64,000 bases of DNA from Microbotryum violaceum (Eukaryota), in contig CDLV01000019.1 in the NCBI GenBank assembly GCA_001244265.2, positions 496,001 through 560,000 of the forward strand, in the 5' to 3' direction. Of this stretch, positions 1 to 64,000 are shown in pieces. Positions within the stretch are counted from its first letter, which is position 1; every line of letters starts with the position of its first letter. The translations under genes were made by a program, and so were the position numbers. The notes under the pieces were generated by a model, which was given only the letters and a program-made list of their open reading frames with translations, was not told the origin of the DNA and ran no database searches.

Positions 1-1524
1 GATAAAGCTCCTGGTCGTCCCTCCTGGCCCTTCCTCTCAAGCCGTCCAAGAGCGCTCTAAATACCCCACTGACGACTTCCCAATCCGCCTCCCTCCCTCT
101 TCTCCCTTCCCTCCCTTCTCCCTCTCCAAATACCAACCCTACATCGCTGGCTTCCTCTTGTAATGCCATCCAACACCCTTCGGTCAATTCGTTGATCTTG
201 TGCACCTCCATCGAATGACCGGGGTATAAAGTGATGGTAATGAGAAGATGGAAGAACGTCTGAACTTCGGGCGATTGTAGCGTCAAAGCGGGTATGTTGG
301 ATGCTGGAGGAAGTGGGGAGAAGAGGAAGCCGATGAAGTGTTCTCCCAAAGTAGAGAGTAGTCGAAGGATGGAGAAAAAGTCATCTTCTTCCGCATAGGC
401 TAGGGCGGTATCTTGGTCGACTAACGCTTGTTGAATCGTGTTGATTACGCTGGTTGAACATGCCCATTCGGTCAAGAGGTGTTGGGTCTTGATGCGGGAC
501 ATGTACCGACTGATGCCGACGGAGGACGAGGTGCCCGAGGAGCGATCGATCAATTCTTCGACTTGGGTGATGGCGTTGTTTCGGGTCGATGGGTGATGGA
601 GATGAGGGAGGATGAGAGGGTATAGTACGTCGAGGTCGGTGTGAGTGAATTGCGAGGCGAGGAGGAAGGAATGGAAGCATTGGAGCGCCGAGTTGAGTTC
701 GGAGAAAGTGGTGGGTGAGGGCGGGAGGGACAACGAACTGGACAGTGTGGAGACGATCATTGGAGTTGACGAGCTCAAGGAGCCGATATAACTGGATCTG
801 TGCTCGACAATACCTGTTAGCTACATGTTGGCCGGCTGGCTGGCCTCTGCTAGGTACATGTCCCGGACACACTTTTTGGTCCCCGACAATTCTGCTCTGG
901 CGACTTGTTCAATCACGACACTGAGCACCTGCAACACGCCTTCGGTGCTTGTACCAGCCGCTACGACGCGGGTGATGATCTCTAACAACCAGTGATCCCA
1001 TCCCTGATCGAATAGCCTCAGACTGAGACTCGTCAAGGCACTGGCAAGTTTTCTCAAGACGATCCTTTCGCCGACATTGGCCGGTGCTGCTGAGCTACTT
1101 GATGAAGTTGTTGCTGCTGCTGATGATCGCGGATAACTTGCTGCCGCTGATCGGGAAGACCACTCGAGTACTTGTTCTTGGATAAGCTGATGCTGTTCCT
1201 CCGGTAAGGAATCCCAAGCTCGAGCGATTTTGAGTTGAAGTGTCGAAGCAGCGAAGAAACGGACTTGAGTTGGATATGTAGACGACGAGGAGGTTAAGAT
1301 GGGGGAGATCAAGGACCACGAATCGGGGTTGGATTGAATTGTTTGCAGTTGGGCTTGCAGGGAGGTTTGTAAGGACGGTGGGGTGTGGGGTGAGTAGAGT
1401 GTCTCGATCAACTGGGTCGCTTTCACAAGGGAGGGTGAGCGAAGGAGATCGGGCTGAGGATGAGCCGAGGTGCGGTGAGGTATGGACTTGCCTGGCCCAG
1501 CTGCTGGAGGTCATTTTGGGACAT
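1..1524 (-). CDS. Importin-13/Kap122-like karyopherin-beta (HEAT repeats), 3' end runs off window
   Basis: Spliced N-terminus MSQNDLQQLGQ/LIETLYSP...LQTIQSNPDSWSL...QVRFFAASTLQLKIARAWDSLP...VLRKLASAL is typical of importin-beta N-terminal/Xpo1 domains; coding continues past position 1. Confidence 0.75.
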
Positions 1525-1922
1525 GGTGTGCGGCTGGTCGGGAGAGAGCCAACTCGGTCTAGGGGTGCTCACTGCTCCCTGTGGGGTAAGGGAGAAAGGA
1601 GACAAGAGCGAAGGTCGGCCGGGAGCTGCTCGTGCGACGCGACTCTACGCGACACGCCTGGTGACGTCGGTCGCACCAATCATGTTCGCACCGCAGTCAC
1701 ACCGGAGATACAACTCGGCCAGTGTTAACATCGAGGACCTTGATCGTAGAACTTATTCCCGCTCCCTCTGGCCACCACAGATAGCTGCTTCAGGAAACAA
1801 GTCCCATTTTGGGATTGCACAAAACACACACACCCCTACTCCCTCCTCTCTTCCGAGAAATGCATTAAAAAGGCTCAGCACTCCATCCTCTATCACTCTA
1901 GTCCTTGCACCCGTGTGATCGT

Positions 1923-2638
1923 TCAATGGTGGTTGCTGAGAGAGAAAGAGAAAGGAGACGGCCTCCGGAGTCAGGATCCACTAGGTCGTACGGAGGGAGC
2001 GGAGGCGGGTGTAGCTTACTTCTTGTGGTGCTTGAGATGCATGTTGTCTAATGGAAAGCGCGTCGTGTAAACACAATCATGATCAGTCACCCATACTTCC
2101 CACCCCCTCATCCACACTCTCACTCTCCAACCCGACGCACATCCCCCACGCACAGCCCGCACACCCCCTCACTAAAGCTGCAGACTCACAAGCGATGGAA
2201 TACCCAACGATGAACAACGCTCCAATGGCGTGGATGAAGGGAGCACCCGAGGCGTTCTCGCCTTCAAAGTACTTCTTGCGGTACCATGAGATCGGGCCGG
2301 ACGAGGATCGTTTAGGCGCCGAACCCTTGGGCAACTGCAGGTGCATGAGAGGAGGGTGAGATGCGGTCAGTGGGCGATCCTTGGGTGTGTTGTTCAAGAA
2401 CAGTGATCGATGCGGTGGTTTGCGAAGGAAGAGTACCACTTCCACCAACCCAACGCCGAGCATCGACGACGACCGGGCAGAAGCGGAACGCTCCCTCCGC
2501 GCCCCTCCATCGTATACATGCACTACCCACCTTGGAGTAGAAATCAACGACCCGGGTCATACGAGCCGCGGATTGAGGCGCACCGATCGCGGAGGGGGAC
2601 GCGATCTTGGGAGGGACCAAATGAGCCAAGCGGGACAT
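1923..2638 (-). CDS. ATP17: Mitochondrial ATP synthase subunit f
   Basis: 4 exons: MSRLAHLVPPKIASPSAIG...RMTRVVDFYSK/LPKGSAP...YRKKYFEGENASGAPFIHAIGALFIVGYSI/...MHLKHHK/NNHH*; matches fungal Atp17 motifs. Confidence 0.92.
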
Positions 2639-3711
2639 GGTTCGTGTGCGGGCTGGGCTGTAGTAGGCGGAGGCGTGCACGCGTGAGCGGAGCGAGGCGG
2701 GAGAAATGCGGTGGCAGGTGGGTTCGGGCAGCGTATGAGGGAGGAAAGAGGATCAGTGTCGGCTGAGATGGGAAAGAAGGGGCAGCTGCGCGGGCACTCA
2801 CGAGGTTTGAATGGGATGTAGAGGGGGTGACGGAGGCGTACACAAGAGGGGCGAAACCGGTCTGCCCGCCAGCCAATCCGCTCGGCCAGGCCCAGCGGCT
2901 CCCAGCGGCGCAGTAAGGCGTTTTCGGGCGAGTTAAAAACGCACGGACCTCTTCGGATCAGCTTTGGCCGACTTTCGGCTTTCGATTACTCGGGGAAATC
3001 TTGTCGGTTGAGTGGGTATGAAACCTTTCAGAATTTGGTGTGGCTCTCAATTCAACATCGACGTAGTGTTTTATGAATACCCGTAGCTGCAGAGACAGTT
3101 CAAGACCGAGGCCGGGACGCCAGCTGCAGTGGCACGATGATGGCGGACATCGGCCGTGCTTTCTCAAACCATGGTGTCTTATCAATCTCTCGTCTCTCTC
3201 TGGTTAAAGGCTATTTTGGGTTTACACTGTACCGAGACCGCCACCCAAATCTCCACCCTCCCGAAAAAAAAAATCCGGCTACCCAGCGGCATGCGGCAGT
3301 TCAAGCTTAAGGACACGATAGATCACGTGAGCCAGCTTTAGTTCGTCGCGCGCGTTGTGTCATGCCTCGTCGAACTCTTGTTTCACCCACACCTCTCGCC
3401 CGGCTCTGGGCTCCCCTCTGCACGGTCTTTGATTTGTTATAACCCCCATCTGCGCGGTATCAACATGTAAGCTATCTTTTTCCGGTTGACCACATAAGCT
3501 TGCTCCTGACTCAGCTCGTTGTACCCCCACAGTGCGGCTCATCGTCGTCGCGCCTGCTCGAGTCGCGAAATCACCAAACAAAGCCCCCACCAAACAAGGC
3601 CCCTTTCCACCGCTCCCGAGCTCGCAGGCATCACTCCGATCGACACCCTCGCATCTCCAGGAAACATATCACGCCTGTTTTATCCATCTACTCGATCATC
3701 TCTAATCCACC

Positions 3712-6700
3712 ATGCAAGCTTTACTAGCCTCCCCTTCGACGCGCTACGATTCACCCAACTCGTCGTTCGACTCCAACTCGTCTTCGTCCAGCTCGTCCAA
3801 TGCATCATTGGGTTTACCTTCCCTGAGCTCTCCTTTCGAATTCAACGATCGACCTGGGATTGTTGGTGGTCGATTCGGGATCGGCAAGAGCTTGAGTAAT
3901 TCGCCTCTGAAGAGGGTTGCGGTTGTTGTGGAAGGGGACGAGAGCTTCAGTGATTCCGAAGAGGAGGAAGCATCCCCCAGTCGACCTGCAGATTCTGCTT
4001 TCGATTCCTATGGAATACGACCACCACAAGAGTTTTCGCCTTCTTCGGAATCGAACTCGTTGACTTCGACGCTCCCACCTCCGGCTTGGATGACGGATGA
4101 ATTGGACGAGGAATGGGTCGCTCAACCTGATTCCGAAGAGGACGAAACTTCCTCCGACGAGGAGGACGACCCTCAACAGCAATCTATGTCGTTATGTTCG
4201 GTGACTTCTCCTACCTCGGCAGCATTCATCACCGCTTCTTCATTTTCGCCAGAGACGTCCAAGAAGGCGAGTCCGACTTCGACGAGGAAGAACGCGCGAG
4301 CACCCGAGGAGGAGCAACACGATCTTTCCCCCTCTACCTCATCGGCTTTAGCATCGATGATGATGAACAAATACGCCTCGCTCAACCAACCCAAAGTACC
4401 TTCCTCCCTTCGACATGGATTTACTACCCATTCCAACACATCCGGGTCCCTGAACGGGGATACGTCACACCCCGACCTATCGGAGCATCCAGCGACCTAC
4501 GGCGGCGTAGGCACTTTCGATTCGAACCTCACCTCGACCGATTCGGAAGCCGGTTCATGCGTCGTTCGTTCGGAGAATGATCGACCTACGACAATTGGGG
4601 CCTTGTACCGTCCTAGTCAATTACAAGCGGCGGTCAGAGCGTTGAAGGGTGTCAAATCAGCGGGTTTGGGAGCCAAGTTGGTTGAAGAGACGGATGGGGA
4701 TGAGGCGGATACTGAGACCCCGTTGGCGGGAACACCGATGAGGAATGGGATTGGGAACAGCGACGGATTCGGTTTGATGAAGTTGTTTGAACCGCCTAGT
4801 CCTACTAGTGAGCTCCTTTGGATGCGAACATTTCATCGATTTCACGAAACTAACGCAAGGCTTCTAGCAGCCACGATTCCGACTCAAACGAGCAAAGCGC
4901 CGGCTCCTTCAATCCAATCATTTACCTTCACTCCGCCCCCTCTCAAACGGACGTCGTACAAATCCCTTGTTTCTCCCGCGTACACCACAACGACATCAGG
5001 TTCCGCCACCCCGATGCCGAAATCTCGTCGGAAGCCCGTTCCGACCCTTCGAACGGGCAATGACTTCGATGCGACGACACCTTCGAACGCGCAGGGTGGT
5101 GTTATGATGCAAGCCCCCGCTTTGGAAGTTAAGGATCGAGTTTTGAGATCGCAAGCTACGACGACGATGGTTTCAACTTCCACGGGCATGGCGTCGATGT
5201 CGGGTATCGCTTCCCCTCCTTTGACTGCACTTCCTTCCTCCACGTACGCAACGGAAGAAGAAGGCATCTCGATCTTGCATGAATCCGAACCTCCGCCAGC
5301 TTTAATTAGTGATACGTCCACTTCTTCGAACAAAACGCCTCCTAAAGTGGGCCAAGGAAATTACTCCCCTTTCCTTCTTACGCCAGCACCTCAAGCAGAC
5401 GAGCTAGAGACGCCTCCTAAATCGACACAGAACCAAGTGGCTGGAACGCCTAGGTCGGCAGTCAAATTGTTCGAATTTCACTACGACACCTATACCCGAG
5501 ATCATCTGGCTGCTTTGGTGGAGGAAATCGATCGATCTACTGGGAACGCTAGGTATGGGTCTTCAGGCTCCAGTCATCCTTCCAGTTCATCGAAGGAAGG
5601 TTCGGTCTGGGTCGATCTGTTACCTAGGACCAAGTCGACGCATGAGGACGGAGAGGAAGATATTGAGGAGAATCAGAGGAGTAATAAGAGGATTAGATTG
5701 AGTCCCAAGTGGAGCTTTGCGGAGGATGAAGGGGTACAGAGGAGTACGAGGAGAAGGAGGATCACGAGTGTTGGGAGTCTGAGCAGACACCCTCGGGTGA
5801 AGGATAAGGTCGTTGAGCAGGTCTCGCCTAGTGCGACGAGGAGCCAGGTCACGAAACAGAGGTTGGATCAGGCGAACTCGTTATTGGATCGGATTCGAGC
5901 CAAAGCCGCTGCGGCATCGGGGAGAAGAACGAACGATGATCAGCTCGCCGGCGAAGGAGATCAAGTCGACCAGACCATCGTGCCTGGGTCACCGAGGCCA
6001 GTCACGGTCGACTCGCCTTTGCCAAGATTGGCAGCAGCGGCTTCGGCTTCGATTCGGCATGCTCTCAGTGGGGATTCGTTGTCAGCTTCTTCGAGGTCCA
6101 ACCTGGGCCATGGTCGACGACCCTCGTTAGCTCAATCCGTCCTCACTGCCACGAACCTCGCTGCCTCCTCTGCTGCACCTTCCGTTGCCCATCTTGCTTC
6201 GAACGAGGGCAGCGTTGCGCCGAGCCCCAATAGTCGTCGTCATTTCGCCACGACCCCGATCCGATCTTCGAACAGTAACATCAGCTCGAAACGCAAGTCC
6301 TCTGCTTTAGGCGAACGATTCGCACCAAACTCGTCGATTCGAGTTACTTCCCTCGATTCGAATGGGGATTCTAAAGATCCCGGCGCAGCGACCGATGAAG
6401 AGAAACAAAGCAGTCGAGGTTCAACGGCTTCGTCCATGACCTGCGCGACGAGTGGATCAGGAGCGACGAACGACACGAAAAGTACAAGAGGAGGCAAAGG
6501 GCATTCAAGACAATCAACTCTGACGACGATCGGACCTCAGGATGTTGGGGTTCTATTGGGGTTGAAGAACTCGCCTGGGACGGGGAGATCGAGTCGGATG
6601 GTATTTGATCAAGTTCATCAGAGATGGATCAAAACACCGCGTGCGTTGATCGTTAAGAAGGGTGAATCGATGATATCGGGGTCTTCGACTGTCGTAGCGG

Positions 6701-9649
6701 AGGAGAATGGATCCGGCGATGGGAGCGGCTCGACGGAGGATGATCCGTTTAGGGACTTCGAGTCGACGAGAGCGTCGATGGATATCAGGGACGAATTCAA
6801 CAAGAGCTTAGTGAGCGCTGCAAAAGATCAAGGACCACCCGGATTGTCGGGGTTGGGGATTACGGCGGAGACGCCAAAGATCGAGGAACCGAGGAGGATT
6901 ACGGAAGATGATGTGGGCTCCCCGTTGGATGTGTGCTATTTCGAGGCAGCGCCTATTGAGCAGAGGATTGAGGACGAGGAAGGCACGACTCCTCTTCCTG
7001 ATTGGGGGACACCGCAAGTTGAGCAAGAGCGAGAAGAGGAGCAAATCGCACTGCGCCCAATGCAGCAATCTCCCGAAACATTCGCACAACCCGCAGTATC
7101 TGTCGTCGCATCTTCAGCCCCTAGTCCGGCCATTGTTCCAGCCCCGACTTTTTCTATCCCGACCACCCCAAGGGGTACCCACGCCAAGCCTCAACTTCCT
7201 CGCTCGGCGCTTAAGAACACCGTGGCCCGATCGCACAGCGACCCAGGTCTACCCGCCACACCTCGTCTTGCTTCTGGATCATCCGCTGACCGACAGCGCA
7301 AGGTCTCTCGTTCGGTCAGCTTCTCGGATGGTAAAGCCGAAGGCAAGATCGAAGGATTGGTCGCCGTCAGTATCGAAGAGCTTGAGAGGATTAGGATGAA
7401 GAATGTCGGTGGGGTGCTTTCGGCCGGTGGGAGTCGCCTCAAGTTCCAAATGTCGACAATCTCGGATGGGTCCGTGTCGAACCATGCGGAGAGTGTCGAT
7501 GGACTCGGTGGGGGACCCGGGTCGTTGGCAATGGAAGGCTTTGATGAAGAGGCGCCCAGCGCGAATGCATCGGTCTCGTCTCCCTCGATCAGGGTTTTGA
7601 CGAGGTCCAAGAGCTGTCAAGACAGAGTCATCGATTTGGATCTGGCTGGTAAGTCTTACGCAGGGGACCCGGTTTCGTGGGAAATCCGCTGACTCAGGAT
7701 GCCCCCACCACAGCGGTCTCCGAGGTGCCAAACGGAACACCCCTACCCCTCATCCAGTCGACCGTCTCCGAAACCTCCCTCACCACGAGCACTCACTCGA
7801 CCTCCCGCACGTTCCGCCGCACCACCGCCCCGGACGCGACCTTCCTCACCGAATGTTCGTTCGGCGTCTCGGCCGACCGAATGGTGCAGTACATCACCGA
7901 CGTTAAGCCTTTCGAACCTGATTGGGAGGCAGTGATGTCGATTGATCTCAGTGGCAAAAAGATCGAGAGTTTGGTGAGGTTGAAGGAGTTCTTGCCTGGC
8001 TTGGATGAGATTAATGTGTAAGTGTTCGTTCGGCCTCACCTCCAAGCACGTTGAACTGACTTTTTTTCTGGTTGGTGTGTAGCAACGACAATCAAATCGC
8101 CTTCCTCACAGGCGCGCCAGCAACACTCCGAACGCTGCTCGTCGCCTCGAACAAGCTCAGTGGCCTGACATGCTTCCAACACCTACTCAACCTCGAGCGT
8201 ATCGACGTCAGCCACAATCAAATTGACTCGGTGCACCAGTTCGCCTGTTTGAAGCATTTGCGTGAACTCAAGGCCGATGATAACTTGGTCACGAACTTGG
8301 AGGGCTTGTTCGGATTAGATGGGTTACAAAAGTTGAGCTTGAGAGGTAATCGAGTTGAAGTGGTGGATACGACGAGATCCAAATGGTCGGTCCTTCAATC
8401 TTGATGATGCATGATCTTAGCGAGCTGATGTCGAAATTCTCGACGCCTTCAGGACTCGCCTTGAGACGCTGGATCTGAGTCGCAATGCAGTCACTTCGTT
8501 TGTTGGCCTCGAGCGACTAAGCTCGCTTGTCTCACTGAATCTCGGTTAGTACCTTCCATCTTTACCGCTCGTTGGAACGTGAAAGCGTCAAAGCCCCGTC
8601 GCGTCTGACATGCGCCATCCTTTTCTCTCAGACGAAAACAAGTTGAACTCGATCGCAGCAACGAGTCCGATGCCGAGTCTCCGCGTTCTGCGCATCTCGG
8701 CGAACCCACTCGTGAAAATCGACGTGTCGTTCGCGCCGAGGTTGCGGACTCTGCTGATGGATTCGGCGAAGCTCGACCCGATTGGTGGGTTGGAGAAGCT
8801 GGGACGACTAGAGAACTTTTCGTTGAGGGATCAGGATGTGGACCAGCAAATTTTGTGAGTTCAGCCTGCTCCCTCTGCGAAGCCACCCAAGCAGGTTCTG
8901 ATTATCGGTGCCTTTCATTTTGCAGGTGGCTTTCCCCGACCTCCTTGCGTGATATAAAGCGATTGTATCTCTCGTCGAACCCGGCGTCTTTACCCCTGTC
9001 GCTGCTTTCCCCCTCCTCCCAGCTCGGTGCTCCCTCACCAACATTCTTCAACCTCATTTATCTCGAGCTCTCCTATTGCCAGTTGACCCGACTGCCACCC
9101 AGGCTTTCCTCGACGATCCCCAATATTCGCGCCTTGGACCTTAGTCACAACCCTTTGACCTCGCTCGATGGTCTTCAAGGCCTCGCTCGGCTGACCAAAT
9201 TGACTGCCGTTGGCGCGAGATTGGAAAGAGTGAAAGAGCTGGCAGAGGTGTTGAGAACCTTGCCCGAATTGCAGAGCCTTGATCTGAGGTAAGCATATCA
9301 CCTGCATCACCTTGCCCCCGCGTTCACTGGGTACTGATAGACTGCATTCTCTGACGACTACCCCAGAATGAACCCCATTACGCTCTCCTTCTACCCTACG
9401 TTCGCCACCACTACTACTCCCACCACTACGAGCTCCCCTCCCTTCGATCTCGAATGGTCCAAAACGGACCAACACCACCGACGTACGCTCTCAGATGAAT
9501 GGTACTTTCGTCGACTATCCTACCGATCCATCTTACTCTCCCTCATCCCCAGCCTGGCTTGGTTCGATGGAAGTCTGGTCAAGGAGAAGGAGAGGAAAAG
9601 GTTGTTGGACGTTGTGAAGGAATTGACCAAGAGCGGGTTGAGGGAATGA
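3712..9649 (+). CDS. Nud1/Cdc11-like spindle-pole-body SIN/MEN scaffold with C-terminal leucine-rich repeats
   Basis: Long S/P-rich disordered N-terminus with KLFEFHYDTYTRDHL and MVFDQVHQRW islands, then DATFLTECSFGV...PFEPDWE followed by multi-exon LRRs (LRTLLVASNKL, LERIDVSHNQI, LQKLSLRGNRV, IRALDLSHNPL). Confidence 0.8.
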
Positions 9650-10802
9650 GAGAGGATTATATTGATTTACTTTTTCGTGGAGTGTATGAACGATTGGGAT
9701 GCGACTGGAATGCATCAACTTGCGTGTTGTAGACTGTCCAGCCCGAGCAAGATTTTTGTATTGTACAGCGAGCCGGACACGTTTAATGCGAGGTCGCTCG
9801 CATATGACCCCGAACTTGCTGTAAACTCTGCGATGTGGAGTCCGACAGTGTTTCTATGGTGTTTCTTGACGCCGAGCGCGAGAACGGCAAGTTGGCCTCG
9901 CTTTCGGCGCTGGCTGTGCTCCGGTCGTGCGCAGTCGATTTCGCGTTCCCGTGTTTCTCCATCCATCCCCTGGGCAGCCCACGGACCATTCGTCTCTCTC
10001 CACCATGACTTTAATGAATCGCGCCCATTCATTATCCACCTCTTCCACTGAATCTGCTGGTTTCCATCCGGAGGGGTGTATCTTCCCCTCCTGGGGCTTT
10101 ACAGTTCTTCGAAATCTCAATCTCGAAATATCAGTCTCCCAAGTGATTGCGAGGCTTAAAGCAGTCCGAGGCAGCGAGCGAAGTGTGGCCAGCAGCAGTA
10201 CCACCAACGCGGCCTTGCGACGGGCCAAGCACCGAGAGCGCCGAGATAGGGGGAGAGCGCTTGGAGTATAAAGTCGTCATCAGTGGGTAGTGTGGATTAT
10301 ACGGCGCTCTTCTTTCAGATTTGATTGTGCCTTTGAGTTGTATATAATGACAAGCTATCCCACCGAGGCGGAATTTGAAGCCACAGGGTGCGTCAAGTTG
10401 TCAACAGGCGGTGCTATTAGCCGCAGTGCAATGCGAGTCGGCGCGTCAAAAGGCTGTGCTGCACGCGTTCGAATTTCAGCATTTGAAAACGGGCGGATTA
10501 GGCGGTCGCAGTAATGGGGAATTGAGATTGCTTGGGACGCGCGCGTGCACGGCGGTCGATGGATAAGTTGGCTCGCGCGTTGGTCACCGTCACCCTCATC
10601 GTCGTCGTCGAGTCTCACCCCGTTGCTGTCCCTACTACGAGCCACTCTGCCCATCGTTATCGTCGTCGTCATCAACTCCGTTTGATCTTCGTCGTTTCGC
10701 ATCGCACGTGCTCTTTCGTCGACGCTCGCCTATCGCCCCGACCGTGCCCATCACCCGCACGCTCAACGTCTCTCACCCACCTCCACACACACTCACCTCA
10801 CA

Positions 10803-12352
<1,550 letters not shown>

Positions 12353-14819
12353 ATGCTTTTCGACGGGAGATACTTTACGCATCCTTTTTTTCTCGAACGA
12401 TCAGGTTTATGACCCTACACCCCACGCTCGATCAATCACGACGAAAGGAATCCTTGGGAGGACGAGATGGTGGAGGGTGATGGAACAGGGGAGGGATGCA
12501 AAGACTGGAGAATGAAGAAGAATGAAGAAGAAGAAGTGGGGGACTTTGTCAAAGCTTCCTCCATTCATGAAACGAAAGCAACCAACCCCTTCCCCTGTTA
12601 AGTACGGCCACTGAACCCAATTTCCCCCCTTTTCCTTTCGCCTTCCGCCCCATACAACCGCCCTCAAAGTCCCCTATTGTTTACCACGTTCTCATTTTCG
12701 TTTTCCTCTCTTTTCTCTTTTCTGTTTCTGGCTCACTTGCCCCCTTGTTTCTTGAAACGACGTTCTCTTTTGCTACTCAAGTCTAGTTGAGCTTTGTTGC
12801 TCTCTTCTCTTTCGACTTCTTCACCTTCTTGCTTTCAACTTCTCTTCCTCACCCCACTGCCCGTCTTCTTCGCTTTCCTTCTCTCGCAATCTTGCCTTCT
12901 TTCACTTCCCACTCCATTCACCCGCCCGGAATTCAAGAGAGCGCTTTTCGGCACATGTAAGCGATCGAGCTTAGCCCCGCGGGGTGGGAAACGTTTCGAG
13001 GCTAGTAGACCTTTGTTGTTCATCAGTGTAGCGAAAGCAACTCATCCAGTAGGGGCATCGGTCAGATTCGACATGGTTTTTTGAAAGCGAATCATGAACT
13101 CCTCTTCTTTTGTCATCTTTGAAATAAAAAATAAAAAATCTAGGGGTCACGGTAAGGGTAGTTAAGTAGTACGCGTCCGAAACCGAGAGTCGAGTCAAAG
13201 TAGTAGTAGAGTAGTAGTAGTAGTACCCTGCCCACTGCAAAGGGGGAAACTTGCTCGGGAGATTCCTGATACCATGGAGCGCGGGGGGAATAAACAAGTT
13301 CTCTCTTTCCGACCCCTCGATCCCTCGATCTCTCAGCCAAGCCTACGGTATGATCCGAGCCCTCAATTCGAAGTACTTGATACTTGATCTCACGTCCGGT
13401 TCGGGTGCTAACAACTTCCAACGCACGTTGTTTCCACTCCATTAGGCTCAGGTTAGCTGGGGTCTTGCGCTCGTATTGTATACTTCAATTTGCATAAGCA
13501 AGAATCTCGAAAGTTTGGGGGGAAATGATGTGCGTCAAGGGACCAGTAGTTTGAACTCGTCGTCTTTTAATACACTACCACGCCACGTTGAAGTCTGTGC
13601 CACTGGTGCAGTGATGGTTTCGGAAAGCGCGGTTACCCTCACTGCACCAGTGCCACCACATGCACGATTTCCAGGCTCACTGCAACCCTATCGAATTCGT
13701 CCAAACAGCCGCATCATCAAATACGTGTAGCTTCTGGATTGTTCTGCGTTAACGCGCCTCGAGTATGGGGTGTGGTTGATGTGTACTAGGAGAGGTAGAC
13801 TTTATAAGCTTGAGCTTGGGTTTGGTTCTACGTTCACATTGGAAGAGGAAGAGAACTCCCGGGCGCCAAGCCTGGCTTCAGGCACTGATCATGATAGCCC
13901 TTCAAGTGGGCAGTGCAACGTAATAAAATCGACGTCTTGTTCCCCCCGTGATGTACGATGTTGGAAGGGGGCATCGAGAAAACGAATGCGCTACGAAACC
14001 ATGAGGTTGGGCGGGGGAGGTGAGATCGGACGCGACCAATTGGTGTGGGTGTGGGGGGCTTGACCGGGGAGGACACGTCGGAAGGGCGTTTGACTCGTCG
14101 GAGGGGGGGGGGGGGGGAGGGGGGGGGTCGACTCCGCTTTTGAGGCACCTCTCTATTCTCTAGGGGGTTAGCTTAGCGCGTGGGAAGTGCGTGGATTAGG
14201 TCAAGTACTACGCGGCACTCACGCGGCCTTCACGCGGCGGCACTTGGCACGCCACGCGGCCGTGGCCTACTCTTGGTTAGGTCGATCGTCGGGTGATACT
14301 TCAACCTCCGTTCCATCGGTCGAACGATCTTAGGGCCCTATGTCTCAACGAGTGGGGTGGGAGTTGAATGGGACAAGGTCAACGTTTGAGGTGACTCGCC
14401 GTCGAACACAGGGCGCACCGTGCGTTCCCGGAACTTCCTCGCTCGGGAAAGGGGCTCCAAGAGTATTTTTTTTCTCGAGGCGACTCTACCAGGTTGGTTT
14501 CGCCCGCATCAAAGTTCGTATCATTCCTTCTTTAGTTATTTCATCAAAAAAAAAAAAAAAAGGAAGCCATCATGTATCGTACGCACATCACGAGAAGAAA
14601 GGAGAACGCAAGCAGAGGAGGAGACCAGCACGAAATACGACGAAAGCTAAGAGGACGACGACTCCTCGACCAGCGCAGCGCAGAGAAGAACAACCGTAGA
14701 ACATCAGAAAGAACTTTGAACAGTCAAAAAGAGGAACAGAGTGGTCGACAGGGATTCGTGGTCATAAGTGTATATAGGAGGTATGTATATCGACAGAATC
14801 TAAGGATCGTCGGCTGCGT

Positions 14820-17097
14820 TCAAGCCATCGCAGGCGTCGAACTCTGTCCCGTTAGTGCAGGCGAAGGGATCGGTGGATTGTTGATCAACACCTGACCTCC
14901 GGTACCAGGGGGCGGCAATATCCCTTCCAACGGCGGTGTGATTTTGATCTGATCGAACCACGGGTCACTGATGATCTGGTCCGTCGTTGCGCGCGTTTTC
15001 GGATCCGGGTCCAACATCCTTCGAATGATGTTGCGGCATTCCCGAGGGACGAGGTTCGATAAAGGGGGAGGAGTTGATTGCCCACCGTACATCTGCATGT
15101 AAGGACCGAAGGAAGGGTCCGACGGTTTGGCCACTCGCCACGGCAATTCCTGGAAGTGCATGCAGTAAAAGACGACGGCGCACGCCCAGACGTCGACTAG
15201 TCGAGCATCGTATTCTGTTGATCAGGTGGATTGTTCCAAGGTTAGCACGATAATTGCAAGATCGGCCCATTTATGTGAGCCAAAGAACTCGCCTTTGTGT
15301 TCAAATTGTTCCGGGGCGATATACGGCTCGGACCCACAAAGCCCCTTGGAGAGATGCGTCGTCTTCTCCCAACACATCCTAAAAACGTCCGACACACCAA
15401 AATCGGTGATCTTGACATGTCCCTTGGCATCGAGCAACAGGTTCTCGGGCTTGATATCACGATGGGCGACACCCATGGAATGGAGGTATGCGACGCCGGC
15501 GAGGATCTGCTTGAAGTACGAGTTGATCGCTTGGGGAGACATGTCGCCCTTCTTGATCGCGGCGTAGAGGTCACCACCGGGGCAGTACTCCATCACTTCG
15601 CACCAATGGTTCTGCTCGTCTTGGACGAGGTCGACGGTTTCCACAATGTTGTGACTACAGGCGCGGCGAGCAGTGTTTCCCCGATCAGTACCCGTCCACC
15701 AAGCGCACAGAGAAGAACCCGCACAAGACTCACTGATGCAATGTCGAACTGATGCAAAATTCGGACGTCAATTTCTTGACGTACTCCTTCTCCGTCTCGT
15801 TCTTTCTCCTCTTGCGGAACTCTTTGACGGCATAGAGGCGCTCGGTCGTACGATCCCACTTGTGCGCAAGCTTGACCACAGCGGTCGCACCTTTTCCAAT
15901 GACCATCTTCTCGCACACGCCGTACTTTTGGCTGAGCGAACCGGCTTGAGAACCGGCGCGTGATCGCGTCTCGCCGTCGCCTCGGGTCGATGTGCCGTCG
16001 TGGTCCGAACGCCCATCGTCGGACTTGCGCGAGGTCTGCGATGACTTGCGTTGAACCTTGTTGCGCATGAAATCGTTCAAGGCCTGACCCATTCCACCTT
16101 CCTTCTCCTTAGCGCCGTGCGATCCCGCTCGCGGCCGCGAAGTCGAAGCTGACCGATCCTTACCCGAAGGCGAGGTCCCATGTCCAAGGTCTTGATGTGT
16201 TGGGCCGGTGGAAGGTCTCCGCGCCAATCGAGCCTGTTCCTCCTTGTGTTCACGCTCGCGTTCCTTGGCCTCCTTCTTTTCCTGTTCCCGCTCCTTCTTG
16301 CTAGATCTTCGAGCGAGGTTCGCGCCTCCGTTGCCAGTGCCTTCGGTCCCCGAACCGGCGTTCGAGTCGCCTCGTTCGATTCGCTCGCCGTTCGACCCGG
16401 AGCCGCTGTTAAGCGAGGCGTTGGACGCGTTGCTGCTCGAGAAGAGCTTGCCAAAGACGGACTTTTTCTGCTGCACAACAGGGGCTTGGGGTTTCGGGGC
16501 CGTTGTCGTCGCAGGGGGTGGCATCAACGTTCGCTCCTGGTCGGCCGTCGTCGTCGTCGTCGTCGCGGTAGTCGCATTCGACGTGGTAGAGGGGACCGAG
16601 TTTACGGTGCGAGTGGTCGAAGAGACGGATTTGGTGGTCGCACCGGATGTACCGGTGCTGGCAAAGTTGGCCGCGGCGGTGGCGGTGACCGAGGAAAGCA
16701 AAGTGACGGTGCTGGCTACGGCGCTGCCCGTGGGGCCCATCGCGAAATGGTGAGCGCTGAGGTGATCGACTGGCACCTTGGGTAACTCGGTCGGAGCCTT
16801 GGGTAGATTCTCGGGACTCAACGCACCCCCAGCTCCTTCGCCTACGGAGGTGCGGGACAGTATTCTCGACGCGAGCACATTGTGGTTCGAGTGCGCGACC
16901 TCGGACAAAGTGTGCGCTTCGGAGCCGGCGCCGTAGCCTGTCGAACGGACCGAGCCTTGGTCACGGGAGAGGGACAGGTCCAATTGGGCGAAGGTGGGGA
17001 GAGGGTCGACTTGCTGGTCGAATTCACTCGAGGGCGTCGATGTACCGGGGGTGTGCACGCTCGAGTTGGGGTAGGACGAGTCGGACGTCAACGACAT
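14820..17097 (-). CDS. HAL-family (Sat4/Hal4/Hrk1-like) Ser/Thr protein kinase
   Basis: Low-complexity N-terminus, then [11 protein letters not shown]...[56 protein letters not shown]; signature of fungal HAL kinases. Confidence 0.9.
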
Positions 17098-18675
17098 GCT
17101 TTCAATTGTTGACCGTTGGCGCGAGGGTGTCGGGTGGGTAGCAGCGGGTCGGTGATGCGCACGCGCGGCGTGGGTGCGATCGAGCGTCGGCGTTGGCCCT
17201 GCAGCGAGACGGGTCGGAAGGTCAAACGCTCCGAGACGATGTGGGTGGGCTAGGGTGTGACGAGTGCTTGGACGGAGATAGAGAGATGGAGAGGAGCTTG
17301 TTGCCTTGATGGGTTGGCCAAGTAAATCCTAATAATGAAGTGGCGCTGCGTCTGGAGACACGCTGGGCCCAGCCAGGGCTGGCTGACCAACGCAGGCTTA
17401 CTGAGAGCGCTGCTGAAGCGCTGAAGGCTGTCGAAGCGTTGAGGCGCGTAAAGGTCTGAGGCTGGGGCTGGGCCGCTGGGCCGCTGGGGCTGGACCGCTG
17501 GAGCGGGGCAGGCCAATGGGTGTGACTGTAACGCGCGGAGGAAGGGAGCCGGAGACGCTGACCAACTGGCAACCGGCGGGGGGCACTCGCAATAGGACTA
17601 TGTACTGGGCCGTAAGACGGGTCGGTGAGACGGTTGGTCTGGTCGAGTCGATTCGTCAGATGAGCATGATACTAACTCGTGTGCGGCGCCTACCAACGAA
17701 GGTGTTTCGAGTAGAGAAAGGCGACCTCGAAAGTGAGGGTCGTGCGCCAGTACAGGCGCGGCGACAGGCGGTGACGGCGGCGACGGCCGGGGGCCAGCGC
17801 AAATTCACTTTGATTCGCCCTATCACCGACGCCGCGATTACTAACGCACGCTAGTAACGCTGCTTGCTATTCAACCCTGAAAGAGGTGGCCTCCTCCTCC
17901 GCCCCGAGTGACACGTCTCGGTCTCGAGCTCGGCTTCAACGGGCCCAAATTGGATTTGTATTGGCAGCTCGGGGCCGGAACTGGATGTCAGATGCTTACC
18001 GCGAAAAATCATTCTAGCATCTTCTTTTCGCCACTTCAATCAGGGGATAGTCAAGGTATGCTCAACAAGCAACACCTCGTTCGGGGCAGAATGAGACTTG
18101 AAGCTGCCGGAGCTTCCCCGCGTCAACCATCCCCTCCAAGTTGCTGGAGCTATATATATACGGCGCCCGCACAGCAAGCTGGCCGATAATCTGCAGCTCA
18201 GTCAGACATGTTGGGGGACTTATAGCAGTCCTGTCTTACAGGCTGCTCGCGAAAAATTGTCTGGGAGTCGCTGTGTGACACAGGATCGCTGCAACCGCCA
18301 ACGCACCGATGACTTGTAAAGATTTGCGGCCCGGCGAAAACCTTGCAGTGCCCTTCTTCGGCCTCGCACGAGCTAGCCGCTTGTCTCTGATGGTACCCCT
18401 AGTGATCAACAGTCTTCGGAGTCCTATATGTCCTGCACAGTCCACACACGTTTGACACGATGGTGTAGAGCGCTTTTTGGGACATCTTTTTTAGTCAGCC
18501 GAGCATTTGCGCACGGACCTTTTGGAGCAATCGTCAGCAGAATTCGGCACGAGCAAGAAGCCGCCGACCGGAGCGATCGAGAGCACGAGAGTACGAAGAA
18601 TCCCGGTCCCTCGACTCGAGCTGCCTCTGATCCCTCCTCCTTCACTCTATCGCCTCGGGTCGGGTAACTCACAGC

Positions 18676-20813
18676 ATGGCACCTCGACTCTTTGCCCCAG
18701 CTCTGAGAGGAAGTCGTCTCACACGCCATGTACTCCGCACGACCGTTCCCCGATCGACAACCATCGTCCTCTCTCAACGTCATTCATTATGCACCTCCTC
18801 CCGAGTGCTCGCGATGCCCCCACCATTGAAAGGTGTCAAAGTGCTCGACTTGACGCGCGTTCTGGCCGGTCCGTATGCGACGATGATGTTGTCTGATCTG
18901 GGAGCAGACGTAAGTGCTCAGTCTATCGTGGGTGGATTGGAATGATGGACTGGGGCCCCGCCTTTCCGAGCGCTCAGTCCGAGAAGCTGAATCTCTCCTG
19001 GAGGTGTGGAGTTGCCATGGTAGGTGTGGAAAGTTGAACATCCTACACGAGGAGACGATACAAGAGCCTGGTACGCTACCCATCCCCGCCATTTCCCACT
19101 CCCATTTTCGATCCGCTCATCATTCCCACCTGAATGACACCCGCACAACCTGTAGGAACCCCCCGTCCGCACCCCTGATCGACGTCCCCCCAACACCTCC
19201 GACCTCCCCGACTTCCAAAGTCCAGCTCAGAACAGACGACTGGTTCAAGCTACCCCCCGAATCGACTTACTTTTTACAAGCGAATCGCGGGAAGCGCTCG
19301 ATTGGGATCAACCTCAAGCATCCCGAGGGGCTCAAGTTGGTACTTGAGTTGGTCAAGAAGGCTGATGTATTGGTGAGTACGGGCTCAGTATGCGTGCTTC
19401 GTCTTGATTATGTACTCACTTCATGCTCGTGTCACTGGACATGCACCACAGGTCGAGAATTATGTCCCCGGAAAACTCGCCGAGCTGGGCCTCAGCTACG
19501 AGACATGCAAGCGGTTGAACCCAAAGTTGATCTACGCATCCATCTCGGGTCAGTGTGCTGTTCAGGATCATCTTCCGCTCTTGAACTGAACCTAAGTATG
19601 TGACTCTACAATAGGCTACGGACAAACAGGACCTTATGCTGGGAACCCAGGGTACGTCAAAAAAAGGCTTTTTGCCTGCGACCGGGCTGAAAAGTCTTTT
19701 CACATTCCTGACGTTCCGCATCTCTCAATAGCTACGACGTCAACATTGAAGCCGAAGCAGGTCTAATGCACATCACCGGCGAAGCTGGTGCCCCTCCCGT
19801 CAAAGTCGGTGTAGCCATCACAGGTACGGGCTCGTAACCTTAGGCTCCCTCAGTTTTGCGCAGATTTCGATTCTCCCGGAACTGACTGACGCCTTCGTAT
19901 GCGCCTGCAGATTTGACAACGGGTCTTTACCTCAAAGGTGCCGTCTTGGCAGCCTTGATCTCGCGATCCCAAACGGGGAAAGGGGTTTGGATCGATTGCT
20001 CGTTGTTTGATTCTCAGGTGAGGAGGTATCACTCTCTCGAGTCGGGGGCGGACAGCGGTCCTGATTACAGAGGGTGTCTTCCTTGCAGATCGCTTCCTTG
20101 GCAAATGTGGCTTCGAATTATTTGATCGCTGGTCAAGAAGCGACGAGACAAGGGACCGCGCACCCTTCGTGAGTTTTCACACCTCTTATGGGAAACTTGT
20201 CAAACCTAATTGACGGCTGATGTGCTCCTCTCTTCAGTATCGTACCTTATCAAGTCTTCCCTACACAAGATGGCTACATCATGATCGGTGCAGGGAATGG
20301 TAACGTTTTTCTCCCCACTGAACCGATGGCCTCTTCCGCGACTGAAGACTCAAACTCCGCCTTTTCAACCTTGCAGACTCCCAATTTAAGAAACTCACGA
20401 CCTTGATATCCAAACCTGAATTGGCTGACTCCCCAGACTACTCGACCAACGCCCTGCGCGTCGCCAATCGTTCGACCATCATCCCCCTCCTCAAAAAGAC
20501 CTTCCAATCCCGTTCCACCTCCTCCTGGCTCACCCATTTCAAAGGCGGTGGATTCCCTTTTGCGCCTGTCAACAACATCGCTCAAACGTTCGCTCATCCC
20601 CAAGCGAAAGCTAGGAAAGTGACGGTTTCGGTTCAACATCCGAGGGCGGGTAAGATTGATTTATTGGCTCCTGCTGTCGTTTATGATGGGGAGAAGATGA
20701 AGGTGCATCGACCGCCGCCTGTTTTGGGTCAACATACTGTTGAAGTGTTGAGGGAGGTTTTGGGGATGGAAGATGGGGAGATCAAGATTTTACAGGATGG
20801 TGGGGTCGTTTGA
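18676..20813 (+). CDS. Family III CoA-transferase (CaiB/BaiF, SUGCT-like), probably mitochondrial
   Basis: [67 protein letters not shown]; Arg/Ser-rich N-terminal presequence; many introns. Confidence 0.92.
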
Positions 20814-20895
20814 GGACAAACAAAAGGGCTTAAGTGGTTGGCGTAGGGTAGAATAAGTATCGAAAACACTTGTTTCATAATTGCATTATCACATG

Positions 20896-23800
20896 TTACC
20901 CAGCCTGGGCATGCAAGCTATACACGACCTCCCTTACGACATGATAAGTCTCTCCCGGCGTGCCCTCGATCATCACCCTGCCCCTCCCATTCTTCTTAAC
21001 GACCACTCTCCCACCACTCAAGTTCAACTCGCCCTTATACCCAAACGACTGAGGCGGTGCAGGTCCACAGAGAAGGATGCCTTGACCTGCAAACTCGGAC
21101 GGGATTCCCCGTGCTGCGAGCCGTTCTTTGAGCAGCGTAAGACGTAGGTCACCGATGAAGAGTGAGGGACGGAGAGGGGGAAGCGTCTTGATCAGGCTTG
21201 TAGAGGGCGTAATCGAATCGGCATCCATCTTATCGTCTTGCTCCCCCTTCTCCTTCTCCTTCTCCTCATCCCCGACGCCCTGTTCGACCTTGATTTCCTC
21301 TTCCGTCACCTCCGCCTCGGCCTCCGCGTTCCCTTCAATCCTCAACTGTCCCGCGCCCTCCAACACCCCTACCTTTTCCAGAACAGGTAAATCCGACTCG
21401 GGATCGAACCGCACCACACCCGACACATAAGTCACATCATAACTCTCAACTCTGGACAACCTCAACGAAGCCATGATACTATCCCCCAAACGGATGGAGA
21501 AGTTCTTGGTTTCGTGGCCGACGACGATGGATTCGTTCAGGGAAGGGGTGAATATCTCTTCAGAGTAGGCGTTGACGGCTTGGCAGTGCGCGGCGAGGTC
21601 GTTGATCGACGCTTGGGAACCGTTGACGATGACCTATCCAAAGTTGGAAAACGTAATGAGCCACCAGCTCAAACACAGCACGCTTCCTACTGGATCACTC
21701 ACCAATTTCCTCGGGTTCATCTGCGGCAAGATGGTCTTCAAAGCCCTCCCATCGCTCGCGCCCTCGAAATCAACCACGAAAATCGAGCATACGATCCGTA
21801 CCTGCACCTCGTCGACAACATACTTGTGCGGTTTCTCCACCTCCTTCTCCTTGACCTTCTCCTCCTCCATCTTGATCTTCTTATTCGCGCCCGTTCCACC
21901 AACACCCAAAGCAGCCGCAGCTTGGCCCAACAGCTTCGCCGCATTCGAGTTCCCGACGGCCAATCCCATCGTCATGGGATCCTCATCGATCCCCCTCTTC
22001 AACCACCCCTCGATATCAATCGCCTCACCATAAGCATCGACCCTCCTTTTTCTCTCCACAACAGGGAACATGCGATACCGATTCAATCCGTCCATAACCC
22101 TCTTGACTCCCGCCTCCCCCTTGACGTAAATATCGAACGTCGCCGCTCGACCACTGAGGTTCGATTCGTCCAAGAATTCGTCCCATGCACCTAGACCTCC
22201 CGTAAAGCCACCCGTTCTTCTTCGTGGTGTAGGAACGACAACGCCCTCTTCTTTAATCGCTTCTTCGGCGCCTTCAACATCCGAATCAAGGTCCGAATCG
22301 GAATCCGAATTGTCACCTTGGGTATGCAACATCCGGCGAGATCGATCGAGAGCGGCTTGGTGACGCGCTTCACGTTCTTCAATCTCGCGTTCGGCAGCGA
22401 GATAACGTTCGAGTTCTTCGCCTTCGAGGTAAACTTTGCGTTTCATCTGTGGTGAGATGATTTTTTTAATGGGTTTCCAGTCATTAGTTTCGACCGGAGT
22501 GACTGAAACTATGATAAAGGCTCACTTTGAGGTCCAGAGTGCTGTCCATCTTGACCGCCCGACCGACTTTACCCTCACCCCACTTTTCCCCCTCGGTCTG
22601 TGCCTCATCCCAAAGACCAAACAGCCACCTCGTCAAACTGCCTTCGTCACTCGTCTGAGTCAACAAGACGACGTTTCCAGGTACCTGGGCAAATTCGACA
22701 AAGAGCTTGCGCGAAAACCCGTGCGAGAGTGAGAGGGGTGTGACGAGGATCGTCTTGGGCACTTCGGGAGGGATGTCAGCGTTGAGGGCTTCGATGGAAG
22801 GGTAAATCCGAACGTTACTGCGGGAGGAGAAAGAAAAGAGACTCGGTCAATCATGAGCTGCTCTTGTAACCGATTCTCGCAGATGACATGTAAGGGGGGG
22901 GGGGGACCTTACGGGAACTTGAGAATCTTCTCATCCCCCACCTGTCTCCCGACCTGACCTCCCATCCACTCCGTCAAACTCCTCGTAAAAACAAACACAT
23001 CCTTCGCCGTTCTCGAAACAACACACAAAGGGAACTGCCTCCCTAAACTCTCAAACGACCAATGTGTTTCCAAAAGTACGAGCAGTTCGAGAATGCGTGC
23101 CGAGGCATCGACGGGTAGAAGGACCGAATGATTGTTGCGCATGGTGGTGGTGACGCAATCTGTGCAAGTGATACGGGCAAAGTAAGCCTCGAATGAGTCG
23201 GCTCTTTTTTCGTTTCAGCCTACCCAAAGACCCGTGGTAACGCACCCAAGAAGGTTTTTTCCTTGTCCATACGTTTGACATTGACCATTAAACTCCTTTC
23301 GGCTCCAACGACAACGACACCCATCCTTCTCATGGCTTCATCGATCCTTGCTCCGTTCAGCAGAGCTGAACTATCGAGGTGATGCTCTTTGACATGGTTG
23401 AAGATAGGCGCGTAGAGGAACGACGAGGCTGAGCTTGCTGGTGACAGCGAGGAAGAGAGCGAAGGTCGGATCGTAAAGAGGGAACCTCCGAGGGTGTGAC
23501 CTGATCGGTGGGCGACTAAGGTGTACCCCTTCAATGGGCCTGCACATTCGTAAAAGCCTCTCATCAGTACCTATGCCCATATCCCAACGAACAAGACTTG
23601 GACTGGCCTGATAGATGAACAGGCTGTGTCCACCTGACCGCATTGACCGTCAAGAACGCCTGCCGGACCTCGTGAACGGACAACTTCCACACCTGCTGCA
23701 TCAAATCTTCCTCCTTCACTTCCGTCCCGTCGATCGTGACTTGTTCTCCTCCTTCAACTTGAGCGACCTGATCGTCCACCTCCATCTTCGTTCGTTTCCC

Positions 23801-24217
23801 CTTGCCCTTGGGTTTGATCGTCGCCTTGTCCAAAGCCGCCTCCCCCTCTCTAAAGCCCTCATTCTCCTCCTCCTCACTCCTCGCGACGACCCACTCCTCC
23901 ACTGCATACCGTCCCATTTCCCTCGTAGGTAAGGTCGCGTAAACGGGACATCGTAGACCACACTTTGCTTTCAACCAAGGCAGTAAACCCAAACGGGTCA
24001 AGAGCGGATGGGTAACGATGACGAGGTTCAACGAAGGTGCGAGGTCTCTCAACCTCTTGAGATAAGTCCCATTCGGATCGGTTGAAGTCGAATTGGAAGA
24101 GGAACGGAATTCGGCAGTCGTGTCGTGAATGCCACAATCGAGGAGGATCTTGGCCGAGTCGATCGTCAAGAGGTAGCACGGCGGCGATTCCGATAAAGAG
24201 GTGAGCGTGATGCTCAT
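20896..24217 (-). CDS. CPSF2: Cleavage and polyadenylation specificity factor subunit 2 (CPSF100/Cft2)
   Basis: CYLLTIDSAKILLDCG, PVYATLPTREMGR, SGHTLGGS, VLLPVDASARILELL, VVDFEGASDGRALKTILPQMNPRKL, LFIGDLRLTLLKERL...SEFAGQGILLC. Confidence 0.93.
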
Positions 24218-24838
24218 CACGATCACTTGTTCTTGTTTGGGTTGCTTGTTACGCTGGATTTGGCGTGGCTCCTATGTGGTGGGTACGACAGATGAGTCAC
24301 ACCACCGCGTCGCACGAACTGGTGGTGTCGTACGTAAGAAGAGGCCGGCGATGCCGAGTGATCCTCCTGCAGCTTGGATCTATGACCAACTGATTCCCTC
24401 GTCACAAGCGCTTCTGACCGTCAAGCTGTGATGTCGGCAGTCGAAAGCTGAGCGTAGGTGGCGAATATCTTCCCCCAAGTTTGATCGACTTTGACGTGGG
24501 GTCAAGTCGAAAGGCAACCCGGCACTCGCGTCCGACCCAAGTCAGTTCAAAAATCAATTTCGGCCGAGATAAACTTTCTGATTTTGAAAAAAAAAAAAAG
24601 TACGGTCTCGGGAGGGAGGAAGCACAAAACAGGAGACAAAAGAACAGGCAACAAAACGCTTTTTTTTGAGGGGGGGGGCGAGGGAACCGGTCAGAAACAC
24701 TTGGGGGAAAGAGTAGACAGGAACGAGTCGATAGAGCGGTGAAGAACAAAGAGAGGGGTCGAACACGAAAAAAAGGGGGGGAAATTCAAAACCTCACCAC
24801 TCTTTAGCCTAGCACACGCTCATCTCAAAGAAACCTGT

Positions 24839-27220
24839 TCACCAACCCGAATCGTCCCTAGCGGCAGGAGGAGGCGGGCTCCTTCCACCCACATCCGCAC
24901 CCGCCGATCGACGAGGTTCGGGGGACCTATCCCTACGAGCGGGGGAGACCGAACGACGACGGTAATCGTCGCGACGATCATCGCGCTCGTCACGACGGGG
25001 AGGCGGTCCACGGTCATCGCGGTCGTCACGTCGGTCCGAACCGCGAGACGAGTAACCGCGGTCTCCGCCGCGATCGTCGTAGCGGGGTCGGGATTCGTAA
25101 CCTCCTCCTCCTCCTCCACCACGAGATCCTCCAGCACCGGCGGCCTAGGAAAGGGGTGGAACGCAATGCCGTCAGTTTCACGATATTGACTGAGCCGTGT
25201 TACGTGAGCGGAGAACGTACAGCATCCTCAACGGTGACGGTCGCGCCGTTGAACTGGGTGTTGTTCAAAATGCGAATCGCCTCATCGGCATCGCTGCGCG
25301 AACCGTATTCGATGTATCTAAGTGAGTGAAAGGTGGATCAAAACGTCAGACACGAGTCAGCACACGCGCCAATATTAGGAAAAAGAAACGGGGATGCGTT
25401 GCCTCCTCATCCAACTGACCCGGTTCCGGTATTGCGATCGACGTCAGAGTAACCAACGTTGCCGGCCGTGCGACCAAAGTCCTTGAGGTCCTACGAGGGG
25501 GTGGAAAAGTCGGAACCGAAACGGGTGGCGAGAGGTGGAGCCAAGGGAAGAGTGGGGATACGACGAAGTTGAATTAGTTCTCCACAAAACGTCCCTCGTC
25601 CACGGCCACTTTTGGAACGAGTTTTTGGTGAGGAAGTGAAGGTCCCGAGACATGGAGGAACGCAACGACCCGGACCCGCAACGGAGAAGACCACCCGGCG
25701 AGCTGAACCACGTAGCGAGCGAGCGTGATCGGGTAAAAGGACGGTTCGCGACAGGTAAAAATGAAACCTCCGCGAGAGGGATACGCCGTCTTTCGGGTTC
25801 AAGAAAGCGTCACGCGAGAACCATCGACGATTCGCCAAACCAGCCCTTTGAGCCAACGACTGCGACCCGCCAAAGCACGAAACGAAACGAAGCGGGACGG
25901 AACGGAACGACCCGGACCCGGAAACGAAAGGCCAGATTCACGCAGTTAATGCGCCACGCCACGTCAGGGACCGTCCACTACAACGCGTCCTACGACCGTT
26001 CGGAGAAAGCGCCAGGCTCACGCCAACGAGTTGCCTCGAGCCGAAACGAAAACGCGAACCAAGCCCGCCACACGTCAGAACCGGACCGGACCGAATGAAA
26101 GAGCGAACGGGCGCCATGCCAAACGTCCCAAAGGTAACGAAACGAAGCGAGCCCCGAGAATCGCGAAGGTCTCGTCCAGGCGCCAAGGCTATTCGGGCCA
26201 GCTCACTGTGAAAGAAGATTAGAAAGGACGGCGAGTTTTGCGGCTCTTGGAAGATGGGAGCCGCGCGCGAATCCGATGCCAACCACGCCGAAAGCACGTC
26301 AAACGATGATGATAGAAAGCTCTTTACTAACCTGCCACGAGACGCCGTCCGGAATGCCATTGACGACCAACCTGAATCCACGAGGGGGAGGCGGTCCACG
26401 GGGAGGGGGACGATCGTAGCCGCCACCACCACTTGCACCACCGCCGTATCCACCACGATCGTATCCACGATCGTATCCACGATCGCCACCACCGCCGTAT
26501 CCACCACGGTCACCACCGCCGTATCCACCTCGATCACCTCGATCACCGTAGCCGCCCGGTGCACCACGAGGGGGCCCAAAGCTGTGCGCACCACCACGCG
26601 GGCGGAAGGGGGGAGGGTGTCAGGAAAGGGTGGGCGCGCGATAGTTTTTGGTCGGCAACGCGGAGTCGCGGGCCACTGAGTGGCACTCACCGATCTTCAC
26701 GGGGACGAGGCGGTTTAGCGAACTCGACCGAGATGCGATCGCCCATGAAATCACGACCGTGCAGATCAGCTACAGCCGCTTCGGCGTCCTGAGGTGAGGG
26801 GAAACATAATGTCAGAGTTGAGAGTCTGATGGGCCGAATCAAGCCCGAGGTGTATGGTGTATGTGCGTGTGTGGTGTAAGAACGTACCTTGAGGTCTTCG
26901 TACTCGAGAAAGGCAAAGCCGCCCATGACGCGGATGTCGACGATGCGGCCGAGCGGACTGAAGTAGGCCTCTGTGATCGCAGCGAGGACATCAGTACAGA
27001 CTTGAAAGTGTGCACTGTTCGATGGACGGGTGCTGAAGGGCATGGAGGAGTAGACGGGGGTGATCACCACCCTCAAGCAGAAGCGCCGCCTGATCCCGCA
27101 CCATGGCTGCTCCCACGCCCCATCAACCACCCCCAGCACACCACACAGGAGGTACCTACCCAGATCCTGACGTTGCACATCAGGGCCGAGATGGCCAATG
27201 TAGAGACGACGACCAGACAT
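24839..27220 (-). CDS. SR-family splicing factor with two RRMs (Srp2/SRSF4-5-6-like)
   Basis: RRM1 (RLYIGHL...GFAFLEYEDLKDAEAAV...ISVEFAK), RGG-rich linker, pseudo-RRM with SWQ/DLKD motif, RD/RS-rich tail; 841-nt intron 25491-26331. Confidence 0.9.
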
Positions 27221-27809
27221 TGCTTTTAGAGAGTACGATGGAGTAGTCTTGGGGGAGGGAAAGAGAGAGGCAGAAGAGGGTTGTGTTGCGCGCGCGGGAC
27301 GCCAGATTACGCCAGATTATTGTCTCTTTTTCTATTCCTTTTCTTAGGCGGGAAGCCGTTTGCGCGCTTTTGTTTTTTGGACCCGCTCGCTCAGAGCTGT
27401 CAAAAGAGTCGAGTCATGTTCTCCCAACGCTCACCGTCGCGCAGGGTACGGTTGCGGCAGAAGAGCAAGACCTTTTCAGAACAAAAGACACAAACAGAGA
27501 AGGAACATCAACTCGGGGGGAAAAAAGGAAAAAAAAGAAAAAAGAAAAAGTAGAAGAGGAAAAAGTTCTAGGGCCGAGGGACGGGGGGGGGGTGTGTGTG
27601 TGATAAGGAAAGCGTTCGTTGCGGGGATCGGCAATGGTCGCCGTGCACGATTGACGCAAAGCGTAGAGCTAGAGTCTAGACACGAAACAAGGAAGAACAT
27701 TAAAGTGCTACAGTAGACCATAACCCCTCAAGATGCTTCCTCCTCTATCCTTTGAGCCCCACGCTCCTCCCCGTCCCGAGCCGGGTTGGGTTTGAAAGCA
27801 CAAGTCGGT

Positions 27810-29113
27810 TTAGCACTAGAGGAAGCACAAAGCAGATCAGTCACCGCACACACACACTACGCCGATAACGTTATGGCTCCTTTGTGAACTTACCGCGGGG
27901 TGGTCACTCGATCGGGTGTTGAGGATCAAAGCGACGATCAGGCCGTACAAGCCCAACACCTCGGCAAAAATGAGGATCAGGATCATGCCGACGAACACGC
28001 GCGACTAGAAAACAAAAAAACGCCCACACCGTCAGTGGACTTCGATAATGACCTCGCCTTTTGTGCATCGAGTGACTGACTTGTTGAGCCACACCTCGCA
28101 CACCGGCATCACCGACGATCCCGATCGCGAAACCGGCGGAGAGACCGGCCAAACCGACGGAGAGACCGGCGCCGAGTTGGATGAAACCCGTGTAGAGCGC
28201 CATAGGGGACTTGAGGTCACCCGAAATGAGCACAGAGACGACGAGGCCGTAGATCTGGGTTTGAGCAAGGGGAGATCGACAGTAAGCCAAAGAGGTGAGG
28301 TGCGGAGCAAGCCAGCCATCGTTTCGGCGATCGTGATCCCGAGTCCACCTCGAACCTTTCCCGAGATTCAATACGACGAAGTTGTACTCACGGCAATGAT
28401 ACCGGCCATGACGACGGGGACGATGCACTTCATCATCAGATCGGGTCGGAGCACACCCATCGCAGCGATACCGACGCCGGACTTTGAGGTACCGTACGAT
28501 GCACCGATGCCTGTAGAAAAGGAAAAGGGGGATCCAAGGTCAGTTCTGGAGTTGCTGGCAGCTGGGATGACCGCGCAGTCTGGAAGCGGGTAAGGCACGG
28601 GAAGGACGCACAGGTGAAGACGATTGCGGCGGTGCAGCCCCTGTGAAGGAACCAATCCAATCCGAGCATCGTGCGAAAAAGGGGTGTATAAACCTGGTCA
28701 GCTCAAACTGGCCTCGACAGACCCCCAGATCGGGAGCGATGGCGGTGGAAGGGCGGGCGGAGATGGGTGATGGGTGCATACGCCATACGCCATACGCGCA
28801 CCAAGCGAGGAAGGCTCACATCGCACCGAAAAAGGGGGCATAGATCTGTACACACAGGGCGATGGTCAATTACCAAGACTAGCCTTGGATCGCAGGAACG
28901 TCAACATACGGGGCACGCCTCGGAAAATGCGCTGTAGAGCTCCCAACGTCGGTGAGAAGGTCGGTGGGAAGGTACCCGACGGTGGTGGCGGAACGCGAGC
29001 GAGCGGGGGAGCGTGTTCAGCAATTGGGTGCAGGGTGAGAGCAGCACCGCGTCAGTAGCTAAAGCAGCACGCTACATCATCGAGTGCAACAGCACGCACC
29101 TGACGGTCGACAT
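27810..29113 (-). CDS. VMA3: V-ATPase 16 kDa proteolipid subunit c
   Basis: Micro-exons give [30 protein letters not shown]; then [37 protein letters not shown]...[19 protein letters not shown]. Confidence 0.92.
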
Positions 29114-29525
29114 GAAGGGCTCGTATGAGGTGGATTGGGCAGAGGGAGGCAAGCGGGAAGGGAGCGCGCGCGGCCGGTGACGACGACTGACGATCGAGGC
29201 CGAATCGCCCCATTAGAGATCCGTAATGACCTTTAGAACAGTTGACCTAATCGCCACGGAGGAGGCTCGACGAACAGGGTCATCCCTATCGACGAGGTCA
29301 GACCGGCGGAAAAGGAATAGACCACCATTTTTGAGCTAGTCTAAGGAAAACAGGAGCCTTCCTGTTACACTTTGGTCTCGGCGCTGTCGCGATAGGCGCA
29401 CAACGAACTTCGGAATATCTCACAATCTTCCAGGACTCTTTCCTCGTCTCTCTTCTCTCTCCACTGCAGAAACACATAAAACAGCATCATTTCAACCCCA
29501 AAAAGCCCATCTACACCCCACCACC

Positions 29526-31492
29526 CTAAACTTTCAAACACCTCACCGTCTTACCACATCCAGCCGCGAGCCACTCACCCCCTCCACCCCAAGCCACCGC
29601 ATTAATCTCCCCCGGTGCTGAATAACTCAAAGAAGGCGTCGTGATCATCTTTGGACCCGTCAAAGTGGCCGATCCTGACGTTGTGGATGCTCCTCGGGTG
29701 GAAGAAGTCGCAGGTGGGGTAGGGGAGGTAGAAAGATCCCAAAGGAGGAGCGTCGAGTCGTCCGCTGTGGTAGATCGACCCTTCGAATTTAGTAGTTTTC
29801 CTTTACCATCCCGGATCCAAATAACAGAAAAACACCCCCCAAAGTGAGCCACTTACAACACGTAGCCAACCACCCCGGACCGGCCGAGTCCCCCCCACCC
29901 CCTCCACCACCACCCCCAAAAGAATGCAACGTCGAACCGCCCCAAGCCATCCCATTCACACTCGCCGCATGCCCTCTCACTTCCATCACCGGTACCCCTG
30001 GACTCCTCGTATCCAAAATCTGCACATGCGTCGAATCGGCATGTACGATCGAGAGATACGTTGGATTGGTTGGGGAGAAGGCGAGGCGCAATAAAGGACT
30101 TGGAGGGAGCGGAGTTTTCGAACCTGGTTTGGGCGAACCATGCGATTGATTCGATGAAGTTCGCCCACCACCACCACCACCACCACCACCGTTCTTGTTG
30201 GATGAAGAACCCAAAGTGGAAGGGGAAGTAGCTTCGTAGAGGATCGTGGAATGTTCCAAGGAACGAAGGTCAAACATTCGGATCGAACCGTCGGCACCGA
30301 CGGAGGCGAAGACGTCCCGTGAGGCGGGGGACCATGCGACGTCGTAGACTTCTCGATCGTGCGCGATCAGTTGTGTTACGGGTACTCGGGTCGAGATGTC
30401 CCAGACCGTACATGTCTGGGAGGGTGCGCGTACCGGGAGAAGATCGGATCAAGCCCGAGTTGCAGAAAGCGAGGTCAAAGTTGCTCATCAGCAAAAAAAT
30501 AGTTTGACAATGTGCCAGATCTGACCACACTCACTGTATCAATCGACGAAGTGACAATATGGGTCGGCTCCAACGTCGACCAGGAGAACGACGTCAACGG
30601 TGCCGAATATTCCTGCTTGGACTGCGCGCGTCGACTCTCACGCAAGGATCAGTTCCCCACCACCTGACCCGCTCGCGAGAAAACGCCTTCGGAATGACTC
30701 GACACTCACATTCGCTAACTTTGCTCTTTCGACCAACTTAGTCTGAGGCCCCGCACTCGCCCTCCTGCCCATGGCTCCGACGAAGCCCGCCGATCCGGAC
30801 CCCGTACCCGCCGAAGAATTCGCCCCCACCATCTCCCCATCATTTGCAACCAAATCCCACAACCTCAAACACTCTGAACTACTCGCGATCATTTCCCTCG
30901 TCGTTTCCCCTTGGTTCCCATACTAGAGGATTGTAATTGGTTCGAGAGGCTCGCTGGACTGAAGGAGATCGCCGAGGGTGGGTAAGGCATCGGTGCTCGG
31001 GCGGTGGTGAGAAAGGCGGATTGGGAAGGGAGCAGTTGGCCGTTGCGGGCTCGGACGTAGCCTTCGATGGAGAGCGAGTTGTGGTCGTGGTTGTTACTAC
31101 TACCATGTTGGGAGGAAGCGGTGGAAGGATCGAAATCGTTGGGGTGAACGTCCTCCAAGTCGAGGTAGGCCGGATCGAGGGAGATGATGGTCAAATTGTT
31201 GATGTCCTCGAACGCAGAGCCCGACGAGGCCGAAGTCAGGCCACTCAAAGTGGTGGCGGCGGAGGAGAATGCGGTGGTGGGACTGGTGTGGGCGCGCGAT
31301 TCGTTGTAGGAGCCGACGGCGAGCTTGAGGGTGGAAGTGGTCGTGCCAAGTGGGGAGAACGCGAGCGAGAACGTCGGGCAGTCAGAGTGGTAATCCAGTA
31401 CAGTCGGCGTCCTGGGAAGCAGTCAATCACATTCATTAACTCGGATCCCTTGTTTGTGCGCTCGTGCACCTCAAGTCCAGCGCGCGATCCAT
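29526..31492 (-). CDS. DCAF7/WDR68/An11-like WD40 protein
   Basis: [77 protein letters not shown] are hallmark DCAF7/YPL247C motifs; start codon inferred. Confidence 0.9.
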
Positions 31493-32023
31493 GACAAAGT
31501 AGCTTCTCCCCCAGCCAAAGTGCGGACGTGGAGCTGTCCCCTCCGCTCTCCCCCACGAAGACCGACCAGCGCGTGTCCAGCAAGAGGCAATACACGTACA
31601 TGGTCACCCAGCGTTCCTCTTCCAACTGATCGCAAAGCTAGCCTCCACCTAGGGCGCTACCCGACGACGCCAAAGCTGCGAATTGCTGCTGCAAGAGCAC
31701 AGGTCAAAGCCGCTCGGCCGTGGATCAGCCGCGCCGGATCTCGAGGTCATCCTTGGTCATCCGAGCTCACGAGTTCGGCCTCGAGATTTCAAAAAGTCAA
31801 CTGATGCATTACGGGGTACCGATCAACGGAGAGACATGTACAACAAGAAGCCACATACGATAAAAGGAACGAAAACAAACCCAAAAACAAGAAAAACGGG
31901 CAACACCCCATCACTCCAGTCTTGCCCCCGAGCTCAATCCTCCTCACTTTCGGAATCGGGCGTATCGGCCGCCAAAGTCCTCGCTGTACTCGGATCCCCC
32001 CAACGAAGGAAAAGTTCAGTACA

Positions 32024-32606
32024 TCATCTTTGAGTCTTGTCGAAGAAACCATGATCAAACCCACCTGTCCTAGGCAGACCCTTCTGAGCCCTCTGCGGCG
32101 GCGGTGGAGGAGGCACCACGACCGATTTGCCCGCCCTCGCGGCTTTAGGTGGCGCACCTTTGCCCTTCCCTATTCCTCCAACACCCCTCGGAGGACCAGG
32201 TATCATCGACGCATCATTCCCGCTTCCTGACCCGGAACCGGACGGATCTTTAGCCACATTTGAGGATCGAGAGGTCGTAGGTACGGTCGAGGAAGCAACG
32301 TTCATCGCCTGCTTATCCCTCGACTTTGACAACGGCGGCGCCGACGAGACGCGCGTCATCGCCCCACTCGCAATCGCCTGTACCATACTACTCCTACCTC
32401 TCAGCTCCCCTCCTTGCACCATACCCGCGCCTTTACCACCCGCAATCCCACCATCTAAGGTCGCATACCCTTGCAACGAATTCGATTCCCTCATCGCCAA
32501 ATGGCCCGCAAAGACTTGTCCAGGAGTAGCGAGATAACCTTCTGGAATCGCAGCGTCGTCATCTTCTTCTTCGTCGGAACCATCTTCGTCCGAATCATCC
32601 TCATCC

Positions 32607-32637
<31 letters not shown>

Positions 32638-34053
32638 CATCCTCATCGGAAGAAGCGTCCTCCCCATCCGAATCATCCGAGACGTCAATTCGAGAAGGGA
32701 CGGATTTCATCGCCGCAACGGGACGTTTCATCGCCGCAGGAGGCAATGTCGATTTCGAGCCCTTCTGTCCTGGGCCTGGTGGTGCGGGGGGTAAAGTAGG
32801 TCGTTTTGAAGCTGCTGTTGGTCGAGATGGGGGAGCGGCTCGAGCGGTAGTGTTCGCTGATCCTGGAGCGGGTATGAGATCGATGGGTGGGGGAACGATC
32901 CGAGGTGACTCTTTGGCGGCGGATCGCTGCAGCGTGTTGAATGGGGGGGCCGCACCGGGTGAGGACATCAACCCTGTCGACGACGACGACGAGGGTTTGA
33001 TGGGCGAGGATTGAATCGTTCGATCCTGCCCGCTTGTGCTACTACCATTGTTGTTCTTGTTCGGGAGGACGAGCCCCGAAGATACTTTACGCGATGAGTT
33101 GTCGGACAGATAGACGGATCCGAAATCCTCGACTTCGGCCAACTTGGAATGCCCTCGATAGTTGGCGACTCTGTTCGAAGAAGGGAGTGCCGCATTCGCA
33201 CTGACGGTTCGACTCCTTCCCGCACTTGCGTTAGGGGTGTTCAAGCGACCGGTATCGGATCCACTTCCGCTGCCTTTGCCACCCCCACCCCGGTCCGTCC
33301 CAGCGAGCAAATGCTTCGCTCGACTGGCTAGGGAGAGAGGTTTGGTGCCTTCGTCGGAAGAAGAGGAAGAGGAAGCGGTCGAGGCACCGTTGGGGTTGAT
33401 TTTGCGTCGCTTGGTCGTCGTGGGAGCCGAGTTTGAAGCGAGCGGGTGATAAGGTTGGGTTGGGTCGGGGGTGGGGTAAGGGTGGGGCGCGGACGAACGG
33501 TCAAGCGCCAAACGCACCGAACTGTCCAGACGTTCCAGTGAGAAGCTCTGCAGATGCAAAGTATGCTCAACATCCCTTCTCTAAATGAAGGACGCTTACG
33601 TGCTCACCTGCAGCTGCTCATCCCAAACGAGCACACAATCGACATCCTTGGAGTTCTGGACCTGGCCCGTGAACCTCACTTCGCCCGTCCGCTGTTGGCC
33701 CGAACCTCCCTGGGCAGATGAGGTCGATGTTTCGATGGGGAACGCGGCGAGGACGTTCCTTGTTCCGGGGGGTGTAGAGTTCGCGTTTGACGAGGGGTGT
33801 ACCCATAGTAGCCCCGTGGCGGCCGAGCCTAGCGAGACAGGCTTTTGTGTATCTGGCGGGCGTACACATTGTTTATGTTAGGAAAGTAGCCTCTAGCCCA
33901 AATGACCAAACACATGCACTCACACCTGAGCGAGACCAAAGCATCGTCGTCGTGTCTTCTCAGGAACGACGCGCCGAGGTGAATGTCATGCAACGTATCC
34001 GAAGCGACCGTCGCAGTCGTCGACGTCGAACTGGCAGCAGCTGCAGCCGCCAT
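32024..34053 (-). CDS. EAF (ELL-associated factor) domain protein with long low-complexity/acidic tail
   Basis: Spliced N-terminus ...IHLGASFL...LVSLR/Y.TKPVSL...G.L...VRFTGQVQNSKDVDCVLVWDEQLQ/SFSLERLDSSVRL resembles the EAF domain; S/P-rich and poly-D tail. Confidence 0.65.
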
Positions 34054-35954
34054 CGCCCCCCAAGGCCTACCGTAGTTATTCTTTCTCCTCGAGATCTCTA
34101 TCCCGAGCGTGTGGCGGCGATAGCTTCTTCCTCCCTGTGACTCCGAGGCGACGTAGACGAGGAGAGACCGGAAACGACGAAGCGAGCAAACCGCCGCCGA
34201 GAGTTCCACGATTACACGAGGCGGCTTCGGTCCGCCGGCCAGCCTGCCAAGTGAGACACGGCCGACGGGATTCTGGCGCGGTGTAATTCGACCGGCGGCC
34301 GGCGGGGGCTAAATCGTCGCGCTCAGACACCTTCACACTTTTTTCCCTTCAGATGCCTGATCAAGAGTAATGCAAATAACTTGGTCCTCAAAGTCGAGGA
34401 GCGCCTCCCTGGATTTTTACAGTGGAGTCGTGACATTCGAGTCGCACATGGTCGCCATCTCATCCCGTCGTTCCCTTCGATCATCGCTCTTCGTCGTCGT
34501 CGGAGCCCGACATCCCATCGGCCGGGCGCTTACTCCCGGCCTCACCGATGGGGGTGAGCGTACCAGTCGCCTAGAGGCAGGTCGTCATTACTTCTTCATC
34601 GTTATCAAAGTAGAGATTGACAATTTCAACGGGGCGGTTGTGTCCCAGGGCGATGGACATCACGAGACCGTGAGGATCTCCAGTGTGGAGCCAAAAAGGA
34701 GAGAGTGACGAAAAATTGATTTGGTCGTCACTCCTCGGCCGCCACTTGACACAGATCTCCCCCTCTCACCACATCGATATTCGCCGCGCTCACACACCCA
34801 AACGTCCTGTGGATATAGTCGCTTTCTGCTGCATTGGCCAGCAAGGAGCGATGGCAACCTGCGTTTGGGTGACCAAACGAGACCGCCGGACTCTCCTTGG
34901 TGAGTATACCGAATCGAGGCCTGATCGCCACCTCGTGCAGCCCAAGCGCCCAAGGCTTGCCCCTGGGGCCCGTTCTCCGCACCGCACACAATCTTGTGGT
35001 CCTTCCAAGGGGCATTTCAATTGATCATCTAGTAAATCGGCGGTATCTCCAAAGGGTGGTCAACATGGTCGCCACGGGCCCTCGTCTGTAGACGTTTATT
35101 TCCAAACAGCAAACAACAAACATCGTCTTTGATACGTAGGCCCTTGTCCCACTCTCATCTCGAGTGCCAGCACCTTGAGTCACATTTTTTGCTTGGTGAT
35201 CCTAGCGTAGTTTCTGACTCGAGACGTCCTTGCACCTTATCATTTTCCTGTGTCCTCCCGAGGACCCTTGTGTGTGACATATCCCGAGTTGCGCAGCCGT
35301 TCAAGATAACGATACGTCACCGGCGCACAAAGATTGGATGCTTCCACACAGGGTGTTTTGCAAACACAGATTTTGGTGTTCTCCAATAAGAACTACCACT
35401 CATTGTTGGAAGAGTAATGGGAGACTTTGAGTGGCTGACGGATTTCACGTGGAGCCCGAGAAGCGTCGGCGTGACTACAGAAGCGTAAGCGCTAACAGAG
35501 CTTGGGTGCGACTTGGGGAAGACACTCCTTGGTGCATAGTCAGGGTGCGACCTTGACCACTCGCGGACGAGAATTGGTAGTGATCATCGAAGGATAAGAG
35601 ATCATCACTGTCAAGAAGCGTCTGGAGAACCGAGTGATTGGACGCCTCGCGGAGGAGTCGAAGATTGAGCATGGAAAGGGAGTGCGAGCCGATGTGGGCG
35701 AGAGGAATAAAAGGAGCTCGGGAGCAGTACGATACGGGTGGCAGTAGCTATTGGTAGGTGTGCCGCGAACACCATGGACTGCTGAATAAGGCATGGGTGT
35801 CCGAAGTCGGTTATTCATAGGCAACACTTCTCTCAGCGAGCTATGCTTATGACTTAGCACCTGGGGATCTCGAATCACAACGCTACATGCATTTGCCCCC
35901 CCAAGCCGACTGAAAAACATTTCAACACTTTTGCACACCTCATACCACCCGAGA

Positions 35955-38231
35955 TCAAGCCTTTTTCTGTTCCCGTTTAAAAAAATCGCCCGGTCCAAAG
36001 CCTCTAGGTCCTAAGGCCTCATCAAGGATCGCCATCATCTTAATGACCTTCTCCTCCTCATACTTGGCCGCAATGATTTGCACTCCGACCGGAACGCCCT
36101 CCATTTCCTTGGAGTTATACCGCGCCGCTTTGGGTCCATACAACCTCCCTTCGATCAATTGCGACCCAGGGTCGGTGCGCAGTAGGTCCATAAACTCGGG
36201 CGTCAAGGCATCCTTCTCCGGATCGACGAAGGTCACGGGTAAGACACCCGCCGTCGAATCGACGACGTTCCACAAGAAAGTCGAGACAGCGATCGTCGAG
36301 ATGTCCCACGTCGTTTCACACTTCAACGCCGGTGTCGCTTGAGGAGCGGTCAAGAGACCGTCGAGTCCGTGCGTCTCGAAGAGCTGACGACGGACCTCGT
36401 ACGCGTAAACTTGACGCTCGTGAGCCCACGCTTGAGTCTCGGTGACGGTCCTTCGTCCAAGCGCGCGGATAATACGAGGGAAGACGTGGTCCCCCATGAA
36501 CCTCTCGATACCTCCGGCGACGATATTGCGGAACCATCGAGGGTACTTGAGGGGGGCGTCGAGGAGCCACAGGAAGCCTTCTCTGGGGTCATCGCGCACG
36601 CTGCCGAGCAAGGTCTCGTAATTGCCTGCAGAGGTGAGGGCGATGAAGAGCTCGAGGCCGCGGACGACGTCCGGAGTGGGGATCTCGACGACCTCGTGGC
36701 CCTTCTTGCGGAGAGCATCAATGGACATTTGCAGCGCTCGAGCGCAGGCAGGCGAGTTTCGGACGACGCCGTCTGGGCGACAGGATACACGCTTCATGGC
36801 ATTGGCGAATGGCTCACTCATCGGCACCCGTGCCACCTTGAAAACTCACCGTGCTGGTAGTAGCCAAACTTGAGCTTCTTGGGCATGTCCAACTCGCGCC
36901 AAGGCAAAGGAATCATACCTTCGATCTTGGTGTACTTTGCCGAATGATCGACGAGGCAGCGCATACCAACTTCAAGATCGGCGACACTCCTTCCCATAGG
37001 TCCACACGAGACGGCGATAGTTTCGAAGCCCGGGTTCGCACCGTGGATACCGTGCGTCGGAGTACGACCGATCGTGGGCTTGAGGCCGTAGCAACCCGAA
37101 TAGTGAGCAGGGATACGGAGCGAGCCACCGATGTCGGAGCCGATCCCGAGCGAAGAGGCGTCCGAAGCGAGAAGGGCCGCTTCACCACCGGAGGATCCAC
37201 CAGGGGTGCGAGTCGAGTCGTGAGGGTTCGTGGTTACACCGAACAGCGGGTTCGCGCATTCGAACGAAAGCATCGTCTGGGGAATGTTGGTCTGAGCAGG
37301 AGTTATGGAATTGTGGGGATCAATGGTGGATCGCTGGTGAAGCAGGCGAAAATTCTGTGGCTTACCTTGACGAAAGGATTGGCACCGGCCTCGATGAGAG
37401 CACTGACGAGAGGAGCGTCTTGCTCTGAAAAAACCGAGAGCACCAAAAAGGGCTTCAGCGTTACGTTTCCAAAGACTCGCTCGGCTCGAAAGCGTTTTCA
37501 TACATTCGTCGCAACTCACCCGCTGGAACCCCATGCTTGTAAGTGAACCCAACCGTCGTATCAACTCCCTTGACGTCCAAATGATCTTTGATCGAAATGG
37601 GACACCCATACAACCTTCCCCTTTTCTGCTTGGTCTCGTTGAAATCGTCATCGAGTTGCGATGCTCGGTCCCAAGCGGCCTTGAACATGACCTCGGTTAG
37701 GAGGTTGGATTTGGCATGCGCGCGCAGGGCTTGGGAGATGTAGACGAGGAGTACGGATTTGGCGGACCAGTTTTTGGTGGAGTAAAGTCTGGTCATAACG
37801 AAACAGAGGCAAAGGAGTGAGGACACGTTGCTGCAGACGATCATCTGCTCGGGCGGATGGCCAAACAGGGCTTCGGGCACTGCCCGATTCGGGAAGCTGG
37901 GCACTGGGACCCCAACCCGGCACGAAGCCCCATACTAGTAGGACCGCGAATGGAGCGCAACAACTCACTTCTCTGAAAGCCCCGCAGCACCAACCGACAG
38001 AACTTGACCAACATCTACCCCTTTGAGCAGTTCGGCTTCTTCTTTGAGTAGGTCGCGACCCCATTGTAGTTCCTTGTCACGGAGAGCGCTGCGGAAAGTG
38101 CGCAGGGAAAATGGGGCGCACACGGAGCAGTCATTGGGTCAGATGGAGGGGGCCAACCACGTCATGATGACGGACGAAGAAGGATGGACCTACAGATGGG
38201 CATCACGGTTCACTTCCCAGGCTGCAGTCAT
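35955..38231 (-). CDS. Amidase-signature family enzyme (acetamidase/FAAH-like)
   Basis: LYGCPISIKDHLDVKGVDTTVG, TNIPQTMLSFECANPLFG, PGGSSGGEAALL, GSDIGGSLRIPAHYSGCYGLKPT; start inferred. Confidence 0.93.
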
Positions 38232-38896
38232 GTTGATGGGTACGAAAAGGTAAGAGAGTGAACGAGAGAAGGAGGAGGTAGCCAATCGGGAACTCTTTCG
38301 AAGATCCCAGGACGACTCGGGCACTGCTGGATCTGAATCGGGCAGTGCTTACACCGGCTCCGGGGCCAACGAAGACCGGACTCTGAAAGCTTCCCGAAGC
38401 GGCGATTTACGATTCATGCGACTCGGCTTCTACAAAGAGGTTTGGCATCCGCGCGTGTGTACAGGGTCAATACATATGTAACAATTTCAACACCAGCATG
38501 TTACTTCCATCCATCCAGAGCTCTCCTGTACAAACACAGAACCAAGGCCATCATCCCCATTCCTCCCAAACACAGTAAAACTAAGCCCAAAAAAATAAAA
38601 ATGTGAAAAGTAAGACACGGAGACACGAAGAGGGCTGTTCACAGACAGGTCATCGGCGGCATGGTCGAAGAAGAATACACACAGACACAAGGTGGAAATT
38701 TGACAATCAAGGCTCGAGTGGATAAACACCCTAGTTCAGCTTCAAGCCGCCAGCGGTCCATTCATCTCGGCGTCGAGGTGACTCGGGTTAAAGGTGTTGC
38801 TATCAAAGTTAATATCGAGACCCCCAGCAGCGTCCCTACGGACATGAACTACGGTCAGCCCAACTCCGTCTTCTCAGCGAAAGTCGTGGTGGGCAC

Positions 38897-41800
38897 TTAC
38901 AATCCTTCAGGCCAGGTAAAAAATCCATCCGCACCTTGACTGACGAGCACGCTCGAGAAGAAGTTCGTATCGTTCAAGAATGAATCCAACGGATCCATTG
39001 GATTGAACCCTGTATTACTCGCTCCCGCACTTCCCGCACCTGCAGCACCCCCACCAGCTCCATACGTCTGATGTCCCGCAGGCGTGTGCGTCCCCGACAT
39101 AGTCCCCGATCCACCTGTCGCAACGGCCCCACTTCCGAAGAAGCTCCGATTGTCATGATTCCGTTGTGCGAAAGGTGTAGACATGAAAGGGTACGAAGCG
39201 GAGGGACTCATCGGAGCTCCAGCGAGCGTACCATGCAAACCCAATGCCGAACCGGGCGGTCCTGATGACGACCCATTCGCACCGAACGGATCGGAACTCC
39301 CATCCGCCGCGAGTCCACTGTGGGATAATCGACCTCCGGCTTCGTTCTGGTTCGTTTGCTGCCGGGACATACCGTGCGGATTGGCCGGGTTCTGTTGCGC
39401 CTGTAGCATCGCCTTGAACGAAGCCAGCAAGGCTCGCAACATCGTGCAAGCCGTCGAAGCTGCATGGCGAGGCGAGCACGTCGCGGCTTGACAATCGTAA
39501 ATGGCCTGGACGAGCAATTGCTGCAGTTCGTCGGCGTCGACGAGTTGCGAAAAACGCGTATTGGAGACCTTGACTTTGATCAAGAAGACGGCGCCATAGA
39601 GGATGAGTAAGAAGTTGACGTCAGGGCAATGCAGCAGGACGCCCAGCTCGGCGTATTTATGCGCCAGGTCGAGCACAGATTTGGCGGCAGTGATCGTCGT
39701 CGAGACGCATTCCGGATCGTCAGCAACTTCGCCATTGCGTAGCATGGTGTGTAGGGGGATTGTGTTGAGGAACAATTTCGACGAGAAGAAGTAGAAGAGT
39801 AGGTTGTTCGCGATCGGTTCACCCGCGACGGGGCACCACCGTTGTCGCCAATCGTCCATGCGGTTGTTGAAGATCTTCATCACCGTTGCCGACGGCATCT
39901 CGTCACTCGCCGAAGAAAGACCATAGATGCGATCGCGGAACGTGTCCATGACCTGCCCAATGATCATTTGCAGTTCCTGATGCGCGATGACACCTAGATC
40001 GAAGGGCAGACTCATCGTGTGCAGCGGGATCAGCAGAGGTTTGGCTTCATGGATTTGGTAGGGTCGACCCATCACGGCGGACATGTTGCGATCGATGACG
40101 AAGCCCATCAACCACGTGCGCTCGCGATTGATCGCATCGCGTTGCTCCTCCTCCGACACGTCCTTGAGGTTCGCCCACGGGTTCGCTTGCGACGCGTTGC
40201 GACTCGTCGACAAGTGGTGATCGACGAACGGCGGTGGTCGGAACAGACCCAATTCGAGTCCCATCCGCACGGCCATGCCGAAGTAGAGCCATGCCCGTTG
40301 TGGTCGATCCTCGGCTTCCTTTTTCGGCGCCGAGGTCCACACCGTCAAGATCATCAAAGCCTGCACGGACTCGATGCTGCGCTCGCCGTTGGCGACGGTG
40401 TCGACGAAGCACGCGTGCGCCTCATCGTAGCACTTGACGTGCAGTGTCGGATCGGGATTGAAACGCGAAGCGACGGCACAGATCGCAGTAAAGAGGAACG
40501 GGGATCGCGCACAGACCGAGGTCGCCGAGTTTTGCGCCGGGTCGAGCAAGGGGAGGTGGATGTAGCAAAAGTCGAAGAAGATGCGGAACATGTCGACCGC
40601 CGTTTCGGGAGTGATAATACCTTTGCTCAACAGCGCCGGTGTCCGCGCCTCGTCCCCGCCTTCGGACCCATCGCCCTGGATCGCCTCCGTCATGCGACTC
40701 AGGTTGAAGCCCGGGTCGAGTCCCGTCAGCTTGTTGCGACCGTCGAGCTGAGCCGCGAGACTTGCATCGGCGAGCATCGAAAGCGACGAGCCACCACCGG
40801 CACTGCCCGGTGTCCGACTCGCCGAGGGAAGCAGCCCCGAATCCGTCGATGCAGGGGTATGGGACAACGGCGCGGTCGGGATCCGAGCCGAATTGAGCAC
40901 GCTATTGGGTGACAGGGACATGTTATTGGTCGTAAAGGGGGAATCCGTGCTCGAGGTGCTCTGCGGGTAGTTGCCGCTCGCATGTCGAGGTCGTTTCGCC
41001 GGAGGGATCGAAGCCGAGCCTCCAGCGTGCGAGTCATCGCCGGCAGCGGTCGGGGATTCCATCGTCGTCGATGTTGCTCGGGCGCCATTGTTGATACTTT
41101 TGCCGTTGCGCGAGGTGTCGATGCCGTCGGCAAGCGTTGATTTGAGCTGCTGCAACGCGCTCGGATCGGGTGCACCGCCTGAGTTCATCGACTGTAAGAA
41201 AAGAGACAGATTCTTTTCGACGGATCTGAACTTTTCGGCAAGTGCGGCATCGTGACCACTGCCGTTACCGTTGCTGGTGGTGATGATGGTGGAATGGTCT
41301 GCGCTTCCTCCTACTCCACTGTTGCTACCGAGAGCGTGCTGACTGTTGCCCGCGGAGTTGTCGCTGGCCGAAGTATTGGGTAAGTTGGAAGCCTTGGTAT
41401 TCGGTGTTCCACCCGGAGGTCTGCAGCGGCGAACAGGGAAAATCGAGGTCAGACTCCGGCAGCTCGACGATGTTACGTCACGAGGGCGGGAGCCAGCCTA
41501 AAAGAACGTACTTGGTCGGGCGTTTGCCTCGCTTTGATTCGACAAACACGCATTCGTGGTTACCTGCTCTGCAGCGTTTGCAGGGTGGGTCTTCGGCTCC
41601 ATCACAGCGCGTCTATTTGGCCGTGAGGGCGAGTCATCGCGAGACACCATGGCCGGGACAGGATCGGATTGACGGGGATGCCGAGGGGATGCCGAGGGGA
41701 TGCCGAGGGCGGCGGCAATGGCGAGCGTTCGTTAGCGTCAGGGCCCGCGGGGGGGCAGCGAGATGGCGCGGTGGGGCCAGAACGCAGAGCGCGGCGCGCG

Positions 41801-42561
41801 TGGTCCGAGGCCGTGGGCGGGTCGACGAGCGAGAAGATGTCGGTAAATACGGTTCGAGTGGGGTTTCGGGTGGTGGGCACGGCGCGGAGCGTGAGTGAGG
41901 TTGTTGTTTTCGTATTGTGATAAGGGAAGAGAGAAAGCAGAGCGTGAAAGATGGGAGAATCCGTCAGCTATGAATCCTCTAGGACGGTTTTGGCGACAGT
42001 CGTTGGCAAGCAAGGACCGGGATCGTCCCTGGCCCTGGCCTGCCCCCGCACTCGCGGACATAACGTGAGAGGCGTACCGGCACCGGCAAGCAGTAGCGGG
42101 CTGGCTAGCACTCCCAACGCCGCACGGGGCCACCGCAAACGCCAGATCGCAAGACTAACCTTGAGCTTCCGACAAGCGAGACAAGCCCTGCCCGATCTAG
42201 GAGCGGTCGGATCGGTGGCTTGGGACCCGGTCATGCGGTGCTGCTGCGTCGGCGTGCCCGAACGAGTCCCACCCGCTGTGGAGCCGCCTTGGCCCGCTGG
42301 GCTGTTGCTGTGCTCGTCGTCGGCCTCGTCCAGGTCGTCGTCCAGCACGGACATGGCGTGGTGCGAAGAGGTGTAGTCCCCATTGGGACTGCCGTTGTTG
42401 TTGTAGTAGTGTTGTTGGTTCAAGGCTTGTAGTTGAGTCGCACTGAGGGTTGACGACGACGGTGGCGCACCTGCACCCACAGCGCCGTAAGTGGTCGTCG
42501 TCGACAGCGATGATCTTCCCCCCTCGGAACGACCCATGTACGAAGCAGAAGTCGACGACAT
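38897..42561 (-). CDS. Zn(II)2Cys6 fungal transcription factor (PriB-like) with fungal-specific TF domain
   Basis: RSGRACLACRKLK/TRCDGAEDPPCKRCRAGNHECVFVESKRGKRP; middle homology region (LPLLDP, SPFLFTAICAVASR, AWLYFGMAVRMGLELGL, RERTWL). Confidence 0.92.
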
Positions 42562-42854
42562 GCCGTGGCTTGTAAGAAGTCGGGGTCGACTAGGGTCCGG
42601 TGGGGCTTCAAATGCGTGCAAGTCAAATCTCCGTTCTTAGTCGAGATGTGGGGGCTGGGGAAGGGACTGAGTGAGCGACGCGCAACAACGATCGCTGTGG
42701 TCTTGCCGAGCAGAAGCTAGCGGAAGGGGCAACTAATATTACAAACCATACAGAGGCTGCTCGGGGGCCAACCCTGGCCAACCGTGCCCCGGGTGGGGCT
42801 GTGAATATTCATAGGGCGAAGAGAGAAGTACAGACAAAAAGACACAGAGACACT

Positions 42855-42884
42855 GTAGTAGTAGTAGTAGTAGTAGTAGTAGTA
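42855..42884. repeat. (GTA)10 microsatellite
   Basis: Perfect trinucleotide run. Confidence 0.95.
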
Positions 42885-42934
42885 TGCTTCCGCCACCGGA
42901 TCTGGAAAAGAATAGAGAAAAGGACAAAAATGCC

Positions 42935-44148
42935 CTCGAAAGATAGCGAAATGACGAAGATGCCCTCGCTTCTTTTCATGACTCGGAGGATAGAAATGCC
43001 CATCTCTAAAGGACCAAAATGCCCTCGGATTCTCGACTTCTGTAACACTTGATATTTCAGCTCATAACCACGAGGGTAGCTTCTTGTAGCGTTGTGATCA
43101 GCGCCGTTTACTCAGAATCCCCAGAGATGCCGTGAGAATTCAGTTATCACGGTCGCAAAGGCAGGGGTCCTCATCGATCGTCGACGCGTTGAGGCGCGCG
43201 AGTTCGCGAATCGACGTTGGCCACCTTCCGCATTCTCGCCCCGACATTGAAGTCACCACCGACTTTCGACAATGGAACATTCTATCAGGGAGGGGGAAAG
43301 TCTCTAGAAGGAGCTCACAGATGCGGGCCATCAATCCGCGCTTGATCACCAGTTTCAGCTCGACATTCGCAAGTCTGACAGGCGTCGTGAGCAAGAGTGT
43401 CCAAGATCCTCCGTGCGCCTTCCCTGCGACTGCTATCTCCAAAGGAAAATGCAATGTTTGGACCATCATTGTCTTCAATGAAGCCCACAGTCACCGATCG
43501 CTGCTGCACACCGGCGACAGCAACAGCAGACTTACGCGACACCGCTCCAACCTGTTCCATCTCGAGCTGCAGTGAATGGAAGCTGCATCGTCTTCTTCGT
43601 GAGCGTCATGAGGTCACGGTGAAGTCGACGATAGTGACTCACCTGGTGAAGAAGGGGGTGTCATCATCATTCCGTCACATCTCTCCACGCGTACACGACG
43701 TCCGATCAAGCGCAGGATCCGGGGTGCGGACGAGAGGTCCAAGCGCGACACGATCTGTGGCCTCTGCAAAGGCCCCGGACACAACCGAGTTACATGCGAT
43801 AGATAGATAGACCGTTCGAAGCTGAGCATAAGGTGTCAAGACTGTCAATGCTACTACTGCTGGCCTGTTTCATATGAAATTCACTCGGTCTATACTCATC
43901 GCTCGCTTTCGGTTTGGACTCGCTTCAGTCGCGATAGGGCTCTGACGTTGACTTTGCGACCGTGATAACTGAATTCTCACGGCATCTCTGGGGATTCTGA
44001 GTATACGGCGCTGATCACAACGACTACAAGAGCTACCCTCTTGGTTATGAGCTGATATATCAAGTGTTACAGAAGTCGAGAATCCGAGGGCATTTTGGTC
44101 CTTTAGAAAAGAAGCGAGGGCATTTTCGTCCTTTCGCTGTCTTTCGAG
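42935..44148. mobile_element. Non-autonomous foldback/long-TIR element (Mutator-like inferred), right end apparently truncated
   Basis: Near-identical inverted repeats 42935-43160 and 43952-44148 with iterated GAGGGCATTTT(G/C)GTC sub-repeats; ~790-nt interior without a transposase ORF; no TSD identifiable. Confidence 0.6.
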
Positions 44149-45031
44149 TGTTAGTTGGCGTCCTACATGAGTATGGACTGGATCCGACTTCACCTCAGCC
44201 TGCTCCGAAGGTGTTGGTCGACCGGAGCCTGAACCTTACGTCACGCCCTTCAATCGGTTCAATGCCCCTTTGCACTTTCCTGTCATGTCTCCTGTGAGCA
44301 GTGAGTGACTCATAATGCCAAATCCTACTGTCCCGCTGATCATTCCTTGTGCCTGCTCCTATTCCGCCTCGGCTCGACGTGCACTCGGCAGTTGGCGAAG
44401 GGAGGGTTTTCGCAACAAACCTGCTCACGGAGGGTCGATGCTGTGCAATGTCGTCTAGCGACGTTCAAATGAGACAGAATGCATGGGTATGTAATCATGT
44501 GCACATGTATGCACCAGTATGCACTCGTGTGCAGGGACGACAGAGGTCCGGACAGCAAAGCGATTGCAAGGACCTTCAGTACTGCGTTACGAAGGCGTTG
44601 AGTGAACGCGCCATGGCAGTGCGCCAGAATCTCGCGCAGAGTGCACTGGTATTGAGGTCGATATGATTTACAATGCGTCGCAAACAGAGCTCTCAATACT
44701 GGAGCCTTAGAGATCTGAACCTGAGCGAGCCGAGCGCGGGTTGTCAAAGGCCGATAAGAAAGCTGCGCATCTCCGGGGCAAGGCATGCATCCCTATCATC
44801 CTCTCACAACGGCTCCAGCGTCGAAGAGAACTCGATGCCTCGCTCATAGCAAAGTTTTCCGACGCTGGGCCAGTAGCCATCCATCTTGATTGTTCTTACG
44901 TTCGCGCCATCAAAGAACCCAATGACGACGTCGTCCTCCTGTGCTGCGCTTGAGTTTGTTGGTCGAATCGCAGTCGTGCGCAGCTTCTCCAAGGAAGGCG
45001 CGTGCAGGATGTCTTCCGCTTCTGAGGTGGC

Positions 45032-45968
45032 CACGTTGCGGCCGTCGGAGAGGCGAAAGGAGGCGACGACGAAGCGAGAAAGCAGCTCTTACGACGACTA
45101 TCCGCCTTGATAGCTACTCCGGTCGGAGTGTTTGCTATCGGCTTCACCTTACGGCACAACCGACTCAAGGTCTACCTACTGAACGCGTGTGGTCTGTTCC
45201 ACACCAACGAAGTAATCGTTTCTGAAGAGAACGGCTTTCTCTCGACCCGCTTACCCTCAACCGTACCTTCGAACACGAGCGAGGTTTTTGGTCTTCTTGA
45301 TCATGTCGACGGGTAGTGCTCTTCATGAGCCACTACTTCCCAGGTGCGGGGTCCGAGTTTTGTTGAACGATCGAGAAACGCGGGCCGAAGTGTCTCGTAG
45401 TTGCCTCGGAAGATGACGACGAGCGTAGCAAGACCTTGAAGTTTCTTCTCCTGGACAAAGTTACGAACCTCGGCCAAGTCGATCGCCTGGGTTGAACAGT
45501 CACGCAACACCGACTTGGCCGAGATTCGGAACTTTGCCCAGGAGATGAAATCTCGAGCTCAGCTCATCGCCGTCTTTCGAGGCAAGTACGAGACCCTTCG
45601 CCCCGCGTTCCTCGATCGCGACCATTCTTTCAACAGGCTCGTGCCCCGCGCCCCGGAAGTAGTTATCCACGAAGAGCGCTACAAATCCCTCGACACGATG
45701 GAGAACACCAAAAACCTCGCTCGCGTTCTCGAAGGTGCAATTGAGGTTAATTGAGTCGGGAGAAAGCTATTCTCTTCAGAGCCGACCACTTCGTTGGTGT
45801 TCAACAGACCGCACACGTTCAGAGAGCACACCTTGAGTCGGTCGTGTCGTAAGGTGACGCGATGGCAAACTCTCGGATCGGAGTCGCAAACAGGGCGGAT
45901 GACCGTCGTAGGAGCTGCTTTCTCGCTTCGTCATCGCCTCCTTTCGCCTCGCCAACGGCGGCAACGTG
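45032..45968. repeat. Long imperfect inverted repeat (~450-nt arms, 29-nt loop)
   Basis: 45032-45481 is the reverse complement of 45511-45968 with scattered substitutions and small indels. Confidence 0.95.
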
Positions 45969-46582
45969 TACAAGGGTTCGAATGAGCGCATCGATGTCGG
46001 CCTCCTTCATCTCGCCACCGTCCTTTCCGTTGCCCTTGGCCGTCTCCTTGCCGTCTCCTTGCCCTTGCCCTCCTCGCCCTTTTTATCTTCGTCCTTGGGG
46101 TCCGGTCGAGCATGCTTGGGAAGAGCCCATATGCTTGGAAGAGTTGGGTCGTGCTTGTGGGAAACGCGCTTGAGCAGAACGCGTCGTTTCCGTCGTCTTG
46201 CTGCGGTCGGGGGCAATGCCGATGTAGTTGGGCGAGTTCTTGCACGCAACGAGTCGGTTGTTGCCGGCCTGCGAGGAGCACAGCCCGGCGCAAGTCAGAA
46301 CTTTGTATCATGAACGCGAATGCAGCCAGCCAACTCAACCCTCCTGACTCACGATCTTCTTTTGACGGCTGCTATGGCCTCATTCATCGCCTCCTCGGTG
46401 CCGATCGCGAAGTTTTTGATGCAAACCTTATTTTTTCCCTCCCGCCGAGCGGTCGGGTTTCCGAAGAAATTAATCGTGCAGCCTTTGGCTAAAGTATGCC
46501 TTCCCTTCCATAGTTTTCGAAATCCTGTCGGCCCTCGCAATGGCTCGCTCCCGTGCTAGAAAACATCCTTGCGGAGATCGGC
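45511..46582 (-). pseudogene. Frameshifted gene relic, possibly the REase-like N-terminal region of a FunK1/Pkinase_fungal-type protein
   Basis: HVAAVGEAKGGDDEARKQLLRR...P.R.FA(I)GFTL...L.V..LN.CGL.: E-x-K then QL pattern recalled for the region preceding fungal FunK1 kinases; stops and frameshifts present; family assignment not verified. Confidence 0.4.
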
Positions 46583-46943
46583 GTCGACAATGACGTACGC
46601 GCGCGCGAGGTGGACACTGCGGACGACGCGGGGCCGATCTCCGTTAGGGTGGACCGTGTGGTTCCTGGCAACACGGGAGAGCGAGCTATAGCGAGGGCCG
46701 ACAAAATTGCAAACGCGATGGAAGGGAAGGGTTACTTCAGCCAAGGGCTGTTCGATTATTTCTTCGGCAACCTGACCGCTTGGGAGGTTAAGAACAAGGT
46801 GTGGCCCGAAAACTTCGCGATCGGTACCGAAGAGGCGATGGAGGAGGTCATAGCAGCCGTGAACAAGATTGTGAGTCAGGAGGGCGGAGTCGGTTGGCTG
46901 CATTCGTGTTTCTGGTGAAAAGGTCTGACTTGCGGCGAGCCTG
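46281..46943. repeat. Long imperfect inverted repeat (~300-nt arms, ~50-nt loop)
   Basis: 46281-46582 pairs with 46633-46943; both arms encode NFAIGTEEAM(N/E)E(A/V)IAAV. Confidence 0.92.
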
Positions 46944-47289
46944 AGCAATGAAGATGCCGAGTACAAAAATTTGGGAACGTTAAGGAAAGAGAGAGAGAGA
47001 GAGCCGCGCTAGTGGTGGCCTCGGTTAAACTAAGTCCAAGTCTGAACAGGTCCGAGCGCGAAGTGCGAGCGTGCCCAAGGGTTCTCGATCAGATCGATCA
47101 CCGAACGATCGGAGTTTTTTTTCCATCTCGCATTGATCGATCTTTTCTTGATCTTGTCCAGAAAGATCAAGTTGATCCGAGACATTGATTACACATCTCA
47201 CTAGTTGTCGTATCGGTGTTGAGCGCACTGCATACCACCACCACTGTTGTGCCCACTGCATCATAACCATCCTCCTCATCCTTGTCGGT

Positions 47290-47398
<109 letters not shown>

Positions 47399-48286
47399 GA
47401 AATGCGAACATGATCTTATATTCAGTTCAGACTTTTGTAAAATAGGTCATGTCGGATAGTGGTACATACCCTATAGAACTCTCTTGTGAACGGCAGGTAT
47501 CAATTAAAGGGCCGGCTGCCGCCGTGCGGCCCGTGCCGGTAGATCCCACCGTAGGGCTCGGACACCTAATTCGGATCAGATTGGCGAAACGAATTCGAGC
47601 ATTTTTTTTTTGATAGGGCATGGAAGGTGCTTGGACAGCTTTGCATTTGTGGATCTTTCGTTCCCGGACGGGCCCGGTGCGAGCGGCCAGCGCTCGGGCT
47701 CACTGCACTGCAGTATGAAGCCTTTTTTCTGACTAGGTGTGTGGTAGACACGATGTGAACTTGATGTTCTGAAGAAGACTGATCCAATGAATGTGTGAAA
47801 AGGCAGCCGTTTTCTGACCAACAGAATAGTTACTTATGGAGCAGAGGCGAACGTACATCCCGGAGAGTTATGATTGAATTGAGTTCTGCAGCTGGTCAAG
47901 CTTACACTGCAACTTCGAATACATCTGTTCGGGCAACAATTGAGCTCTCAGGTAGAAGTGGGTCACTTCGGACAGAGATACATTAAACATTGCGAGCAGA
48001 AGCTACTTACTCTCTTTCGAAACGTCAGCGGACCAGCCTCTGCACGACAATCAAGCCCGACGCGCGAGATGGTCCGAGCTTAATACTTTGGCCCTTCGCG
48101 ATTCGTGCGTGCGCCGTCGCCCCGGACGACCAACTCTCCCCCCCAATCCAACCTGAACACCACCACCACCACAATCCGTTTTGTGACAGGGAGCTTTCGA
48201 TCCACGGTTATTGTCATACGTGGTCCACCACTTGACCTCCATCTGTAGTCCCGGGCTTCCGGTTCGACCTTTCTTTCCCGTTTACG

Positions 48287-49356
48287 ATGGTCGCCCCTCG
48301 ACCGTCGACGTCGTTCGTCGCGACCCTCACACGACGAATCATGCCCCAACCCACTACACGACCATTCCATTTCCCATCTCCCACCCCTCACTACCCGACC
48401 ACCTCCCTTGAATTCACGCACCAACGTCGTTCGATCCTCTCCGTCGCAGCGTTCAAGAACCTCCTCTCGCGCCGTCGTCAATCTGAGAATGACGTATCAG
48501 AAGCGCAATCCAACAACTTGGCCAAAAGTTTAGACAAGGAAGTGGCGGTGAAGAGTTCGGCTCCGAAGGGTTTGTTCGATACGGTGGCGGAGGAGGAGGA
48601 AGTCGTTGAGAGCGTTAAAGTGGCCAGAGGGCAGGTTGGTAGGGCGACTTATGTGAGTTGCTGTTGAGCGCTTATTGGTCATGTGTATGTGTGGGGACCA
48701 GGGGGGCAGGATGAGACTGAGGCTAGCTGTATGGTGTACAGCACAAATCGAGTACAGCGAATTTCAAGACGTCGAAACGCAAGCTCAACGACCTCAGTCG
48801 CTTGATTGCCGGACGAGGCGCCGATGAAGCCATTCTGCAACTTCAGGTGCGTGTCCTTCCAAGCCTAGACTAAGAACATCTTCTCGTGCTGATGGTTTGA
48901 AATGTCCCCTCGGCTTGCAGATGTCACCGAAGAAACAAGCGCCGAGGTTGTTGTCCATGTTGGCGCTCGCTAGGGACCATGCGATGGCCAAAGGACTCAG
49001 CCGGGATCAACTCGTCGTTGGTGAGTTGGGTTGAAAATTCTGATCCGAGGCTGCGCAAAAATTTTGAGACCAAACGTCACTGTGATCACCTTGTCCCAGC
49101 GCAATCCTGGACTTCCAAAGGCCCCTCCCTCAAACGCGTCGACATCAAAGGTCGAGGACGTTTCGGCACCAAACACCACAACTCTGCCAAACTACACGTC
49201 TTGCTCGCCGAGGGAATGACGGAGGAAGAAAAGAGGAGACAGAGGAAGAAGGACCAGTGGAGGAAGAGTATCCGGGGGTTGACGGAGGGGGATGCCGGAG
49301 TTGGCAACGGAGGAAGACCGTTGATCAATGTTGGGGTTGGGGATTGGAGGTGGTAG
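48287..49356 (+). CDS. MRPL22: Mitochondrial ribosomal protein uL22m
   Basis: STANFKTSKRKLNDLSRLIAGRGADEAILQLQ/MSPKK...LALARDHAMAKGL...VAQSWTSKGPSLKRVDIKGRGRFG; basic presequence. Confidence 0.88.
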
Positions 49357-49769
49357 ATGGGCTTGTGGAATCGGAAACCTATCGGCCTGCAGTGACTTTT
49401 TCCGCTTTTTAAAAAACATAATGCTCGCCGAGGAAATACCCGCGATCTCAACCGCTGCTGCTTTGACGCGATGGCACGCGACGGCCCAGTCCAAAGCGCC
49501 AGCCTGAGGGCTTGGCTTTCCGCGAGACTATAATAGCGCTCTGCCAGGCGCTGCCTCGCTCTGCATTCTCATCGCATCGCCGAGCGGATTGCCGTCGTCG
49601 TGTCCCGGCGCCGAGTCTCTTCGTCTCGTCCGCGCCTGGTCGACCACGCACGAGACACGAGCACAGTACCCGCGGCGAGCACCCGGTCAACACTTGCCAT
49701 CGATTTCGAGGGGTCCTTTGACGCATTGAAACCGTCTCGGACTTCGCTCGTCGCCGTTGAGGGAGCGCG

Positions 49770-52700
49770 ATGGAGCAGCCGAGCAGCGGCGGTGGTGGCT
49801 CGGCGTTGCTGCTGAGACTGTTTGAGAGTGACTTTTTTGATGTGCACCTGTGTGTCGCCTAGTAAGTGCGCTACGGGTCTACTTGCTGTTGGCGTCGAGG
49901 CAGTCGACGGGATCCACGTAGCTCGAAACGATCGGCATTTCGAGAGCGGTCGGCTCGGGTGACACGATGCGCTACGCGTCGCCCCCGAGCCAACATGACC
50001 TTGCCGCCCACGATCCACGAGCTCCGGACATGCCATCATGGCCCGAACACGAACGGGACATGCAATACCATCGCTCGGAGGCTAGGGCTCGCCAACCACG
50101 CGTCATATCGAATGCAGCAACGCGACCGGACCCGGACCGGCCTCTCCTCTCCTGGCGGCACGTCAAGCTGATCCGATGGTCGGCTTATCCCATTCCACAG
50201 CCTCAAGAACTACCCGCATTCAATCGGTATCACACATTACCTCGTCAATCGGCTCAGAGGATTCGCTGCAGACGATGTCGAGTTCTATTGGCCCCAGCTA
50301 TGGTCAGTGCCCCGAGCCTCCCTCTGTCGAGAGCTACTCAATTCTGCTACCAAATCCGACTCCTAACCCCCACCGCTTCCCCCCTTAGTTACCTCGTCAT
50401 CACACGGCCTACACCTTCGATCGCGTTGGAGAACTTTATCCTCGAACGATGTGAAAGCGACGCCCACATTGCCGTCATCGTCAGTCTGTACCAGATCTCC
50501 CTCGGGAAAAGATCTTGCTAACCTCCAGGCGACACAACAGACGCTGTGGTACCTCCAATCCTCGCTTTCAGATCTCTCCTCCGAGCCCAAATCGGAACAG
50601 TTCGCTGTCTGCCGTCGCGTGTACAACCGCGTGCAAGCCATCATCTTCACCGACCCTCCGACACCTCCCCCCATCACCCCAGATAGCGACATCTCGGCCG
50701 TCAAACCCCCTTCCCAACCCGACCCCGTCGATATGGGTCTCCCACCGACCAAACTGAATGCTCCGACGGCGATGTTTGTCGGGTTGGGTATCTTGGCCGC
50801 ATCAATTGCGATGCCAAGATTGGCGAGTACGACTGGCAAAGTCGCTGTCGAGCAGGCGCGTAGAGTCGATCAGATCACCAAGTCCGATTCGGATCCTGGG
50901 AACGAGGCCGAGGATAATAGTGCGAGTGACGAGGATCTTCCCTCGGCAAAGGCAGCAAAGTCTACAGCCCCAGGGGCGAAACCGAGACCACCGGCGACGC
51001 CGAACGGGGTCTCGAGAAAGAATGGACTGCCGACTCTTCTTGGCGCTTCGCCACGGCGGGCTAGTACGAGCAAGTTGCCGTCCTCGGGGAAACGTCAACC
51101 GAGCTATGTACCTGGGGCACCCATCGAGCCTTCCTCCGCGAGCAGCGCCTCTGCTTTCCTGAGCTCGCTAGCCTCGCTTCCACAATCGAAATCACATACG
51201 TTCCTGCCAACGACGACGACATCTTCATCGAGTTCGGGCCCAGCAGAGGACCGATCACGCTCGACGACGAATGTTCGACGTGCGTTGACGGCGATCACCT
51301 CCAAAAAGTCGGGATGGGCCAACGACCCGGCCACGGCCAGTCCTTTGCTCGGTCGACGGCGGCAGTCCGCGTTCCATCCCCACGCCTTCTCGTCCTCCTC
51401 TGTCCCTTCACTCCACGTACCCTCTCCGGGCTTCATCAGCAATCCTTCGAGCTCGTTCCTCAGTGGAGTAACTACACCAGGTTATGGCCTACCTCCAGCC
51501 TTCCTGTCCAAGCTATTGCTATTGCAAGCCTGTCGGTCACAATTGGATCTACTAAGGTCCTTGCAGGACATCTCCACCCGACTTGTCCTCGTTCCAAAAC
51601 CAGCTCGACTTTCATCCCTTCGCGCCGAATTAACCGTCCTCAACCACGGCCTACCGCGAGGTTGTTCCCTCGGTATGCCAAGTCGTAACTACCACCCCAT
51701 AGCTCCTCCCTCATCCGACAAAGCTCAAAAACGCATTCAGTTCAAACCTCAAGCACGAATCGTGCGCATCTCCCCTTCGGAATCGGTTGTACTCAACTCG
51801 GCCGATCGAGCACCTTTCGTCATTCATGTTGAAGTGCTCGAAACTGATCTGGATTTCGATCCTGATCGACGGCAAAATGCGGAAGACTTGCGAAGGGCCT
51901 TGCAGGAGAGGGAGGGGAGGTCGTCGTCGTCGATTGGTGGTGGAGCGGTGAAGGGGAATGGGCACGGACTTGTGGGTGGTCCTAGATCATCGACGAGCGA
52001 TTTATCGGGCGCGAGGAAGAACTCGATGATGGTCTCGAGGGGGAGTTTCGATCATGCTTTGGAGAGGCAGAGGTTCTCGAGTGCGGGCGCGAGTTCTCCT
52101 TCCCTTCTGGCGTCGTCGTCGAGCAAAGACCCCCCAACGTTGAGTCCATCACGAGCGGTTGCGTCCAAGGTGCCGAGCGTGCTGGATAATGAAGGGGATA
52201 TCTCATTGGCTTCTTCCAAAACGAGCAAGAGTTCAATATCGCAGCAGCGACTCGAGGTCGAAATTTTCGAGGAGCCGGAAGGGGAAATGGATTTGGTCGA
52301 ACAATTATATGGCGACGTCTCAATCCACGACGCGCCTTTCTCACCTCGCGAAGTGGATGAAAAAGAGATTCATAATCGTTCGGTCGACGAACAAGCTTGG
52401 GCAAGGGCTTCGACACCTCTTCCGACGGATACACCGGCCGAGGAAACCCTTGGAATGGGAATGATCGACCCGCCGATTGATCGACCCTTGACGCCTTTGA
52501 TGCCATCCAATACGAGACCTCCTCTATCGGCTTCGTCTTCGTCTTCTCCCGCCGTTCCGACTTGGTCCAAACCCGGTGGGAGATCCGTCAGTTCCCGACC
52601 TGCGATCTCGATCGACGACTATGCCGATCGGATGCGCATGGCCGCAGTCATGCTCGCCCAACTCGATGCCTCCCAAGCAGCCACAAGAGGCGTCGTCGCC

Positions 52701-54528
52701 AAAGGTACCGCAGCGGCAGGGACATTGGTCGGTCTACCCGTTGCGACCGTCGCGGGGATAGGAGGCGTTGTCGGAGCGGGGTTGGGAGCAGTTGCTTCTC
52801 GATTACCTTTTGGTTCGAATAAGATGGCTGTGACGGGTGCTGCGTTGAGTGCGGCTGCTGCTTCGAATTCTGAAGGACAAGTAGGCCAAGCTTCGTCGGG
52901 GACGATGACGACGACGTTGGATACGACCAGTGCGGCGGATGGGTCCTCGGCTGTGGCAGGTCAACCTCCTCTGATGAGTGGAGTGACGACAACGCCGACA
53001 CCGAGTGCACCTCAAACGAGGGCAAGGTTGTTGGCCCCTGCGGAAGCGACGATGATTCGCGAACGGATCATGAGTGAGATGATGGCGTTAGAAGAAGAAC
53101 GCATGGCCCGAATGAGGGAAGACGGTCGTGCTCGCAGCGGTTGGACGCAAGCCGTTTCCTCATCCGGAAATGGTGGTCTTGAAGACGGAGCTGTCGTCAT
53201 GCGCGCAGTCAACAAAGACGATCCATCCGGTGCGGTCTTTAGAGAATCTTTTGCTGATAAAACGGCGAGGATTCGAGCGGCTTCTCCGTATGGTCATTTG
53301 GCGAATTGGAACGTCATTTCGGTCATTGTCAAGACCGGGGCCGATTTGAGGCAGGAACAATTTGCGATTCAGTTGGTCAAAGAGTTTGGGAGGATTTGGG
53401 CAGAGGAGAAGTGTCCGAGTTGGGTTTGCTAGTGAGTTGCCGACAGGGCATCGGTGTCGCGCCATCAGCAGGGACTGACGGCTGCGCTCTTTGAGCAGCT
53501 TCCGGATATTGGTCACTTCGGAACAGTCGGGTTTGATGGAGACCATCACCGATGCGGTGTCGATCCATTCGATCAAGAAAGACGCGTACACGCGTACGGC
53601 CGCCGACGGGACTCAGGTCTTCACTTCCTTCACGTTATACGACCATTTCATCGATGTGAGTGGTCCGAACGTCATTCGTTGAGCTCACACGTCAAACGAA
53701 AGGAGAAACTGATATGTGGGGGAGTACGGTCCGATTCAACAGACGTATGGTTCCCCGAGCTCGGGCCGGTTCCGTAAAGCCCAGGACGCGTTCGTCAAGA
53801 GTTTGGCGTCGTATTCGGTCATTTGTTATTTGCTCCAACTCAAGGATCGACATAATGGTAATATCCTCGTTGATCGTGATGGGCATCTGATCCGTGAGTC
53901 GCGGCCTTTTGCGTGGCCTCTCGTCGACGAGACGGAGCTGACACTTTGCTTCCTGGAGAGCAGACATCGATTTCGGTTTTCTCCTCTCCAACTCGCCCGG
54001 ATCGCTCGGCTTCGAAATGGCGCCTTTCAAACTGCCGCAGGACTACATCGACATCCTAGGTGGATACGAAAGCGACAAGTTCCTCGAGTTCAAACACCTC
54101 TTCAAGCGCGCGTTCAGAGCCGCTCGTAAACACGCCGAGAGAATCATCACCCTCGTCGAATTGATGCAAAAAGGTAAGAAACGTGGGAAAGCAAAAGTCA
54201 ATGCGAGAGGGCTTCGATGTGGGGACTGACTTGGGGGCGTCGAAATTTTGATATCACCTATAGATTCAAAGCTCGATTGTTTCGCGAATGGCGAGTTGAC
54301 TTCGCAGCAATTGAGGGAGCGGTTCATGCTTTCCCTGACGTCGGCGCAGATCGATGAGTATTCGGAGAAACTCGTCATCAATGCTGCGACGTCCTCGTTC
54401 ACGAGGTTGTATGAGTGAGTTTTTATTTCTTCGAGAGTGTGGGGATGTTTTGGATTGAAATGCTGACTTTTTTTTTGAGAATTTGTTCTTCAAGTTTGTT
54501 CCAAGGATATAGTAACGGGATTTTGTAA
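49770..54528 (+). CDS. PIK1: Phosphatidylinositol 4-kinase III beta
   Basis: [19 protein letters not shown]...[72 protein letters not shown]. Confidence 0.95.
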
Positions 54529-55118
54529 AAGAGGGTAAAGAGGGTGTGTAATGTGGGCAATGCCTACTACTGCAAAGACGTTTTTGGTTTGTTCATCCGA
54601 ATGACGCCGGCTCAGCGTCCTTGATTAGCAAGAACGTGGAGAGAGTGTAAGGGGATGCCTTACAGAACAGCCCCGTAAGTAGTCTCTGAGTAGCTAGAAC
54701 TGTCGAGTTCTAGTTACGACGAGACCAGCACGTGACATGTTCTGTAAAGCCGCGCAAGTACAAACGAATCGCCTGTAACATCCATTGGAAGCTGCCGAGA
54801 AATGGAGCACCTGGCAGTCGTGGCAGGACCCGCAGTGTTCCCGAGCCGAAAAGTGTGAGTTAGCGCCGGACGACGGGCCGGGCTCCCCGGCCGCTTGCTC
54901 CGGGCCGTCGCGATCTGTGTGCCTCAACTGGCTCTTCCCCGCTCGGAACTACTTTTCGTTCCTTTCGCTTCTACTCCGCACTACCGCTTTGATATCTCAT
55001 CGCACCCTTCACCTTTTACTGCCCAAGTGAGTACGAACATGATCGTGTTCTGTGGTTGTCAGATGTTGACCCGTCCTCTCATTCTTTCGCGTTCGTAGAA
55101 AAACTCCACTCTAACAAA

Positions 55119-56719
55119 ATGGTCGCTACTGCCAAGCTTTCGTCCGGTCACACCATCCCTCTCGTAGGGTAAGCTACACTTAACCCATGTACCTCTTCTC
55201 GAGGTTCTCCTACAACCACTCGCGCTTTCCGACCAGCTCCGGAAGAGCCATTCATCCCAGTTCCCCACTTTCGCATGACGTGCTCTGACGCGCTCTGACG
55301 TCGAACCCAACCTTCCCGCTCCATCTTCGTGCCGAACCCCCGCGTGCTCGGCCCCAGCTCTCCGGTTTGGGCGATTTGTGGACTTGATCACTGACAAGAT
55401 GTGAGGGCGTTCTTCTAGTTTCGGTACTTGGCAATCGGCCCCTAGGGAAGTCGAGCGCGCCGTCGAGGAGGCCGTCAAGGCTGGTTACACGTAAGTCGAC
55501 CTCGATCCTCCGCGCGGACGGTCGATGACGAAATCCAGCTGCGAACTGGAATCGGCCCGTGTGGTCGCGTTCACCTGGCTGACATTGTTCGATTTCTTCT
55601 TCCTCCTCTTAAAAGTCACTTGGATCTCGCCAAGATTTACCAGAATCGTGAGCTGCACACATTTCTGGGGAAGTTTGAGCGCAGCTTTTTTCTGACTACG
55701 TGCTCGGACTGTTTCAATTCTTACAGAGGAGGAGGTTGCCCGCGGCATCAAGAGTGCCGGAGTCGCTCGTGAGAAGTTGTTCATCACCTCCAAGCTGTGG
55801 AACTCGAGCCACAAGCCCGAACTCGGTAAGTTGTTGGAGCTGTATCACTTCTCCGTTCGTGTGGTTTTGCTCACCTCTGTACGGCCCCGTTCCTTGTGCC
55901 GCGCAGTCGAGGCCGCTCTTGACAACACGCTCAAGGAACTCGACCTCGAATACCTCGATCTCTACCTCATCCACTGGCCTGTTGCTTTCAAGCCCGCCGT
56001 CTTCGGACCCAATGGTGACCACACCTCAAACCTGTTCCCCAAGGCCAAGAACGGCAAGGAGGAAGTCGAGCTCGACCTCGAGACTTCGTTGGTCGATACG
56101 TGGAAAGCGATGATCAAATTGCTCGACACGGGCAAGGTCAGGACCATTGGTGTTTCCAACTTTTCCATCAAGGCGATCGATACCATCTCCAAGGAGACGG
56201 GCGTGACCCCTGCCGTTCACCAGGTCGAACGACACCCTCTTTTGTTGCAACGTGAGCTCATCGAGCACCACAAGAAGCACAACATCCACCTTACCGCTTA
56301 CAGTCCCCTTGGGTGAGTTTTTATCTACCACCGTACACCCATCTCGAGGCACCTCAACTGATGGTGATGTTGTGGGGGATCTTTACAGCAACAACAACTA
56401 CGGTGAGAAGAAGCTGTTCGAGTACCCGGAAATTATCGCCATCGCCGATAAGATCGGTGCGACCCCCGCCCAAGTCTTGATCGCCTGGGGTCAAGTCGGT
56501 GGTCACAGTGTGCTCCCCAAGAGTGTCACCCCTTCGAGGATCCAATCCAACCTCAAGCAAATCACCTTGACGGAGGAACAGATCGAGCAGATCAACAAAC
56601 TCGGCGAGGAAAAGTACCGTCGCTTCAACGTGCCTTACAAGTACAAGCCCACGTGGGACATCAACACCTTTGACGAGGACGAGGAGAAGAGCGCGACGCA
56701 CCAGGTCAAGATCGTTTGA
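55119..56719 (+). CDS. NADPH-dependent aldo-keto reductase (aldehyde reductase ARI/AKR3B-like)
   Basis: [62 protein letters not shown]; probable 5'UTR intron ~55027-55098. Confidence 0.95.
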
Positions 56720-57156
56720 ATCGGTTGAGAGCGTTCGAAGTTCAATCGGCTTTATTCGTACATTGCGCATTGTCTCTTCTTCCACAATTGAAATATAGCA
56801 AGGTTAACCCAGATTTGGAAGCGAGTGGTGAGCACAGCGAACGGTGCTCGACTTGCCTAACCATCTGCGAAGGAAATCTTCGCAGTCTGGTGCCAGGACG
56901 GAAAGATGTCCACTCTACCTAGCAAAAAAAAAAAAAAAGGCCCGGATCGAAAAACATCAAGCGCTTTGATCGAACTTGGGTCGAGGCGACGAACGCGGAA
57001 GACTTGGCGAGCTGGCGTACGAGGGAAAACGGTGTCTCCACCACGGCACGTAGGACTTTCACGAGTCTTGCTCTACATTCGCAAATACAAGCCCACTCAA
57101 AGCACGCACAACCCAGTCTTCTGGCCAACACTATTATGCATTTTTCTTTACCACAC

Positions 57157-58739
57157 TCACCGCCCCAAAGCAGGGGCTCCCCCACCTCCTCCCATCAGGC
57201 CCGACATCATCGCCGCAAAAGGGTTGCTCGCCTGTTGAGGCGGCTTGATCCCAAAGTACATGATGCCCAACTCTTGCAAACTCTGTAAAAAGCTCGACGG
57301 ACCCCTGATTCAGCAAATTTATCACTTTCACCAAGACTCGACGTTGAATTATTATGGTATAATCCGTCGTGGCTCACCTCCTTGATCTCGGGACTCTTAT
57401 TGAACCACTGTACCTCCTTCTCGTACCTGGCGCACATCTTGACCCAATTACTCTTCCCTCCCCCCTTCACCTCCTTCTTAACTCCCCCATTCGCCCCTCC
57501 GTACTTATCGACGGTCTCCCCCGCGCCAACTTGAATCGTCCTGACGGCCAATTGCAAGAAATTCAACGATTGCAATTTGGTCAGGATCAATTCGTCCCCT
57601 TGTTCGGAAGAGGGTAGGTTCTTCCCCAAAGGTGAAGTAGGCGAAGGGTAAGCTACGGATTTGACCGAGAGATCGGGGTAGGTTTTGAGTGCCGAGGAGA
57701 GGAAATGAGAGAGGAAGGTGCGAGCGGCGAGAATGGCGTGAGATTCGAGGTAGGATAAAGTCGCTCGCGCGGCGTAACGACCTAGTCCGTTGAGGCCGCT
57801 AGGGTCGAGTTGGGACCAGGCGAACATGACTTCGGCCAGCGTGCGGGCAGAGTCTTGGGTCGGGACCAAGAGGAGGTGCAGGGATGCGTTGTGGTAGTTT
57901 TGTTCTGGGGGAGGGACGAGGCAATGTTAGTCGCTGTGGTGTGCCAACGAGGAGAGATACGCTTGATGTACCTTTGTAGAGCAATTGACCGAGATAGAGG
58001 TGGATCTCGGGATCACCCGATGCGGCGACACCAGTTTTAGATGACCAACTGTAGGGAAGAAGTTTTGCTTCAGTACGGTCGACTGCATCTTACACCTACA
58101 GAAGGACATGGCTGACCTGAAGATGTTGTCGGTCAAGGTCTTGCGCCAGGCTCCGGCAGGTCCGGTCAGCGCGATCAATTGCAGCATTTTGGCTGCGGAA
58201 TTCCGAGGGCGTACAAGTGGTCAGTGGTCTGTGCATTATGACTCTTGTGATTGTACCCAAAGGCTATCGGGGGTTTGTTCTAAGTCGCCCGTGCGGCTCC
58301 CTTCATCTGCAACGTGGCGCTCCGAGGGCTGGCACGCGCCTTCTTGAGAACGACTTCACCCCCACCTACTAGCAGTGTTATAGACTCTGAACTCACCTCT
58401 CTCCTCGGGTCCACATCCGACATTCCTGGTCTTGTAAATGTCCAATAGATAGATCGCCAAATCGACCCCACTGCCGATCTGAGCCTGCTCCATCAACTTG
58501 CGACTCGCTTGCCACAACAACTCGCTCGCTTGCTGCGCTTTCGAATCAAAGGGAAGAGGATTGGTCGGGGATGTGGAAGAGACGTTCTTGGATGAGGTTG
58601 CGGGGGTTGCGGTACGACGAGGTGGGGCGAGTAAGCGGGTGGCGCTCGTACGCGCTTTTTGGTGGGCGCCGTAGTAGTCGCCTGCGTCGAGGAGGTCCAA
58701 GAATTGTTGCAAAGACGGGGAGGGGGTGGAGGATGACAT
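57157..58739 (-). CDS. GET4: Golgi-to-ER traffic protein 4 (DUF410)
   Basis: GDYYGAHQKART...RLL, QIGSGVDLA, GDPEIHLYLG, LNFLQLAV, ending LGIMYFGIKPP...NPFAAMMSGLMGGG. Confidence 0.88.
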
Positions 58740-59991
58740 GGTGGGCGATGTGGGGGGAGCTTGGGAGGCCGTGTGTGGGAGAACGAGGCGAAGAGAGCGG
58801 GGTGGATCCTTAGGCCTTATGAGCTCATGAGCGCCAGGCGGTGTCAAATTATTCCTTAGCTTTCGGTTGCTCTGCTCGGTAATGATGAATTGAATCTCCG
58901 AGAGAGGCAAAATTTCCTCGCGTCAGGGATCATGCACTTTTAGTGGAAGGGTCATCCGAGTCGTGTCAGATTTTCTGGGTAGAGAGAAAGTTTTTTTAAA
59001 TTGGCCCGAGCCGATCAAGGCGTGTGCAGTGTCACCGTGCAGCAGGCGAGGCACTGCAGGGCGAGGCCGACCGAAGTGATCGACGGCAACGATCGACAGC
59101 GCGCCACGACGTGTCTTGTGTGTGTGAGAGAACGGTGGCTTTCGCGGCTGCTTGTGCTGCTGCTGTGTACCACCCCTCTGTCTCGTTTGTGCGTTCGTGC
59201 CCTACCCTGTGGGCTCGGGTATCTGTTTCCGATTTTGTTCTGGGTCAGTCTTTCTGCCCTCGGACAACATGAATGAGCTTAGCAACCAACTTCGGTCGTC
59301 GCACGCGACCAAGCGAGCACGCCGAACTCGTCGTTTGCTGCTGGTGCTGGTGCTGGTGCAGCTGCTGGCATGATTTGATATCTTGCAAGTAGTCACACCC
59401 ACGTTAAAAAATTGTCGCTGATGCCCCTCTTTTCTTCCGACCACAGGCCAGCGGTAGTTTGTAGTCGATCCACAAGCTGCTACAACAACTCGCGTCGCGG
59501 ACTCTGAGCTCGCAAGCCAAGTCAGTCCGGTTCGTGCGAGGACGACTCGAGCGCACGAGTGGGCCACGGCGCACCGCCCTGCACCGCCAGCCAGCGCCAG
59601 CCGAGCTAGCCGAGAGCTGCCCGTGAGGCTGCCCAGAGCTGCCAGCGGTTCGGGTTGGTGATTATTCCATTCCGCACGCGCGCATTCGTCAAGAGTCTGT
59701 CGTCGAGTCCCTCTGGCCTCTGGGACGTACCTCTTCAGGGACACCCCATTCGCCTTCTTGGGTAGGATACCCTGTCCTTCGTCAGTGGTCAGTCCTACTC
59801 CCACCTTTAAAGCATCGCGTGAGGAACTTTCTTCTGGCTCGAAAGCGAAAGTGGGGATTTCGCACTCGAGCCACCGAGCACCCATTCGGCATCAGTCGTG
59901 CCACGCCTGTCGTGTCAAGTCCGACTTCACTCACCCTCTCGACCGTCCGCACCTGATTTTCATCACAGACATTCTCCCACGTCAGACAAAG

Positions 59992-62936
59992 ATGACGACC
60001 CTCTCAAGCGATCCACCACCGATACTAGACGATGACGAGGCACCGCCGCCATCGACTACGCCCTCGTTCTCGTTCTCGTCCTCATCGTCATCGTCGGCTC
60101 CCTCCATCGACCCTGCTGCCTCGTCCCTCTTCACCGCGTCGTCAGCATCTTCATCCTCATCAGGTGGTATCCTCTCCGATTCATCCTCAACACCCTCCCA
60201 CGCCGAGATATTCCAGCTCATCGCATCAGGTTCGATGACCGCCCCCTCAACGAACGACCCGAAGCTGTCCCTCCGACCGCAACACGAACGTATACCCATC
60301 GAACTCGATTCCGCGGCCTACGAACAAGCCGTACGGGACGAAGACGTCGCCACGTCCAAAGACGAACCCCATACATTATCAGAATACAAGGCCTTCGAAG
60401 GACCGGTCAGGAGGCTGTCTATTTTCAGGACACTGTTCGATTCGATCCCTATACCCACTTCTCCGCCGACTTCACCTGTTGCTTCGACGTCGACCTTACC
60501 GGATACTTTCGCGCAGGCTACTACCGCTTCGCCTTCTTCTTCTTCTCCTTCCGCGCCTACAGCACTACAACAGGCTGCTGATCAGCACGCGCACGATCGC
60601 AAGACGTACGCGAGGGAGCTGTGGTGCAAGTGCAATGACGTACCGGCGGGTGCATCCCTCAATACCGCCGTCTCTGCATCGACCGTACCAACGGCACCAC
60701 CGCAAGGTGCAGACACTCCTCTCCGAACAGCGTCTACCTCACCAGAGTCGACCAAAACCCCTCGATCCCAACCTTCGGCCCCCATCGCCTCCGCCGCAGC
60801 GCGTTGGACCGCGTTCGAGAAGTACGCCGAAGAAAAGGAGAAAGAATTGTGGAAGGTGTTTGTCGAATTCGATAGCGATCGGGATATGAAACTGCGCGTT
60901 TCCGAGGTCCGACAGGCGTGCAAGAGGGCCGGGTTGGAGATTATGGATGGGACGTTGGATGATTTCATGAAGACCGTTGATAAGGATGGCGATGGGGCCA
61001 TCTCGTTCGCCGAGTGGAGGAATTTCTTGTTGGTGCGTTCGACAACGTGATTCGGCTAAGAATTCGGATGGGTTTACTAACATTTCTGACTTGGTGGTAT
61101 GGTTTGCAGTTATTGCCGAGACCGACTTCGATGCCAGAGATCATGCACTATTATCAGACGCACCGCAAGCATCGACCGTCGATGAGTCGGCTCACGCAGG
61201 ACGGTAATGGTCAGTTCCTACGCGTCATTGCACAGTACCTTGAAGACGTGAGCTGATCTCGATTTCTACTTTTTTTTTTTTTTTTCTTCATCTCCAGTCG
61301 TCATTGGCGGCGGCAAAACAGGCTGGAACCGACTCATGACCAAATCCGCCGCCGCGTCCAAATCCGCCTCCTTGACCTCGCAACAAAAGAAAGCGATGAA
61401 CTCGTCCGCCGCACTGGCGATCCTTCAAGACGCGACGAATTTAAGAAAGAGGGAGACGGAGAATGATGAGAAGAGGTGGGCGAGGGAATGTGTTGAATGC
61501 TGGGCTAGTAAGGTCGGGTCGGTCAAGAAAGGAAAGGCGGTGGACAATGTGGTCCCGCCCAAGACTGCGGTGTCCAAGAATGTCACGACTTCCAGCTCGT
61601 CGGTTGGAGCTGCGGGTGTCAAGGATGGTGCAGTAGCTTCGCGCGTCGTCGATTTGACTGAGAAAATAACGACCCCCTCGGCGGATGGAGCGGCAACGAT
61701 AATATCGACGACCACGGCCGATGCTGGGTCCGCTAGTTCTGCTCATTCGACGTTATCCGTTATTGAAGACGATGTCGACGAGCAAGCCGACGATCTTCAG
61801 CACGGCATGTTTGCTGGCGCGGGCAAGTTCCTGCTTGCGGGTGGATTAGCCGGAGCTGTTTCCCGCACGGCGACGGCCCCCTTTGATCGCCTCAAGGTCT
61901 ACCTCATCACCTCACCTTCCACATTACAACCTGTTACACCGCGCTACACTCCCAGTCTCGGAAGTCCCGAAGCAGCAGCATCATCACGACCGACGAAGAA
62001 AGTCCGACGAGGCAAGGGAAGCATCCCCGCCGCCGTCCGAGCGATCTGGCGCCAAGGTGGAGGTCTCGCAGCGTTCTGGACGGGCAACGGTCTGAACGTG
62101 ATCAAGATCTTCCCCGAATCGGCGATCAAGTTCCTCTCTTACGAATCCGCCAAGCGCGTCTTTGCGCAATACTGGGACCGCGTCCCTGACCAAACGATGA
62201 TATCCAACTCGAGTCGCTTCGTCTCGGGAGGGATAGGTGGTGTTCTCTCCCAATTCGTTATCTACCCTATCGAGACCCTCAAAACGCGCGTCATGTCCTC
62301 TACGGGAGGTGAACATAAAGGCAATGCCTTGATCTTTGAAACCGCGAAAAACATTTGGAAGAAGGGTGGGGTCAAGTTGTACTTCAGGGGATTACCGGCA
62401 GGGTTGATTGGAGTGTTCCCTTATTCGGCGATTGATATGTCGACGTTCGAAGGGATCAAGTTGGCGTATACCAACTGGGCGGAGGAGGAACCGGGCATTC
62501 CGGGAAGTTTGGCCTTTGGCGCGCTAAGTGGGGGCGTGGGCGCGACGAGTGTTTATCCTTTGTAAGTCCTCACGAGAAGACTTTAATTCGCTGCTAGAGC
62601 CCGCGTTTATGGTAGCTCAATCCCCCCTACGTCACGTTCCGTAGAAACCTAGTCCGTACGCGCCTCCAGGCACAAGGCACGCCCGCCCACCCTCAAACCT
62701 ACACCGGCGTCCGCGACGCCGCTCGTAAATGCTACCAACGTGAAGGCTGGCGAGGGTTTTACAAAGGACTCACCCCGACGTTGGTCAAGGTCGTTCCTGC
62801 AGTCGCGATATCGTATGCGGTTTATGATGCGTCCAAGAAGGTGTTGTTTGGGAGGGAGGAGGGGTATCTTGGTGGTGCGAACTCATCGGCATCTTCCGCT
62901 TCGGCGACTAAGGATGAGGATTGCACGGAGGAGTAG
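59992..62936 (+). CDS. SAL1: Ca2+-binding mitochondrial ATP-Mg/Pi carrier (SAL1/SCaMC-like)
   Basis: EF-hands (DSDRDMKLRVSE, DKDGDGAISFAEWRNFLL) plus carrier repeats (AGAVSRTATAPFDRLK, GNGLNVIKIFPESAIKF, YPIETLKTR, YPLNLVRTRLQAQG). Confidence 0.92.
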
Positions 62937-64000
62937 GGGTCGGAAAGGTGCTTGACGCACGCTCTCAAAAACCCATACGACTGTTTCACTTGTGCATCTT
63001 TTTGCGTTTACTTATCTCGTAGTTGGGCGCGCCTTTCAAGAAGCGCCTAGATGGTCTCTTTTTTGTCCTTCCTCCGTTTCGTTTCTTTTCTTTTCCAGTA
63101 TTTTTGTTGTAACACGCTCAAAGCTCGTGAACTCGTCGACTTGGTTCTAGAAACCCCGCGAGAAATGACCGGTCACTGGGAAAAGGAGGATGGGGAAATG
63201 GGCCTGGGGAATAAACACGACTCGAGGGACGTTTTCCTCTCGTGCGAGGGAAGTAGTTGTCTTACCTCGTGCCGAGAAAGGGCCGAAAAGGAAGTTCTGG
63301 TGTAGGTACAAAGTCAAATTACACTGCCTCTAGACGTACCTATTAGGAAGTAGGCTTCAGGCATGAACGCCCTGAGGCTACTGAGGAGGGAAAACGCAGT
63401 TCAAGGGAAGGAACGGACAACATGCCCCAGCTCGTTCGGAACCTCAGATCTTCACCGCTTACATTTGAGTCTGGTGAGATTGAATTAGCCGTGCGCTGTC
63501 GGACCCCCCCCCCCCCCCCCCTCCCCCCCCCCCGCGCTAAACAATTCCGCGGAACCCGAGGAAGCTGCCGGCCGCGGGCGAGGCACCGCACTGCACATTC
63601 TCAGATTTAGCCTATGGTACCCGAAGAGGATACCGCTCGTCTTTATTTTGGTTAAGATGCGGAATGTTCTAGACTGTTAAAAGGCCCTATGTCGTGGGCC
63701 CTTGGAGGGAAGGTGAAACGAAGCGGGGATGGGGATTTCGTTTTTTCACGTGTTTGCTGACGGATTCGTCAGGGACCGTCGATTGCTGCGCGGACGCTAA
63801 CGAAGTTCGACATGACCTGCAACGACGGTGGAGTAAGATGTCGAACTTACTGGGATCTGAGCGTGAAGATCGGCCTCAAAGAATCTACTTGCCGACGATA
63901 AGTGATGTCGGTTTTACATGCGACATCGTTTGGACGGCAATGAAGACCGACCCGATTTTTTTTCATTAACCCTAACCTTGTGTTTAAAAACACTCGCTTT

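Follow-up and report, generated by a model that had tools for sequence, protein, structure and literature searches.

The closest described counterparts of the gene treated here are SR protein genes of other fungi and of animals. In the part of Lareau and Brenner (2015; PMC4379411) that deals with fungal SR genes, ESTs of Neurospora crassa, of Aspergillus niger and of Postia placenta are reported to retain the equivalent of intron 5 of human SRSF5, and the retained form of intron 3 of N. crassa srp2 is stabilised when the Upf1 ortholog is missing; NMD-coupled retention of the SRSF5/srp2 intron is, going by that part of the paper, already known in fungi. A sequence-only reading of the DNA analysed here had named a precedent in animals and ascomycetes, which the same sections bear out, except that a basidiomycete, P. 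placenta, is already part of it. In animals, SRSF5 intron 5 is associated with a poison cassette exon (Lareau et al. 2007, as cited in PMC4379411), and adjacent intron retention has been seen in animal SRSF5 too, according to the passages of PMC4379411 on this gene.

The gene in question lies on the minus strand of the window, by which the whole 64-kb stretch of DNA analysed is meant. A scripted model, to which six RNA joints correspond, gives it a coding span of 24839..27220 in seven exons (27220-27160, 26970-26888, 26788-26691, 26581-26332, 25490-25420, 25317-25221 and 25144-24839) and a predicted product of 321 amino acids, composed of a first RRM, a Gly-rich linker, a pseudo-RRM with the heptapeptide SWQDLKD, and an RD/RS-rich tail encoded in exon 7. 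The heptapeptide is assembled across the exon 4/5 junction and is also present in the near-identical annotated ortholog P0123; its occurrence in the second (pseudo-)RRM is what we take to be the signature of the SRSF4/5/6-Srp2 subfamily of SR proteins. The whole-protein domain scan rests on the ortholog P0123, in which two RRM_1 stretches were found (E 6.3e-27), and on single exons of the window, whose translations match RRM_1 in exons 1-3 (E 9.6e-8) and in exon 6 (E 0.0047). A search with the Rhodotorula ortholog P0003 brought up, among other proteins, relatives bearing the names “arginine/serine-rich splicing factor 4/5/6”, “Pre-mRNA-splicing factor srp2” and vertebrate SRSF4/5/6; the closest solved structures are those of SRSF1, Npl3 and SRSF6, with SRSF1 as the top PDB match, and the assignment to the SRSF4/5/6 rather than the SRSF1 type is one by names and scores only. 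With its RRM_1 matches, its heptapeptide and its subfamily-named relatives, the gene is, as had been proposed and as far as its sequence tells, a two-RRM SR protein gene of the SRSF4/5/6-Srp2 type. The fungal type of SR protein is described, in the relevant part of PMC9767378, as having an RD/E-rich C-terminal domain.

Between SWQ and DLKD the coding sequence is split by intron 4 (25491..26331, minus strand), a phase-0 intron of 841 nt delimited by sequence and RNA contigs: exon 4 ends in TCG TGG CAG at 26332, the intron opens with GTTAGT at 26331 and closes with CGTAG at 25491, and exon 5 begins with GAC CTC AAG GAC from 25490. As the remaining five introns of the gene measure 189, 99, 109, 102 and 76 nt, intron 4 is 4-11 times longer than the others; this exceptional length, pointed out before from the letters alone, was recovered both by rereading the minus strand and by rebuilding the gene with a script. 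The donor (26326..26331) carries a T at +3, a position occupied by A, A, G, C and A in the gene's other donors. A motif scan found a single CTRAY for the productive acceptor, the branch-point-like CTAAT at 25573..25577 (minus strand), whose branch A (25574) precedes the AG at 25491 by 83 nt, with no AG between them; the earlier estimate of a branch site about 80 nt upstream was accurate. The AG-free zone of 89 nt before this acceptor was considered as a special feature and discarded, because the A-poor intron contains longer ones (136, 118 and 94 nt).

Both the productive and the retained form of the transcript are present in contigs of sequencing runs; the RNA nature of three of these runs (X1, X6 and X8) is deduced from joints across introns, no run being recorded as RNA. 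The contigs attest presence only, each carrying one depth figure, so that a retained share is not measurable from them, and they do not tell nuclear precursors from mature RNA. X1, which is 100% identical to the window, contains all six productive junctions of the gene, that is, the joints across all five short introns and 25489>26331 (depth 30). A 793-nt contig of the same run (25463-26255) consists of exon 5 and 765 nt of intron 4 at a depth of 21.4, next to 44.3 for exons 5-7 and 30 for exons 1-4 with the junction; the X1 contigs do not cover 26256-26330, and a hole of this kind proves nothing. In the congeneric X6, one contig has exons 7, 6 and 5 joined and runs onward to 25608, and a second contains 25909-26151, then 202 unlike letters, then 26326-26430 (exon 4). 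In X8, which derives from another relative, exons 7, 6 and 5 are likewise joined on a contig that continues to 25549 and then through 48 unlike letters; past 26326, the contig with exon 4 goes on for 46 unlike letters. Taken together, intron 4 is attached to exon 5 in three runs and to exon 4 in two, both from relatives, with the short introns gone; X6 and X8 each have a single contig from which introns 5 and 6 have been removed and in which intron 4 is kept, and a molecule that keeps the intron all the way from exon 4 to exon 5 is seen in the relatives only (in X6 and, more weakly, in X8). One short contig of X6, at 25687-25755, is roughly double its neighbours in depth. A further run, X5, looked like low-cover DNA and was set aside as RNA evidence because its contigs run without interruption over intron 3 and over the border between exon 4 and intron 4.

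Upon retention, the first in-frame stop is the TGA at 26299..26301 (minus strand); translation would read SWQ-VSKELSIIIV-stop, which is 10 codons of intron with two exon junctions downstream. An annotated protein of a close relative, P0001 (170 amino acids), ends in the same read-through tail, the peptide SWQVSKELSIIIV. Intron 4 is the reason for truncated or padded public models in close relatives, P0001 stopping inside it and P0027 carrying an invented insert. The inserted segment of P0027 has a weak tblastn echo at 26153-26058 (E 0.063), which is a lead only.

These observations are probably best explained by a presumably single SRSF4/5/6-Srp2-type SR gene of a Microbotryum-like basidiomycete that limits its own expression through retention of intron 4. 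Lying inside the pseudo-RRM, the intron would be the fungal counterpart of the one that makes SRSF5/srp2 transcripts unproductive, and would be kept long and with weak signals, namely the T at +3 of the donor and the 83 nt between branch point and acceptor; owing to this combination, it may persist in a sizeable share of the transcripts that are otherwise spliced in full. Since translation would terminate shortly after SWQ and upstream of two exon junctions, the retained RNA could not yield the full protein and would be expected either to be degraded by NMD or to be kept in the nucleus, with a lower protein output as the consequence. We infer its sensitivity to NMD, as well as a feedback by the gene's own protein, mediated by elements of the intron; judging by the behaviour of other SR genes, the SR protein itself may set the retained share, acting negatively on its own pre-mRNA.

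Within Basidiomycota the intron is conserved in position. The metagenome search gave 80 loci, 72 with an uninterrupted WQ[DE][LVIM]KD and 8, the informative ones, without; no retention frequency follows from the 80 because the search pattern itself demands the uninterrupted WQDLKD found in the 72. In all eight informative basidiomycete loci a GT..AG intron sits exactly at WQ|D, and in-frame stops are present in 7 of 7 orthologous introns examined. Five transcript-like contigs carry the WQ|D intron as the sole interruption of the reading frame, between complete coding halves: one is Puccinia-like (L040; retained intron of 722 nt) and four are Agaricomycete-like (L044, L072, L073 and L077; 164-203 nt). 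For the Polyporales-like L044, L072 and L073, the simplest reading is that retention of the WQ|DLKD intron is what was reported for Postia. A Rhodotorula-like genomic locus (L075) has introns of 102, 89, 76, 430, 79 and 71 nt, the one of 430 nt being that at SWQ|DLKD; no real alignment between this intron and that of the window was obtained. In Pucciniomycotina, then, this regulated intron has reached a length of 430-841 nt, other introns of the same genes measuring about 70-190 nt.

The sequence-only reading had placed the switch at an alternative 3' splice site, 26206, which would be joined to the donor at 26331 with removal of 126 nt, leaving a TGA directly after SWQ and a transcript subject to NMD. 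As a sequence the site is as described: CTAATCTTCTTTCACAG (26206..26222, minus strand), picked up by the acceptor scan, has its branch A at 26219 and its AG at 26207-26206, 126 nt into the intron; CTAAT and AG are 13 nt apart, the interval is 91% pyrimidines, a donor-like GTGAGC (26206-26201) overlaps the site and an in-frame TGA (26203..26205) follows directly. It is the most canonical acceptor-like element of the intron and, when such elements are defined as CTRAY with 8-35 nt to the first AG, YAG and at least 70% pyrimidines, one of 34 in both strands of the 64 kb (128 kb), real acceptors counted in. The chance expectation is at most 0.22 per 841 nt; the site thus resembles an acceptor more closely than a trivial match would, yet is not strongly improbable, and its immediate TGA adds little because plain retention by itself already brings a stop after 10 codons. 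A joint 26331>26206 is absent from the contigs of four runs, although rare variants are lost from contigs and NMD would lower the isoform's steady-state level, so that the site may still see minor use; the 793-nt X1 contig passes unbroken across 26206. X6 has the unlike letters where 26152-26325 would be, without an alignment at 85% or more, while 25909-26151 aligns. Under the same definition an internal site is found in neither of two other Pucciniomycotina introns (L040 and L075) and in one of four Agaricomycete introns, there at a different place, which does not speak for conservation of the site in relatives. A search for longer proteins with exon 4 returned only P0001 and P0027, and no protein ending at SWQ. 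That this acceptor constitutes the switch is unlikely. Of the proposal that the switch known from other SR genes also operates in this basidiomycete, one part holds, as unproductive RNA from the SWQ|DLKD intron exists; the poison form observed is retention, and the acceptor at 26206 is unproven.

Intron 4 has further features of its own. UGGC occurs in it 16 times (nine times as UGGCG) versus 3.3 in dinucleotide-preserving shuffles, none of 200 of which reaches 16; 14 of the motifs form a cluster at 25837..26281 (minus strand), and the two outside it start at 25608 and 25543. This is a new detail: the intron holds the densest UGGC cluster of the 64-kb window, its density being the highest among all 841-nt windows on both strands, and the motif is over-represented in five of six orthologous introns tested. 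In the literature searched, a cis-element of the feedback is reported for no fungal SR gene, and the cluster is a testable candidate for one. Two repeats are also present on the minus strand, a direct repeat of 25 nt (25657..25681 and 25899..25923; 23/25 identical) and an exact one of 14 nt, CGCTTCGTTTCGTT in RNA sense (25881..25894 and 26136-26149); inverted repeats of 10-15 nt are, by estimate, within chance. GGA, the motif of the pseudo-RRM, shows no enrichment there (10 occurrences for 10.0 expected), and GGAC is enriched mildly (7 vs 3.3; 6 of 200 shuffles reach 7). Rfam gave two weak matches elsewhere, in intron 1/exon 2, far below the gathering scores.

These features can be combined into a more elaborate and rather doubtful reading, in which the intron is a built regulatory module of a kind shared across Basidiomycota, with the cluster as a binding platform and 26206 as a composite decoy, together producing a reserve of detained-intron transcripts. 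The SR protein, or some other factor, would attach to the approximately 16 UGGC(G) motifs, the near-perfect acceptor overlapping GTGAGC could engage the spliceosome unproductively, and otherwise finished transcripts would be held, then spliced or destroyed on demand. If so, what counts about the acceptor at 26206 would be its action as a decoy, not its use as a junction.

Retention might also reflect no regulation at all. A long intron with a weak donor (T at +3) and a distant branch point may be spliced slowly, and the intron-bearing contigs would then be ordinary pre-mRNA or noise; contigs are blind to the difference between nuclear precursor and mature RNA, and the pre-mRNA of a slow intron would look alike. 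We consider this quite unlikely, since position, outlier length and selective retention are found again in Microbotryum relatives, in a Rhodotorula-like yeast, in a rust-like fungus and in Agaricomycetes, since the X6 and X8 contigs lose introns 5 and 6 while keeping intron 4, and since the intron's content, with its UGGC cluster and repeats, is non-random; moreover, the retained form in N. crassa responds to loss of Upf1, as stated in the srp2 section of PMC4379411. Transcription from an internal start near 26255 would instead produce a 5'-truncated RNA with an intron leader and exons 5-7, to which the intron-bearing contig of the window's species would be traced. The end of the X1 intron contig at 26255, the uncovered 26256-26330 and the unbroken entry of the exon 1-4 contig into the spliced junction suit this explanation, and the depths of 44.3, 30 and 21.4 would fit two transcript populations, but holes and contig depths prove nothing; X6 links exon 4 to the intron down to 25909, exon 4 of X8 continues into non-exon letters, and in the five contigs of other basidiomycetes the entire intron lies between coding halves that are complete, all of which makes an internal start very unlikely. 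An RNA gene such as a snoRNA, a mobile element or an antisense gene residing in the intron could explain why it is long, and its length and the X6 contig of doubled depth could be cited for this. Such a guest is extremely improbable: Rfam yields nothing inside 25491-26331 even with E up to 10, the 64 kb contain no other copy of the intron besides its own 25-nt internal repeat, and its stop-to-stop frames are short or of low complexity.

Self-limitation by retention of intron 4 can be set beside several known systems. In mammalian SR and CLK genes there are detained introns, reportedly described by Boutz and co-workers in 2015, which resemble it in that abundant transcripts of splicing regulators, spliced in other respects, keep one long intron; there, nuclear detention or delayed splicing is the outcome, whereas the fungal precedent points to NMD. 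Plant SR-subfamily genes are said (Kalyna and co-workers, in 2006) to contain a long alternatively spliced intron, which resembles the present one in being long, conserved and alternatively spliced in two-RRM genes with PTC isoforms, but which belongs to another kingdom and makes use of alternative 3' and 5' sites as opposed to the plain retention seen here. The plant case is regarded as of independent origin in the pertinent passage of PMC4379411. Animal SRSF5 shares the gene family, the premature stop, what would be the same NMD outcome and, according to the SRSF5 passages of PMC4379411, what would be the same intron; unlike there, no cassette exon or internal joint occurs in any contig here.

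Nearest to the locus is the retention of the fungal srp2 intron, as portrayed in the fungal sections of PMC4379411, with which it shares the gene family, an intron in the second RRM, splicing of the other introns, the in-frame stop and, presumably, a single family member in the genome. From these sections and our own reasoning, the SWQ|DLKD position would equal intron 3 of N. crassa srp2 and intron 5 of human SRSF5; the literature searched contains no statement on where the latter lies relative to SWQDLKD. Dependence on NMD is known for N. crassa srp2, again from these sections, and would apply here by extension. The present case differs in concerning Microbotryomycetes and in the size of the intron, 841 nt (722 and 430 nt in other Pucciniomycotina) as compared to 164-203 nt in the Agaricomycete contigs. 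It thereby adds a Microbotryomycete to the one well-documented unproductive splicing event common to animals and fungi, which the environmental contigs extend further to a rust-like fungus, to a Rhodotorula-like yeast and to several Agaricomycetes.

The SR-protein gene lies on the minus strand at 27220–24839, and its rebuilt model comprises seven exons (27220–27160, 26970–26888, 26788–26691, 26581–26332, 25490–25420, 25317–25221 and 25144–24839). The deduced product of 321 aa has one RRM at the N terminus, joined by a Gly-rich linker to a second RRM that carries SWQDLKD, and a tail rich in Arg, Asp and Ser. That the gene encodes an SR protein, as the sequence-only reading had it, is borne out by matches to Pfam RRM_1 (E 9.6e-8 for the direct translation of exons 1–3, E 0.0047 for exon 6) and by names found among relatives with a Rhodotorula ortholog as query, that is, “Pre-mRNA-splicing factor srp2”, “arginine/serine-rich splicing factor 4/5/6” and vertebrate SRSF4/5/6. 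The closest public proteins stem from Microbotryum species, which places the window in that genus or very close to it; a near-identical protein (P0123, 311 aa, source name Microbotryum saponariae) contains two RRM_1 stretches (E 6.3e-27), and the most similar solved structures are SRSF1, Npl3 and SRSF6. Introns 1 (26971–27159, 189 nt) and 2 (26789–26887, 99 nt) have lengths divisible by three and contain no in-frame stop, so that exons 1–3 can be read as a single open frame of 176 aa; retention of these introns would add residues inside RRM1, not truncate it. The 5′ leader (27500–27600, minus strand) carries long pyrimidine runs (C9, T/C tracts); sequencing reads seemed cut there, and repeats were skipped at 27512–27600. 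Upstream lies a minus-strand gene (27837–28539) with an ATP-synt_C proteolipid segment (E 6.2e-6), presumably the V-ATPase c subunit. At the head of the next minus-strand gene downstream (23564–24271) is a metallo-beta-lactamase domain (Lactamase_B_6, E 3e-16), and the gene resembles one for a CPSF/Cft2-type cleavage factor subunit.

Intron 4 extends from a GTTAGT donor at 26331 to the AG at 25492–25491, is in phase 0 and splits SWQ from DLKD. With 841 nt it is indeed far longer than the remaining five introns (189, 99, 109, 102 and 76 nt). Its donor, with T at +3, is a weaker one, and the sole CTRAY of the productive acceptor is found 83 nt upstream (branch A at 25574), close to the roughly 80 nt first estimated. 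Retention of the intron reads SWQ-VSKELSIIIV-stop, which places the stop 10 codons past SWQ. Two public gene models of close relatives look wrong on account of this long intron: P0001 (170 aa) terminates inside it after the read-through peptide SWQVSKELSIIIV, and in P0027 (409 aa) 46 inserted residues separate SWQ from LDLKD, the last exon is translated in a different frame, and intron 1 is also treated as coding.

Assembled contigs of four sequencing runs were placed on the window; none of the runs is recorded as RNA, and three (X1, X6 and X8) were judged to be spliced RNA from their contig joints, while the contigs of X5 behave as low-cover DNA. X1, which shows 0 differences from the window, has joints over each of the five short introns and over 25489>26331, which confirms both the productive junction and the gene model. 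The same run yielded a 793-nt contig (25463–26255, no difference) in which 28 nt of the start of exon 5 are continuous with 765 nt of intron 4. X1 depths are 30 for exons 1–4 with the spliced junction, 21.4 for the intron contig and 44.3 for exons 5–7, values which, as contig depths, cannot rank parts of the gene. This intron contig goes no further than 26255, and the lack of X1 cover over 26256–26330, the opening 75 nt of the intron, proves nothing either way; a GC-rich palindrome lies at 26254–26277, and coverage dropout, a clipped graph tip and a real RNA end are candidate causes of the contig end. In X6, a relative with most pieces 90–95% alike, one contig joins exons 7, 6 and 5 and then continues into intron 4 to 25608, and a second links 25909–26151, via 202 unlike letters in place of 26152–26325, to 26326–26430 in exon 4. 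X8, from a second relative at low depth, likewise has intron sequence attached at both borders of intron 4.

The sequence-only reading had proposed a poison acceptor, CTAATCTTCTTTCACAG (minus strand, AG ending at 26206), with a TGA in frame directly after it (26205–26203), used through a 26331>26206 junction. All its coordinates are correct, and it was also right on gene, intron and unproductive outcome; the mechanism seen, however, is retention, and the proposed junction found no support. No joint at 26206, nor any other internal joint in intron 4, is present in the contigs of the four runs, in which rare variants are lost, and the X1 intron contig crosses 26206 unbroken. By a strict definition, the 64 kb contains 34 acceptor-like sites on its two strands, true acceptors counted, so that no more than 0.22 would be expected in 841 nt; the 26206 site thus resembles an acceptor more than chance would often give, though not overwhelmingly. 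A donor-like GTGAGC overlaps its AG, and the TGA that follows is nothing special, because retention alone already reaches a stop. Nor is the site conserved in the relatives examined: the stretch is replaced in X6, and by the same definition internal acceptor-like sites are absent from the orthologous introns of loci L040 and L075, the only one among such introns being in L073, near the real acceptor. The 26206 acceptor may be a minor second route or a decoy.

An alignment of 14 orthologs from basidiomycetes, used to search metagenome contigs, left 80 loci, in 72 of which WQ[DE][LVIM]KD is uninterrupted, a count without frequency meaning as one of the two search patterns demands it. In each of the remaining eight, a GT..AG intron falls precisely at WQ|D; in five, transcript-like contigs, it is the sole interruption of the coding sequence, and the other three are genomic contigs from a Rhodotorula-like yeast. 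The transcript-like introns measure 722 nt in L040 (best match a Puccinia triticina-named protein, 94.5% and 88% identity over two halves) and 174, 164, 203 and 202 nt in L044, L072, L073 and L077, whose best matches are Agaricomycete proteins; these last four share a GTAYGGA donor, CTGG shortly before the branch point, and TGGCC words between. In L040 (420–1141), CTAAC lies just 3 nt before the AG and the next CTRAY 99 nt upstream with no AG between; the branch point is therefore distant, as in the window. The spliced model of the yeast locus L075 (introns of 102, 89, 76, 430, 79 and 71 nt) repeats the seven-exon plan and the outlier intron; no alignment of its intron with intron 4 was obtained. 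In-frame stops are present in all seven orthologous introns examined. Judged from these sequences, the intron at SWQ|DLKD is kept long across Pucciniomycotina.

Intron 4 is A-poor (12.7% A). Ranked without bias against dinucleotide-preserving shuffles, its most over-represented 5-mers are TGGCG (9 vs 1.3) and TTGGC (8 vs 1.3); TGGC occurs 16 times (3.3 expected), a number reached by 0 of 200 shuffles. Among all 841-nt windows from the two strands of the 64 kb (2528), TGGC averages 3.19 and only 11 windows reach 16; those listed as the top six all overlap the intron 4 locus. A post hoc test found TGGC over-represented as well in the introns of L040, L044, L072, L073 and L077 (7, 2, 10, 1 and 3 of 200 shuffles reaching the count) and not in that of L075 (106 of 200). 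GGA, the pseudo-RRM motif, is not enriched in intron 4. The intron further contains two copies of a 25-nt repeat that lie 242 nt apart and agree at 23/25 positions, together with a 14-nt repeat that is exact; the UGGC cluster and the repeats are candidate regulatory elements.

Intron 4 combines a weaker donor with a distant branch point, and the RNA contigs show that a share of otherwise spliced transcripts retains it. Such transcripts, whose reading frame stops 10 codons past SWQ, should be substrates of NMD, given the Neurospora crassa precedent, and the retained share should, as in other SR genes, respond to the level of the SR protein itself.

According to Lareau & Brenner (2015, PMC4379411), the counterpart of intron 5 in human SRSF5 undergoes alternative splicing or is retained in every animal examined, ESTs from N. 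crassa, Aspergillus niger and a basidiomycete, Postia placenta, keep it with in-frame stops, and intron-3-retained srp2 mRNA of N. crassa is strongly stabilized in a strain without the Upf1 ortholog. No statement placing SRSF5 intron 5 relative to SWQDLKD was found in the literature searched; the two are tentatively linked by the layout in seven exons, in which coding exons 4 and 5 flank the regulated intron (exon 1 of human SRSF5 is non-coding), and by the Polyporales-like contigs described above (L044, L072 and L073), which retain precisely this intron. The phenomenon is already published for fungi, a basidiomycete included; the parts worth following are the conserved intron expansion and the UGGC cluster. 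As in N. crassa, A. niger and P. placenta, an intron of an SR gene is retained here with an in-frame stop.

What the first reader, a model, noticed from the sequence alone, without database searches (positions are those of the whole stretch)
45032..46943. Twin hairpins assembled from diverged paralogous coding fragments: candidate hairpin-RNA (endo-siRNA) locus against a gene family
Seen: two adjacent long inverted repeats with tiny loops (29 nt and ~50 nt). One broken gene copy runs on the minus strand from ~46582 to 45511. Its 3' part is mirrored to the left (45032-45481, +) and its 5' part is mirrored to the right (46633-46943, +). Many differences in the first ~20 codons of the first hairpin are synonymous (gcg/gcc, gtc/gtt, gga/ggc, gac/gat, tta/cta) while HVAAVGEAKGGDDEARKQLLRR is kept. 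Inference: the arms are different paralogs that diverged as coding genes and were later juxtaposed, not a recent fold-back. A read-through transcript would form ~450-bp and ~300-bp dsRNA stems that could feed Dicer and silence the source family, by analogy with Drosophila hpRNAs and plant inverted-duplication loci. I know of no description of this in this lineage. No clear G:U strand bias was visible by eye.
Basis: partly seen in the sequence, partly recalled or inferred. Interest (0 to 1): 0.8.

Follow-up and report, generated by a model that had tools for sequence, protein, structure and literature searches.

The report
Palindromic relic of a fungal kinase gene
Two real back-to-back inverted repeats in an anther-smut fungus are a scrambled, catalytically dead patchwork of one fungal kinase gene; it could make hairpin RNA, but nothing here shows that it does.

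Summary
The two inverted repeats are real: 45032-45968 (29-nt loop) and 46283-46940 (50-nt loop), blastn E = 0 and 5e-117, arms about 82% identical. The window is from a Microbotryum (anther-smut) fungus. All 1.9 kb derives from one FunK1/Pkinase_fungal (PF17667) gene lineage, closest to the 715-aa M. saponariae protein P0002. Five segments alternate in sense and antisense and cover only residues ~75-521. The catalytic half is absent.

Both arms of hairpin 1 carry the same non-native junction (residue ~521 fused head-on to residue 340). They therefore descend from one already rearranged unit, not from two intact paralogs brought together. M. silenes-dioicae gene models reproduce the arrangement, so it is old and not an assembly artefact.

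The plus-sense member of each pair is better kept (13 vs 36 amino-acid changes; 0 vs 5 frameshifts). This is unexplained.

There is no RIP-like signature and no G:U strand bias. Stems have one perfect run of 21 bp or more. No small-RNA evidence could be obtained. Inverted-repeat small-RNA loci of paralogous genes are already described in the rust Puccinia striiformis. Most likely this is a pseudogene relic; a hairpin-RNA role is possible but untested.

The parts
45032..45247 (+). Hairpin 1, left arm, outer part: plus-sense FunK1 fragment 'M2' (residues 267-340 of P0002, HVAAVGEAK...EENGFLST). Reading frame open.
   Evidence: tblastn; family HMM hit 45032-45256, i-E 3.7e-35; open frame 45026-45316
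45248..45481 (-). Hairpin 1, left arm, inner part: minus-sense FunK1 fragment 'K1' (residues ~432-521). It has two frameshifts and one in-frame deletion, and is fused at residue ~521 to residue 340 of M2.
   Evidence: HMM hits 45525-45307 (i-E 1.1e-18) and 45313-45272; arm alignment; tblastn minus-strand HSP
45482..45510 (+). Loop of hairpin 1 (29 nt). It reads in plus sense as residues ~421-431 (SIAWVEQSRNT), continuous with the right-arm K1.
45511..45753 (+). Hairpin 1, right arm, inner part: plus-sense K1 (residues 432-520). Open frame with one in-frame 6-nt deletion, ending in TGA at the junction.
   Evidence: HMM hit 45455-45745, i-E 3e-44
45754..45968 (-). Hairpin 1, right arm, outer part: minus-sense M2 (residues 340-267), with one frameshift.
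   Evidence: HMM hits 46067-45858 and 45858-45718
45969..46268 (-). Unpaired middle: minus-sense 'M1' (residues ~160-266), frameshifted.
   Evidence: HMM hits 46271-46182 and 46180-46049; tblastn
46269..46352 (-). Intron 1 of the minus-strand copy (GTGAGT...CAG). Its 5' 70 nt (46283-46352) are the outer end of the hairpin 2 left arm.
   Evidence: Sequence read. P0004 translates this stretch where P0002 reads AAVNKI-TGDNRLVACK.
46353..46582 (-). Hairpin 2, left arm: minus-sense 'N' (residues ~75-157), with two frameshifts and one in-frame insertion.
   Evidence: HMM hits 46559-46476 and 46483-46358; arm alignment
46583..46632 (.). Loop of hairpin 2 (50 nt).
46633..46870 (+). Hairpin 2, right arm: plus-sense N (residues ~75-157). 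Open frame, 82% identical to P0002.
   Evidence: tblastn 46658-46873, E 8e-30; HMM hit 46640-46882, i-E 2e-22
46871..46943 (+). First ~70 nt of intron 1 of the plus-sense copy (GTGAGT at 46871). All homology to the family ends here, inside the intron.
   Evidence: no family HMM hit in 46944-47900

Best explanation
The block 45032-46943 is a palindromic patchwork of pieces of one FunK1-type kinase gene, made at the DNA level by inverted duplication (fold-back or template switching). It has since been decaying as a pseudogene relic.

Shown:
- Five segments alternate in orientation. In P0002 residues they run 267->340 sense, 521->432 antisense, 421->521 sense, 340->75 antisense (with intron 1), and 75->157 sense plus 70 nt of intron 1.
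- Nothing of the family lies outside the outer ends of the two palindromes.
- The catalytic loop and C-lobe (residues 522-715) are absent.
- The two arms of hairpin 1 share one non-native junction.
- The arrangement is also present in M. silenes-dioicae.

Inferred:
- A core fragment (K1 sense joined to antisense M2-M1-N) had each end copied back on itself, leaving short spacers of 29 and 50 nt.
- It encodes no kinase.
- A read-through transcript of either strand would fold into two long, roughly 18%-mismatched hairpins. An RNAi-competent fungus could dice these as a by-product, but no selected RNA function is needed to explain the structure.

Unexplained: the coding-like pattern of the arm differences.
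For: - Organism and family. The left-arm peptide hits M. silenes-dioicae P0001 (98% identity) and M. saponariae P0002 (88%, PF17667). The right-arm peptide hits P0003 (99%), P0004 (80%) and P0002 (82%); these are 3 of the 7 proteins found at E<=1e-3 among 1.84 billion. P0002 matches PF17667 at E 2.8e-30.
- Map. tblastn and a profile of 14 Microbotryum paralogs place all hits with i-E<0.01 inside 45032-46882. Both flanks are empty, with best i-E 1 and 2.1 among 46 fragments each.
- Missing catalytic half. The family profile aligns the K1 end plus the HRD loop to EphA8 kinase 3kul_A. The window stops just before HRD.
- Shared junction. The arm alignment runs unbroken across M2(340)|K1(~521) in both arms.
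- DNA-level copy. The hairpin 2 arms include intron sequence, and the intron is as diverged as the exon (13 of 70 vs 39 of 210 sites).
- Equal age. Substitutions are 16.5% (M2), 17.9% (K1) and 18.6% (N).
- Ordinary mutation spectrum. Transitions to transversions are 50:28 and 31:25. Transitions at CpG are 17 of 50 and 9 of 31, against about 37% and 31% of C+G sites lying in CpG.
- Not an artefact. M. silenes-dioicae models P0001, P0003 and P0022, all on one 592,635-bp contig, reproduce both hairpins.
- All window copies group with P0002 in one clade, with support 100/99, 100/100 and 94/91.
Against: - A dead patchwork should diverge neutrally, but the arm differences are codon-aware. Differences by codon position are 35/27/52. 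NG86 pN/pS is 0.45 against a simulated neutral mean of 0.78, with 0 of 4000 simulations as low. By segment: M2 0.35 and N 0.38 (each 0 of 2000), K1 0.67 (26% of simulations as low).
- Polarised against P0002, the plus-sense member of each pair has fewer amino-acid changes: 4 vs 11, 5 vs 13 and 4 vs 12, in total 13 vs 36 over 204 columns (p 0.0014).
- All 5 frameshifting indels lie in minus-sense pieces (read).
- Minus-sense copies have end branches of 0.24-0.47. The plus-sense copies measure 0.09-0.14 from the same node.
- So at least one member of each pair behaved like coding sequence for part of its history. The simple relic model does not predict this.
- The order of rearrangement events is inferred, not shown.
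Confidence: 0.55

Rival explanations
1. Eroded cluster of three alternately oriented gene copies (plus, minus, plus). At least the outer two worked as genes for some time. Deletions then trimmed them to fragments, and a repair event primed from the inverted M2 homology copied K1 across the junction. On this reading the M2 and N arm pairs really are different gene copies that diverged as coding sequence. They would have been neighbours from the start rather than juxtaposed later.
For: - pN/pS is low for M2 (0.35) and N (0.38) but near neutral for K1 (0.67 against a null of 0.79).
- The minus-sense copies carry three times as many amino-acid changes and all the frameshifts.
- Trees do not resolve the arms as sisters to the exclusion of P0002 for N and K1.
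- At two adjacent residues the plus-sense N shares 'AN' with P0002, while the minus-sense N shares 'S' with P0004 and the outgroups.
Against: - It needs at least three independent deletions that left no family debris outside the palindromes, plus a copying event to explain the identical junction.
- The hairpin 2 arms meet at residue ~75 with only 50 nt between them, which leaves no room for two promoters and N-termini.
- The intron is no more diverged than the exons: 13 of 70 vs 39 of 210 sites.
- The M2 tree weakly joins the two arms (90/84).
Confidence: 0.2
2. One reading: a selected hairpin-RNA (endo-siRNA) locus. A read-through transcript folds into two long stems, Dicer cuts them, and the siRNAs silence FunK1 relatives.
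For: - The predicted stems are far more stable than shuffles (z -29 and -35).
- RNAi genes are present and expressed in M. lychnidis-dioicae (passages of PMC4469406).
- The structure is kept in a sister species.
- Precedent exists in the same subphylum. In Puccinia striiformis, 14 of 33 gene-associated small-RNA loci are long inverted repeats, some of them paralogous gene pairs, and FunK1 is among the predicted targets (passages of PMC4578785).
- On a minus-strand transcript, the three better-kept pieces are exactly the ones antisense to kinase mRNA.
Against: - No RNA data of any kind could be examined.
- The longest perfect runs are 21 bp (hairpin 1, the only run of 19 bp or more) and 16 bp (hairpin 2).
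- There is no G:U vs A:C bias (44 vs 37 in total), so there is no sign of selection for pairing on one strand.
- The conservation is codon-aware rather than pairing-aware.
- No other FunK1 sequence lies in the window.
- The closest full-length proteins found in M. silenes-dioicae are 54-55% identical to P0002, and the M. lychnidis-dioicae hits cover only 35-37% of it. Targets with 20-nt matches are therefore doubtful.
Confidence: 0.12
3. The plus-strand open frames are real small genes, as annotated in M. silenes-dioicae (g08604 = M2 + K1 with the antisense stretch spliced out; g08602 = N). They would encode kinase-fragment proteins under purifying selection.
For: - All three plus-sense pieces are open, while every minus-sense piece is frameshifted.
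- Amino-acid changes are 13 vs 36.
- M2 and K1 lie in the same plus-strand frame, 77 codons apart against 80 in P0002.
- A GT...AG interval, 45316-45440, is used by the P0001 model.
Against: - The products would lack the catalytic loop and C-lobe and would hold antisense-derived filler.
- P0001 and P0003 match no Pfam family at E<=1.
- The left-arm M2 has lost the invariant Arg298 and the nearly invariant Ile297 and Glu299 of the family (PIRE -> PVGV).
- If each pair is asymmetric for any reason, all three favouring one strand happens by chance 1 time in 4.
- No matching M. lychnidis-dioicae gene model turned up.
Confidence: 0.1
4. Assembly artefact, for example a chimeric palindromic read.
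For: Palindromes with short spacers are a known artefact of long-read libraries (recalled, not tested).
Against: - Artefactual palindromes are near-perfect, whereas these arms differ at about 18% of sites and by several indels.
- Three gene models of a different species' assembly reproduce both hairpins.
Confidence: 0.02

Closest known systems
Inverted-repeat-associated small-RNA loci of Puccinia striiformis (pst-sir-9, pst-sir-110; Mueth et al. 2015, PMC4578785; passages read)
   Same: The fungi share a subphylum (Pucciniomycotina). Both have long inverted repeats made of homologous gene sequence. The authors propose read-through giving a long hairpin that yields small RNAs against one or both genes, and FunK1 kinases are among their predicted small-RNA targets.
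   Different: There, mapped 18-22-nt reads and ESTs exist, the arms are near-perfectly complementary, and the partners are whole expressed genes lying tail to tail. Here the arms are about 82% identical gene fragments with 29- and 50-nt loops, and no RNA evidence exists.
Drosophila hairpin-RNA (hpRNA) loci and their target gene families (mechanism recalled; PMC10292708 and bioRxiv 10.1101/2021.08.05.454923 seen only as search listings with the first lines of their abstracts)
   Same: Both are inverted duplications derived from a protein-coding gene family that could give a Dicer substrate against the parent family.
   Different: In Drosophila the biogenesis, the targets and the phenotypes are shown, and the arms are highly complementary. 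None of this is shown here.
Endo-siRNAs from inverted-duplicated pseudogenes (mouse oocytes, recalled; rice pseudogene small RNAs, PMC2708354, listing only) and plant proto-miRNA genes born by inverted duplication of their targets (recalled)
   Same: All involve a dead gene copy folded back on itself as a possible double-stranded RNA source.
   Different: Those cases rest on sequenced small RNAs. Here only the DNA architecture is known.
Short-spacer palindromes and inverted duplications made by fold-back priming or replication template switching (MMBIR/FoSTeS-type events; recalled general knowledge)
   Same: The arms abut with spacers of tens of bases. Segments are copied back and forth along one roughly 1.4-kb template. 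A junction joins two distant points in opposite orientation with 2-4 nt of possible overlap.
   Different: The event itself cannot be observed. Divergence of about 18% hides any microhomology at the centres.
RIP-like hypermutation of repeats in Microbotryum (passage of PMC4469406; the TCG target is recalled)
   Same: Duplicated DNA in this genus is a known substrate for it.
   Different: It was tested and not seen. Transitions are not enriched at CpG (17 of 50 and 9 of 31), TCG accounts for 7 of the 26 CpG transitions, and 45-50 CpG remain per hairpin 1 arm.

Membership tests
FunK1 / Pkinase_fungal (PF17667) gene family | Sequence homology to family members | tested here: met
   The arms hit P0002 (PF17667) at 82-88% identity. 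A profile of 14 Microbotryum members hits every segment, i-E 3e-44 to 8e-3. The fragments alone give no Pfam hit (0 of 7 ORFs at E<=1).
FunK1 / Pkinase_fungal (PF17667) gene family | Intact kinase core with catalytic loop (HRD) and C-lobe | tested here: not met
   No segment goes beyond residue ~521, and the HRD loop starts at ~528. No family hit lies anywhere else in the window or in the flanks. These are fragments and pseudogenes, not a working member.
Hairpin-RNA / endo-siRNA locus | Long inverted repeat able to fold as one RNA | tested here: met
   MFE is -654.4 and -461.9 kcal/mol; 0 of 20 shuffles fold as well in either case. The stems are imperfect.
Hairpin-RNA / endo-siRNA locus | A single transcript spanning both arms | not testable with these tools
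   No RNA-seq data and no eukaryotic promoter tool were available.
Hairpin-RNA / endo-siRNA locus | Dicer-dependent 20-24-nt RNAs from the arms, not the loops | not testable with these tools
   No small-RNA data were available. The literature search for Microbotryum with 'small RNA'/'siRNA' listed 6 papers holding all three terms, none of them on Microbotryum (Microbotryum occurs 1-7 times in each; listing only).
Hairpin-RNA / endo-siRNA locus | A target gene elsewhere with near-perfect complementarity | tested here: inconclusive
   No other FunK1 sequence is in the window. At the protein level, the nearest full-length relatives in M. silenes-dioicae are 54-55% identical to P0002. One further fragment, P0004, is 80% identical. 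No genome DNA was available.
Hairpin-RNA / endo-siRNA locus | Selection for pairing (G:U-tolerant strand bias or compensatory change) | tested here: not met
   G:U-type vs A:C-type mismatches on the plus strand are 24 vs 26 and 20 vs 11. The conservation follows codon position instead.
RIP-like mutated duplicate | Excess of C-to-T transitions in CpG/TCG context and CpG depletion | tested here: not met
   17 of 50 and 9 of 31 transitions at CpG; no TCG preference; broad spectrum.
Transposon with terminal inverted repeats / foldback element | Inverted repeats at the element ends, and the same element repeated elsewhere | tested here: inconclusive
   The arms are host-gene fragments and each repeat pair is internal to the block. 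There is no second copy in the 64 kb. Genome-wide copy number could not be checked.
Fold-back / template-switch inverted duplication | Adjacent inverted copies with a short spacer that share pre-existing rearrangement junctions and include non-coding DNA | tested here: met
   Spacers are 29 and 50 nt. The junction is identical in both arms of hairpin 1. Intron sequence lies inside the hairpin 2 arms.

The most novel reading that the evidence does not exclude
The locus is a working hairpin-RNA gene read from the MINUS strand. On that transcript the three well-kept pieces (45032-45247, 45511-45753, 46633-46870) are the ones antisense to FunK1 mRNA. Their coding-like conservation would arise because the guide-side arms are kept matched to a functional FunK1 relative, by selection or by gene conversion from it, while the passenger arms drift. 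That would make it a fungal counterpart of the Drosophila hpRNA-target arms races. It would be aimed at a kinase family that shows recent amplification in this genus (clusters of 7-9 near-identical members).
Probability: 0.08. Interest if true: 0.7.

Novelty: new member of a known kind. Interest (0 to 1): 0.35.

Why it matters
If it is only a relic, it is a clean, dated example of how fold-back duplication scrambles a gene. It is also a warning for annotation. Three gene models in a sister species appear to be read off pseudogene debris.

If the hairpins are diced, it would be the first such locus noted in Microbotryum. It would extend the inverted-repeat small-RNA loci seen in rust fungi to a second order of Pucciniomycotina, with a defined gene family as the source.

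The codon-aware, one-sided conservation inside a structure that cannot encode a kinase is the one observation that deserves follow-up. It implies translation of the fragments, repeated conversion from a working paralog, or tracking of a target.

Tried and rejected
- Pfam on 7 arm ORFs: 0 families at E<=1. The family came from sequence searches instead.
- RIP-like hypermutation as the cause of the arm divergence: rejected.
- Strand-specific mutation as the cause of the one-sided decay: not supported. G:U vs A:C mismatches are 44 vs 37, and the spectrum of polarised changes is broad.
- Kinase debris in the left flank. By eye and by permissive tblastn I saw weak matches: residues 603-620 at 44618-44562 (E 0.27), residues 528-548 at 44879-44941 (E 0.36), and BLASTP E 0.019. 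A short AALEFVG match was not found by BLASTP. The family profile finds nothing there (best i-E 1), so I dropped them.
- Homology of P0002's first 85 residues to the window, to test whether M. saponariae has the same upstream palindrome: only noise, best E 0.2.
- Rfam at E<=0.1 over 42000-48500: one sub-threshold match, mir-2363 at 45456-45536 (-), 39.9 bits against a gathering score of 90. It sits on the tip of hairpin 1 and I take it as a generic hairpin match.
- Trees of the three segments (13-16 rows, 72-80 columns): within the P0002 clade the order of the arms and P0002 is unresolved for N and K1. Rows left out: P0004 from the M2 and K1 sets, P0019 from the N set, and any row filling under 70% of the columns.
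- Literature searches: 'Microbotryum' + 'FunK1' gave 0 papers. 'Microbotryum' + 'inverted repeat' gave 44 papers, of which 12 were listed; none of the 12 titles concerns hairpin RNA or a palindromic pseudogene (listing only).
- Not used because it holds no fungal DNA: genome contigs. No nucleotide sequence of any relative could therefore be compared.
- Supplementary files of PMC4469406 and PMC4578785 were not seen. They may hold expression or small-RNA tables bearing on this locus or its analogues.
Full report
**Is it there?**

Yes. The repeat finder on 44000-48000 returns 8 inverted pairs. They tile two palindromes, one with arms meeting across 29 nt (45482-45510) and one across about 50 nt (46583-46632). 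blastn of the region against the whole window gives two self-reverse matches: 45032-45968 (77.2% over 965 columns, E 0) and 46283-46940 (73.8% over 686 columns, E 5e-117). A self-search of all 64 kb finds only three inverted matches at E<1e-8 and no direct ones. The third is 42935-43163 / 43949-44148. Global alignment of the arms gives 78 substitutions in 442 aligned bases plus five indel events for hairpin 1, and 56 in 306 for hairpin 2. As RNA, either region folds into one long stem: -654.4 and -461.9 kcal/mol, z -29 and -35, with 0 of 20 shuffles as good. This follows directly from the repeats.

**What is it made of?**

The window is fungal (Fungal_trans domain).
- The left-arm peptide hits M. 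silenes-dioicae BQ5605_C018g08604 (P0001, 98% identity) and a 715-aa M. saponariae protein with PF17667 (P0002, 88%).
- The right-arm peptide, scored against 1.84 billion representatives, finds 7 proteins at E<=1e-3. The top hits are P0003 (BQ5605_C018g08602, 99%), P0004 (80%) and P0002 (82%).
- P0002 matches Pkinase_fungal at E 2.8e-30.

tblastn with P0002 and a profile built from 14 Microbotryum paralogs give the same map on the plus strand:
- residues 267-340 in sense (45032-45247)
- residues ~521-432 in antisense (45248-45481)
- the loop and residues 421-520 in sense (45482-45753)
- residues 340-75 in antisense, including an 84-nt intron (45754-46582)
- the second loop
- residues 75-157 in sense plus the first ~70 nt of the same intron (46633-46943)

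The intron is identified because P0004 translates through it where P0002 reads AAVNKI-TGDNRLVACK, and because GTGAGT sits at 46871. The profile finds nothing in 44150-45031 or 46944-47900 (best i-E 1 and 2.1) and nothing credible elsewhere in the window. Family DNA therefore ends exactly at the outer ends of the two palindromes. Residues 522-715 are missing. The profile-to-PDB alignment shows that these contain the HRD catalytic loop (3kul_A, E 0.0013).

The minus-strand copy is collinear only down to 45754. What follows (45745-45455) is plus-sense coding sequence, and its minus-sense twin is in the left arm. Each arm of hairpin 1 is thus residue 340 of one piece fused head-on to residue ~521 of another. 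The arm alignment runs unbroken through that junction in both arms, at the same nucleotide, with 2-4 nt of possible overlap. No intact family member has this junction. The two arms therefore descend from a single, already rearranged and hence non-functional unit. They are not two intact paralogs brought together later.

**Age and reality**

Three M. silenes-dioicae gene models on one 592,635-bp contig reproduce the arrangement:
- P0001 reads M2, part of the antisense stretch and K1.
- P0003 reads the antisense of N, the loop, N and the intron stub.
- P0022 equals the window's minus-strand frame.

With protein identities of 98-99% between the species but about 18% divergence between the arms, the palindromes predate that split. 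They cannot be an assembly artefact.

**How did the arms diverge?**

- There is no RIP-like process. Transitions to transversions are 50:28 and 31:25. Transitions at CpG are 17 of 50 and 9 of 31, in line with the share of C+G sites in CpG. TCG accounts for 7 of those 26.
- There is no pairing-driven bias. Plus-strand G:U-type against A:C-type mismatches are 24 vs 26 and 20 vs 11.
Differences by codon position are 35/27/52. NG86 pN/pS is 0.45 overall (M2 0.35, K1 0.67, N 0.38). A simulation with the observed substitution spectrum gives a mean of 0.78, and 0 of 4000 runs are as low. For K1 alone, 26% of runs are as low.
- Against this, the intron part is exactly as diverged as the exon part: 13 of 70 against 39 of 210 sites.
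- Polarising amino-acid changes with P0002 shows a one-sided pattern. The plus-sense members changed at 4, 5 and 4 columns and the minus-sense members at 11, 13 and 12, over 204 columns in all (binomial p 0.0014).
- All five frameshifting indels are in minus-sense pieces (read).
- The minus-sense end branches are 0.24-0.47, against 0.09-0.14 for the plus-sense copies.
- The changes on the decaying copies show no single mutation type.
- One caution applies. If each pair is lopsided for any reason, all three favouring one strand has a 1-in-4 chance. Without assuming a direction, Fisher's combination of the three binomial tests gives about p 0.03 (my arithmetic).

**What this means**

The structure (shared junction, intron inside the arms, family DNA confined to the block, equal divergence of all three pairs) points to DNA-level fold-back or template-switch duplication of a gene fragment. 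The result is a pseudogene relic.

The coding-like divergence does not fit a relic that was dead from birth, and I could not resolve it. Three explanations remain open:
- The block is what is left of three alternately oriented copies, some of which worked for a while.
- The plus-strand frames are translated.
- One member of each pair has been refreshed from, or kept matched to, a working paralog.

Deciding among them needs nucleotide sequences of relatives, which no available collection holds.

**The hairpin-RNA proposal**

In its favour:
- M. lychnidis-dioicae has one Dicer, two Argonautes and one RdRP, all expressed (passages of PMC4469406).
- In the rust Puccinia striiformis, 14 of 33 gene-associated small-RNA loci are long inverted repeats, including pairs of homologous genes. 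The authors propose read-through hairpins, and FunK1 kinases are among the predicted targets (passages of PMC4578785).

Against a selected role:
- The stems are poor. The longest perfect runs are 21 bp (the only one of 19 bp or more in hairpin 1) and 16 bp.
- There is no strand bias.
- There is no target in the window.
- The closest full-length proteins found in M. silenes-dioicae are only 54-55% identical to P0002. One more fragment, P0004, exists.

Transcription and small RNAs could not be examined. The searches 'Microbotryum' with 'FunK1' (0 papers), with 'small RNA'/'siRNA' and with 'inverted repeat' (44 papers, 12 listed) turned up no study of such a locus in this genus.

**Verdict**

The best reading is an old palindromic patchwork of a dead FunK1 gene (confidence 0.55). 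It might incidentally feed RNAi. A selected hairpin-RNA function is possible (about 0.1) and easily tested with small-RNA data. Novelty: a new member of a known kind. The interest is moderate and rests mainly on the unexplained one-sided, codon-aware conservation.

Noticed in passing
window 42935-43163 and 43949-44148: A third inverted repeat lies 0.9 kb to the left of the kinase block. Arms are about 215-230 nt (93% complementary over 159 nt; 83% over 230) with a 785-nt spacer and short sub-repeats in the arms. An ORF in the spacer (43612-43806, +) has a CxxCxxxGHxxxxC-like motif but no Pfam support (best zf-C2H2_10, E 0.13). It is possibly a non-autonomous element with long terminal inverted repeats. 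All three long inverted repeats of the 64 kb lie within 4 kb.
   Followed up: partly
window 47290-47397; 42855-42884; 32556-32680: There is a perfect (ATC)36 microsatellite just right of the block and a (GTA)10 to its left. A similar CAT run lies at 32556-32680.
   Followed up: no
window 45026-45316, 45440-45754, 46514-46918 (+); 45819-46082 (-): The sister species' annotation carries three gene models (P0001, P0003, P0022) that appear to be read off this pseudogene patchwork, partly through antisense-derived sequence. P0001 and P0003 match no Pfam family.
   Followed up: partly
window 45455-45481 versus 45511-45537: The plus-strand reading of the inner end of the left arm (TKLRTSAKS) resembles the native residues just upstream of the loop in P0002 (TTVKTHAMS, 4 of 9). 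This may be chance, or a hint that the intact gene holds a short inverted repeat that seeded the fold-back. It cannot be tested without the DNA of an intact copy.
   Followed up: no
proteins P0010, P0013, P0014 (other Microbotryum FunK1 genes, not in the window): Clusters at 90% identity hold 7-9 member sequences each, so another branch of this kinase family has recently multiplied in M. silenes-dioicae and M. saponariae.
   Followed up: no
window 35955-36845 and 36818-37696 (-): An amidase (PF01425) is split over two overlapping open frames, by an intron or a frameshift.
   Followed up: no
window 59662-61050 and 61252-62565 (+); 38897-41497 (-): An EF-hand frame is followed by a mitochondrial-carrier frame, probably one calcium-binding carrier gene with an intron. 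A Fungal_trans transcription factor lies upstream of the gene-poor interval that holds the palindromes.
   Followed up: no
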